In this document: piece after piece, positions 1 to 64,000 of the stretch | Position numbering within the stretch: position 1 is the first letter of the stretch | Layout: each line of letters starts with the position of its first letter | DNA from: Sminthopsis crassicaudata | Lineage: Eukaryota | Assembly (NCBI RefSeq): GCF_048593235.1 | Contig: NC_133620.1 | Coordinates: forward strand, 158,536,852-158,600,851 | Length of the DNA stretch: 64,000 nt | Reading direction: 5' to 3' | Notes under the pieces: model-generated | What the model saw: only the letters and a program-made list of their open reading frames with translations | Database searches by the model: none | Told to the model about the DNA's origin: nothing | Translations under genes and position numbers: made by a program

Positions 1-80
1 AACAAAAATTATTGAATTTGTATGTCTGATGCATTTCTGGTTATACCAAGATATATAAATTGATTTCTGCCTTTAAGAAA

Positions 81-660
81 CATATGCCTTGCCCATCAAT
101 TGGGGAATGTCTGAATAATTATGGTATATGAATATAATGGAATATTATTGTTCTAAGAAGTGATTAAACAGAGTAATTTCAAAAAAGCCTTGAAAGACTT
201 ATATGAATTGATGCTGAATGAAGTGAGCAGAACCAGTACAAAATTGTACACAGTAACAAGAAGATTGTGTGATAATCAAATATAATAGACTTAGCTCTTC
301 TCAGCAATGAAGTAATTCAAGACAATTCCAGTAGGCTTGGAATGGAAAATGCCATCCACATCCCCAGGGAGAACTATGGAGATTGAATGGAAATCAAAGC
401 ATATTATTTTCACTTTTTTTTGGTTTACTTTTTTTTCCCTCATGTTTTTTTTTTCCCCTTTTGTTTTGATTTTTATTTTATAACATGATAAATATGGAAA
501 TATGTTTAAAATGATTGCATATGTATAACCTATGGGGAGAGTGGAGGTAAAGGAGAGAGGGAGAAAAAATTTGGAATGCAAAATCTTATAAAAATGAATG
601 TTGAAAACTTTTTACATATAAGTGGAAAAATAAAATACTATCAAAAATAAAGAATAAAAT
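81..660 (+). mobile_element. 5'-truncated marsupial LINE-1 (ORF2 end and 3'UTR)
   Basis: Motifs gcccatcaattggggaatg, gatgctgaatgaagtgagcagaacc and gactttagctcttctcagcaat-like sequence, with an A-rich tail. Confidence 0.85.
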
Positions 661-1113
661 ATACATCCTTGTAGGTGAGAAATTAATACATAAATATGAT
701 ATAAAATAATATGAGAGAGACTACATAGATGATACAAAATATTGTAGGAAATAAGAAGACAGAGATTACTTTTGGCTGAAGTAACAAGAACTTGCATTTC
801 TTTAGTCTGGAAAACTACTTTCATCACAACATAAATTATTACCTCAAAACTGAAGCTCAGAGAAAGAAATTAAGGGACTTCTTACTCTGTCAGTCAGATG
901 ATAAATGGTCAAGAAAGACTTCCTAGTGGATGTAACATTTGAGCTGGCCTTCAAGGACTGATATAGGACTTAGCTATCGTATTTTGTAAAAAGGAATAAT
1001 TTTTCACAGGATCAGACTGATAAAAGGCTAGGAAGAATAATGATAAGAATGAATAAAGGGGCATATGCTTAATTTCAACCAAGACTTTACAGAATAATTA
1101 AGACTTCAAAGGT

Positions 1114-1273
1114 GGGGCAGCTAGTTGGTGAAGTGGATAGAGCACCAGCCCTGAAGTCAGGAAGACCTGGGTTCAAATTTAGCTTCAACTACTTAACACA
1201 TCTAACTGTGTGACCCTGGGCAAGTCACTTAACCCCAATCAATTGCCTCAGCAGGAAAAAAAAAAAAAAAAAA
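1114..1273 (+). mobile_element. WSINE1-type CORE-SINE with poly(A) tail
   Basis: ggggcagctag...gttcaaat...gtgaccctgggcaagtcacttaacccc...aattgcctc, then poly(A). Degenerate TSD aagact..aaagg. Confidence 0.9.
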
Positions 1274-3925
1274 GACTAAAGGGAAGGAAATTTCCCCTTT
1301 AATAATACTTATTTCCTTTGAAATAAAGAGATTATTTATGCCAGTATTTATCATAAAATCATAACTCTAGGACTGGAAGGGACCTCCAGTTTCCTCATTT
1401 CACAGTTGAAGAATCTAAGGCAAAAGTACATAAGAGACTTCCATAATCTAAAAGTAGGAATCAACAGATATGAGTTCTTTGTATTTCAGATGCAAAATTT
1501 TCTCTAGAAAGGGTTAAAAAAGTTCATTTCATGGAAAGTTAAACATGCTTTTTTTTTTTTTTTTTTTTTTTGGCTTTATGTAATGTATAAGATATTCTCA
1601 CAAAGATTTCTATTAAATTCACTTTATTACCCACATCAGGCAAGTCTTTAGCAATACAGAAACCTTTCAGTGTTCTATATTGCCTTTTCCCAGTGGTGCA
1701 TATGAGATGAACTTCACTTGCCTGCTCTTCCCCATATGTAGAAAATCTTAGTTATGATCAACCTATTATCTAGGCCCATAGTCATTTTTTACATGCATTA
1801 AGAACCCTGAATACCCATATTTATTAGATTCCCAAGCTTTGCTTGCCTTCTTATCTCCTCTTTCCTGTTTTATCTTCTTTTTCTTTCTTTCTTTTTTATA
1901 ATTTTTATTGGAACTAGGATCTAATGTTATTATTTGAAGGTCTTAACTTTCTAAATTGTAATCTGATCCTAAAGATGACTAAATTTGAACCTTTATGGTA
2001 TCTAAAAAGATGAGGAATTTTTTTTTTTAAAGAAGATTAGAGAAATTTAAAGATGAGAATTCCATGATCATTAAAGGAATGCTTTAACATCCCTGGTGAT
2101 CATGGGATTATTCTGGCAGAGGTCAGGGAAGAGTGCGCTTTCCTGAAAAATTATTTTTACCAGTGTTAGGAATACATTCCTATTTTGGATGGACTCATTA
2201 TGGCCCCTCTTATTTAAGGAAAAAACTCAACAGGGTTATATGCCAAAATTATTACAAAGATCTTTTGAAAAATAAAGATTGGAAGAGAAAAGCAAAATAT
2301 TTTGTGTTGCGTTGACTTACAGGAGAAGTAAAATTAGAGAAAGTTTAGGAATTGTTATCATTTAAATAATGAATTATAAGTATAATTTTTTTCATGACAG
2401 AATCTCAGAACTGTTTTTTTTTTTTAAATCTCATTTGCACAATTCATTATCAAACCACCCTCTCTGTCATCCAGAAAGAATTCAAATGAAGGCGAATATC
2501 AATATGGAGAAAAATAGCAAGCAGGGATTTTAGAGAAATTAGAGAAATTTACTGATGTTAATTTTATTATTAGATATATATCCTCATGGTATGATGGAAA
2601 GAAAGAGAACTTAGTCTCATACAGGTTTCTTGCAGTTGTCAGAGCCAAAACTTTTAACTTAGACACAATGACTGAAATTCCAGTGTTACCTCTACTTGTG
2701 ATATTGTTTCTCATTAAAAAGTGTGTGTTAAAGGGGTGGAGATACAAATTTATTTCTTTTTTTGTCTGGTCTAGTATTAATTCTCTATTGGCTTAATGCT
2801 TGAAAAAGTGCCTTTGTTTATTCACAATGATTTTTGGATTATTTACTTATGTCACATCTAGCAGACAATGCACTTAGTTTTTAATGAACAAAGACATGTT
2901 TTTAGAAACAAAGAGAGCTGTTGAAATGTGACAGAAGGGAATTTTCCTAGATTTACCCCAGAGTTGGAACAGGATACTTGGCTGTGTAATGTGATGAGTT
3001 TACAAGATTTCAAAAATCTGATAAGTCAAAAATTTGGTCAGTTGCCATAAACCTATACTTCTATTTAATCTTGAACTCAAGCATTATATTTCATTTGAAA
3101 CACTATGATTTAAAACAGGCATTGTGACATAGAAACTTAAACTTAAGCTGCATAAAGGACTCACTGTTTTGGAGCTTATCCCTATTATGAATTTTGTAGT
3201 TTGTGGTGGAATGGCACCTTTTAGAACATTAAGCCACAATTTTAAAATAACTTGACTTTTCAGAGTCTTTGTATATTTAAAAAAAAAAATTAAATTAAAA
3301 AAAAATCAACAACCCTAAGCTTCTTGAGGTTTTTACAATATAGGACCCTTATTCAGGATAAAAGTTTATAATATAACAGTTTTTTCAGCTAAATAACCTT
3401 TCACTTTCCTCCTTGCATTTATTTTCTTTAAAAATGTTTTAACATGAATAATAGAAAAGAATTTTAAAATTCTTAAAAACTCAAATTATGTTATTCCCCC
3501 CCAACTTGATCCTGATAATATCATACTTTCCCCCTGCCTCCCATATGCATGAAAATCATTAAGCAGTAAGTGAATTTCTATGACAACTTAACCAATCTCC
3601 TATTCCTTTCTCTAGTGAAACAAACAGAAATGCTTTTACATTTTACTCTCTATGCAAATGAAATATACACATAGCATTAAAATTAACTTTGGAATTTACA
3701 TGAACTCAAAATATCTGGAAATAGCAGGAACTTGAAAATTGCTATAAAATTGTTATAAAATATTTTATATAGAATTTTGGATTTAAATGTTCTGTGCTTT
3801 CAAATAAAAGTTGAAAGTAATGTTAACATTACATCTTATTCTCGAATATGCATAGTTGAATAAACAAAAGATTCTTTTAAATAATAACATTTCCCCCTTC
3901 TTCCTGTTCTCTCTACCTGATATAG

Positions 3926-4050
3926 AATGTGATAAACTGAGGAGAGATGGTTATCGAAGCTCTCAGTACTATTCTCAGGGACCGACCTTCTCTAAAGCCA
4001 GCTCAGCTTGTGACACCTATAAAGATGAAGATGAAGAAAGTAATCGAAAG
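3926..4050 (+). CDS. NHSL1: NHS-like protein 1, internal coding exon (first in window; phase 1 to 0)
   Basis: tag acceptor at 3923-3925, gtaaag donor at 4051. Encodes (E)CDKLRRDGYRSSQYYSQGPTFSKASSACDTYKDEDEESNRK, matching the recalled NHSL1 segment ECDKLR.DGYRSSQYYSQGPTF. Confidence 0.95.
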
Positions 4051-4622
4051 GTAAAGTCACAAATCAAATGAATGTTGAAAGGTTATTACATTAAATTTGA
4101 CTGTGCACTTGTAGGTATTTCCAAAACAGTCTAAAGTAGTCAATGTGAATTCAAATTCTTGCTCTGCTGTTTACAAAGTCTAACGTAAGCAAATTATTTC
4201 CTATCTCTGTGCCTTCATTTTTGATGGTTCTCTAATATCCTTTTTGCTTTTAAGTCTTGTGATTGTCATTCATATTCTTTATACTGATCAAGAATAAAGA
4301 CTAGACAACAGCCTAGATTAACAATATGTAGTCTAATTCTATTTTAAATTTGGGGTTTCCTTTCTTTGTAGTTTCCATTCTGTGATAATATCCTTGGGGT
4401 AATCATACTTATTAATTTTCAAGGTAAATAAAAATAAGTTTGCTTTTCTTTTTGTTAAGGCTGGAATGAAGATAAAGGTATAAAGGATTGTAGGAATGTT
4501 GCCAAAGTGTTTTATATTAAAGTAATATTGAATAACACACTAGTTATTCAAACAAAAGCTTCATTAGTTTTCTATAGTTTGTCACAGTTTAAAAATCAGT
4601 TTTAGGCTTTAAGGGACTATGA

Positions 4623-4657
<35 letters not shown>

Positions 4658-5812
4658 ACAGACATAGATATAAAAATGTTTGGGATGGGATCCCATTAAT
4701 GTCAGAAATGTAATATTTTTATACCTAAATAATTAAAATCAGAATTAAATATGCTTGTTAGTAACTTGTTTTTGTTTGTTTTTTAATACTGTTGTTAAAT
4801 ATTCAGTTTTTATAAGAGCTTTATATTGCTGATACTTCACTTTCCTTGAAGGATCTTCTTTGATCTTTATATTTTATAAGTGGATTGGATATAATAATAA
4901 CCAATAGTTTTAATTGGGCTGTATAATATATTAAAGACTTCATGTACCACAACCTAGATATTAAGGAAAACAGGATGATTTAATTTATAGACTGTACCCA
5001 AGAGCTGTGTTCATCTTTTCCAAGATTAGAAAACTTTGGAATTCAGTTCCATTGGTTTCTACCCCAGATTAATGGTCCACTGGACACCAACAGCACCTTT
5101 TAGAGAACTGCCTATATTTTAAAAATAAACACAGTTTCATGTTAAAGAGGAACATTAAAAGTTTAGGATAATTGTACATTTACTGATAGGATCAAGCTAG
5201 TAGATTCAATTGCTATAAGGTTCCTGTTCAAAAAAATCAACAAACATTTATTGCTTACTGTGTGCAAGGCAATAATCCTTGTTCTGAGAATACAAATACA
5301 AGCAAAAAGAAAAATTCCTGTTCCTGAAGGAAATTACAGTCTAATTATGGAAGGCAGTATAGGAAAAGGAGCTAAAAGTTGTAGGATGATGGAGAAGAGA
5401 ACTTGATGGCAAAGTTCAGATAGTCAGAAGTGGAACCAGGAGAAGACTAAAGGATGGCCTGTCTCAACCCTTCCTCAAAATCGAAGTTCTGGGAGGCTTG
5501 CAGCAAGAAGAGAGGGCCATTTTACCAATGGGAGATGAAGGGTTCTTCCTGGGTTAGTTAGCTTTTCTCTATTCTATAACCATAGATCCTTTAACCCCAA
5601 ATTGCTCACTTTTCATTATGAGCTATCACAAGAGAAACTGATGGAGGAAATATACAAAATCATCAGTAGTATAGGAACAACAAAGTACATGTGTTTCTGT
5701 AGTCAGAGATGCTAGTATTATTTTTATATATCAAAACCACCATATGCTCGTGTCCCTGTTGATCCTAGATGTTTCTTCATTAATAACTGTTCTATAGGAA
5801 TATAAGGCTTCA

Positions 5813-5945
5813 TAATATAATGGAAAGAACAGTTAGACTGGGAATCAAAAAAGCTGAATTCTAAGCTCAAACCTCTCCCTCTAATTAGCTTTGAATAAAT
5901 TGCTTAATCTCCCCAGGGCTTCAGTTTCTTCATCTATGATATGTA
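5813..5945 (+). mobile_element. MIR-family SINE fragment
   Basis: Degenerate CORE sequence ending in cttcagtttcttcatctat. Confidence 0.6.
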
Positions 5946-8048
5946 GTGGAAAGATCACTAATATTAGAATGCAATTGTAGGTTCTAATTCTACCTCTGAC
6001 TCTCAGGTATGTTATTCTGGACAAGCCTTGCTTCTTTCTAAACTTTAATTTAATAAACTTTCAAACATATAGATTGGAATTAGCTTAGAGGATATCTAGC
6101 CTAATTAATTATTATTATTATTATTATTATTTACAAATGAATAAATTGAGGCAAAAGCATTAATTGAATGTAGCTTCTCTGATTCCAAAGGTAGTGCTCT
6201 TTCCTTTGTATCATAATTCCCTTCTGGCTTCAGTGCCTATAATCTAATCGATTAGATGATCAAAAAGTCCCCTTTGGAAGAGTATTCTGAAGCAAAAGTT
6301 TTTCTTTCTTTCTCATTCCAGCACTTGCTACTCCATCACTAAAATCTTCAAGGGTTTCTAAGTTATCTTCTGTACTATGTTTTGTCATTTCTGTGTTTCT
6401 TTAACCATGAAGCTGACTAATGAGGCTCTCCATCTTCCTACTTTTTAAAAGTAACATTTGGCATGTTAAAATATTTTTAGTTGCTACTGAAATTCAGGGT
6501 GGTAATATTGTGATAAATGATGTGATTTTTAAAAAAAAGTTTTATGAAACACAATTATATTAAAATAACTTTGAAATTATTACATGAATGATTTTTATCA
6601 AAGCAAATTTTAGTTAAAAAAATAGAAAACCTGACCTTTTATAAGTATGTCTATACATTTTGTCATATTTCTTAAACTATTCACATGTTTCTTAAGACAA
6701 GCTCTTGCTTAATACTCAGATCAACTAAACACTAATTGCCTTAAATAATGCTATTAAAAGCTCAAGAATATTATTCTGATTTTTTTCATTAGTGTGTTGA
6801 CAAAAATAAAATTATAATTTTGAATAGATTTTATTATAATAAAATTAGCTTTTTTAAAATAGCATTTCAGTATAACTTTAAAACCATTTACTGCATAATA
6901 AATACTTTAAAAATGGCATTCAAACTATAATTTGGTACAAAGTAGATAGATGGGCAGATGGGAAACTGACAGCTTTGAATAATACTGATTAATGGAGCAC
7001 TTTTAACTGTCACTCCTATCTTAAAGCATAGTAAGATTTTACCCATTAGTAAAATTGCCTCATAAGCCTTTTAGCCTGCTACAGACTTGAAAATTTTTTC
7101 CCTAAAGTTTGAGCTCGTGGGGGAGGAAAATAGAAGAGTAGTGTGTTTGATTTTTTCAAAATACCACTTTAATTCTTCTGTCTCATGACTAGGTTGATTA
7201 TAAGGTGATTGATTTTGCAGCCCAGCATTTCTCAGAGATCACTTACTCAATTATAAAACAGTGTCATCTATTTCAGTGGAAGTAGTACTTCTCTAATGGT
7301 GAAATTAAGTACTGCTTAATTTCCCCCCACCCCTCCAAAAATAACAGAAGAACAGAAGATATGTTGATTATATCAGGAACTTTTTATTCATTTATTTCCC
7401 TTTTTTAGTTTCTTTAATACTCTGATACAAATTCTATTTGATTACATTAAAAATGCGATGGTTGACAATGCTTCACTAACATATGAAAAAATTGTGGGAA
7501 AATTTATCACTAGTATTCATGAAATATTAAAAGATTTAGGAAAAGTAATCTAGCTCATTTAATAAATAATTCCATTGAGGATTTGTTGGATCACACAGAT
7601 CAAGCTCATACTATTTGGGCATTATAGGTAATGGGATTATAGAGAAACTAAGCTAAAAACAATGATAACCATAGCAGACAATCTCAGAAGGAAAAGATTA
7701 GAACATTCTTTTCTTAGGTCCCACAAATTTCATGATCTTAATTAAAACATATCAGATAATATCGTCATAAGAGTTATTGGATTTGAGATAAGATCACATT
7801 TACTACTATGTATATGGATTTAAGCTTTATAAGCTTTCCACCAGGAAAAGAAAATTGAGGCAATAACAACAAATTCCCACTTTACAAACAATTTGTGTTT
7901 TAAATCATAAAGAAATCATGACCCTGGTTTTCTGCATAATTACATCCTTTACATTGTGCTTTTTATATTTTGGTGTACATATGTGTATTGTATGTTCTTG
8001 TTGAATCTATTTCTCCTTATTCTTTCTTTTCTCTCCTTTCTCACTCAG

Positions 8049-8120
8049 CAGTCTAGTTTAGGCTGCCTCTTTGAGTGTTGTGTTAACGTCTGCAGTGACT
8101 TGGTCCCATGGAATTTCAAG
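8049..8120 (+). CDS. NHSL1: Candidate alternative (cassette) exon of NHSL1, 72 nt, QSSLGCLFECCVNVCSDLVPWNFK
   Basis: Long pyrimidine tract, AG-free from 7913 to 8046, CAGCAG acceptor, AAG|gtacct donor. No stop in phase 0, matching the flanking exons. The ECC...PW..K pattern resembles the recalled NHS alternative exon. Confidence 0.7.
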
Positions 8121-8304
8121 GTACCTGTCCACTTGCCCACCAGCTGTCATACATACAGCTTGATACCATTTTATTTACATCTTCCACCTTTTTTTCACTC
8201 ATAACTAATGAATTAATCATACTGTACTTTGCTATGGAATCTTGTAAGATTGCCAAATTAGGAATCAGTATTTGATGCTTTTAGTAATAAAGTACTAAAG
8301 CAAC

Positions 8305-8500
8305 ATGATATAATAGGTAAGGTCACAAACCCTAGATATTAGTCTCCAGTATGCTGCCTACTGGCTGTGACCATGGGCAAGTCACTTAACCCCCTTGCAA
8401 CTAAATGGTGAATAATACTTAGGTACTATGTGCCTCATAGGGTCATTGTGAAGAAAGTGCTAAATAAAACATAAATTGCTCTGTAAATATGAGCTTTTAG
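8305..8500 (+). mobile_element. MIR SINE
   Basis: ggctgtgaccatgggcaagtcacttaacc core. Confidence 0.7.
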
Positions 8501-8879
8501 TATTATTGGATATACATTGACCAGGATGTGCTAACAGAATACATTAGAATAACATCAGCATTAATATGGTAGAGTTCATATAGTATTTTCATTAGGAATG
8601 GCATTAAATGTCAAAGAAGGGGACACTAACAATAGGAAAGCTTAGTAAAGGCAAATAAAAGATTTTTAAAGAGAATCCCATAATATGAGAATGGATTTTA
8701 AACTCTCATCTACTATGTTGTTCATTAACAAACTAGAGAAATAAAAGTATTGTCTAATGTTGTTGAAAAATCATATAATTAGAAGGAAATCAAATAGGAT
8801 ATATCTGATTCACAAAATGGAACCATTGAATAAAGATGAGAATGACTACCTCCAGAGGTTTACAACTAAGAATAGACTT

Positions 8880-9810
8880 TGGTAGCTGGTTGATTAGCCT
8901 GCTATGTGCTAGATGTTATACCATATTCTGAAGATGCAAAGAAAGGCCAAAAACCCCAATCATTGCTCTCAAAGAGCTCAGGGGAAACAATATGCAAATA
9001 GTTATGCACAAACAAATGTAGGGATACAGGACACAGGATAACTTGGGACTAATCTCAGAGAGGTACTAAGAATAAGGATGAATAAGAAAGGCTTTTTGCA
9101 GAAAGTGAAACTTTAAAGGGAGTTAGAGAAGCTAGGAAATAGAGATGAGGATGGGGAGAATTATAGGCATGAGGTTGACCAATATAAACATTGAGTCTGG
9201 AGATTGTCATGTTCAAGTAAAAGGTTGAGTGCGTGAAGTGGAGTAAGTTTTAGGAAAACTGAAAAGATAGGAAGGGGTCAGGTTATGAAGGACTTTGAAA
9301 GCCAAGCAGATGATTTCATATTTGATGCCGAAATAATAGAGAACCACTAGAGTTTATTGAATTTGAGGATGAGATAATCAGATCTGCATTGGATGAAGAT
9401 CAATTTGACTGCTGAATGGGGGGAAACTAAGGCGGGGAGGCCAACCAGTAGATTATTCCAATAGTCCAGGTGTGAATGATGGAGACCTATCCCATGGTGG
9501 TAGCAATGTCAGAGAAGAAGAAAGGTAAAATTGAGATAAGGGGGGTGAGAGAGTGAAGAGTTGAGGATGATAGCTAGGCTGGAACTATAGGATGACTAGG
9601 AAGATGGTAGTATCTTTGATAGTAATAGGGAAGTTTAGAGTCAGGGGAAGAGGGTTTAAGATGAAAAATAATGACTTCAATTTTGGACATGTTGAGTTTA
9701 AGATGTGTATCAGACATCCAGTTCAAGATGTCTGAAAGGCAGTTAGAGATGTGAGACATGAGATCTGGAGAGAAGTTGTGGCTGGGCAAGTAAATCTGAG
9801 AGTATACTTA
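8880..9810 (-). mobile_element. LINE-2 remnant
   Basis: The minus-strand ORF 9574-9789 reads ISNCLSDILNWMSDTHLKLNMSKIEVIIF, typical of the L2/CR1 reverse transcriptase C-terminus. An L2 3' end motif lies near 8900. Confidence 0.85.
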
Positions 9811-10201
9811 TGCAAAGTATATTTAATGCATACAACAGAAAATGTTAAAACAATTTCCTATTTACATATACCATTACATTATACTACTTATATTTATAGC
9901 CCATTTTAGTTACAAAGCACTCAACATTCACTGTACCATTTGTTCCTTATAACAACATAGTGAGGTAGGTAGAGCATATATTTTTTATTGCTATTCTGTA
10001 AATGAGAAAGCTAAAGTTTAGAGTGGAAGAAGGGGTGTAATGTCAACTAGCCCAAGAGAATAGACAATTAAGTGACAGATTTGGAACTAAAGTCAAGTGA
10101 TCTAACACTGGCTTCTTTATCCTTCCCACCATAGCATAGCATAGCATAGCATAGTGTCTCCCATTTAAAAAATTCTCAGTAAGATAAATGATAGTATAGA
10201 T

Positions 10202-10376
10202 CAGGGATCAGCAAACTACAATCAGCATATGCCAGTCTGCTGCTGCTTTTGTAGCTAAGAATGGTTTTTCCATTTTAAATAAACTTTTATTTTATTTTTT
10301 AAAAATATAAAATGCAGTTTTAGCTCAGAGGATCATACAAAAATACGCTTTGGGCCAAATTGGCAGAGATGATCCT
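10202..10376. mobile_element. hAT-Charlie type MITE (MER58-like)
   Basis: Starts cagggatcagcaaact, contains agctaagaatggttttt, ends in a degenerate gggccaaattggc terminus. Confidence 0.6.
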
Positions 10377-11364
10377 TACTATACAGTAAAATCTAATAAT
10401 TGATTGCAAAATGTTACTGTAAGGTAACTGTAACGTTACTGTTAGGTTATGCTAAATTTTGCTGAAGCAATGAAGTGGCACAACATTTTAGAAAACCAGA
10501 ATTAAAATTAGGAAAACCTGAGTTCACATCATACTTGGTTTGATGATATTAGTGAAGTCATTTAAATTTTCTGAGTCTCAGTTTCCTCATCTGTAAAATG
10601 AAGGTAATAATAATACTAGCCCCACCAGCCCCAAATGATTACAGGGAAAGGAGCAAATGGAATAAAAGTAAAATATTTTGTAAATTTTAAAGTTTTATTT
10701 AATGCTAGTTAACTTTGCATAATTTCTCAGTATTTTTTGGTCTAAAATGGGTGGGGAGGAAGAGAAAGAAGAGAAATACATCATTATTTAAACATCTGGG
10801 TCTTGATCCATTCCACTCCCAGGAATTTTCATTACTCTTTGAAATTCTCAAGCCCATTTGTTAAATAACTGTTAGTCTGAATTACACAATACTCTATGAG
10901 CAAATATTCTTTGGAAATTTTATATAACAATTATTCCTTCTTATGTCCCAGACAGTATTCTGGGAATGTCTTATAGGAAGTAAAGAAGCTTTAAGCAAGA
11001 AATAATAATGGAAAATTTGTATAACAGCATTTTCATGAATGTTAATATTTTAGGAAGAAAGAAGGCATTCTGAAAATTTGCAAATTGATCATATTGGTTT
11101 ATATTATATTTATATTTCTTTTCCTTTGAAATTAATTTTTTCATTTAGACCCAGGGTGGTAATCTCTCAGGGTTTGAACGTAGATCCTTTATGACTCCAG
11201 TGGCTCCTCCTTGGTGCACTAAAATCTCAGATAAATATTCTGATCTTCTGAAGAAAGTGTATTGGAGGAGTACACATTTTACAGATATTTCTGCCATCTT
11301 AATCTAGGACGTCTTTAGAGAGTAGGTAGTCACATAGCAAGGGGCGGGGGGAGTTAGTAATATT

Positions 11365-11880
11365 TCTAAAGCACAGGGTGACTGTGTCACTCCCTACTCA
11401 ATAAATCCAATGCATTCTTAGTTACTTTGAGGGTGTATTACAAACTTCCTTTTTAGCATTGAAAGCCTTTCTCAGTCTGGCTTCAACCCATCTTTCCTGC
11501 ATTATTATACATTACCCCCCTTCACATACACGATGGTCCAGGAAAACTGACCTTTTTCCTGTTTCTCATGCAAAACATTCCTTCTCTCTTTCCCTTTCTT
11601 TGTACAAGGTGTTCTCCATGCCTGAAATATATTTTTCTTGTGATCTATTCTTCGTAGAATTATTTATTTCTTTGAAAGTTCAACTAATACACTTGTTATG
11701 TTACTGCCTCTGCCCCTAATCATCTGAACATATTTTTTATTTACTAATTTATTTACTATATGTTTTATCCCTCCTCATTTAAGGAGATGGGAACTGTTTG
11801 ATTTATGTCTTTGTGTCTCTAGTGCATAACACAGTACCTGGCACATAGTGGGTGCCTAATAAATGCTTGCTGAGTGGCTT
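11365..11880 (+). mobile_element. LINE-2 3' end
   Basis: Ends acagtacctggcacatagtgggtgcctaataaatgcttgctga, the typical L2 terminus. Confidence 0.8.
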
Positions 11881-12399
11881 GTTTTTCCTTTCCTTACTTC
11901 AGTCAACTGCAAAAATGCATGCTCCTGCTTACCTTCTTCCCTAAGCAAGATAATATGTTTCTCCCTCCTTTCTTTACAAGGACAGTAAGCAGTCTGATAT
12001 AAATTATACATATGCCAGAAGATAACTAATATTAATTAGTAATAACTGATTTATGCAGCACTTTAAATGTTTGCAGAAGACTTTATATCAACATTTAATT
12101 TGATTCCCATAATATTGTAATTCAGATAGTACAGTAGGTTTTATTTTCCCCATTTTTACAAAATGAAGAAACTGAGACTTAAAGATGTTAAGTGATTTGA
12201 CCACTGTCATACACTTTGTTAATTTCAAGGGGGAAATATGAAACTAAATTTCTCCTGTCTGTTTGTGGTATTCTATCAATCACAGGCTCTCCCTCCTATT
12301 CTTACTTTGAGAATAATTGTTACAAAGAAAAAGCAAACAAATGGCTGGGTAACAAACAAACAAACAAACAAACCCAAGTACATGTACCCAAGCACTTAA

Positions 12400-13500
12400 A
12401 ACTTTAAGGATTGTGTAGGCAATGACATTTGTGTTTTGAAGTTGACTAGGAGATCTTGTGAGATTCAGGTATGGAGGGGAAGGTATATACTACTCAAAAT
12501 GTAGAGGGCCAGTTGTGCAAAGGAAAATAAGAGTGTAATGTATAAAGAATAGCTAACAAGCCAATTTGATTAGAACAGAGAGGTATGGTGGGTGTGGGTG
12601 TGTGTGTGTGTGGGTGTGTATGGGTGTGTATGAAATAAGACTGGATAGATTGATGGGAGGGCAAATAGTGGAGGGCTTTAAGTTCAAAGGTGGCACATTA
12701 ATATATTTTCTCTTAGAGGAAGCCACTAAGGATTTTTTTTTTTTAAACCGAGGGTTATGTGAGCATCTTTGTTTTAATAATGTCATTTTGGCAGCTGTGG
12801 AGGGCAGAGACTTGGAAACAAGGAACCTAATTGGGAGACATAAATCCACATGAAAGGTTAAGGGGTTTTCAAAATTGGTAGTAATTGTAGATGGAGATAA
12901 GGATATATTAAAGATGGTGTGGAGGTAGAATTAACAAGACTTGGCAGCTTATAGGATGTAGGACGAGGGAGATGGAAGAGTCAAGATGATGCCAAAGTAA
13001 AAACTTTGGTAACTAGGTAATGCCCCCAACCTAAATAAGGTAGTTTTGTGAAAGATTGAGTTTTGGGAAAAATATGAACAATTATGGGCACTGATCAGAT
13101 TGTGGTTATTTGGTTGAGTGGAGTGAAGATGGAGTTCGTTGATATGAATTTGGAACAAGGAACCTCTACTTAAAATATACAGGAAGCAAATTGCTTAAAC
13201 TGGAATGAAATTGAGAAATTGATTAAGTAGATATCTCATTAGAGATAATAATGAAAAAGTATGGGATCTAGTGAGATCATAGAAGAGTTAGAAGAAAATA
13301 ACTTCCTGGACAGAGTCTTAAGGGATTCCTATACTTAAAAGGTGGAAGAAGGATAATGATTCAGCAAAGAAAAATCAGAAAGCCAAAAATGGAAACCAAG
13401 GAAAGGAAGAGTATCCAGGAAGAGGCAGATATTCACCAGTATCACTCACTGAAAATAAATCAAATAGTAGCTTGAGGACTGAAATCATTAGATTATGTTT
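12400..13500 (-). mobile_element. LINE-2 remnant
   Basis: Purine-rich reverse L2 motifs (gtggaggtagaattaacaagacttggc, gaagagtcaagatgatgcc). Confidence 0.7.
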
Positions 13501-13929
13501 GATTAAGAATTTGAAATTCAAGATATATTTAGAGTCCTAACATAATTACATACTCTATCCATTAGCATATATGTATGTAGCAGCACTTTTTGTAGTAGTT
13601 AAGACTATGAAACAAAATAAATGAGGAATGGCTAAATAAATTGTGAAGAATATGAAGAATACAAAGAATCATGGGAAGACATATAGGAAATGGGACAAGA
13701 AACCAGGATAGCAATATATCTTCCACTTTATTATAGAAACTAGAATGCCTTTAAAAATAGTTTATAACAGGGATAACTTGAGCCAGCTTTATTGGGATAT
13801 CCTAAAGGTATTTGTCACTATTATCCACTAAATATGTACATATATGCATATATACCTATGTATCAGTTCTGTTTTTTCAGGAATTTATTTTGTCTTATAA
13901 TGACAGTAAATTAAGTTTATGTTGTGATA

Positions 13930-14130
13930 TACTTATGTTACATTATTTAATGCTCTCAATAGCTTTTTGAGGTAGGATGAGCATTCTTACCCCCATTTTG
14001 CAGATGAATAAGCTGAGGCTCTCTAACATTGTGATCTGCTTAGAGCCTTAGGAAGAGCAGGTGGCAGAAAGGAAGTGAAGATATAGATCTTTTGACTTGT
14101 TATCCAATGTTCTTTCTACTACACTACTGT
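13930..14130 (-). mobile_element. MIR SINE
   Basis: ccccattttgcagatgaataagctgaggct, the reverse MIR core. Confidence 0.65.
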
Positions 14131-15581
14131 CTTTTTATTGTGATTTTAGTGCTGTTTTTCAAATTTTATTGAGCTGAGTTTTAACTGAACTAGCAACCAT
14201 AAATCCTGATCAGTCATTTCCTCCACTGATTATATGACTATAATCAAATTATCTTATTTCTTTGATCTTGTTTAATAATCTATTCTACCCAACTCATTTT
14301 AGAGGATTGTTTCAAGAATCAAATAAGAAAATAAGGAAACAGAATTAGCTGTGTAAGCTTTAAAGCATTTTTTTAATGTCAAGGCATGTTTTTAATATTG
14401 TTGTTTGGGAAAGTAAAGTAATTTAAATGGTAAGATAACTTTAATAGTTGACAATCACCAATACTATTTTTAATAATAATAATAATATCATAACAGTTTT
14501 TCTATATATTTTGTTAGTTGTTTCCTCACAAAATATTACAATGAAATTAGAAATTGTTCCAGGCAGACTTTTAAAAGAGAATGTAGTTAGAATACATTTT
14601 TTTAAAGGAATTCCTATTCAGGTACTGTGTTTTTTTCCCACAAAAACAAAAAGTAGCTTGATATTCCTATAGCCTTTTCTTGTCATTGAGTAAAGTTAAA
14701 CTGTGCCTTATTTAAGTTCATCACCACTTGATTGCCAAACGAAGCTGTCACTTCAAATATTTTTTAAGTTGCTATAGGAAGAAGAACATAAAAGGCTATT
14801 TTGTTAGTATGTGAATATTTATCAAAGTTGACACAGCAAGCAATGTTTCCCATGGAGCTCTGATAAAGTTCCAAGTAAAGTTTATTAAAGCTTGATGTAC
14901 TTTAACAATTTCATACTCTTTCTACATATTTATTTCTGTTTTGAGAAGAACAGGAATAGTTGATCTGCAATAGTGTTTCTTATAAGAACCACCTGCAGAT
15001 TCCAAGTTCAGAAGAAATTAGAATAGGCATAAAAATTGTGGTATGGACAGATTTTTTGGGGGGGAGGGGCTAGATTCAATAGTTATTTATTAAAATGGAA
15101 ACTATAATTCCTAAGCAATAGTGTTTCTTCAATTTGTCTCTCTAGGCTCATGGCAGAATAGCATAGACTCTCAGAATTGTAAAGAATTTCAGAGGACCAC
15201 CTAGTTAAATTTAAATCTGAATAAGAATTTTTAACATACCTGTCAAATCGCCAGATACTTTGCTAAATCTTTGCTAAAAAACTTCCCAGTGAGAGAGAAT
15301 CCATTTTTTCCCCTCTAGCTAGCCACTCTAGGCCTTGGTTTCTTTATCTGTAAAATGAAGCACTTGTGTGCTAAGGTTCCTTCTAGCTCTGAATCTGTGA
15401 CCTTATAAATCTCTGATGGTACGCTTAATCCTTTTGAAATTACATCTCAGATTAGGTCCAGTTTTCTGGCTTTCAACTTTTATTTTCTGAATCTATATTG
15501 TATCACCAAGAGATGAGTTAAATAAAAGTTTTTTTTTTTTCCTCAGCCATTTACATGCCATATATCCTCTTTTTCTCTCAG

Positions 15582-15774
15582 TGTTCCATCTCTTCCTCAG
15601 AGGAAGAAAAACTTATTACTACGACTAGAGCCAGAACTCCAACTTCAAGTGACTTATCTGACATTAACACCCAAACAAACTGGACCAAGTCACTTCCGCT
15701 GCCAACACCAGAGGAGAAGATGCGACAGCAAGCACAAACAGTCCAGACAGATGTGGTTCCTATTAACGTTACCG
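15582..15774 (+). CDS. NHSL1: NHSL1 internal coding exon (phase 0 to 1)
   Basis: ttttctctcag acceptor, G|gtatgc donor. Encodes CSISSSEEE...TQTNWTKSLPLPTPEEKMRQQAQTVQTDVVPINVT, the NHS-family TNW.K.LPLPTPEEK motif. Confidence 0.96.
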
Positions 15775-16429
15775 GTATGCTTTTTTATAGTTCATTCAAG
15801 TTTGGTGTGCTTCTGGGGAACATATGCAAATATAGGCTAGTCTTTTAAGATTATTTTTTCTCACATAATTTTACCACTTTTACATTTAATTATAGAGTAT
15901 AAAATAAGACTTTTATCTATAAGCCAGCATTCAATTCAATGAAAAAATGCTATTATTTTCCTGTCTTATTGAAGAACTAATTAATGGTATAATTTGATAT
16001 TTCAGCCATTCAACTTGAGAAAGGTTTTTTCATAGACATGACCTGTTATCTTTTAATATTTCACTTGTGAAAAAATTTCCCTTAGATTCATAGGTTATTA
16101 TTTTAGATAAAAAATTAACTTACTTAGAGAGTCTATAGCTCCAAATCTGAATCTTACAGTTAAAGAAACTGAGACATGGAGAAGTAATAAGGACTTGCCC
16201 AGGATCACATAGTAGGAATGGGAATCTAGAGTATAGATCTTCTAATTTTTGCTTTTCAGTGCTCTTCCCAATGTGACTTGCAGTTTTTTAAGTGTAATCT
16301 TTATAGTAGTAGAGATTTGCTACTCACCTTAAAATTTTTTAAATGGGAGAAACATTACTTATCTCAGGAAGAAATATCTACAGAAGCTATTAAGACCTAA
16401 GAATACCAAGAAAAGTATAGTAGTTACTC

Positions 16430-16720
16430 TAATGATGGTTGCTGTAATAACTAACAACTATTTACATTCACATACTCTCGCATTTTAAGAATAATGGAGT
16501 GCTTTTCTTTCAACACTGCAAAGCAGATAGGACAGGTATTATTTATTTCCATTTTACAGATGAGGAAATTAAAGATCAGAAAGATTAAATGATTTGTCCA
16601 CAGTCAGTTTGTGTCAGTGTCAGAATCTGAACCAAGACCTCATGTTGGTTTTTTTTATTTTGATTACTATTTTTACCCAGCAAAAACAAAAGCACTAAAC
16701 CTTGATTCAAATTCTGACAG
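16430..16720 (-). mobile_element. MIR SINE
   Basis: ccattttacagatgaggaaattaaagatcaga, the reverse MIR core. Confidence 0.65.
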
Positions 16721-19212
16721 ACAGAAGTTTCTGACTTTGAAACTAATAGAGTGTATAGACATATGTAATTTATATATGTATACATACATATGTGTCATGT
16801 GTACCTGTGTATACACACATATCTATATCCCTTATTTTTAAAGTTAAAATTTTTAGAGTATGGTAATTTTCAAGCTTTATTTCCATATTCTTTTTCAGTA
16901 TTAAGAGTCAACTCTTAATTATATGTCATAATTAGGATAGAAATAGAAAGATAAACAGTCCAGAAAAGGTTCTTGTATGCAAATTACTTTCTTTGTGAGA
17001 TTTTTTTCTTTCCTAATCTAATTGCAGTGAGCAAAGAATGGGGATGGCAAAAGGCTTCTACAATTAGTAGACTAGATAATCTACCTCTGAATAACATGAA
17101 ATTCATTTTAGATTAAATGTAGGCATAATCATCTATATTCATTATAGATTAAAATATCTAAAATATGTCCCGTTTAGAGCCTGGACCAAAATACAGTGGT
17201 AAGTAGGGATGAATTTTCCATAAAATTAAAAACAATTTCCCCAGCACTAGTCCCATGCTTCAATGAGTGAGGCTGCCATTGCTCACTGCCAACAGAGGCA
17301 TCTGCACAGTGACACTGGTGACTGTGGAAATGACTAATAGCAATGTGGTTTTTTTTTTTTCCTTGCTGGTTGATGAAGGATTGTTTTTTTTGTTTTTGTT
17401 TTTGTTTTTTACTTAGTAGAAATGGTAACATTATATTTAGCAGTCCCTATTTGAATTCTTGAAAATCCTAACAAAACACTGGTTATTTAAAACTCCATGT
17501 GGTCTTCATTCCACATATGTTTATTTCATATTAGATTTGCACATCATATTGCATGCATGGCATTTTAATCTGTTCTATTCATAACTATTACCATTGATGC
17601 TTCTATATTTTGTAGCTATCATATAACTATCTTTTTATAAATATAAGTAGCTATCTTACAGAATAATGTGTCTTTTTTTTTTTTTAACTTGGAAGTTAAA
17701 TCTCATAATTCTAGCCAGAATAAAATCAACATATAATCAATCATTCAATTCAGATCCAGGGAAAATATAAAATCACAAGCTGGTATTAATGTTGTTATAA
17801 AGCACAAGATTTTATTAGGCATTATTAGGAGTCTATGTAATTATGAGAATAGCAAATGGCATAGATAAAATGTCTTTTAGAACAAAGGATTATTTATTGT
17901 GTGATTTAAACTTGGTGATATAAACACCAGAGAAGAAGCTCAGCATGTTTTTTAAAGACTGAGTTCTCTTTGGCAATTAAAATGTTAACCAATTGTAAAA
18001 GATAGCTATAGCTATATGAATAAAGTATTAAAGTTGAAAAGATTATATGAATACCCTACCTTTTAAGGATATAAAATATTTATAAAATAGTTTAGTTATC
18101 CAAATTGAATCATTATATGACTTTCTGATTTTTGTTATATCACTAAAATTGAATGGAAAAAATTGTTTTCATTCTATTTCAATAAAGGTTTCTGTATACC
18201 TTAGACATTGTTTACTTACAATGACTTTTATTACCTTAATAATTTTAATTTGCATCACCTAAGAAACAGTTTTTTCTTTCCAAATATGTAGTTTTTGTGG
18301 AAGTTATTTAAGAAAAATTATATCATGAAAGGACTTGGGTACCAACAATGAAGTTTCTTATAGCGCATTACTTTATGCTCTCATTTACTTGAGTGGACTA
18401 GTCACCCTATAGTCTGTTTAATGGGACAGAATCACCTAAATTTATCACTTCTAATCTGGAGTAAAACCTTCAGGCAAAGAGATATGGGGCATTAACATAG
18501 CAAGCTAGATACCTGGGGTTAAAAATTGATTGAATCCCTTGGGTCTTGAACTAGATGGGACTCGATATATTCTAGAATAAAATATTGGGTATGTGTGTAT
18601 ATGTGTGTGTCCCTATTTTATACTGATGATAATGCTTCTCTATGAATGATTTAAAAAAATTTTTTTATGGAAAATAGTATTGCACTCATGATGAGCAGGC
18701 TTGTAGCATATCTAGTTAGAAGGAAAGTATATGGTGATAATGGATAATTAAATTTAGAAACAAACAAAATGACCTAAAAAAATTAGTATTAAATAAAAGC
18801 AAAAGGTAGAATCTTACAGAATGTTGAATTTTGAGCTATTTCTGGATGAAAAATACACATTGCTTCATTAACACTGACCTTTTTGGCCAAGATCTGATAT
18901 GAACCCTTAGCTTTTGCACTCTCAGATGGAGGACAGAGCAAAGAAAATTAACTGAAGTCAGAAATGTAAAAGAAGATGACCCTATTATTTATATTATTTT
19001 TGCTTCTAATAATTTCCTTGAAGCTTTTGGGTTTGTCTTTACTTTGTTTGGAATGATGAAAATTACATGTCCATTGTATCCCAAAGGCTTTTGTGCAATT
19101 TGAAGCTGTAGTAGCCTAAATAGCTTTAATAGTTTAAGTAATGTTTAATAAACTAAAAGTACATGAAGACTTTTGGGATAACACATGTGTGTGTGCACGC
19201 ACACGTGCATAT

Positions 19213-19250
<38 letters not shown>

Positions 19251-19699
19251 ATAGCGACAGGAACTTAATTTCATTGGTTTAGAAACTCCCAAATAGTAGC
19301 TCTCTCAATGCAGCTTGGTTTTCTGCCACATGTAGTTTTAGAGAAATACCTAAAACACTTAAAAGTTTAAATGTCTTGGCCAGGATCACATAGCAGTGTT
19401 ATGTTGTGAGAACTAAAATTCAGGCCTTCACAATCAAAGTCTGGTTCTCCATCTATTCTATTCTACTATCTCTCAATGTATTACATTTAAATACTAGCTA
19501 CCATATGTGTACACTTTTAACTTTACAGAAGTGGATCAACCAACCATGGTTTGTTTCTCTCCCAGCCTTTCTTTGTTATTTTTATAGAGTAGTGACTCCT
19601 TTAGGCAAAGTTAAGTTATGGTATGTTCCAATATAGCAGCCTTTTCTTCTGAGCACATCTTTCCTTTCTCCAACTAGGACCAAATTTAGTGACAGAAAA

Positions 19700-19930
19700 G
19701 ATTAGGGGAAAAAATACTGTCAGGATGATGTAAATTCAAATCCAGTCTTAGATAATTGCTAGCTCTGTGACCCTGGGCAAGTAGTCACTTAACTTCTGTC
19801 TCAGGTTCCCCAAACTGTAAATGGGAAAAAAATAATAGCATCTCCCTTCCAGGGTTGTTGTAAAGAACAAATGATATAATATTTATACTATGCTTGACAC
19901 ATAGTAAGTACAATATAAATATTAACTATT
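19700..19930 (+). mobile_element. MIR-family SINE
   Basis: ctagctctgtgaccctgggcaag...ctgtaaatggg...gggttgttgt. Confidence 0.7.
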
Positions 19931-20431
19931 GTTATTATTTAAAAAAAAACATACTTGCTTTGAGTGTTTTGAAATCTTTAACAATTTCCCTATTTTATAC
20001 TGATGATAATAGATAGATATAATCAGTATTTATACTTAGGACTCAGTTTTCTGAAGAAAATAATTTCATGAATAAGAAAAATTGTTCTGAAAAAAAGAAA
20101 ACCGTCTTTTAAAAAAAAAAATGGGAGTGTGGTTTTTGGTAGCTCAAAAATGTATAAAACAGTAACATTACCCTGCCCCACTTAAATTGACTTTATGGCA
20201 TATATAGCAATTAGACAAACTTAAACCCTAGAAAGTTACATGAGTATACCATCAACATTTCGAGTTTGAATGTGATATGAGGCTAAATGGCTATCCTATT
20301 ATCAGTTTTTTCAGCTCTAACTTTTATAGCAGTGTTACTGGGTTTCATTGGAGAAAAATCCCTTTATCATTATAAGGGTTTTTATTGTTTCTAATGGATG
20401 TTTTTGGATATCATAAAAAATGACATATTTA

Positions 20432-20566
20432 GGGGGCAGCTAGGTGGTGCAGTGGATAGAACACCAGCCCTGAATTCAGGAGTATTCGAGTTCAAATCTG
20501 GTCTCACTTAACACTTCCTAGCTGTGTGACCCTGGGCAAGTCACTTACCCTCAGCCTCAGGGGGGG
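20432..20566 (+). mobile_element. Young WSINE1-type SINE with a perfect 15-bp TSD
   Basis: Near-consensus body. TSD aaaatgacatattta at 20417-20431 and 20567-20581. Confidence 0.92.
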
Positions 20567-21084
20567 AAAATGACATATTTACACCAGTTATTGATTGGAA
20601 CATTCATTTGCTAATTTAAGACACACTTCCCATGTGTGAGGCAGTATACTAGTCATGGTGGGAGGATGTAGAGGTCTCTGTGTTCATGGAGATTCCAATT
20701 TTGGAAGATTATAAGAAGAGAAGTTAGTTATAGACTATTGGAACCATATAAGATGATTAAATAATAATTCGATGACAAGGGATCACTTTCTAGATAATAT
20801 GTTAACTTCAAATGTGATAGACATTTTGCTGTTGCCTTGCCTTGTGTTTGGAAAATGGTTGGGAGATTCCTTTGTGGTTTTGCTACTTTGGGAAGCACAT
20901 GATTATTGAAAGTGAGGAAGCTAGCTTCCATGTGATAGTGTGCTTTGTTTCTCTTTTTTTCTCCCTTAAGCCAACATTCTCATCATATGATTGAGCTAAC
21001 ATCATTATTAATGCCTTTTTCATTTCTTCAACAAGCTACTGGAAGAAAGTGCATGGTGTCAGCGTGCTTCATATTAACTTTGCT

Positions 21085-21224
21085 NNNNNNNNNNNNNNNN
21101 NNNNNNNNNNNNNNNNNNNNNNNNNNNNNNNNNNNNNNNNNNNNNNNNNNNNNNNNNNNNNNNNNNNNNNNNNNNNNNNNNNNNNNNNNNNNNNNNNNNN
21201 NNNNNNNNNNNNNNNNNNNNNNNN
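21085..21224. other. Assembly gap (140 N) overlapping an NHSL1 exon
   Basis: N run seen directly. Confidence 0.99.
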
Positions 21225-21242
21225 ACATACAAAAGGAGCTAG
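21225..21242 (+). CDS. NHSL1: Visible 3' end of an NHSL1 exon; the rest lies in N gap 21085-21224
   Basis: acatacaaaaggagctag|gtatgg reads (N)IQKEL plus a phase-1 donor. Matches the end of the recalled human exon GENFDRQASLRRS...GVPDNIQKEL. About 132 nt expected, giving a start near 21111. Confidence 0.85.
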   Translation, partial: TYKRS

Positions 21243-22465
21243 GTATGGCTCATCAGAACTGTATTTCATTGCTCTTCATCCTCACTGACTGTTTTTACTA
21301 AACTAATCCCATTTACTCATGCTTATAAAACCAATACAGTCTGATGGCCTGTTATGATTTAGTGGGCTGGGGTTCTTCCTACATGGGGTACTTTCATGCA
21401 AACTTAATCCATGAATTCTGACTAGCTTGGTGAATTTGGTTGAGGTGGTAGACAGAAGAGAGTATTTTAAGTCTAAACTTGGAATGCAGAAATAAACAAA
21501 CAAGCATGATATATATATGTGTGTATATATAGTAGCTGATGATTTAAAGATTTGTAAAACATTTTTCTCATGGCAACTCTATGAAGCATATCATTATCTC
21601 AATATTTCTGGGATTTTGAATATTCTCACAGGTATAATTATTATTCAGGATTTAGGCTTTCATTTAATTTAAAATTCAAATCTTCAGATGAGAAAGGACT
21701 GTAACTGGAAAATTTGGTTATGGTGTTTGAAATTTTTGTTCCCAATAAGACATATACAAAATTTAGTTTAAAAACAGTTTAGGGAACAATAGTGGTATTT
21801 TATATACTAACTATCTCGGTGGACTAATTTGCCAGCAGTAGCATCCATGTATCAACATTTATTAATTTGTTTTTAGGATAGTTACATTTTTACTTTTTAC
21901 TACTATTATCTTCTTTACCCTATACTAAAACTTTGTGGTTCTTTTTCATCTCTACATTTTCTGAAAATGTTGAGATATTACTTTTTTTTTTCCTTCATGG
22001 TTAGACCAATTCTAATCTTATTTTTTGTAATGGCTTCTGGGAAAGTGATTTATTTAGGACTCTAGGAATATAAAAATATTTCTATTTTTCCCTGTAGATA
22101 TCTTTTTCATAAGCTTCATACTTAAGAAATAGTTTTCTTTCCTTTTAAGGGAAATGTAAATTCATAAAAATTATTTATTCATTAGAATTATTCAAATTCA
22201 AAGAATTATTTATAAGAATTGTACCTATACTTGCTTGATATGTTATTATCCCCAATTTTATCATATTTTGGTAACAAGTGGTTCTGCTTTTGTAAGCACT
22301 AGAGATATCATCTCTACAAGCAAGATCATGAAACTATCTTCTGCCAGTAAAAATGAGGGTCTGATAGAATTGGAACTGGTCCCTAGTTTCTTATTTAAAA
22401 TAATAGAGCCATAATATAATAATATATCTTAACCCTTTTCCCGGACCTTTTACTTGACCCTTTCT

Positions 22466-22627
22466 NNNNNNNNNNNNNNNNNNNNNNNNNNNNNNNNNNN
22501 NNNNNNNNNNNNNNNNNNNNNNNNNNNNNNNNNNNNNNNNNNNNNNNNNNNNNNNNNNNNNNNNNNNNNNNNNNNNNNNNNNNNNNNNNNNNNNNNNNNN
22601 NNNNNNNNNNNNNNNNNNNNNNNNNNN
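22466..22627. other. Assembly gap (162 N)
   Basis: N run seen directly. Confidence 0.99.
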
Positions 22628-23121
22628 ATCCTAGATCAAAACCCAGAGCTTCAGAGCTCATACAGTAGAAACCCCTGGGTTTTGTAGTTGAAGAAACTAA
22701 AGCACATTGTCTAAGTGACTTGCTTCTAAGGACACCCAAGAAATAAATCAGAGGTTAGGAGTCCAGCCCAGGTCTTTGGACTGAAAATCTAGTGCTCTTC
22801 TTCTCAATTGAGACCAAGTAGCCTGTGTATTGTCACACACGTGTATGTACATGCATACATAGGTATGTATATATATGTGTGTGTGTGTTTCTGCAGTGCA
22901 GAGTCTAGAAACAGAAATATGGAGTTCATCAGTAATATCTGAATACATGACATTGAGCCAAGTAATATCATAAACCATTGCTCAGTTCTTTGTTTTGTTC
23001 TATGGAGCCACTGTGTTGGAATGATATTGTTGGTTCACAGTGCACCCCACATTCCAGTAATTATTTTGTGCCCTTATAAAGAACAAATGGCGTCTAGGTG
23101 CCCAGACTCATTTCTCCATAG

Positions 23122-23130
23122 GATTGAATG
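23122..23130 (+). CDS. NHSL1: Weak candidate 9-nt in-frame microexon of NHSL1
   Basis: ctcatttctccatag|GATTGAATG|gtatgt. Phase 1-1 fits the intron. Short pyrimidine tract and a competing AG 17 nt upstream weaken it. Confidence 0.25.
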
Positions 23131-23687
23131 GTATGTACCAAGTTTAATGTATTAAGAGTAATGGATGAAAATTATAAAGTAGCAAATTTAGGGTTGTTAT
23201 AAGGGAGAAAAAAACCTTTGTAATAATTAGAATGGTCTGTCTCAGTAAATAGCATGCTCCCCTTTCCTAGCTGGATGTCTTCAAGCACAAGCTGGATAGC
23301 CACTTATTGGATAAATTACAGAGGAGATTCTTGTCGTATATGCGTTGGATTAGATAGCATTTAATGTTCCATCCACAACTCAGAGATTCTTTGAACAGCT
23401 GCTGGGAGGAGTGGGGATTGTCATGCTCAAGAATATTGAACTTTATAGTCAAACTGTAGCTGAGGAAAGATTATCACAGCCAGAGGTCAACTAAGACTGT
23501 AAAATTTTACTCCTTTCTCATAGAAGAGACATCTGCTCTATATAGTTTCTATCCTGGGATAAATAAGCTAACTAGAGAGTTTGACAGTAGGAGTTTGGTA
23601 ATATATATCTATAATTTTCCTTTTCTAGCAGATCAAAATTTAGGAATGCCTAAGATAATCAAAAAATTTCCCATTCCTTGGATTTGG

Positions 23688-23725
<38 letters not shown>

Positions 23726-24516
23726 GGTTTACACTGTAGGCACCTAAATTGTGAAGCTCCACATTTTATGGCTTTTCATTATCAAAAATATTTTTGTTCA
23801 TATTTCCCTTGAATAATCGAGAATAATTTCTAGATGTGGCACAGAAAGTGTTTGGTAAATAGCTTAGGGAAATAAAGATTATTGAAGACAATCAATAAGG
23901 GAAAAAATACTTTATTTTGGTGCTTCCAAATCTGAGTGATGTGCCTGCTAAAAATACCTCTTCAGATGTCGACAGATTTGAGTTTTTTGAATCTGAGTCA
24001 AAACCTTAATTTCTCATATGATGGAATAGGAAGTGTAATATATACATATATACACTTATACAAATATAGATTTGAGTATGTACATAATAGGTTGTAAATA
24101 AGTTTTTGAAGATGCATCATACTTTTAAAAAAATCATATTTACTATTTTTCCCCACAAATCATAACCTAGAATAGCTACTGATGATGTCATGTCATCTGT
24201 GAATCAAAAATCTATTTTTCTAAAAGATTTAACAAGAAAGGAGGGAAAGATGTCTTATTTACATTTAGCATCTTTAAAACCATATTAAATTTCAGATAAA
24301 TCTTGTTTATTTCAATCAAGATTTTACTTCTTTAATTGGTATCAGTTATCTTCCAAGTGTTAGGTGATTAAGGGATTAAAAATAAAATACAATTTTCTTT
24401 TTCAATATTAAAAGAGGAAAAAAACCTGAACTCAAAGCTAGAAAGATCTGGATTCCAGTCCTACTTTTGACACCAGCTGAACTTGTGATCCTGGAAAATC
24501 ACTTGGTGCTCTTTGT

Positions 24517-24714
24517 CAGCAGTGTCAAATTCAAATAGAAACAGGGCACTAAAGACTATATAAGGATCCCTGTGAGCCTTATATTATCTTAGAAAACTAC
24601 ATATTAATATTGTCTCCATTTTATTATATTTTATTTTTCATATTTCCCAGTTACATTTTAATTTGGTTCAGGCCACACTCAGCAGTATTGTGGGCTGCAC
24701 TTTTGATACCTCTA
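24517..24714. mobile_element. hAT MITE inserted beside a MIR fragment
   Basis: Imperfect TIRs cagcagtgtcaaa and tttgatacctcta. Flanks ctctttgt and ctctaagc partly match an 8-bp TSD. Confidence 0.65.
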
Positions 24715-24789
24715 CTCTAAGCAACTTTAAGTTGTAGGTGGGTGCCCACCTGAATGGATAGAGAAAGAGTTCTTTTACATTTATACCTA

Positions 24790-24965
24790 CACACACATTT
24801 ATCTCTTTATTTTCAAAATACAGGCAAAGATAGTTTTCAACATTTACTTTTCAATATTCACCCTTGCAAAACCTTGTGTTCCAAATTTTTCTCCCTTGCT
24901 TCCCCTCACCTTCCCCTCCGTAGACAGCAATTAATCCAATATAGGGTAAACATGTGCCATTCAAG
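24790..24965 (-). mobile_element. LINE-1 3' terminal fragment
   Basis: gcaaagatagttttcaacatt...cttgcaaaaccttgtgttccaaattttt, a reverse marsupial L1 3' end. Confidence 0.7.
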
Positions 24966-25676
24966 AAGATTATCTTTACCAGTGAAATCATAGGTCCAAT
25001 CTCTATCCATATTCAAAAATTAGAGTTATTCTTGCCACCTCCTCTGTACATTTCTAGAAGATAGAGACAACCCTAGATCAAAGTTCAAGAATTTGTTGAG
25101 TCATTTATATTATAATTGCCATGAGAGAACTTTTCTAAAGATCCATATAGATTTTCTAAAAATATTAACTTGTATATTTTTTGATACTCTGATGAATATA
25201 ATATATTTATGGAATAACAAAATAATTAATCCAGGCACCATCATATCACAAGTGTGGCTTTGGTTATATAAAATTTTAATTGATTTTACTACCATTTTGG
25301 AAAACTAAACAAAGCAGGATATCTTTTTTTTTTCCCTTTGTAAATAGTTTACTATCCTATTTCTAAAAGCCTTTAAAGGCAAATGCCTGTAAAATTTACT
25401 GTTGATGATTCAAAGATATCTAGAATGTTGGCAGAAAAACAGCGACCCCAAATGTTAATTTTTGGTGGAAATGGAGTATTAGGATGACTAATTAAACTTA
25501 TGTAGTTTTTAAATGCATTATTACCATGATTTTCTGATGATTCCTTTACCTTTTATTCCTTCTTCCCAACAACAAATTCCATTTTTCTTCTGTTTCAATA
25601 TATTTCAGTCAAGATTTCTTAATTTTTTCCACTTATGGTTCTTTTTTGCATGAGAAATTTTTACATGACTACATGA

Positions 25677-25681
<5 letters not shown>

Positions 25682-25742
<61 letters not shown>
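25682..25742. repeat. Compound (AT)n(TG)n microsatellite
   Basis: Seen directly. Confidence 0.95.
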
Positions 25743-25745
<3 letters not shown>

Positions 25746-27391
25746 ATACACACACATGTACTATTTTTGTGTATATATACAATCATATATTTTAAAAAGG
25801 CATATAAAATAGGTATACAAATATAAACATTTACTAATAATAAGTTATAATTTTATGATTCCCCCATATTCAGTTACATGACTCTGTAGGGGTGACAACC
25901 CACAATTTTGAAAGGTTTGGGATATATGAATGTTCTTTTTCTTCTGGATAAGACTAAAGAAAAACTTTCCACAGTATCTTGGTAGAAGAAAAGAAGCTAA
26001 GCACATTGCGTTGGTACTGTGGGAAGCAGTTTTTTCCATGTAACACCTAGTATGTTATCATTACAAACTTCCTATTGATATAATCTTTCTATAGCTGGGA
26101 ATATTTTTAGAATTTTGAACATAAGATGGATGCACTCCAATGACAGCGGTAAATGGAGCAGAGGTGATAACAGAAGAGAATTTGTAGTTATTCCAAATCA
26201 GAGATGAAATATAGATGAGTGATTAAGTCATAGATAATACTATGTCATTTGAACTGGCATCATACAAGAGAGTAATTATTGTTAGTACCAATTTTATCAG
26301 TCTTGCTCAGACAGTAATACAAGATGGAAAGTGAAATTTATTTCTTATTGCGATGAGTTTTTTCCCTTATTTATTTTATCTTAGTGATTGCTATGTATTA
26401 TTTCACTTCTTCATTTCATTTTGGCAGAGTTCCTGGCTCCCTGAATTTTTTTAAGCTGCTAGTCTTTCCTGGGAAACTGGAAAGCTTTACATTTAGCTCT
26501 ACTTAGTCTTACTCCTTCATCACACTCTCTATACTTCCTTTCTCGTTTTTAGTTGTAGAATATATTTATGTTCTCTTTGATGTATAGTTCCAAGAAATAA
26601 TGACAATTTGGAAAATTCTTCACTGGATTAGAACTTTGCTTGGCAAGATTTCATCTATTCCTATTCCTTATGCCCCACCAGAAGTCACTTCTTTCTGTCC
26701 ATAGCACAACAGATTGCTATTGAAATTTTGAATGTCACCAACAGATGATTATGGTTTAAGATGGGAAGAAAATGTTTAAAACACAGATGGGTCTGCAAAT
26801 CGCATTTTTCTTCCTCAGGAATGCCTTCTTATATATAATATTAATGATATTAACACTATTCATGCAAATATGGTTCACAAATGCCACTTAAATAATCAAT
26901 TATGACTCAACCACTGACATGTTGCCACTTCTGGGAATGAGGGTCACAGACCAGAAGCGACCCTGTCTATAACCAGGAGAGCAAACTAATTCTCCTTGTC
27001 CTAGAGGTTTAGAAATACATGTAAGGTTTTTTTTTGTTTAGGTTTTTTAAGTCATCTGTGGGATATTTACTATATTTATAGAATTTAAAGGGCTTTGGTT
27101 TTTGAAAATTGTACCTAGTGCTTAATCTGTCATCAGAGAATTTGAAAATAAAGAGAAATAAGATTAATTCATGACTAGCACTTTTTTTCTTCCAGTGATT
27201 GCCAACAGATATTTGAATGCTTTAAATGTCAATGGAAAGAGGAAAAAAATCAAAGAAAAGAGGATATTTTGTTAAATTGCCCAAAAAACTGGGTAAATGG
27301 CTTTTGTACTGTATGTATATTGAGGAAAAGGTGATAAATCCAATTATAACTTTGTTTTCAAGTAATAACTGCTTTTCTGCTTTATCTCCAG

Positions 27392-30300
27392 CTACTGGCA
27401 CTAGCCAGAATGACTTCCGTGGGCACTCAATGTATGTCCCAGACCACTACTCCACCTTAGGAAGGCTTGACAATTATCGGAATGTCATTCAGCGTTCTGA
27501 AACTAGAGACTCCAGTTGTCAGACTGATGAAGTGAAAGTTGTGCCTCCTTCAATGAGAAGAATAAGGGCCCAAAAGGGCCAAGGTATTGCAGCCCAGATG
27601 AGCCAATTCTCCATCTCATCAGGGAACATGTCGGTGATGAGTGATTCTGCAGGAGTTGTGTTTCCTTCACGCCTCTACAGTGATGGAGGTTTCCATAGTC
27701 TTCCTCGCTCTGGAACAAGGTTATCCCATCATCCACTGGAGTCACCACAAGGTGTTGTTAACTCTGGAGAAGACTTGGCTAGTATTCTTTCTTACCAGAT
27801 GGGTAAGCTGCAAGTTGATGAGAACCTTGAGCAAATGAGATGTATCTCAAGGCCTGGGACATTATCAAGGCCCAAATCTGAAGAGTTGAGGCATTATGAA
27901 AGTGAAAAAATAAGCCCAGCTTGTGTTGTTTCTCCTCATGCAACTTACTCTACCAGCCTCATAGCAAATGCCACAATTTCTTCATCATCAGAGGTTATTG
28001 CTATTCACACAGTCCAGAATACTGGACAATTGGACAGCAAAATCACCAGCTCATTATCTTATGCAAAGACAATGAAGTCTAGAGACAATCTTGCCACCAT
28101 CAGTGCCATAAAAGATGATCATCAGTCTTCCGGTGGTAACTGGAGTGAGAATAGCTCTACTCGACATTCACAGACCAGCAATGTAGTCATGATGGCATCC
28201 CTCTGTGGCTCAGATGTCTCTCTGAACACTCCAGGAAGCAAGGAGAATGGGTCCCAAAATGTTGCCTATAACTGCAGAAGCAATCTGAATTTTCTAAGCC
28301 ATTCCCAGGATAGTGATGGCAAGAGTGAGTCTAGTTACTCAGGTGATAGAGCACATGGTAGCACAGAGGCCTGGGAATATAAAACCTTAGGTAATGAGAG
28401 GGCATCCCCACACAAGCCACTTTGTATTACTCCTGCTTACTCTACTCCCACTAGTAACATGAGCAACAGTAGTTTGGACCGGGCCTCAGTTAAAGAGGAT
28501 GCAAATGCAGTTCACTCCGACCATGATGGCTTCTATACTTCCATGCATATGGACTCTGGACTCAAATCAGGAAAACTGTACAATAGCAGTGATGGCTTTG
28601 GGAACCCCAGGCACAGTGTGATTAATGTTTTTGATGGGAAAGCCCAGAAAAACCAAGGTGACCAGTCACAATACTGTGATAAATCTCTGCCACGAAACAT
28701 CTCCTTAAAGAAAGCGAAGAAACCTCCTCTTCCACCTTTCAGAACAGATTCTCTTCGAAGGTCCCCTAAGAAAAAAACCCAGCCCAATGGGCAGGTGCTC
28801 AATGAGACTCTGATCGCTACCCTCCAGCATTCCTTGCAATTAAATCTGCAGCGTAAAGATAGCAGTTCCCCTTCCCAGAGCCCCTGTAGTGATTACGAGG
28901 ACCCATGGCTCCTGCGTTCCCGTAGCCAGAGCACAGTCAGCACAAGCAGCAGTATGGTGTCTGCCACAGCCCCAAACGTGTACTCTCTCTGCACAGTCAC
29001 GCCATCTCAGAGTGACACAAGCAGTGTCAAGTCAGAGTATGGCGATCCTTGGGGTTATTATATTGACTACACTGGCATACAGGAAGATCAGGGGAAATCT
29101 GGAGGAACATGTCCCCCTAGTGCTGTGGCCCCTCTGTGTGATTTTTCCACCAGCCACCTCCAGGATGGATCCAGGGCGCCTATTCCACAGGGGTCTAGTG
29201 GATTGGCCAAACCAAAGAACACTTCCCCAGAGAAGTCTCACAGGGTCACTTCTCCATCTAGTGGTTATTCCAGTCAGTCGAATACCCCTACAGCGCTTAC
29301 CCCAGTGCCTGTGTTTTTAAAATCCATCTCACCAGGAAATGGAAAATCAAAGTTGAAGCCCAAAGTGCCTGAAAGAAAATCCTCTCTGATCTCTTCAGTA
29401 TCTATCTCTTCATCTTCAACTTCCCTTTCTTCTAACACTTCAGCTGAAGGTAGTGTGAATGTGAAGAAGTTAGATTCATCCATTCCTCCTCTCTCTCCAG
29501 CACCTCTACATACTCTTGATCATTCCCCTCTTCCCCCTCCTCCTCCTCCTTTGGCAGATGTTTTGGAGCCATCCACCGTGCAACACTCCCCCATTTTCCC
29601 TCCTCCGCCACCAGAAATTCTTGCTTCTTCCTTCCTTCCAACTGATACATGCTTTCCTCTTCCCCCCACATCCTTCAGTACGCCAGATTCAGCTGCTTTC
29701 TTGCCACCACCTCCTTCGTCTCTTTTTCCCTCATCAGTTCCTCCACCTGCTCCACCTCTTGACCCCAAGTTGATGAAAGAAGCTTGGCCTTCCTTTAAAA
29801 AGTGTAGCCAGCAGGATTCTTCTTGTGCTGTATTAAAACAGCCTCTCAACCAGGAAGAAACCACTAAACCACCAATCCCCCTAATAACCACTAAAGCATT
29901 ACAGATGGTACGGTTGAGGCCAGTAAAAAAGCCCCCAGGAACATCAGGCAAACCACCTTCTGAAACAGCATCTCAGGAAAATAATTCTGTGGTTCCCCAG
30001 GGTCTGTTAAAACCACCTGCCTTGAAACACAGAGAGAGCCTCAATGGAGTGGACAGCAGCAAAGCCCAGAATGTCCCTCTTAAAAATATACTTCCATCTC
30101 CTGCAAAGGGCTCGTGTTTGGGTCAGCATAGCAGGGCAGCTGAGCTTGCCTCCCTTCAAAGGCATGGAGATGCAGTGCATCCTGAACCATGCTCTGAAGT
30201 ATCCTTTTCAGGAACAAATGCTGAAGAAGGAGTGCACACTTCTGGACAGGATGAGGAATCTCCCAGCCTCAGGACTGCCTTGCACCAGGAGCAGCCCAGC

Positions 30301-30742
30301 TCTCCAAAAAAGACACATGGCTCCTCACCCAGCAGGAAACCACCTCCTATTTCAAAGAAACCCAAACTGTTCCTTGTCGTGCCACCTCCGCACGTAGATT
30401 TCACAGCAGAGAAAACAACCAAAGTGAATGAAAGTGTCAGCAGCCCGACCAGGGGAGAGGTGGTTGATGTGAATGGCAGAGAGGCAAAAGGGGGATTTGC
30501 AGCAGGACCTGGTTCTGCCGAGGCAGACTTGGAAAGCTTGGTGCCAGAGGGAGGAGCTGCAGGATCCACCTTCCTTGCAGAAGTGCAAGTGGATGTCTAT
30601 ATGGTACAGCCTGATGCATCACCAGCTCAAGGAGCTCCCAAGCAGGAGGAGCCAACCACTTCAGATGAAGGCAGCAAGACAGAGAGCAAGGAAGACACTG
30701 GTGGTAACTTGGGCAACCCCCCTCCTCTAGAGGATGGAAATA
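27392..30742 (+). CDS. NHSL1: NHSL1 giant internal exon (3351 nt, phase 1 to 1), Ser/Pro-rich region
   Basis: tttatctccag acceptor, A|gtaagt donor. Uninterrupted ORF with NHSL1 motifs PDHYSTLGR, RDSSCQT, VPPSMRRIRAQKGQGIAAQM, KKPPLPP, SPSSGYSSQSNTPT, polyproline runs and RKPPPISKKPKL. Confidence 0.97.
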
Positions 30743-31269
30743 GTAAGTTTTTTTTTTTTTTTTTCCTTCTCTTTGCTAATTTGTAGTTAAACTCAATCGA
30801 GTTTGAGACTTTTAGACCGAAGACCAAGGGGCATAAGATTGGATTGAAATATTCACTGAAGTGTTGCCTAGAGTTCCTACAATATCTTGTAGAGCTTTCT
30901 ATTTTTTTTATTTTAATTAGATTAAAAACAGCCTCAGTCAAAGCAGTTGAGTAGGGAATAGCTGGCTGCATAAAGCATTTTTGTGCTGGTAGCAAAGTGA
31001 TAATTATAAGAATTTTTTAAAAAATTTAAATGAGGCATTGGAGTTTTATATCATTCAACAGAAAAGAGTACGGGAATTATTAATGTCTATCATACTCTCT
31101 CAGTTGGCCCACCTAACCATTTTCCTCTGTTCTTAGTGAAAATCATGCTGTAAATCACAGTGCCTATACTCCATTGGCTTTTGTATTTTTAGAGTAGCAC
31201 TAATTTATTAATAGACTGAAATTCTAAGTCATTCCTATGCTAAATATGTGCATTCTTTATCTTCTGCAG

Positions 31270-31402
31270 TTGGGGTATGTGAGGCTGACATGGTATGTAC
31301 TTCCCCTGGAGCATGCAGTAGCCTTAAGGAAGATGGGGGTGATGAGGTAACAACTCCAAGTAGACCCAGGACCACAGAAGATCTTTTTGCAGCTATCCAC
31401 AG
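31270..31402 (+). CDS. NHSL1: NHSL1 penultimate coding exon (phase 1 to 2)
   Basis: cttctgcag acceptor, CAG|gtacat donor. Encodes ...LKEDGGDEVTTPSRPRTTEDLFAAIH(R). Confidence 0.95.
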
Positions 31403-31775
31403 GTACATAAAAATTTATTTCTTTTAAGTGCTTATGATAACTTCCACTTTAACCTCTCTAAATATTTCAATCTATATTAGAAAAAAATTAAAATCCATGA
31501 ATCTTGCTTAGATTTCTGACTAATATTTCCCTGTTACTGGTAATCAAGATAATACAACTATGTTATATTTCTTCTGATCCAAAAAACAAAGTTTCCCTTG
31601 ATAATCTAAATTATCTTTAAATTATATGTTCTAAAATTGTTTTTTGAGGTTCTCTATTCAGTATATTTTGTGATTCTTTGCCTGACTAATTTCACTGTTG
31701 GTTTTGTCTGTGTCTCTATTTCCATTTCCTTCTTTCCCTCCAATTCCTTTACTCTCTGCTGCTTTTATGGTGCAG

Positions 31776-31829
31776 TTTGGGACAGAGATTCAACACATGC
31801 CTCCTGGCAAGCATGACATACACTGGCAA
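31776..31829 (+). CDS. NHSL1: Candidate 54-nt in-frame cassette exon of NHSL1, (S)LGQRFNTCLLASMTYTG(K)
   Basis: CTGACTAAT branch-like motif at 31682-31690, AG-free from 31662 to 31773, long pyrimidine tract, tgcag acceptor, weak CAA|gtaata donor. Phase 2-2 with no stop. Confidence 0.4.
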
Positions 31830-34736
31830 GTAATAACAGTTGTCAGTCATATGACAAAATATATGACAAGAGCTGGATTATAAATTCTCATAATCCGGTC
31901 AAGGATGAGATGTGGAATGAGTGTCTTGATATCCTGTGGTTTGAATGAAGTTGTATTTTGGTATATTATTTACTTTCTGTCTTTAGGTTAGAATTTTTTA
32001 GTTTTAGTTTTGTGCCAAATTGATTTTTTTTTTTTTCCAGATAAATTTCAGGTATCCAAAAAAAAAAAAAAAAAAAAAAGCAGCTATCTTTAAACAGAAA
32101 GACAGCATAGTCTTAAAATTGTATTTTGAGATGTACTGCTAGTGCCACCTACTGGACTCAGAGTTGTCTTTTTTTTTTTTTTTTTTAATTATTTGGGATA
32201 CTTTAAAAAGTGCTTCAATTTTTGCATCTTTTGCCTATACTTTTTGAAGTAAATATATTAGACTTGAAATTGTACTCAATATATCATTTTTTCTTGCCTC
32301 CTGATGACCCTGTATATTTAGTATTTTAGTAACTCCACATCAATTGCCTTATTGTGCCTTAGAACAAGGAACTTTTATCAAATACATGTATTCAGTTTTC
32401 TGTGTGTAAATTCACATTATATGAATTGTCTCTTGCTAAAAAGACTATTGTATGGGATAAAAGGTACTGTTCTGCCTAAACCAAGGCATTATATAACATA
32501 AGCACATCCCATTTTGGAGCACACCAGAATAATATTCCGTATACATTAAAACTAATGAGTAAAAGTGTTTTTAAAAATCATGAGAAGAGATTGCAACCCA
32601 AATTCAGATCTTCTCAATTGCAAAGTAATGCTTTTTCATCCATAGATCCAGCCATTAGCAACAAATTCCAATAAGTATTAAAATTATCTCTCTAACATTT
32701 CCTCTTCTCTTTAGTTACCAAATTCCAACCCTGGGAAATTAAGAAGAAGCATGCTCTGAATCTAAAACCAGTGGCACTAGTAACCAGCCCACAAGTCAGC
32801 AAAATACATTGAATCCAGAGTTAAAAGGCTGCAATTTGACTGTTTAATTTGCATTTTTTCTGACCTTTAAAGTAATTTTAATTGTGCACTTTTTCTAAAA
32901 AGATGGCATAAGTCTCTGGCATGTTTTGCTGCTGTGGACCAAGTTAAAATTCCAACTCTATCCCTTGCTACCAATATGATCTCAGACAAATAACTTCATC
33001 ATCCTGGGTCTCAATTTGCTCATCTCTGAAGTGAGAAAGTTGAACTAAATGCTTTAAAAAAAATCTGTTCTAGTTCTAAATCTGTATTCTTCTCATTTGT
33101 TTTCTTGGCTTTAAGCACCAAAATAAAATGTTTCTCTTGGTAATGATTCATTCGCATGTGAAGATGTGAAAACAAGATTAAGCATTTGTTACACTGTACA
33201 AATGTTATAGATACCTAAATAAAAGACCAAATATATCCTTAGTGTAGTTTGCGATTAAAAAATCAAATATGTGTATTGTCGGCTTCAAGAGTAGCATAGC
33301 AGGAACAATTAGAATTCATCTAAAAGATATGAATATAATAGTTGATCTTTTAAAAACAAAATCCAGATTTTATATTGGAAGGAAGAAAGGAAAAGGGAAA
33401 AGAAAGTAGGGAGGGAGGAAGGAAGGAGAAAAAGAAAGAAAGAAAGATTGATGCTCTGAGTACACATTTCAAAGAACAATTTCATAATGCCTATCAACCA
33501 AGTTTAGATTTAAAGCCAGATGGAAAGTGGGGCACCCAAGGAAGTGTGAAGTTCTTCACAATTATTGAAGCAAATAATTTCTAAGCCAATATTAGCTATT
33601 TAAGTAGACTTTAAAAGCCATTTTGGTTTTTGAAAACCACATATACAGTATTAATTTTTTTGTTGAGTTTGAATGGTTAGGCATTGGCTATTCCATTAAT
33701 GTATTATATTTTTAGTTTTTAAAAAATGATGCAATATTAATGTCTAGGCAGTAAGCAATCTCTGCTGTTATAAGTAAATTATTATATTAGGAAATCCTTA
33801 TTTCTTTTAGCACACATTTATATAAGGCTTTACAATTTATAAAATACTTTCTTTAGAACTATGAGAAGTCACTTTTGTACACATTATATCTATTTTATAG
33901 TTAAAGAAACAGAATTAACAGAACTTGTTAATTCATGCCGTAGTCAAGACTCAAATCCAAATCTCTGATCTCTATTTCAGTGTATTTCCAACTATCCCAT
34001 TAATATTAAATCAATGGTTTAAAAACAAAAACTAAAAGTAGTAGGATCTAGCTGTGCTTTATTTTAGAGCATTATGTAATCTGAACAGAGAATTCAGTCT
34101 TGCTGACTATTAATTGACTGAACAGTTTTAAGGAATATGAAAACATCACTCCTGCTAACAATGAAATGTTGTAACTAAAGAAACCCTATTGAAATAGTTT
34201 GTGTTTTAAAAACTGTTTGAATAAAAAAAATTGAAATATTATATTTCTTAAAACAGTTCTCTGCAAGAAAAATAGCAAAATATTATTTGAAATACATATA
34301 TTCATTGGGCATATAAATAACATTTATCAAATAGCAGATTAGATTTTGCTGGATACTTGTTTGAAACATGTTAGGTACATTAGACAGAAGAGAAAAAGCC
34401 TCTAGAAAGTGAGATCCATGATTTTCCAGCTCATTTAGTCTACATATCTACTTAACATTGTTTTATAGAAAAGACAATGCCACTTTGAAGAGACAGTGAG
34501 GAAGGAATGTGTCATTAGGTAGTATAGTCATTAAATTCATGGAAGGATGTTGCCCTATAATCTTAATGATCTCCGGCAAGAGTTCTTAAAATTGATCTGT
34601 GTGTCATTAGCACAGTCTAAAAAAAGTCTTAGACTTTTTCTTAGAATAATGGCCAGAAGGTAAAATCTATAGAATTGCAAAAGAAACTAATAATAATTGA
34701 AATATAGTTACAAAATATTTATTAAAAACAAATTCA

Positions 34737-34854
34737 GGGCAGCTAGGTCATGCTCTGGATGGAGTCAGGACAACCTGAGTTCAAATCCAAGCCTGGACAC
34801 TTGACATTTCCTAGCTATATGATCATCAGCAAGTCACTTAACCCTGATTGCCTT
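34737..34854 (+). mobile_element. Older WSINE1-type SINE with an internal deletion
   Basis: gggcagctagg...gagtcaggacaacctgagttcaaatcc...aagtcacttaaccctgattgcct. Confidence 0.8.
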
Positions 34855-36387
34855 GCTCCCCTCTTCATCCCCCCAAAATCATGTATCCTAGGTTAGTTGT
34901 CCTAAATAAGACTCTGATCTGGGATGTGGAGTAGGTCTTAAGCTTGGTTCAGGGTTCAGGAATGGGTTTTGGATTCCTTGTAGACTATTAATGAACGCTG
35001 GACCAGGTTTAACACTTCTTCCCCCATATCAATGCCTTGTTCAGTACAATTAAATGAACTTTAGTGTCAGGTTATGCAGCTCCTAATGTCAGTCCAATCT
35101 TGGTGATATTCCCATTCTTGGCCACTATTCACCCAGTCTTTTGATTGAATCATTACTTCTTCACTGATTAAGCCACTTTTAAAAATGTTTTATCAAAGCT
35201 CTTTTTTATGTATCATTTATTTCCAAATGACTAAATCTCTCTTCCCTCAATAAAACCTTCCCTTGTAACAAATAAGTACAATTAAGCAGAACCATTCAAC
35301 ACTTTATATAATCAGAGAAATGTTGGAAAATGCTTGTCACAATACATACCTGTAGTTTATCACTAGTCTGCTAAGAGGTGAGAAATATACTTTATCATCA
35401 GTCCTCTTAAATCAGACCAATGGCATTTATCGAGTTTTTGAAGCTTTTCAATGTTATTTTGCTTTAGATATTACTGGACTACTTTTCCTCTCCATATTTG
35501 CCAGCTCTTTGGTTGATAAAAATGTAGAGAAGATATTATATAAGCACCAAATCCTTGCTTGGTAGCCAGTAATAATTTCTGTACCCTCCCCACCCCATCC
35601 CCTTCTGTTCCACAGATCATGCTGCAGTAGAAGAGCATTGTGCCTATTTTCCTTAGTTATTGGAATTTTAGGGTGAAAAGGACTTTCCTGATCATTTATT
35701 TAAGTTTCCTGCCTGATGCTGTATTTCAACATTGTTACATTACAATAAACATCTTACTAAAACTAACTCCAGGGTAGTTAGGAACTTTTAGATTAGGTGC
35801 TGAATGCTGGTATGGTCCAGTAATTTCACATCTGTAATCCTAAGAACTGGCTTCCTGTCCTGGTCTTGCTTGGAAACCAAACTGGAAAAGAATTGGAGGA
35901 GGAAAGATGAGATGATTTGCTTTATATTACTATGATATGTGTTATATGTAACTTCAATAAAGAAAATTTTTAGTACCAAAAAAAAATGGGATTTAAGTTA
36001 ATGTTTGAATTCTAATACTGCCATTTATTAACTTTGTTAGCTTGGCCAAACCAACTTAATCTCATTCATTCACAATGTTGTCATCTGTAAGAAAGAGATA
36101 GTAATATTAATCACTACCTCACAGGTTTGTGGTAAGGATCAATTGAGATAATACAGGATGACCCAAAAATCTTATGTATATGTAAGATACTTTGTAAACT
36201 AGAAACCATTACACATATATGCATACTTATTCACCTATATATCTACTAATATTATTGTTATTAAAAACAAAACAAAACTCAGATGACAGTTGGAGTCTTC
36301 AGTGAATGAGAATGTCTTGTTATTGATTACTACCTTGTGAACCCAAGTAGAATAACTTTTTTTAATACATTTGTTCTTACATTTCAG

Positions 36388-37120
36388 ATCTAAACGGAAA
36401 GTCCTTGGCCGGAAGGATTCTGATGATGATCATTCCCGAAACCATTCTCCATCACCCCCCGTGACACCCACTGGTGCTGCCCCCAGCTTGGCTTCCCTTA
36501 AACAAGTGGGATCAATACAGAGAAGCATTCGTAAGAGTAGCACTAGCAGTGACAACTTCAAAGCTCTGCTGCTGAAAAAGGGGAGCCGGACAGATGCCAG
36601 CTCTCGAATGTCAGCAGCAGAGATGCTGAAGAATACAGACCCAAGGTTTCACAGATCCAGGTCAGAGCCCTCATCAGACACCCCAGACAGCCCCTCAAGT
36701 TGTTCTCCAAATAAGAACAGGAGGGCCCAGGAAGAGTGGGCCAAGAATGAAGGCCTGATGCCAAGGAGTCTGTCTTTCTCTGGCACGCGGTATGGCCGGA
36801 GCCGGACACCACCTTCTGCAGCAAGCAGCAGGTATAGCATGAGGAACCGAATTCAGAGCAGCCCTATGACTGTCATTTCTGAAGGGGAAGGAGAAGCAAT
36901 GGAGCCCACAGAAAACAGAATCCATCGGACTTCAGGAGTTGGGAGGGAGAAGGAAATGGATGGATTTTCTGGGAACCCAATGGACACGAGTGAACTTCCC
37001 TATTCTGAAGAGCAGGGCTCCAAGGAGGCCCAGGCTCCTAACCATTTAGATGCAGTGGATAAGGTGGTTAGTAAGGTTCTATCAGGACAGTGTAGAAGTT
37101 CTTTAAGGGAAGAGAGTTAG
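36388..37120 (+). CDS. NHSL1: NHSL1 terminal coding exon, stop TAG at 37118-37120
   Basis: ttcttacatttcag acceptor. Encodes SKRKVLGRKDSDDDHSRNHSPSPPVTPTG...SSDNFKALLLKKGSR...EEWAKNEGLMPRS...LREES*. Confidence 0.97.
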
Positions 37121-39170
37121 ACTTCAAGGACAAATATGCTTTCCACCTTCGTATTCCATGTAATAGGCACGGGGATAAGGTATGGGTACCAGGGGTAATC
37201 CCAGGGTGATACCATTCACTTTGCTGAGTGTTGATTACACTCTGTACTTGTGCTGTGTGCCAGTTCATTGCTGGTTCCACATGGTAGAGGAAGGTCTATA
37301 GGACTTACATGGTGTCTGTGCCCTCTGGCTTAAAAGCAAGTAAAGCTTAACTTCTGAAAGTCCCTCTGGGGAACACTTTTCCTCGATGCTGGGCACGTAA
37401 AGGTATATGTGCTTTTGGGGAGTCTTTTTCTTTTAATTAGTGAGAAAGTGTAGGAGCAACGAGGTCAACCTAGGTAAACTGAAAGCTTCTGGGACATAAT
37501 ATGGTTGTTGCTTTTGAAGTATATTTATCAAGTTTAGTGAGTTCCATAAGCAGGAAAAGTCCACAGCTGGTGAGAGGTGGCGGCATTGCTAATTCAGGAA
37601 CCAAACAAACTATATGAATATAGATGCATGTGTGCTTTTGAATTTAAGCATGTCATGGTTAATAAAGAGAAGCTGGTAGAGGGCTGGAGTCATTGGTTCA
37701 GGTACTTTTTTCTGGGAAAAAACAAAAAAAAAGATTTTTTTTCTTTTTTGTAAAAGTGACAAAAGTGTGTGAAAATGGCACCACTAAAACTTGGTGTCTG
37801 CTGCTATGCAGCCACCTACTCATACAGCCTTCAGCCTAATTTTTAGAAGGTGTGTGTGGTTTTGAATGAATTTCCTCCTTGAATAGAAATTTAGACAACT
37901 TTGGAGAAAACTGAAATGACTTATTGTAAATATGCAAAAAAATCTCTAGTGGTAATAAAAGAGAAGAATCAGAATAAGTGACATACTACTAGAGTTGGAA
38001 TTTTCTGTTTATAAATAAAATTATTTCCAAAATTAAATTTGAAAGCTTGCACTACAAAATTGTGGGTGGAGATGTTCCCTTTTAAAACTCTGTTTTGCCA
38101 GAATTTAATTTTTGTTTGGCAAATTTCTCATCACTTGAAATGTCAATATTTGGTAACTTTTGGTCATACCAAAGAATAAGTTATGGCTGTTTCTTTCTAA
38201 GCTGTCTGCAATATTCCTTTTTTAAAATAATATAGAAGGGTCTATCTTAATTGTCTTGTACAATTGATACTTGGCAATGATACTTAGAAGAAAACACAGT
38301 TCTTTTTAGTAAAGAAAAAGTAGCTGGAATTGGCATGTTGAATTGAGCTCTTGAGCCATACTGGGAAGTTTTTAAATTTAAAAACAAAAAATTTTATACT
38401 AATTGGCTTGTGCAGTTTTTATATTGTCTGTAAATAACTAAGGTTGTTAATTACATTTTTAATCTTCCCCATCTTAGAACTTATCCATTTTTAGTATGTG
38501 GGGGAAAGTATATAGATTTATTTATTTTAGGGAAATATGCTTGTGAACCCCTACCTCTTCCACCTTCCCTATCTTTTGAACTCCTTTGTTAGTCATGTAA
38601 ATTCAAGACCTTTACTAATGAAATCTTTAGCAGAGGGATCCAAGGGATCTATGCTGTGATATTTAGCTCAAATAAAACGAGACAGCCAATTGTTATCTTG
38701 TCTTTTATATAAAAATATCTTTTTGGATCTGCACTAATGTTTTTACATCTCTCCAACATATCTACCGTAGGCACTTCATAGTCATACCAAGAAACCCAAT
38801 GTATTTTTGAGGATAGCCTAAAGAATGTGTTCAGGCTCCTTCTATCTTTTGTAGAATTGTTTTATTTCAAGCTGAGAAACCGTCAGGACCTGATATTATT
38901 CAACAATAGAAGTGTTTTATGATGTTTCCACATAAAGCATAAGGGTCCTAAGGTCTGAATACTTAGAACGTTCCTATGTATGTTAAAATTTATGCAGTCT
39001 TCTGTAATATCAGAAGTGTCTGAATATTGGAATCTACTACTTAATAAATTAACTACCTTGAAGGTAAAGTTGATAACAAACCTCATTAAGAGATTATCAG
39101 ATTTTTAAAAATTGTACAAAAACGCTATTTAAACTTGCTTTAATAAAAACAAAGTAAAGTAATATTTTAA
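37121..39170 (+). other. NHSL1: NHSL1 3'UTR (end approximate)
   Basis: Apparently repeat-free sequence after the stop codon. AATAAA at 38014, 38671 and 39142; PUM elements and miRNA seed matches present. Confidence 0.7.
39142..39147 (+). terminator. Probable distal poly(A) signal of NHSL1
   Basis: AATAAA with upstream TGTA (tgtacaaa) and downstream T-rich sequence, about 2 kb after the stop. Confidence 0.55.
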
Positions 39171-40017
39171 CATTTTCTTCCTATAATGTATTGATCATAA
39201 GATAGTGTGATAACGGGGCAAGTTGTATTTTATATACTCATCAGATGTTTTTCTTGAATGAAAAAGTGAGAACAACTGAGACCAGAAGGTTCCAGTGGGA
39301 GAAGGCAATTTAACAATGAGGATCCAGAAAAAGCCATAAACACTGGGCTGATAGGTGCTATACATGTGGTAAAGAACAAATAAAACATTATGTATAACAA
39401 ATGTAAGTAACATGGAAACATATAGCTGCACTTTGCTGCTTCTGCTGAGACAGAGGAATCTTCTACACGTATATAGAGAATTTTAGACAACAAGAACCTA
39501 GGTTTAATTTATGTTTTAAGTATGCTGAGAAGGCAGCAAAGTGTGGTGAATAGGGAACTGGGATCAGGGCTGGGAAAGCATAGGTTCCTACTTAATGATA
39601 CTGACTTTTTGATATTGGACAAGTAACAATCTTTACAATGTGCTGAGCAGGTTTTTTGTTTTGTTTTGTTTTGTTTTTTTGTGGCTGCAGAGAAGCTGTC
39701 CACCTACTTTGGTATAGTTTTATAAGCTGGGAATTCTCTGTACTTGTAAAATCACAAGTATAGTATCCTAGATATTCTAAGATCTTCTCTGTAGCATTGT
39801 AGCTACATCTGTAGCTAGCTTCCTGGGTTCTCCATTATCTTAAGGACATCAAACTTTTTTTGTTGTTTGATTTAGTGATATTAAAATGAGACAAAGACAA
39901 ATCTGACAACCCTCTCCTCCAGCATTAAGACCTTTTAAATGCCAAATAGTCCCAGATTGATCCTGTGGTTGTGAAAGATTCTTCACATTGAATTACAGAG
40001 AACAGAAAATCATAGGG

Positions 40018-40389
40018 TGTAACGAGCTGCCGTCTCCAGAAGCTGCTGGATCGCTCTCTGGGAAGAGATCTGCTGTGTCTACTCAAATCTCTCAGACAGA
40101 TTCTTCTTCCTGTAACGAACCGTTGTCTCCAGGCAGATTGCTGTTAACTCTTGTCCTTAGAAGTGACTTCCCTTCCTGCAGAGAGCCCCGTCAGGCCTGA
40201 TGTAATGCAGAGAGTCCTCTTCTTTCTCTGAGAGTCCTCTCTTTTATTCTCCCAGAGAATGGGCGTGGGATAATGCAAGGGCTTCTGAAGAACCACCCCA
40301 GCCAATAGCTTGCCCCCTCTATCAAGTCAACCTGAGTTCTACCTTGTAATTGTCCAGAAAACCTGAGTTCTCACTTAGTAATCCTAACA
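40018..40389 (-). mobile_element. Solo ERV LTR (372 bp) with a 6-bp TSD, probably class II (beta-like)
   Basis: TG...CA termini and perfect TSD ataggg at 40012-40017 and 40390-40395. CpGs retained. Minus-strand order is ATTGG, CCCACGCCC, AATAAAAG. Confidence 0.88.
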
Positions 40390-41974
40390 ATAGGGCTCTA
40401 CAAGAAAAGCTGAGAATAAATGACTATCTGACCTATCACTTGAATAATAGGGTAGACATCACTAACTCAGCAGTGCATCCTCTGATCTCTACCCTAACCA
40501 CTACTTTTAAAGAATAATTTGTTATTTCTTGCTTCTTACAATGACCTTTCAAGAGAGTAGTGCTCTATCATTCTCATTAATAGATAAGGAACCTGGTTCA
40601 AAAACTTTCAGTAACTTGTTAGTAGTCATTCTCTAGCAAGGGCTGGAAGTAGTATTCTTTCCCACATCCTCCCTGGCTCCACCCTTAGCTTTCTACCCTT
40701 GTGCCATTTTGGGTTTAGCATGGTATTTGAAATCTATCCCTTAGATTGGGGATGTTTTGGTGGGACTTATGCTAATCATCTGGACTCAAAGTATTAACTG
40801 ACATGATAAATTACAATGACAGGAAAAAAGGCAACACTGAGGATGCTTTTTTCCTCTCATCCCCAACTGCCTCTCACACATGTATAAACACAAACTCCTA
40901 TTCTCATCCATAGACAGTCTATTACTAAACACAGGGAGAAAATGCTTTGGATGATTTAAAGGTAATCACTGTCTATGTACCAGGAGTTCTGGAGATGAAT
41001 AACATAAGGGATTTATAAGATGTTTCACAGAAGATACAGGAAATCTTTCCTGTTTTACAGGGTAGAGGACTGTTTCAGCCAAAAATGAGAGAAGCATAAT
41101 ATTTGTGTTTATGTATGGATTCCATCTATATCTAGATATATCTAATATCTATAATACAACCTGGTAAGAAATTAAATCTATATTATAACCTATCTCATAA
41201 GCAAGACTATGGGCAAATGATGTTGCCCATCTCCTTGTTTTTTTTCCATATTCTCCATCAGTCCTTAATTATGGTATTTCTGCTTATACCTTATGCTGGA
41301 GACAGTTTCTTCCTTCACGTCTTATTCCTATTTGAAGAAAAAGGTAGAATTGATGAAAAAATTGAACTAAATCTATCCATGATCTGGTATGGAGATAAGC
41401 AAGATAGACTGAAAGAAGTGAGTCTCTATCGTATAAGGGATAAAGGGGACAGGTTTGGATAACCTGGAGAGATTGCTAGTACAGCTTTACAATCTTGTTC
41501 CTCAGGATATTTTTTGGAGCAGATCATTTTAAGAAGCTCAGAAATACCAGACAGCATTATTCATTACTTTTCAATATTAAATTTGATAACCTAAGTACTT
41601 AATAGGAAAAAATCTGTATTTTCCTGGTCTCTTGTATATAAACTTTATAGCATCTTACAATTTATTAGGAATAAATACTATTTTAAATTAGGATAGATGT
41701 GTGTGTGTGTATTTGTGATATATATGTAATACAAATATAATTTGTAATCTGTATATATGTTCACATTTATGTGTTTGTATATGCATATATACACACACAC
41801 ACATATACACATTATAAATATGTGAATATATATATACAGATTACAAATTGCCTATTAGAATTAGCTACATCCCAGGAATATCTGTGTTTATTCACTGGTA
41901 GCAATAAAAGGAATTATTCACTAGGGAATGAACTTTTAGACTACTTTTGGTAAATAAACTACTTATAATTCAGT

Positions 41975-42220
41975 TATCTGGTGCTTACTATGAGCCAGAT
42001 ATTATGCTAAGAGCTTTTTACAATTGTTATGCCATTTGATCCTCACAACACTTGGGAAGTAGGTGCTATTATGATACCCATTTTATAGATGAGAAAATAA
42101 ATTGAGGCAAACAGGTTAAATGACTGCCCAGGGTCATACAGCTAGTAAATATCTGAATCTGGATTTGAACTCAAGTATTTCTCAGTCCAGGCTCACTACT
42201 ATACCCATTGTGCTAGCCAA
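41975..42220 (-). mobile_element. MIR-related marsupial CORE-SINE
   Basis: cccattttatagatgag...tgactgcccagggtcatacagctagtaaat...ggatttgaactc. Confidence 0.75.
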
Positions 42221-43291
42221 TTGTAAAAATAGCTTTCCCTGTGGAGAGATCCAGCTTGATCCTTACACTGAATAATTATAGGAAGCATTAAATAATACAA
42301 ATTAAATAGAATACCTCTGGGAAATAAGGATTCGGGTTTTCAAACTGAAAATACTAACCTCAAAAGCTAGAAGTCATATTGAAATTATCATTTTATTATT
42401 AAAAGGAAATTGTATGATCAAAAACCTATAAGGATATATGGCTAAACTGAGTAAAAATGCAGTTTTAAGTCCATTACAGAAGCATATATCAATCATTTCT
42501 TCACATGATATGAAATGATTGAAATTTGTAACAGCAAACTAGAAAAAGATAAAATTTCTAGCAAGGTGCGGAAGTTAGGTGTGTTGCATTTGTTTGAATT
42601 CTTTACTATTCCCTTCTAAAAGTAATTCATGACTTTCTTTTTTTGTAAATTAAGAGTTATTAATAAATTTTTTGTTAATTGAGAAATTTTAAAGTAATTT
42701 AGGCATCCTTTGAAATAGAATACTTTGAGTTAAAAAAAAAAAAAAAGCAGGGCTAGAAATCACTAATTTAGGCCTATCTGAACCCAAAGTCCTGCAGAGG
42801 GTAGGTAGAAATGAGCTAACAATGGAATAGAGAACTGTTGTCCCCAGTGATGGGAAGTTAGGGAAGTTTAGGATATTAGTAAACTACTAAAAATTGAGAA
42901 CTTGGGATCTTCAGGGCTGATAGCTTGGCACTATCCACAGAGAGTAAAATCTTTAAGAAATACACTGGTGGAAGAGAGTTTGATATTACTCATGAAGGCA
43001 AGAATAGAAAAATACTAATATCAGGGAAAAAAAAAAGTTATCCACAGACATTTCCTTTGATCCTCAAGTGAAAAAGAAGCGACTTACCATTAAATAGATT
43101 AAGTGTTTTTAGCAGGAATTGTGAATTGCCAGGCTATTCTGAGGCATTCAAGATTGGAAAAGACACATAAGAAAACTCAGTTGATAGTATTTTTACATAG
43201 AAGAGACTACTAGATTAGCAATTTGTTTAACAAGTAGTATTGAGGTCTACATTAAGCAGAACTTAACTTTCACCCTTAGCATAATTTGTTT

Positions 43292-43490
43292 TTATTCATT
43301 TTCTTTGGGAGGTTCATTTTTCTTGATCAACCACACCTCATTGTGTCTATTAAGCAACTGAGAAGGACTGTTATAGCCTGCAGTATAGTAAACCTTTTCA
43401 TCAAAGACTTTTCCATCTTCCCTTAAAATGCTTGCTAATGTCAAGAGTTGTTCCTGGTTCTTTTGAGCACTAGAAAATCCATCAAAAGAC
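43292..43490 (-). CDS. HEBP2: Heme-binding protein 2 (SOUL), exon 4, stop TAA at 43294-43292
   Basis: cttcacag acceptor. Encodes (R)SFDGFSSAQKNQEQLLTLASILREDGKVFDEKVYYTAGYNSPSQLLNRHNEVWLIKKNEPPKENE*. Confidence 0.97.
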
Positions 43491-44249
43491 CTGTGAAGAA
43501 GAAAAATAAAAAACATGAATAATTTGAATACAACTACTTAGTTACAGCAGTCATATTCTCTTAGGTTTGGGGATTAACATAAGTGTTTAAAATTAAAGTT
43601 CAAAATTAGTAAATTCTTCCATGTCAACTAATTATTCACTCTTGTTCCCCCTGAAGAATCAAGAAAACTAGTAATGGGGGCACAGTTCCAAGAGAAGCAG
43701 CGTTCATCATTCCATATTCCAATATCTCTATATATGCAAACTGCAAAATCCAATGAACATCTGAAAAGCGCTTATTATATGCCAGGCACTGATGCTAGGT
43801 GTTAGGGATATCATGACAAAAATTAGCCAGTCCCTCTCCAAGGGAATTCATGCTGTAGTGAATAACATAATTTGGTTTTTTGTTGTTGTTTTTTTTTTAA
43901 TGTTTTCATTATCTACATCAAGCCTTTCCTTTAAAGAGATGCAGGGTAACTGAGTAGGAAAATGAAACAGATTTGGCAGTTGCTGTTTTTTCCTTCTTTT
44001 TCTGCAGAAGAGCGATGTTAAAAGACAGCTAGTGACAAGGGATATACATATGAAACACATTTACCCAACATTGAATTTAAGTACTTTTGGGAGTGGTTCT
44101 CCCGTTTTAAATAATAAATAAATAATAAAAGGAAGGTTAAAAAAAATAAGCTTATATTTCTAAGTTTCAAAATATATGGAAATCTGAGAAATAGAAATAT
44201 TCATATTAAACCAGTAAAATCATTTCCCTAAACTCAATGCTAATATGTT

Positions 44250-44646
44250 TTTGAAGTGGACCAATGACATCACTGAACTGGATTTAAGTGAGGCAGAATT
44301 ATACAAAGTAATTTTGTCAGCCTCACTCTCCTAGAGTCATAGAACTTCAGTGGCAAGACAAAAATCAGGATAATTGGCAATAGCCTGGGGTGCAGTGGAT
44401 GACCTTGGCATCTGATCATACTAAGCATTCCACAGCACTTGTTTCAGCTGCCTTCATGACCATTGGAAACAAACTGTTCTCAGCCCCATACTCCACCAGA
44501 GAAAGGCCTGTGGTTTACCTTTCTGCAAGACAGTTTATTGGGGTGTGGCCATTCCCCATGAGCCACAGGTGAGATTTGGGTGACTGAATGGACACCAAAG
44601 GTGGATAAGCAGTCCTTGAAAAAGGCTCAGCAAGCCCTCACACTCC
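44250..44646. mobile_element. RTE-derived marsupial SINE (WALLSI/RTESINE-like) in HEBP2 intron 3
   Basis: ggaccaatgacatcac...ggatttaagtgaggcaga...gagccacaggtgaga...ggacaccaaaggtgga; recognised from memory. Confidence 0.65.
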
Positions 44647-45849
44647 CTACCTCCCTTAGCATCCTATATATCCCTGATAATACATAAATATACTTCAGAT
44701 GAAAGAAATAAGAACTAGGGGAAATGTGGGTAAATGCAGTTAACTTTCTCAAGTGTTTATTGCCTTACATGTTTATGTCAAACAATTATTAGTTATGCAT
44801 AATAGAGTAGTAAATTTTGAAGGTAAAGAGAAATACTTAAATACCTAAAATATCTGTCAAAAAAAGTAACAATTAGGACCAAAAATGAGATCATGATTAG
44901 CTATATCTTAACCTGGAGAAATATGCATAGGGTTAAAACTATAAGGACAGAGATCATTTGCCTGTTTCTGCTCTTTCCTTCTAACCCCTCCAATTGTCCT
45001 TAGAGGCAATATTTGAGTGGAAAAGTCAGAGCACAGCTTTATAACTCTGTTCCAAGTTTTCAAATACACACAAGTTTAATATTAGATATTACTTTAGAGC
45101 AATTAAATATAATATGGTAATATGTAATAAAATAAAATGTTACCTTATTATACAAATATATATATATATATCAATCATACAGATATACTATGTGAGCTGA
45201 AAAAAATATTTTCAACTACAATTTCATTCCTGTGAGTTCATTTGAAAGTTGGAGAGTCACATTTCAGCTACTGAAAGCTAAATGTTACATTTGAAATATA
45301 AAATCAAGAGAATAAGAGTCAACTTTTTATAATATTTTCTAATATATAATTTAACTGGGCTGGGAAGAACTTTCTGTTCAAATCTCATCTCTAGGAAACC
45401 TTTTCTGATCCCTCAGCCAGAGATGAGAGATTACTTTTTGTTTTTTCAACTTTTGTTGCAGTTATCTTTATACTCACTAAATTGCAGCTATTTTTGAACG
45501 TAGGTTATCTAAACTATACTATTGGTCTTTGCAAAGCATTGACTGGAATCCTTTAGTTTTTCATTCCTCACAATACAAATTCATCATGATATACCTCACT
45601 GGTATCTACTTACTTTTGTCCTGAGGGTACCTATTCATAACAAGCTTCCTTCCCACAATATACCATTCCACACTCCAGGTTTTTTGGACCCAATCGGTCC
45701 TTTTTAGACTGCACTTTCTCCACCTTTATCTCATGGAATTCCCACTTTCTTTCTGAATACTCTTCACAATATGCTAACTCACTCCTGTATATCACGTTTC
45801 CTGATACCTATAACGGAGATACTATGCTCTTCCCTCCTGAAATTAATTT

Positions 45850-45995
45850 GTATATATTTTGTATTTAATTAAGAATGTATGTAAACCTCTCCTTCCTTCA
45901 CAGAATGTAAATTCCTTTTTAAACTCTGTATCTTCAACTTCTAGCACAGTACTTTGCACATAAAAGGTGTTTAATAAACATTTATTTGACTTGAT
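45850..45995 (+). mobile_element. LINE-2 3' end
   Basis: ctagcacagtactttgcacataaaaggtgtttaataaacattt. Confidence 0.7.
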
Positions 45996-46123
45996 TCTAA
46001 ATATAGAAGAAATGCCTATTTAAATATATTAGTCTTTTTTTCCTCATAAGTCTCAAGTTGCATCAGAACTATATCACACAAGTGAAATTATCAGTACAAA
46101 GAGCTAAATTACCTCCCACTTAC

Positions 46124-46304
46124 CGCACAAACACTGTCATTGCGGCTCTGTCTTCAATAAAGACATCTGACTCTGAAGGCTTGGGTGGATCAGATTGCTG
46201 TTCAGCAGGGATATATAAGGAAATGGTAATTGTAGACTGGCAAAATGGCCCTGAACCTGGTTCCACATAGCTTGTCACTGGGGTAGTCATCTTTATCTTT
46301 ATCT
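46124..46304 (-). CDS. HEBP2: HEBP2 exon 3 (181 nt)
   Basis: tgtcag acceptor, CG|gtaagt donor. Encodes (E)IKIKMTTPVTSYVEPGSGPFCQSTITISLYIPAEQQSDPPKPSESDVFIEDRAAMTVFV(R). Confidence 0.97.
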
Positions 46305-46474
46305 CTGACATAATTACAAATGGGAAGAGAGGAGAAAGAATGAGTTGACACTCTATTGTATTCTTCCATGTAGCTATTTTTCATCTTATTTGCTTATAGC
46401 TTTCTTAAATAGAATGATATTCCATACTTCTTGACAAACATGCAATTTTAAAGGAAACTTCCATCCTTAAATAT

Positions 46475-46476
<2 letters not shown>

Positions 46477-46524
<48 letters not shown>

Positions 46525-46532
46525 ACACACAC
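46477..46532. repeat. (CA)n microsatellite in HEBP2 intron 2
   Basis: Seen directly; one interruption. Confidence 0.95.
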
Positions 46533-47361
46533 AGAGTGATTTGCTCTATTTCCCATATTAAATGCTACTGGCAGTTGGGGTTATCAAATATATCAGATAA
46601 CCTTGAAACATGAAGAAGGAATAGATCAGATGGGTATTTTGAGGTACTTATAATGAATTCATTAAACAGAAATAGAGAAATAGAAAACAATGAGAAAAAC
46701 CTCTGAAGAAGCATTTTATAGTCATAGTCTTGATAGGAATAGGGTATTATCCCAATTTTGTTCTCACCTCTATGTTAAAGAGTTTTTATTCAACCAGCAT
46801 CCCTTCCCCCCATGTTCTGAAATACCTAGTGTAAGGTTACCTTCAACTACTGGCTTTCCCCCATTACCAAATAAGAGAAATGAATGAGGATATTCTGAAA
46901 AATTTACTCAGTTGCTTAGAATCACAGAGCTAGAGTTAGAGTAAAACTTAAAAGGTCATTCAGTCCAATCCTCTCATTTACAGATGAGGATATTTAATTT
47001 GAAGAGAACTGTATCTTGTTGGTTATTCTTTATTTTGCTGAACCAACTACATAGGATCATAGATTTACAAGTGGAAGTAATATTAGAGTCTATAAAATTA
47101 AAACAAAAAAAGAGGAAGAGAACAGCAGTTGAATTTTTTCTCCAGGAAAGCCTAACTAATAAGTATTTAAGATAAACTGTGAATCCGAGTCCTTCCTGTC
47201 TACCTTCAATTTTAACCGACAATATTGATGATGATTATTTTATCATATTCGACAGAAGTTGGGCCTATTCAAATAATTCCTTTTATATACTAAAACTGAA
47301 GACCATGTTAGACCTATTCCTGAGTCACCCTTTCATATGAATGTAACATGAACCATCTTAC

Positions 47362-47497
47362 CTTTCTCGTTTTTTCCTTGAATATAATTATGAAGTTTGG
47401 TGAAGCCAGCTTGGAGAGCTTCATCCCAGTCCATTGACTCAACCGAGGTACTGACCCATTTAGCAGGTTCATACTCCCGGGTTTCATAACTACCAGA
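47362..47497 (-). CDS. HEBP2: HEBP2 exon 2 (136 nt)
   Basis: tttcctttaag acceptor (uncommon AAG), G|gtaaga donor. Encodes SGSYETREYEPAKWVSTSVESMDWDEALQAGFTKLHNYIQGKNEK. Confidence 0.96.
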
Positions 47498-47899
47498 CTT
47501 AAAGGAAAGTGGGGAAAAAAAATAAAGAAGCTCCAACAACTCAAATTTAACAATAATGTTGGCCTACTTCTGAATCTGCTTAGAATTCACACTCTGGGTG
47601 CAAAAATAGAGACTAGACTGTTTTGTGTGTAACTTATAAATTCAAAGACCTATAATAATTTCCTGCAACCTATTGAGCAATATTTTTTTTTAACTTTTTT
47701 ACAGCATTTCCAAGATAAGGTTGATTTTAATTATTGTTTAGAAGAACAATGACTACGATATTTCTATAATAACTTCTTTACTAAAATTACTGGGACTTTT
47801 TGCTAAAATTATGAGATCAGGGAATTTTTGATTATATGTTGCAAATGACCCCAAAATAGTACTGTTTCTAAGCACTGGTCCCAGAGATCTTCCCAGCCT

Positions 47900-48860
47900 C
47901 TCAAGATGCTAATGTTCACTTGGCTATCAATCACTCGGGTTTGAAATCCGCCTCCCTCCCTCCCTCTGGGACAGGGTGTTCTAAGGGCTGGGAAGCGAGA
48001 ATGGGTTTCTGCTTCACCGCATCCCACCTACTGCTGCGGGGAAAACTGGCTTCCCATTCCAGGCCTTGCAGCCTGGGCATCCTGAGTCACTGCTTTCGTC
48101 CGCGCCCTGCCGCTCCCTCCGTCTGTAAAGTTGAAGTCAGTAACTACCTCCCGAGCTGCCTCCTCCAAGCTCTTCCAGTTGGGTGTCTCAGGGGCGGGGG
48201 CGTCTTCAGCAACTTCCTCCTCAGGGTCTGGGTCAGGCATCTCGGACACGGGCGTTGGAGTTAACTTTCGAAAAGATGCGTGGAAACTGGGACCAGGCCT
48301 GACTGAAAGGGAGGCCCAAGTAACTTGACCCACTTCCCCGCCCCTGCTCCCAGGGGGCCGCACCTAGGTCCGAGACTCCGCCCAGGCGGGTCCTCCTGCT
48401 TGCGTGCGGTCCCGAAGGTGCCCACGATCCACCCCCTTAGCGCGCTTGGGAACAGCCCTAGCCCTACAGTCCGGCCCGACTGAGATCTGGAGGACGAGCT
48501 AATGCCACGGATCAGCAGACGGGGCGCCTTCGAAGCGCACCTTTCCCCAATCCTCTCTCTCTCCGAGGCTCAGGTGACCGCCCAGGTAGCCCCAGGGCTG
48601 TTCTTGATGTCTCGGAGAGTTGGGGGAGGAGGAACCGCGACTCGTCCCTTTTCGTGGCCCACACTCACACTCTCCCAGGGCAGCAGCTGTGTATGCTGGG
48701 AACCGGGGCAGACCCCAACTCTCTTCTCCTCCTCCCCCCCCCCTGCAGCTGGAACAGAGTCTGGTCCCTAAAGGGAGGCGAGAGTGTAGCCGATCCGGAA
48801 AAACTGCGGGCCGGTTTTGCAGGTTTAGCTTTTTTTTTTTTCTCCCTACCATTATCAAGC
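47900..48860 (-). promoter_or_regulatory. CpG-island, TATA-less promoter of HEBP2
   Basis: Only strongly GC/CpG-rich noncoding stretch in the window. GC box ccccgcccc at 48336-48344 abuts an ETS motif (cacttcc); second GC box ctccgccc near 48376. Confidence 0.85.
48148..48240 (-). CDS. HEBP2: HEBP2 exon 1 coding part (93 nt)
   Basis: ATG at 48240 with G at -3, GAG|gtagtt donor. Encodes MPDPDPEEEVAEDAPAPETPNWKSLEEAARE. The four exons sum to 609 nt, i.e. 202 aa plus stop. Confidence 0.9.
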
Positions 48861-49169
48861 AATGATTAGAGAAGCTTCTGGAAACTTTAAAACCAATAGA
48901 AATGTGAGTTTCCATTTATCCTCTAGAATGTGACCTGGAACAACCTCTTCTGTCTACTTTAAACAGAGCTTTTATTCATTTACATTTAGAAATATGAGTT
49001 CAAAGATGCAGCATGAATAGAAGGAGAGTGCTCACCTTAAAACGGGGGAAATCTGAATTTAAAATCTGAGTTTAATATTTCGTCTAACTCTTAGTAGCTA
49101 TGTCATTCTGTCCAAGTTACTTAACCTCTTGGTGACTTAAGTTTAACTGTAAGAAAGGAGTTTTGAATA

Positions 49170-49395
49170 TTTTTTTTGGTTGTTGTTTATGGATCCTTTG
49201 GCCATCTGGTTAAACCTAAGACTTCTCAAGGTGATATCTTTAAATTCATAAAATAAAATACATAGGATTGCCATGAAAAACAATTATGTTAAAGTCACAC
49301 ATATGAGCATGCAAGTATATATCCACACATAAATGCACAGATACAAAGTTATACATATATATTTAAAGTTCCCAGACTCCAGCTTAGGACCCCTT
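49170..49395. mobile_element. hAT-Charlie family non-autonomous element remnant
   Basis: ataaaataaaatacataggatt motif and a cttaggacccct-type terminus. Confidence 0.5.
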
Positions 49396-49851
49396 AACTA
49401 CAAGACTTTCAGTTGCAGAGAAGGAACAGACCTACTATTGGTAGAGAAACTTCCCTTATATTAATGAAATAAGAGGTCTTATTCTGACCTCAACTTATAT
49501 CACGGTGTCCTGGAAAGTGTACATGGTTTCCTTGGTGTCATGGGATCTGAATTAAAAGCACAACTTCTGCCACTTATTATCTGTAACCTTGAGCAAGTTA
49601 CAATCTTTCAGGTTGTTTTTTTGTTTGTTTTGGTTTTTTTGCAATCCTTCAGTTTTTTATTCTGTAAAATGAGGGAGTTCAGCTACATTACTTCCAGCAC
49701 TAATTCCATCCATGGTCTCCTGATATGCCGATGTAAAAGAAAATCTCATTTTTGTATTTTAAGTGTTTATTATTTTTATAAATTAAATTTTAATTTCTTT
49801 AGCGTGAGGAGCAAAACCAATATTCTTTATCATTAAGAATTCAATAAATAT

Positions 49852-50075
49852 GGTGGCTATGTAGTGCAGTGGAACTTGGAATCAGGAACACTCACCTTTC
49901 TGAGTTCAAATCTGACCTCAGGCACTTATTGTGTGATTCTGGGCAAGTCACTGAACTCTGCCTCAGTTTCCTCATCTGCAAACTGTGCTGGAGAAAGAAA
50001 TGGCAAAACATTCCACTGTCTTTGCCAAGAAAATCCCAAATGGGGTCATGAAAAGTCAGATAAACTTGAAAAAAA
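49852..50075 (+). mobile_element. MAR1-type SINE (CORE body with RTE-derived tail)
   Basis: gagttcaaatc B box, gggcaagtcact core, tail ctggagaaagaaatggcaaa...tttgccaagaaaatcccaaatggggtcatga. Confidence 0.85.
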
Positions 50076-51663
50076 TGTTCATTTCAAAATTCCTAGGCAC
50101 ACACCCCTAATGTTATGCATACTTATGCCTAGAACTATGTTCTTATGATCTTCATCCATATGGGAAACTCCCTGATTGGAATTTCACTCCACCAATGCAC
50201 ATCAGTGACTATAATTTATAATATCAATGTTTCTTGGGCAAGGAAGAGTTAAGTGCCTTGCCGAATTTCACCGTCAGGAGGTCAATTGTGACACCCAATT
50301 CAAATATCTCTAACTCCACAGTTGGCACTACAGACTATTCTTTGATGTAAATATTTTGTTTTGTTTTGTTTTTCTGCTTCATCTCTTACTCTTTAGAATC
50401 AATTGGAGTTGTGATTCTTTCATCTTTTTTCTTTTTCTTTTTTCCTTTTGGGGAAATTATACTTAGTTTAAGGTGTGGTGATGGTGATCAAAGTAACAAT
50501 GCTAAAAGCTAGCAATTAATATTTTTCTCTAGGACCTGATCAAATGTCTGTGGGTGACCTCACTGGCCGACTGGATGAACAAGTTTGTAAAGCCAGATTT
50601 CATAACAAACCTGATTGATACAAAGCAGAAAAAGTAGCCCTTGTGTTTACTCTCTTCATATCTTGACATTTGTAAAAATGTGACTTTAGGCCTTAATACA
50701 AAAAGAAGCAGAATGTTTAGTCATTGGGTGGGGAAAAGAAAGGAGCAGATAAGAAAGTATGAGGACTTTGGCTCTCTCAGTCTTTTTTTGGGGGGGTACT
50801 TGCACAAAGCAGCCAAGTGAAGGTAGGGATAAATTCAGTCTCCTCTCCAGGATATGGCCACAAGTAGAGATCTGAAAGAGGAAGGGACAGGTCTTGAGGC
50901 TTAGAAAAGAGACAGTATTGTCAAAAGCTATATTTGTTTACTAAACCATATTCTCTAGGAATTCTTTGGTTTGGGTACCATCTTAATGATCTAAATCTGT
51001 ACTATAGTGTATTGAGAAACACTGGATGAAATTTGTATTCTTACCTTGACCTGTAATTACCTTGAATCTCCAGTTCATTCCCCAAATTAAAATGGCCCCC
51101 TGAGACACAGAAATAGCAGCTTACTGTTTCAAAAATTCACTATTGAGGAGTTTAATACAGTGATGAATAGAACATTGGAATGGTTGTGAGAAAGTCTAAC
51201 CTGAGACACTTATAAACTATATAATGCAGAGAAAGTCTTTTAACTTCTAACCTCAGTTTCTTTATCTGTAAAATGAAGATAATACTTGAACCACCTGCCT
51301 CAAAGGATTATTATGAGCCTTAAAGTACCAAATGAATATAAATTATTGTGCTTAAGTTAATAGCTAGCCTACATATTTTCTCCTTTTCCCATTTCTCTAC
51401 CCGGATAATATAGTTCTAAATAGACAAAGAGTTTCCTGGAAACAGTCTCAATGCTATTAGTACACAGAGATAAATTTTACTTTATTTAATGTCTTCAGGG
51501 GAAGCAGTTTGGTAGAATGGAAAGTACATTGTCTTTGAGTTAGAGGACCTATGATCTAGATCCACCTCTGAGATTTACTGACTGCTCTGTTACTTGGGAC
51601 AAAACACTTAGCTTTGCTGTGCCTTGTCCTCATTTATAAAAACGAGTGTATTGGAATAAAATC

Positions 51664-51847
51664 CCAGCTTCTTAAATTGGTTTTGTGACCCCATATAGAC
51701 TTGCATAACTGAATGTGGGGATCACAAAATTGTTATTTTTTTAAATCAATAAATGTTTGATTTGTATAGCTATTTTATATATCTGCATAGCCAGTATTAT
51801 GTAACAAATTCTTGGGTGAAAAGGGGTCATGAAGTTTAAGAAGCTCT
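51664..51847. mobile_element. hAT MITE
   Basis: TIR core agcttcttaaa (51666-51676) and tttaagaagct (51835-51845); internal gaccccat and ggggtcat. Confidence 0.7.
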
Positions 51848-52739
51848 AGACTAGATGTCCTTCCAGGTCCTTTACCTCTACATCTATGATCTTTATTATT
51901 GAATATAACAATAGTTCATATTTATGTAGGGTTAAAAGTTTGAAAAAACACTATAAATCTTGTCTTATTTGGCCCTTACTTCATCCTGTTAAGACAGTTC
52001 CTATTATTCTCACTTTTCAGATGGGGAAATTGAGGCTCAGAGGGGTCAAATGATTGGTCAAGGGTTACACAACTAATAAATATCTAAAGCAAAACTTTTA
52101 AATCTAGGTTTGCCTGACTCAAAGTGGAGCACTTTATTCAGTATATTAAAGAGTAAAATAAAGAATGCAGTCTTTATTTTTCAATTAAAAAAAAAAAGTA
52201 TTTTAGCCCATTTTTTTTTCTCTTAAAAATATCTTTTAAATAATCCAGGCAAGAGGTGATAAATGTTCCCCAGAGTAATGGCAGGGTCACAGGAGGGAAG
52301 AAAGTATATATATTTTAAAAACTCTTTTTTTTCTTTAGCAACTATAGCTGTCAGTTCAAGTGGCATTACAATATTGAGAAAGTAATTTTACTATACTGCA
52401 GAGGCAGAAAAGTGTGGAAGAAAGGACCTGAGGTAGATTATAGTGATACTTATTCTATACCTATAATGCCCATAGAACCTGTTAAAAAGCTATAAAATGC
52501 CTGCTAAATGATCTTTTAAGTTTTTCAAAACTTTCTTAAACAAATAAAAGCTGAAGTAAAATGTTAACATGTTTTTATAGGGTAATAAGTTTTCCAAAGT
52601 ATTTTTATATATTCTCTTAATTACCATAATTCTGAGAGGTAGTTACTATCATTATTATCACCTTAATTTCACAAATGAGAGGAAACAGAGAGGACGAAGT
52701 GAGATAAAATTTGTAAAGCACTTAGCATAGTATTTTGAT

Positions 52740-53430
52740 ACATAGAAATTAATCAATAAACATTTATTAAGCACTACTTTATGCCAGCTGCTATGATACA
52801 AAAGAAAGTCGAAAAGACAGCCCCTGTCTTCAACATTTCTTCTAATGGGAGNNNNNNNNNNNNNNNNNNNNNNNNNNNNNNNNNNNNNNNNNNNNNNNNN
52901 NNNNNNNNNNNNNNNNNNNNNNNNNNNNNNNNNNNNNNNNNNNNNNNNNNNNNNNNNNNNNNNNNNNNNNNNNNNNNNNNNNNNNNNNNNNNNNNNNNNN
53001 NNNNNNNNNNNGCCAAACAGAATTTTGTATTTGATCCTGGAAGCCAGTCAAATTTGTTGAGTAGGAAGAAAGTTAACACACATGGTCAGACTTGCACACT
53101 AGGACAATTTTAATTAAGAGCTGAGTTTACCAAGTAGGACAGGGACATGATCATACCAGAGCTTTAAGAAAATCTTTAGTGACTGAATGGAGGACAAATT
53201 GGAGTAGAAGAGAGACTTAAGAAAGATGATCCCACCTATAGGTTATTATTATAATATAAGCATGAAGTGATAAGGTGATAAGGTGGTTAGGTAGTAGCAG
53301 TGTTCTAAGAGAGAAGGGGGACATATTTGAGAGATGTTGTAAAATTGAAATTGACAATAGGTTGAAGATGAAGGATGAGAGAGAGTAAGGAATCAGGTGA
53401 GGATTTTAAGATAGGAACATGATAGGATAG
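52740..53430 (-). mobile_element. LINE-2 remnant spanning a gap
   Basis: Reverse L2 3' end (caataaacatttattaagcact) left of the gap and L2-like purine-rich sequence to its right. Confidence 0.65.
52852..53011. other. Assembly gap (160 N)
   Basis: N run seen directly. Confidence 0.99.
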
Positions 53431-54509
53431 AGTGGCCTTTACAATACAGATTCTGATTTTTTCCACTGCAATTTCAATATATTGTAGTTCAGAAATTAAA
53501 TGGAATTTGGGGTAAGTTTTGCAAAAGTCACAAATAATACATAAAGGTCAGTAAACAACACAGAAAAAGTTTAGAAACTCAGAAATGCATAGAATTTATG
53601 TATAATATTGTATAACATCAATACCCTATCAAAGAAAAAGAAAAAAAGATCCAGACTTCTCTGATATGAAAGGGAGGATCAAATTTTTTTTTTACATGGA
53701 TTTTCCAGATTGTGGTGATACTATGCCTCTAATCCTAGTGATATGGAAGGGATTATTGTAATAGGGAAGATAAGATGTGAGTCAGGGTTTAGGGAGAAAG
53801 AAAATTATTTCTGTTTTAGATGTAATGAATATGGGCCCAGCACTCTGGTGATCTACTTAGCTGCTTCTTTTTGAACTCTTCCAAAAATTATTTTGTTTTG
53901 TGCATAAATAGGAGAGGGGTAGACTGCTTTTTAAAAAATTTCTTTGCAGTTAATCATTAATGTGGATTATTTTTTTGTTTTTGATTGCAACTATCTGAAA
54001 CCTGTGATCTAGGTATGAAACATCCCATAAAAACCACCTATAAAAGGGATACCAATGAAAGTTAGATCAGACCCCATATGTATATGGTTTGGGAATTTAT
54101 TTTTAGAAGTAACTATGAAACACCTCGAGATTGTGTATGCCAGAGGAAAATGTTACAAGAAAAGTTCGTTTTATTAGGAAATAATGTTGGAAACAACTTT
54201 TAAAACAATTAACACTACTATTATAAAGGATAAATTATGACAATAATGAACATTATTTTAAAAAAATCATGCTTATGAGACCATAGATAGATATAAAAGT
54301 TAATCTAGATAATGTAGTGTTAAAAGGCTAGATGCTTTTAAAGTGGAAATGTTGTCATAGCTAGATAACATATCCTGTGAATAGCTAGATAACATATCTT
54401 GTGAAGTAGAATTGATCTCAATGCTTAACATGTCATGAAGAAAAAAATTTAAATATTTAATTGAAAGCCATTTCCTAAATATTTGGTGGTAGCAATGATA
54501 TTTTTTCTT

Positions 54510-54870
54510 TTTTTATCTTTTTGAAGTTAATATTTTATTTTTCCACAGTCACTTGTCATTTTTCACAGTCATTTGTTTTTAAAATTTGAATTCCAGATTC
54601 TCTCCCTCCCCTCCCATTGAGAAGGCACATGTGAAGTTATGCAAAGCATTTCCATAAGAGTCACGTTGCAAAAGAAAACATATCTCCATCTCCTCCCCAA
54701 AATTAGTTAGGAAAAATAAAGTTAGAAAAAGTATGCTTCAATCTGTATTTAGACGTTCTTTTTGTGGATATGAATAGCGTTTTTCATCATAAGTCCTTTA
54801 AAGTAGTCTTAGACCATTGTATTGCTGAGAATAGCAAAGTCATTCACAGCTGATCATTCCATATTGACAA
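54510..54870 (-). mobile_element. LINE-1 3'UTR fragment
   Basis: ccattgtattgctgagaatagcaaagtcattcacagctgatcat, reverse of the motif seen at 81-660. Confidence 0.75.
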
Positions 54871-55630
54871 AGATATTTTCAGAGTCTTTATTTTTACTAT
54901 TTGAGTCATGGAGTTACTACTCTATTTATTTTTTTTAACTACCTTTGAACTGAAGAATTAGACAAAGTTGGAATCTACTGCTATTCAGAAAGAAAAATCT
55001 CTAGTATTTCAGTGTTCATGTTTATATTTGGATTTATTTTTGGATTCTAAGTTGCTTTTTTCTTGTATTTGCTAGTGTATCAATGAGATCTTGACTTTCT
55101 TTGGGAGTCTTACATAAATGGGTGTGTCAAAGCATTTTCAGACTCAAGTAAATTTCTTAGGTTCTCCGGTGGGAATTAGAAAAGGAAAGAAGTGAGAATA
55201 TCAAGGGAAATATAAAAAGGAAAGAGATGATATTACCAGAGGATTTGGTCCAGTGCTATGGGCCATTGTTAGTAGTGATATATAAGATAGGATGAATCGA
55301 ATTTAGATGAAATTAGATGAAATACAAAATTCATACTAATTACTACTTAGTGAATCTTGATAGTGATTACATTAGAAAAAAATCTACAAATGATATTAGT
55401 GGTATGTCTATTTTTATTATAAAAATTGTAGTTGATTGAAAAATTATTTAATCATTCTTATAATGATACTTAAATAGTATAAATTTATACTTAAAAGTAT
55501 AAATGATGTAGTTCAGAGTATGCTGAGGCTACTTGATTGAGCAACACTAAGATAATGAAGTATTTTTGAAAAATAAATTTGGACATTTGGAATACAGTTT
55601 TAAATTATGCATTTTAATTGTGGGACTATT

Positions 55631-55631
55631 G

Positions 55632-55689
<58 letters not shown>
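55631..55689. repeat. (AT)n microsatellite with G interruptions
   Basis: Seen directly. Confidence 0.9.
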
Positions 55690-55690
<1 letters not shown>

Positions 55691-56249
55691 TTTAATTTTA
55701 ATCAATGATATTTTAATTTAAAAGAATGCTTTGAATTTTATACTAAAGTTTCAAAATAAAATTGTCTTTTTATTTTTCCATACTGCTCTCTCTCACAAAA
55801 TTTCAGATTCAGAAGCAATGTCAGCAGCCATTTGGTCCAAATCATATCTTCCAAAGAATTATGACTAAAATATTCTTCAAAAGTTGTCATCCAGCATTCA
55901 CTTGATGGCCTGGGTTTTAATGATGACATTGTTAAATTTGTCTCTTGAAACTTGCATACATCTATTCACCCCTAGTTCTGTTCTTCAGGTCAAACAATCC
56001 CTCTAGTACATGGCAGCATTTCAAGACAGCTGTCTATTCCCTTTCTCCCACCTTACCTCCCTACCTTATCTTATCTAGGCTAAACATCCTTATTTCATTC
56101 ATCCTAAATATTTTACTCTCCCAGTGCTTCCATTTTCTAGCTGTTGCTGAAATCTGGCTCTTCCCTAATGATACAAGCTCCCTAGCCACTTTTGCCAACA
56201 TTGGCTGCACCATCACCTATTCCCCTCAGCTTACTGATTGAGGTACTGA

Positions 56250-56860
56250 GGAATTGAATTACTCCTTGCTCCCCATTTTCATTTCTGGGTTCCCCCTTTA
56301 CCTCCTAAACTCAGTAACCTCCCACATCTATACATATAGTCTTAACCTTTCCTGAGCTCTAGTCTCCTATCACCAATGGCCTATTGGACTTTTAGAGTAA
56401 CTATCCCATATATATCTTAAACTCAATTTATCCAAAATAGAGTTCAGTATCTCTTACCCCTCTTCCTAATTTGTAGATTTACAACCTTGGAAACATTTTT
56501 GACTCTTTTTTTCCCATTCCCTACTACATATCCCATCAATGTCTAATTAATTTAATTATCACAATTACCATATCACATAACCATTCCTTTCTCCACGCAC
56601 AAGTTTAAGTCCTCATCATCTCATCATCTTTTTCTTGGACTAGGAATATTCGCATATTTTTCTCCAGCCCTCAAGTCTCTCCCTCCTTTAATGCATATTT
56701 CACACAATTGCCAAAGTGATCATTCTTAAAGCACAGCTTTGATCACATCATTCTCTTGTTCAATAAAGTCCAGTGGCTTTTAACTACCTTCAGTAATTGA
56801 GTAACATTTTGGCATTTAAAAGCTTCCTTCCCTCTCTGAAATACACTGTCTCCAATGTTA
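56250..56860 (+). mobile_element. LINE-2 remnant
   Basis: cttaaactcaatttatccaaaatagag (LKLNLSKIE) and ttcttaaagcacagctttgatcac L2 motifs. Confidence 0.75.
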
Positions 56861-57630
56861 CTTTTCGATCTTTATTATACTTAGTCTTTCACCCCCTCCC
56901 TCTCCCCTTCCTCTTCTTCCTTCTTTTCTCTCTTACTCTCCCCCTTTCCCACCCCTCCTTCTCTCTCTCTCTCTCCCTTTCCCTCCTTCTACAATCTGGG
57001 GCTGTGACTTTATAGCACTAAAGAGAAAATAGGACACTGGAGTACAAGGATGTTTATTGATACAAAGCTGTCATGTCCTTGAGTCTATTAGTATAGGCTC
57101 ACTGCCAGCAGTATGGTAGATGGGGGAGAGATGCTGAGTGAGATCAGGATCAGTGAACTTCAGTTCCCAGGTTTTTTTTAAACCTTCTTTTGGATTCTGG
57201 GTGTTGTAGATCATGTAAACAAGTGCAATTATTTTATCTTTGGCACATAATTTCAGTTTTAAAGATGTTTGAGAAGAAAATGTCTTGTCTATTGTTTTAT
57301 GCTCATGTGAAGCCAGAAGTATCCTACTCTATTTTACATATACTTATATATATAAATGTGTATTTCTCCTATAGAATATTAGCTCCATAACAGCAGATAT
57401 TTCTATTTTTGTATTTGCAGCTCCAGAATCTATTATAGGGATTATTCTTAGGCAATTTTTTCTTTCCCCCCATCCCTTATAGTTTACAGTTCATTTTGTT
57501 AGATTTTCAAGATGCTAGTCAAATGTGCTCTTCCTGGGTTTTATTTGGTGAACTCTACCTCTGGCCAGGGGCCTTTCATGCTTATGTTATTCTGAAATCC
57601 ATAACCTGAATCTGAAATCTACTGAAATTA

Positions 57631-57633
57631 ATG

Positions 57634-57671
<38 letters not shown>
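57631..57671. repeat. (AT)n microsatellite
   Basis: Seen directly. Confidence 0.9.
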
Positions 57672-59259
57672 AATTTTAGTGGATAGCCATGACAAAAATG
57701 TTACCTGTATCCATGGACAGCAGCGCAATTTCCTAAGATTTTTAACTTTTCAACAATACCTTTGAGCAATATCATTTGTACCTATATGAATTACCAGAAA
57801 TCAGTAATAGGCATCCAATTTGATGACTTAGGAGATTGTTCTATTATGTGATACATATAGAGCTCTTTATTTTTGTATTCAATTTGACTGATGATAGCTG
57901 ATTCTTTCTTTGACCTTTGATGTATATTCTCCCATTTAAAAGCACCTGCCAATCCATGTTACCATTCCCTGGAGGATCAGCAGCTGCTTCCTCTCAAAGC
58001 ATTCAGCTTCCCCCTCTTCATAAAAATTTTCAAATTTCTTTCTAAGCTTCAAGAATTTATTATGTTTTCTTCCTTCTTTCCTTGATATGATGGTCTTCTA
58101 CCTTTCAAACTCTTAATTCAAATCATGATTCCTCTTTCATTCTTTAGATTTCTTGTCTAACTTTTACACTGAAGAACTTCATTGTGTGGGGGGGTTAGGA
58201 GGATACTGCATTGTCTCTGACAGTCTGAAGTATGGAAAGCTATCTCTTTGATATCTTCAACCTTCCTATCCAAGAAAGCAAACTGTATTTTATATATAAA
58301 TAGCAGGCATTTGTATTCATGGCAGAGATATAAACTCTGATCTCTGCTTTGACTATTCAAACTCATGAGAAGGGAACATGGCTGCAACAGACTAAAGATG
58401 CTTTTATTCTGATATTTTCAAAATTTTTCAAAATGGAGTGCATTAACTCCGTCTTCCCCTTGGAGATGGTAGAGATTTACTTCTAAATTATTCCATATCA
58501 TTAAAATGTCCTCAATTTCTATTTGTGACAAAATCATCACTAGTCATATTTTCTATGTGATACAGATTTATTATTATTTATGGATAGGAGAATAGAATTG
58601 GAGAAGGTCAATGAATGGCTTGTGGTTCACAAAACTAAATTGGGCAGAGATTTGAACCTCATCTGTTTAAAATATCTAGAGGTGTTTCATTTATTTGTTT
58701 AAATCCTAGCTTGGGAACTGAGCTATGATAGAGAATTCTATGAACTTAATTAGAGTAGCTTTTGATAAATCTTCTAAAAGCAGAATTTCAACTAGATCTG
58801 AAGTTTGTCTTCTGTTTCTGAAGCTAAAATTAAACAGTAACTAAGGTAGTGGAGAGAGGGATAAATATGTGTGAACCACAATCACTTTCTCCCAATTATT
58901 TTTTTCTCCTTGAGTATACTCAGTGAAGCATCCACTGGAAGAAGAATCCTATAGTTTGAAAGGAGTGGTTTGGTGTGTCAAATTCCAAAAGTAGTGGCTA
59001 CGGGAGAAAGTACCTTTTCTTTTCACTTGTCACTTTAAACCTCCAAATCTTGCCAGGTATTGCCACCTACTGGTAATTTTTTTAAAAAGGTTAGCCTAAA
59101 ACAATAATTTGTATAACATTCTACTATTCCAATGACAGGAGCCATTAGTGCAGTGTTCAGGTTGGTTCTATTGTGCTGTTTTAGACATTCTGTATATTGT
59201 TTAACCAGTGGAGAACTACTTTGTTTCAAAACTATGCTATTAAAAGAAGGGCTGCTTTG

Positions 59260-59550
59260 AATATATGTGTGTATGTATATACATATATTTTATATATGGG
59301 TGCATATATAAATATATATTAAAGTATGTATATGTGTGAAGGACAAACAACAATAATGTATATTTTCTCATATATGTGTAAAAATACATAATTTCCATAT
59401 TGTATAAAACATACATATTTTATATATATATACATATATATAAATATATATATATAATGTGTGTGTATATAAAGGAGTATAATATTTTTACATACATGCA
59501 AACTTGTATTTTGGGGGGTACACACATAGACACATAGACACAGACACATC
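59260..59550. repeat. AT/TG/CA low-complexity tract
   Basis: Seen directly. Confidence 0.8.
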
Positions 59551-60397
59551 ATAAACATATAACCCTAATTTCTTTCTGTATTTAGCAATATGCAGTTTGT
59601 GTCTACAAATGGGTTATCTAGTTGAAAGAATATATATTGTCTCTTCCCCCCCAAAAAATTTCCAAATTGTGTTTCAGAATGATTAGATTAATTCCCAGAT
59701 CTAACAAAAAAATCATATCTTTTTATTAGCACTGTACTTTTATTTACTTCTTACTCTTTATTATTTCTCTCAGTGAGTTGAAAACTACATCCAACTTCCT
59801 TTCTCTTCTATCATTAAATTAATATCTTATCCCATGCACTTGTTTTACCTTACTTTTCTTCCTTACATTGCTTTACTGATGACCTTAGCTTACTCAGATC
59901 CTTTTCTTTAATCCTTTTCCTCCTTAAGTTTAAGATTTCTTTCTCCCTCATAAGCTTAATTAAGTTTTTGTTTTTCTTCAATTTCTTCTAACTTCTCTAA
60001 ATTTCTCTTCACAAATCTAGATTCTAGGTTGTTATTTTTTTAAAACAAATCCAAAGAAACCCCTTTCACAATTTTCTTCTCTGCTTTATTTACTTAAGTC
60101 AGTCGTTTTCTCTATCCCCTTCTGCCTTTCACCCTCTTAAACTCAAAGCAGTATAAACCAAAGTCTTGGTCTCCTATATTTTCCTTCTTTCCTAAGAACA
60201 ACAGTGTAGTGGGTGGAAAAGAGTGAACTAAAGAGAAAAGAGAGATCCAGGGTTTACATGAAACCTGATTCTGTTCCTAACTAGATGTGCAATGTAGCCA
60301 ATCAATTAACTTCTATTGACCTGAGTTTTGGTATGGGTTTGTGTGTATATGTGTGTTTATATTTGTGTGACATGGTTTAACAGAGCATTTCGTTCTA

Positions 60398-60605
60398 TTG
60401 TTATTCAGTCCCTTCAGTGTGTCTGACTCTTCATGACCTGATAAAGAGTTTTCTTGGTAAAGATACTAGTTGTTCACCATTTCTTTTTCCAGTTCATTTT
60501 ACAGATGAAGAACTGAGATAATTGTCTGAGGTCAGATATGAACTCAAGGAGATGTGTCTTCCCAACTTCTGGTTCTGCACTCTAAACACTACATCACTTA
60601 GTTGT
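60398..60605 (-). mobile_element. MAR1-type SINE
   Basis: ttgttattcagtc...gactcttcatgacc...ttttcttggtaaagatact...cattttacagatgaagaactgag. Confidence 0.8.
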
Positions 60606-63600
60606 CCCTCCTTCCATGTGATTGACTCTATTTTAGGTGGATTGGGCATGTGCCCAATGCCTATTGAACTTGCCTGTATAATAAAGAGTTTTAAGAGATC
60701 TTCCCTAAAATTTTTCCAAATCTATTATTCCTCTGTTGCTTATTATTAATTATTATTTTTTTATATTAGCACTTGTGCTATTTTAGTAGGAGTGCCTTTA
60801 GCTTTCAGATTCACACAAATAGCTTCCAATTGGGGTTTGCTTAAAGTTAAAAAAAATATATATATATAACAAGATACATTTACCACAGAAACAGTGCTGT
60901 ATCATTATAATTTCATTTGAAGTATAACTTATAAAATATATTTAATTTGTAATGAAGCTGAAATAATGTACACTTGAAATAAAAAGTACAAAACAGTACT
61001 TTTTGCAATGCTCTTAATGAAAGAAAAATAATAACATTGAATGAAAACAAGTTTTTAAATTATCTTGAATGCTGAGTTAAACCAGGTTTAATTAGAAAAG
61101 AAAAGGGTTAGGAAGAACTGGATTTTTCCAAGAGCCTTAAAAACTGCTGTGCTAATTCTTTATTAAATCTAATGTAATTTAAATATATATTTTTCTCAAT
61201 TTCTGGGAAGATGACTGAATGATAAGGTATAACGAGGGAGTCTGACTTATGATACTCATTACCAAGAATGAAAACAGTAAAAAAAATCAATGGTTAAAAA
61301 TTTTAAATTTAATTTATTTTAAAAATACAGTGAACAAACCCATAATGAGTTCTAATGCAATTTGTAAAAATTTTGGAGCAAAATAAGTTAGGAGAAATAC
61401 ATCATTAAAAAGGTAAAGTAAATTATCATCACAAGTAACATCAGTGACAATGTAAGTAAGAAAGCCTGAAAATATGGCAAAATATATGGCACATATTCAA
61501 ATAATTTAAGGGAATTTTAAAATTATTCAACAAAAATAAGGAGAATTAAAACGAACATTTTAGTTCTGAAAGCAACTAAAATAATCTGAGATGAACTATT
61601 CAAAATGGAAATGATGAGAAAAATTTAAAATATCAATATAAATGACTAAGAGAAGAAATGCAGGTAAAGTAGTTGAATGGAAAAATAAATTCTTGTAATA
61701 TGGATTCTCTTCATTCCTTTTAGAAAGCAATTCAGCTGGAATAAGCTTGATATACAATGAAGATGAAATGGATGGATTTAGGGAATAATTCAAAAAGAAC
61801 TGACAGATTTGCTAGAATTATTAAGAGAGGGGAAATTTTTATTATGTTCAAAGCCATCACTGATAAAATTATATCAATTTTGAAAATATATGGACTAAAT
61901 GTCCATATATTTATGTCCAGGATAATTTATAAATTTCACTATCTTTCCCAAATTAAATATATATACATATATATATATGGAGAGAGAGAAAGAGTAAAAC
62001 ATTTCAACATCTGTTATCACAAGATGATAAATAAAAGATATGTAGTTAGAATATGGAGTATTGAACTTAATGGCTATATTCAGGCAACAACTTTGAAAAA
62101 GCAAAAAATGTATATATTTTTTTTAAGTACAGGGATTTTCCAGCATAGAAACATCTTTCACTAATGCAGATTCCAACTGAGCTACAATTTATAGTTTTAG
62201 AGATTGGCCTGGGGCACTGAAAGTTTAAGTAACTTGCCCAAGTAGTATCTATCTGTTGAAGATAGAATTTGAACGCAAATCTTCTTGATAAGAAAACATA
62301 AATATATTAATATATGCATAAATATAACACATACTTATCTGTGTTAACAGTTTCTATATTTGCAATCACAAATATATAATGTTTTATATTTATGATACTT
62401 ATGTATCATATTATTATTATTATCTATTTGTAGCATATGAATAAAATTGGAGACTGGCCACAGAGCCCAGTCATTATGAACAAGAGCAGGGTGCCAGGAA
62501 TGTAATTATCCACATGGTAGCAGGTTGAGGAACCTGCTTCTGCAAAGTCTTGATGATATGGAATGAAAATGCACGTACAGCACGAAGTAAGTGGCTCTTG
62601 CCTGCTAACCATGTAATGAATAGGAGCTTCCTTGACTGTAATTATGTAGTCAGAAGTGGGGCTCCTTCAAAAGAATCAAAAAAAGAACTTTATGGAGAGT
62701 GACTTTAGCCTATGAATATAGCCTCCATTCTTTCTCCTCCATTCTTTCTCTTGATATTTGCTTTGTTTTACATGAAGCAGATTGGAGATGATTATACTTT
62801 GTAAACCTTGAGAGGCCAGGCAAAAGATTTACCTGAAGTCTGGGAGTATAACACAGTCCAGGTTTTGCAGAAAGTCCAGTTATCAATACCCTGAGGAAGT
62901 GTTTAGGCCTAGGTCAGTGCCTTCAGGGCCCAAGCTAGCAGTAGCTAAGACAGGTGCTTATTCCCCAGAAGAATTGCATTCACATGTGAATGCATGGAAA
63001 TGCTATCTGGAAATTGTATTATGTCTGAATCTATTCTCCCTAGAGACTGGTATAGAGGAGTGTTGCATAGTGTGGAAATGTTTTCTTCTCCTAGTTTTAT
63101 CTTCTGAGCATGTATCCCTCTGTAAAAAATAATTGATGTTAATTGGTTTATTGGAGCTTGTGTGTTAATGACTTGGAAGTTAACTGTGAAGGGACCAGAT
63201 AGAAGTAGGAAAATAATACCATAGCATTAGAGAAGAAATCCCCTCAGGGATACTTCTAGAACTCTGAAAAGACAGTGTATCCCAGAGAATCCAGAAGAGA
63301 TACAATTTTATATGTATAGTATAATGTACACACACACAGTTTACCAAGTAGGTTCCCTGAGTCTGAAATACCTTTTTTCTCCATAGCTACCTCTATGAAT
63401 TCTTATCTTCCTTCAAAGGTCAGCTCAAGTTTATTTTATATTATTACGGTGCTGTATGTTCCCATGTTCCTACCAACAAATGGGAACCTTTGGCTCAAAG
63501 GATATACATATATGGACTTCAGCTTAACATCCTATATCCCACAACATAAGTATATAGAGATAAAATCTATGCTTATACAATATTGGAATTGCAAAAATTT

Positions 63601-63649
63601 CACTTTTCTTTCAACATATTGTCAGTACCTTGAAAGATTACATGTTGAA

Positions 63650-63890
63650 TAGATAATAATAACAACTGATATTTACTTAGGGCTTTAAGTTTTATATACA
63701 TTATCTCATTTTATATTTACAACCGTCCTGTGAGATGAATATTATTAGCCCATTTTATAGAAGTAGAAACTGAGACTAAGAGGAATTGAACAATTTGGTC
63801 ATTGAGACAGAGCTAGTGAGAATCTACTGAATCCAAGTTTGTTCTAAGTTCATGCCCATCACTATTTACACTATGTCATACTACGTCTCT
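63650..63890 (-). mobile_element. MIR SINE
   Basis: cccattttatagaagtagaaactgagact, the reverse MIR core. Confidence 0.65.
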
Positions 63891-64000
63891 CTGGCTAGCT
63901 GTTGTAATGGCAGGTGTGTGATATAGTGAGGGAGAGGTGAAATGCTTTCTTTGTTAAGTGTCAGTCTCTTTTTATGTGTATTTTATACTTTGATACTTTA

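Follow-up and report, generated by a model that had tools for sequence, protein, structure and literature searches.

The sequence analyzed here is a 64-kb window (64,000 nucleotides) from the fat-tailed dunnart, Sminthopsis crassicaudata, and all coordinates refer to it. The gene it contains is NHSL1, on the + strand, an assignment that follows from the 3.4-kb large exon at 27391-30741, which is 100% identical to S. crassicaudata NHSL1 RefSeq isoform X5. Two constitutive exons frame the region of interest. The upstream one, at 3926-4050 (+), encodes ..ECDKLRRDGYRSSQYYSQGPTF..EESNRK, matches residues 188-229 of RefSeq isoform X1 at 100%, and ends in phase 0 with the donor AAG/gtaaag after 4050. 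The downstream one, at 15582-15775 (+), starts in phase 0 after the acceptor cag/TGTTCC and encodes CSISSSEEEKL..TNWTKSLPLPTPEEK..PINVTG. The 11.5-kb intron between them, from 4050 to 15582, is in phase 0 at both sides. The window also holds three runs of N, at 21085-21224, 22466-22627, and 52852-53011. Isoform X1 of the dunnart includes an annotated 44-aa alternative exon (GENFDRQASLRR...) that is missing from isoform X2. No match to this exon was found in the readable window sequence from the TNW exon to the large exon, and it may lie under the N run at 21085-21224 or the one at 22466-22627.

Within the 11.5-kb intron, positions 8049-8120 form a segment of 72 nt that is free of stops in phase 0 and translates as QSSLGCLFECCVNVCSDLVPWNFK. 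It is preceded by an AG-exclusion zone of 134 nt (7913-8046, +, with AG at 7911 and then at 8047), which ends in a long pyrimidine tract rich in TCTT/CTCTC, with 84% C/T over the 56 nt at 7991-8046 and 85-95% as scored in the scan of the intron. The tandem NAGNAG acceptor cAGcAG (8047-8051, +), with AGs at 8047-8048 and 8050-8051, provides two in-frame acceptors spaced 3 nt apart, of which the AG at 8047-8048 would give one extra Gln. On the 3' side stands a weak donor, AAG/gtacct, cut between 8120 and 8121, together with a conserved intron flank (8121-8180, +). Four Cys of the peptide fall within a span of 11 residues, with LVPW..K after them, and the exon that comes next, at 15582, itself begins with a Cys. 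An earlier note on this DNA had described the frame, the AG-free zone, the tract, the CAGCAG acceptor, the donor, the phase, and the addition of four Cys beside an existing one, and the window sequence bears out each of these. A GTG-started ORF of 82 codons (7956-8204) runs from the pyrimidine tract through the cassette into the downstream intron and is a mechanical ORF only; a protein database search with the genomic ORF 7956-8201 returned zero relatives.

The splice-like signals by themselves exceed chance only weakly. A scan of the intron for AG..GT intervals of 30-210 nt that are open and in frame yielded 258, a number that favors the view that the segment is a chance pseudo-exon in a long AT-rich intron; just two of the 258 have both an upstream pyrimidine content of 80% or more and an AG/GTR donor, and these are the 8049 and 8052 forms of this exon. 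Homology settles the question. When the cassette peptides of bird (SSLLDCISQSCISACCNLVPWSKK), turtle (SSLLDCISRSCISTCCSLVPWSLK), and eel (PSLLGCLTQSCLTVCCHYNPWDKK) NHSL1 were compared with all six frames of the 64-kb window by tblastn, the sole significant match of each was 8052-8120, with E values of 1.7e-5 for bird and turtle and 5.9e-5 for eel, and the next-best match was at 0.3 or worse. Shoebill genomic DNA likewise had a unique blastn match in the window, at 8007-8164 (170 nt, 72%, E 1.2e-14). The segment is therefore not a product of chance: its matches to the cassettes of bird, turtle, and eel and to shoebill DNA, the last of these extending over an identical donor and the flanks, are unique and significant, and they refute the pseudo-exon explanation, to which we assign a negligible probability. 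The proposal in the earlier note of an NHSL1 cassette exon in the right intron and phase is upheld.

The alignment with shoebill also places the ends of the exon. Over the exon, 52 of 69 nt (75%) are identical between dunnart and shoebill; outside it, identity is 67% in the 21 nt upstream, 67% over +1..+30, and 53% over +31..+60, so that conservation is highest at the exon and right beside it and reaches background by about 60-100 nt. The bird exon and the dunnart segment have the same donor, AAG/gtacct, and the same acceptor context, ctcactca(a/g)cag/tctagt. Because shoebill has a single acceptor, caacag/tct, corresponding to the dunnart AG at 8050-8051, the orthologous dunnart exon is 8052-8120 (+), whose 69 nt (23 codons) encode SSLGCLFECCVNVCSDLVPWNFK; a start at 8049 gives 72 nt with a leading Q. 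The acceptor proposed earlier, at 8049, thus has its AG in the dunnart sequence, but the orthologous acceptor, judged by the single one of birds, is that of the 69-nt form. The upstream AG at 8047-8048 is due to an A>G change specific to the dunnart lineage, which created the NAGNAG. The dunnart CAGCAG is of the same type as other NAGNAG tandem acceptors, whereas the bird has the downstream AG only. The dunnart cassette is also one codon shorter than that of birds (SSLGC, compared to SSLLDC in bird).

In sauropsids and fish, this exon is already part of gene models. NHSL1 isoforms of birds and turtles differ by 24 residues, an insert flanked by ..EIE[QR]K on one side and C[SP]V.S.EEEKL on the other. 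A protein search restricted to the cassette gave 140 clusters, with at least 120, all birds, among the matches listed, and the cassette is found in Alligator sinensis (SSLLDCISQSCLSICCSLVPWSLK) and in teleost NHSL1 (eel, smelt, salmon, and pike) as well. These records come from RefSeq/Gnomon and B10K models, for example Haliaeetus albicilla X1/X4/X8, Chelonoidis abingdonii X5, Alligator sinensis X1, and Anguilla rostrata. The cassettes of Oncorhynchus kisutch and of Esox lucius nhsl1a are shorter (RSKLLDCLSQSCFSVCWRRK) and are without the xxxP segment before W; the O. kisutch model bears the name "tyrosine-protein phosphatase non-receptor type 23-like", an apparent misnomer for an NHSL1 fragment. 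The dunnart segment and the 24-aa exon of sauropsids and teleosts are alike in gene, intron, phase 0, and length class, and 11 of 23-24 residues are identical, including three Cys and LVPW..K. The dunnart copy is unlike them in its extra upstream AG, in the change of CC to CS, and in the replacement of the basic residue before the terminal K by F. Taken together, these comparisons indicate that the dunnart segment is the orthologue of the NHSL1 24-aa alternative exon of birds, turtles, the Chinese alligator, and teleosts. Metagenome and genome collections, scanned with patterns of bases conserved between bird and dunnart, yielded either nothing or matches due to chance only, namely L002 (a bacterial MAG) and L003.

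A related cassette occurs in the paralogue NHS. NHS exon 3a is an alternative exon of 21 aa that distinguishes isoforms of 1630 and 1651 aa (Brooks et al. 2010, PMC2876887), and it is also described in PMC2571945. Like the NHSL1 cassette, it lies at the equivalent junction, immediately before the TNW.K.LPLPTPEEK exon. A family-wide HMMER comparison found F.S.RS.SPTECC..TPWS[RK]K at this junction in NHS of whale shark, a teleost, a frog, and alligator, so that exon 3a is conserved from shark to alligator, and human cDNA documents it. The 21-aa peptide that the earlier note had given for human NHS is exactly the insert of alligator NHS, FNSTRSPSPTECCHMTPWSRK. The aligned cassettes have a common C-terminal core, C-C-x-x-x-P-W-x-[KR]-K, in which W and the terminal K are invariant. 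The bird and eel NHSL1 cassettes have this core (CCxxxPWx[KR]K) in common with NHS exon 3a, and those of turtle and alligator NHSL1 conform to it too. The N-terminal halves are unrelated (FNSTRSPSPTE in NHS exon 3a versus SSLLDCISQSCIS), and the number of Cys is two versus four. In the dunnart the core reads C-S-D-L-V-P-W-N-F-K, which departs from the motif: it retains P, W, and the final K but has neither the second C nor the basic residue. A core common to the dunnart and NHS exons, as first suggested, therefore holds for PW..K but not for CC, which is CS here, or for [KR]K, which is FK. By tblastn, the alligator NHS 3a peptide had no match to dunnart 8052-8120.

Pfam already accommodates the NHS form. 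The family PF15273 (NHS) includes the alternative cassette as match states at profile positions of about 92-117; the NHS 3a peptide alone aligns to positions 95-115 (E 0.024), and the dunnart isoform that lacks the cassette (residues 69-226, aligned to PF15273 positions 1-182) skips 24 profile positions at the cassette. The dunnart and bird NHSL1 cassettes, searched alone, had no match to PF15273, and a WDR47_COR hit to the dunnart peptide in the Pfam scan was sub-threshold and spurious. The alignment core and the Pfam profile together support the suggestion in the earlier note of an ancient, family-wide cassette that includes the NHS alternative exon, and one that is in databases already, in gene models and in Pfam.

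The sampled mammals differ from this pattern in their annotation. About 110 mammalian NHSL1 isoforms, drawn from more than 20 species and including the dunnart RefSeq isoforms X1-X6, were compared at this junction, and not one has an insert there; the same annotation pipelines that record the cassette in sauropsids and fish do not record it in these mammals. The sample comprised marsupials (dunnart, Tasmanian devil, antechinus, two opossums, sugar glider, brushtail possum, wombat, tammar wallaby, and monito del monte) together with platypus, echidna, elephants, manatees, dugong, aardvark, horseshoe and roundleaf bats, and lynx; one bat transcript assembled by Logan was included, and human and mouse lay outside the sample. 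The description of the exon as hidden consequently applies to the sampled mammals but not to birds, several turtles, Alligator sinensis, teleosts, or, for the NHS form, Pfam. One interpretation is that the dunnart segment is a relic, a true orthologue that goes unspliced in mammals, or at least in this lineage, and is drifting. The changes of CC to CS and of KK/RK to FK in the core are in line with this, as is the lack of the cassette in every sampled mammalian isoform. Absence from gene models is nevertheless weak evidence of absence, because annotation is patchy even in taxa that clearly have the exon: the cassette is missing from models of Pelodiscus and from several crocodilian isoform sets. 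The models of caecilian, Xenopus, lungfish, horn shark, and bowfin lack it as well.

Several other records touch this part of NHSL1. A 2025 NHSL1 preprint reports that "exons 3 and/or 6" are skipped among 25 human GenBank isoforms; the content of its exon 3 is unstated. A QKI-regulated exon of mouse Nhsl1 was considered as a counterpart of the cassette and rejected, as it is a 132-nt exon downstream of the TNW exon. The protein P0330 (220 aa), a placental-like NHSL1 fragment, has an unrelated insert of 97 aa (LSHPGSSCPEPSS...KKDSM) at exactly this junction, which represents either other exons of this intron in some placental or an artefact of the model.

RNA data were read at the exon and around it. 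Run X1 is clearly RNA: one of its contigs, of depth 126, matches precisely 3924-4050 and has a loose end that reads the preceding exon, while the intron is at a depth of about 12. No joint into 8049 or 8052 was seen in runs X1, X5, X17, and X25, read as assembled contigs, which drop rare isoforms. Contigs across the exon were colinear with the genome and unspliced in X17 (7915-8187), X25 (7947-8141), and X5 (8045-8277). Run X1 had zero depth across 7900-8300, though the run index lists all sampled words there; presumably, it is unreadable at the exon through a record that was filtered out. The runs containing the exon, which belong to three studies, have it together with its intron flanks, and a run search with the exon only returned no run registered as RNA. 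Four runs of metatranscriptomic RNA from organism B (X9 and X11-X13) contained 0.16-0.22 of the words of 7900-8300 (401 nt) and were missing from the exon-only search; the sequence that they have in common with this interval is intron flanks or repeat. The RNA outcome for the dunnart cassette is one of no support, not of refutation, and the lack of splice joints in the four runs is a further point in favor of an unspliced, drifting copy. So is a T>C difference at 8052 (+), which puts Pro in place of Ser as the opening residue of the orthologous exon, immediately after the acceptor, and was present in two runs of one study (X17 and X25) and not in run X5; it is likely a polymorphism in dunnart stocks.

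Measures of constraint bear on the same question from both sides. In the dunnart copy the frame is still open, the splice sites at both ends and the pyrimidine tract persist, and the number of Cys is still four; the sole indel relative to bird is in frame. In neutral simulations at the observed substitution density, 15% of copies retained the frame and AG/GT, and of these, 15% had at least four Cys. With the in-frame indel included, the neutral chance of intactness is about 5%, which is unlikely but not extreme. Cassette identity between dunnart and eagle is 46%, compared to 48% for the adjacent constitutive exon-3 tail, and since the divergence of the cassette equals that of neighboring constitutive coding sequence, there is no sign of extra relaxation. 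A dN/dS of about 0.67 relative to bird, without an excess of third-position changes, is what a drifting exon might show. The retained features, the match in divergence to adjacent coding sequence, and the conservation peak on the exon and its immediate flanks, decaying beyond about 60 nt, argue against drift. An unspliced copy might still look intact if marsupial sequences change slowly, if the loss was recent, or if some constraint at the nucleotide level persists, and we regard this explanation as a real possibility that falls short of being probable.

The substitution pattern itself suggests a different kind of constraint. The dS relative to bird is low (0.41), and the differences are spread evenly over the three codon positions (6, 7, and 4), which points to constraint at the nucleotide level, as in regulated exons. 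Alternatively, this pattern could reflect a conserved non-coding element, an intronic regulatory or splicing-control sequence whose open frame is incidental in mammals, and the full presence of the stretch with its intron flanks in several runs from the three studies fits such an element as well. Regulated alternative exons, however, typically show such nucleotide-level constraint too, the block of conservation falls on the exon together with its splice signals, and the stretch is demonstrably coding in other vertebrates, so that we consider a purely non-coding element very improbable.

On balance, we lean towards the view that 8052-8120 (optionally 8049-8120) is the dunnart orthologue of the ancient NHSL1 cassette and is live, with low inclusion. 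Such an exon would be included at low levels or in restricted tissues and would have been overlooked by mammalian gene models. A weak conserved donor, conserved flanks, a long AG-free zone, and a TCTT/CTCTC tract are typical of repressed, tissue-regulated cassettes. The corresponding features in the dunnart, with a tract that resembles PTB sites, would suggest regulated inclusion, possibly of neural or muscle type. Inclusion would insert 23-24 residues, with the four Cys and then LVPW..K, into the disordered linker that connects the conserved block at the N-terminus with the TNW..LPLPTPEEK motif.

The simplest hypothesis for the role of the inserted peptide is regulated S-acylation or membrane association. 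By its sequence character, the dunnart cassette is a Cys cluster in a hydrophobic or basic context, with a hydrophobic-aromatic-basic tail after it, within a cytosolic protein active at the lamellipodial membrane, and a cysteine-cluster module for S-acylation or membrane association would be its most likely biochemical role. Palmitoylated Cys clusters are known in cytosolic proteins, for example in the SNAP-25 linker and at the GAP-43 N-terminus. These clusters resemble the NHSL1 cassette in their closely spaced Cys, in a hydrophobic context flanked by basic residues, and in their location in a disordered protein that acts at the plasma membrane, with zero sequence homology, so that the comparison is one of how they might work. 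Acylation would alter the site or the tightness with which this Scar/WAVE-complex regulator is held at the plasma membrane. The literature that we consulted contained no link of NHS or NHSL1 with palmitoylation. A broader proposal would be that the cassettes of NHS 3a, NHSL1, and the fish paralogues form a regulated S-acylation switch, tethering these Scar/WAVE-complex regulators to the membrane, of which mammals keep a working NHSL1 copy used in a narrow cell type or stage and missed by gene models; we think this unlikely.

Work on isoforms of the NHS family has focused on alternative first exons. We found no literature on a role of the conserved Cys-rich cassette, whether NHS exon 3a or its NHSL1 counterpart, and none describing the NHSL1 cassette. 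The dunnart segment is an unannotated new copy within a known exon family and, as it stands, mainly a refinement of annotation, since exons of this type are already in public gene models and Pfam. At the same time, an intact marsupial copy carries the known range of the exon into mammals and shows that mammalian annotation is incomplete at this point. Should the exon be in use, and should it act as an acylation module, it would provide simple control by splicing over the membrane attachment of a WAVE-complex regulator.
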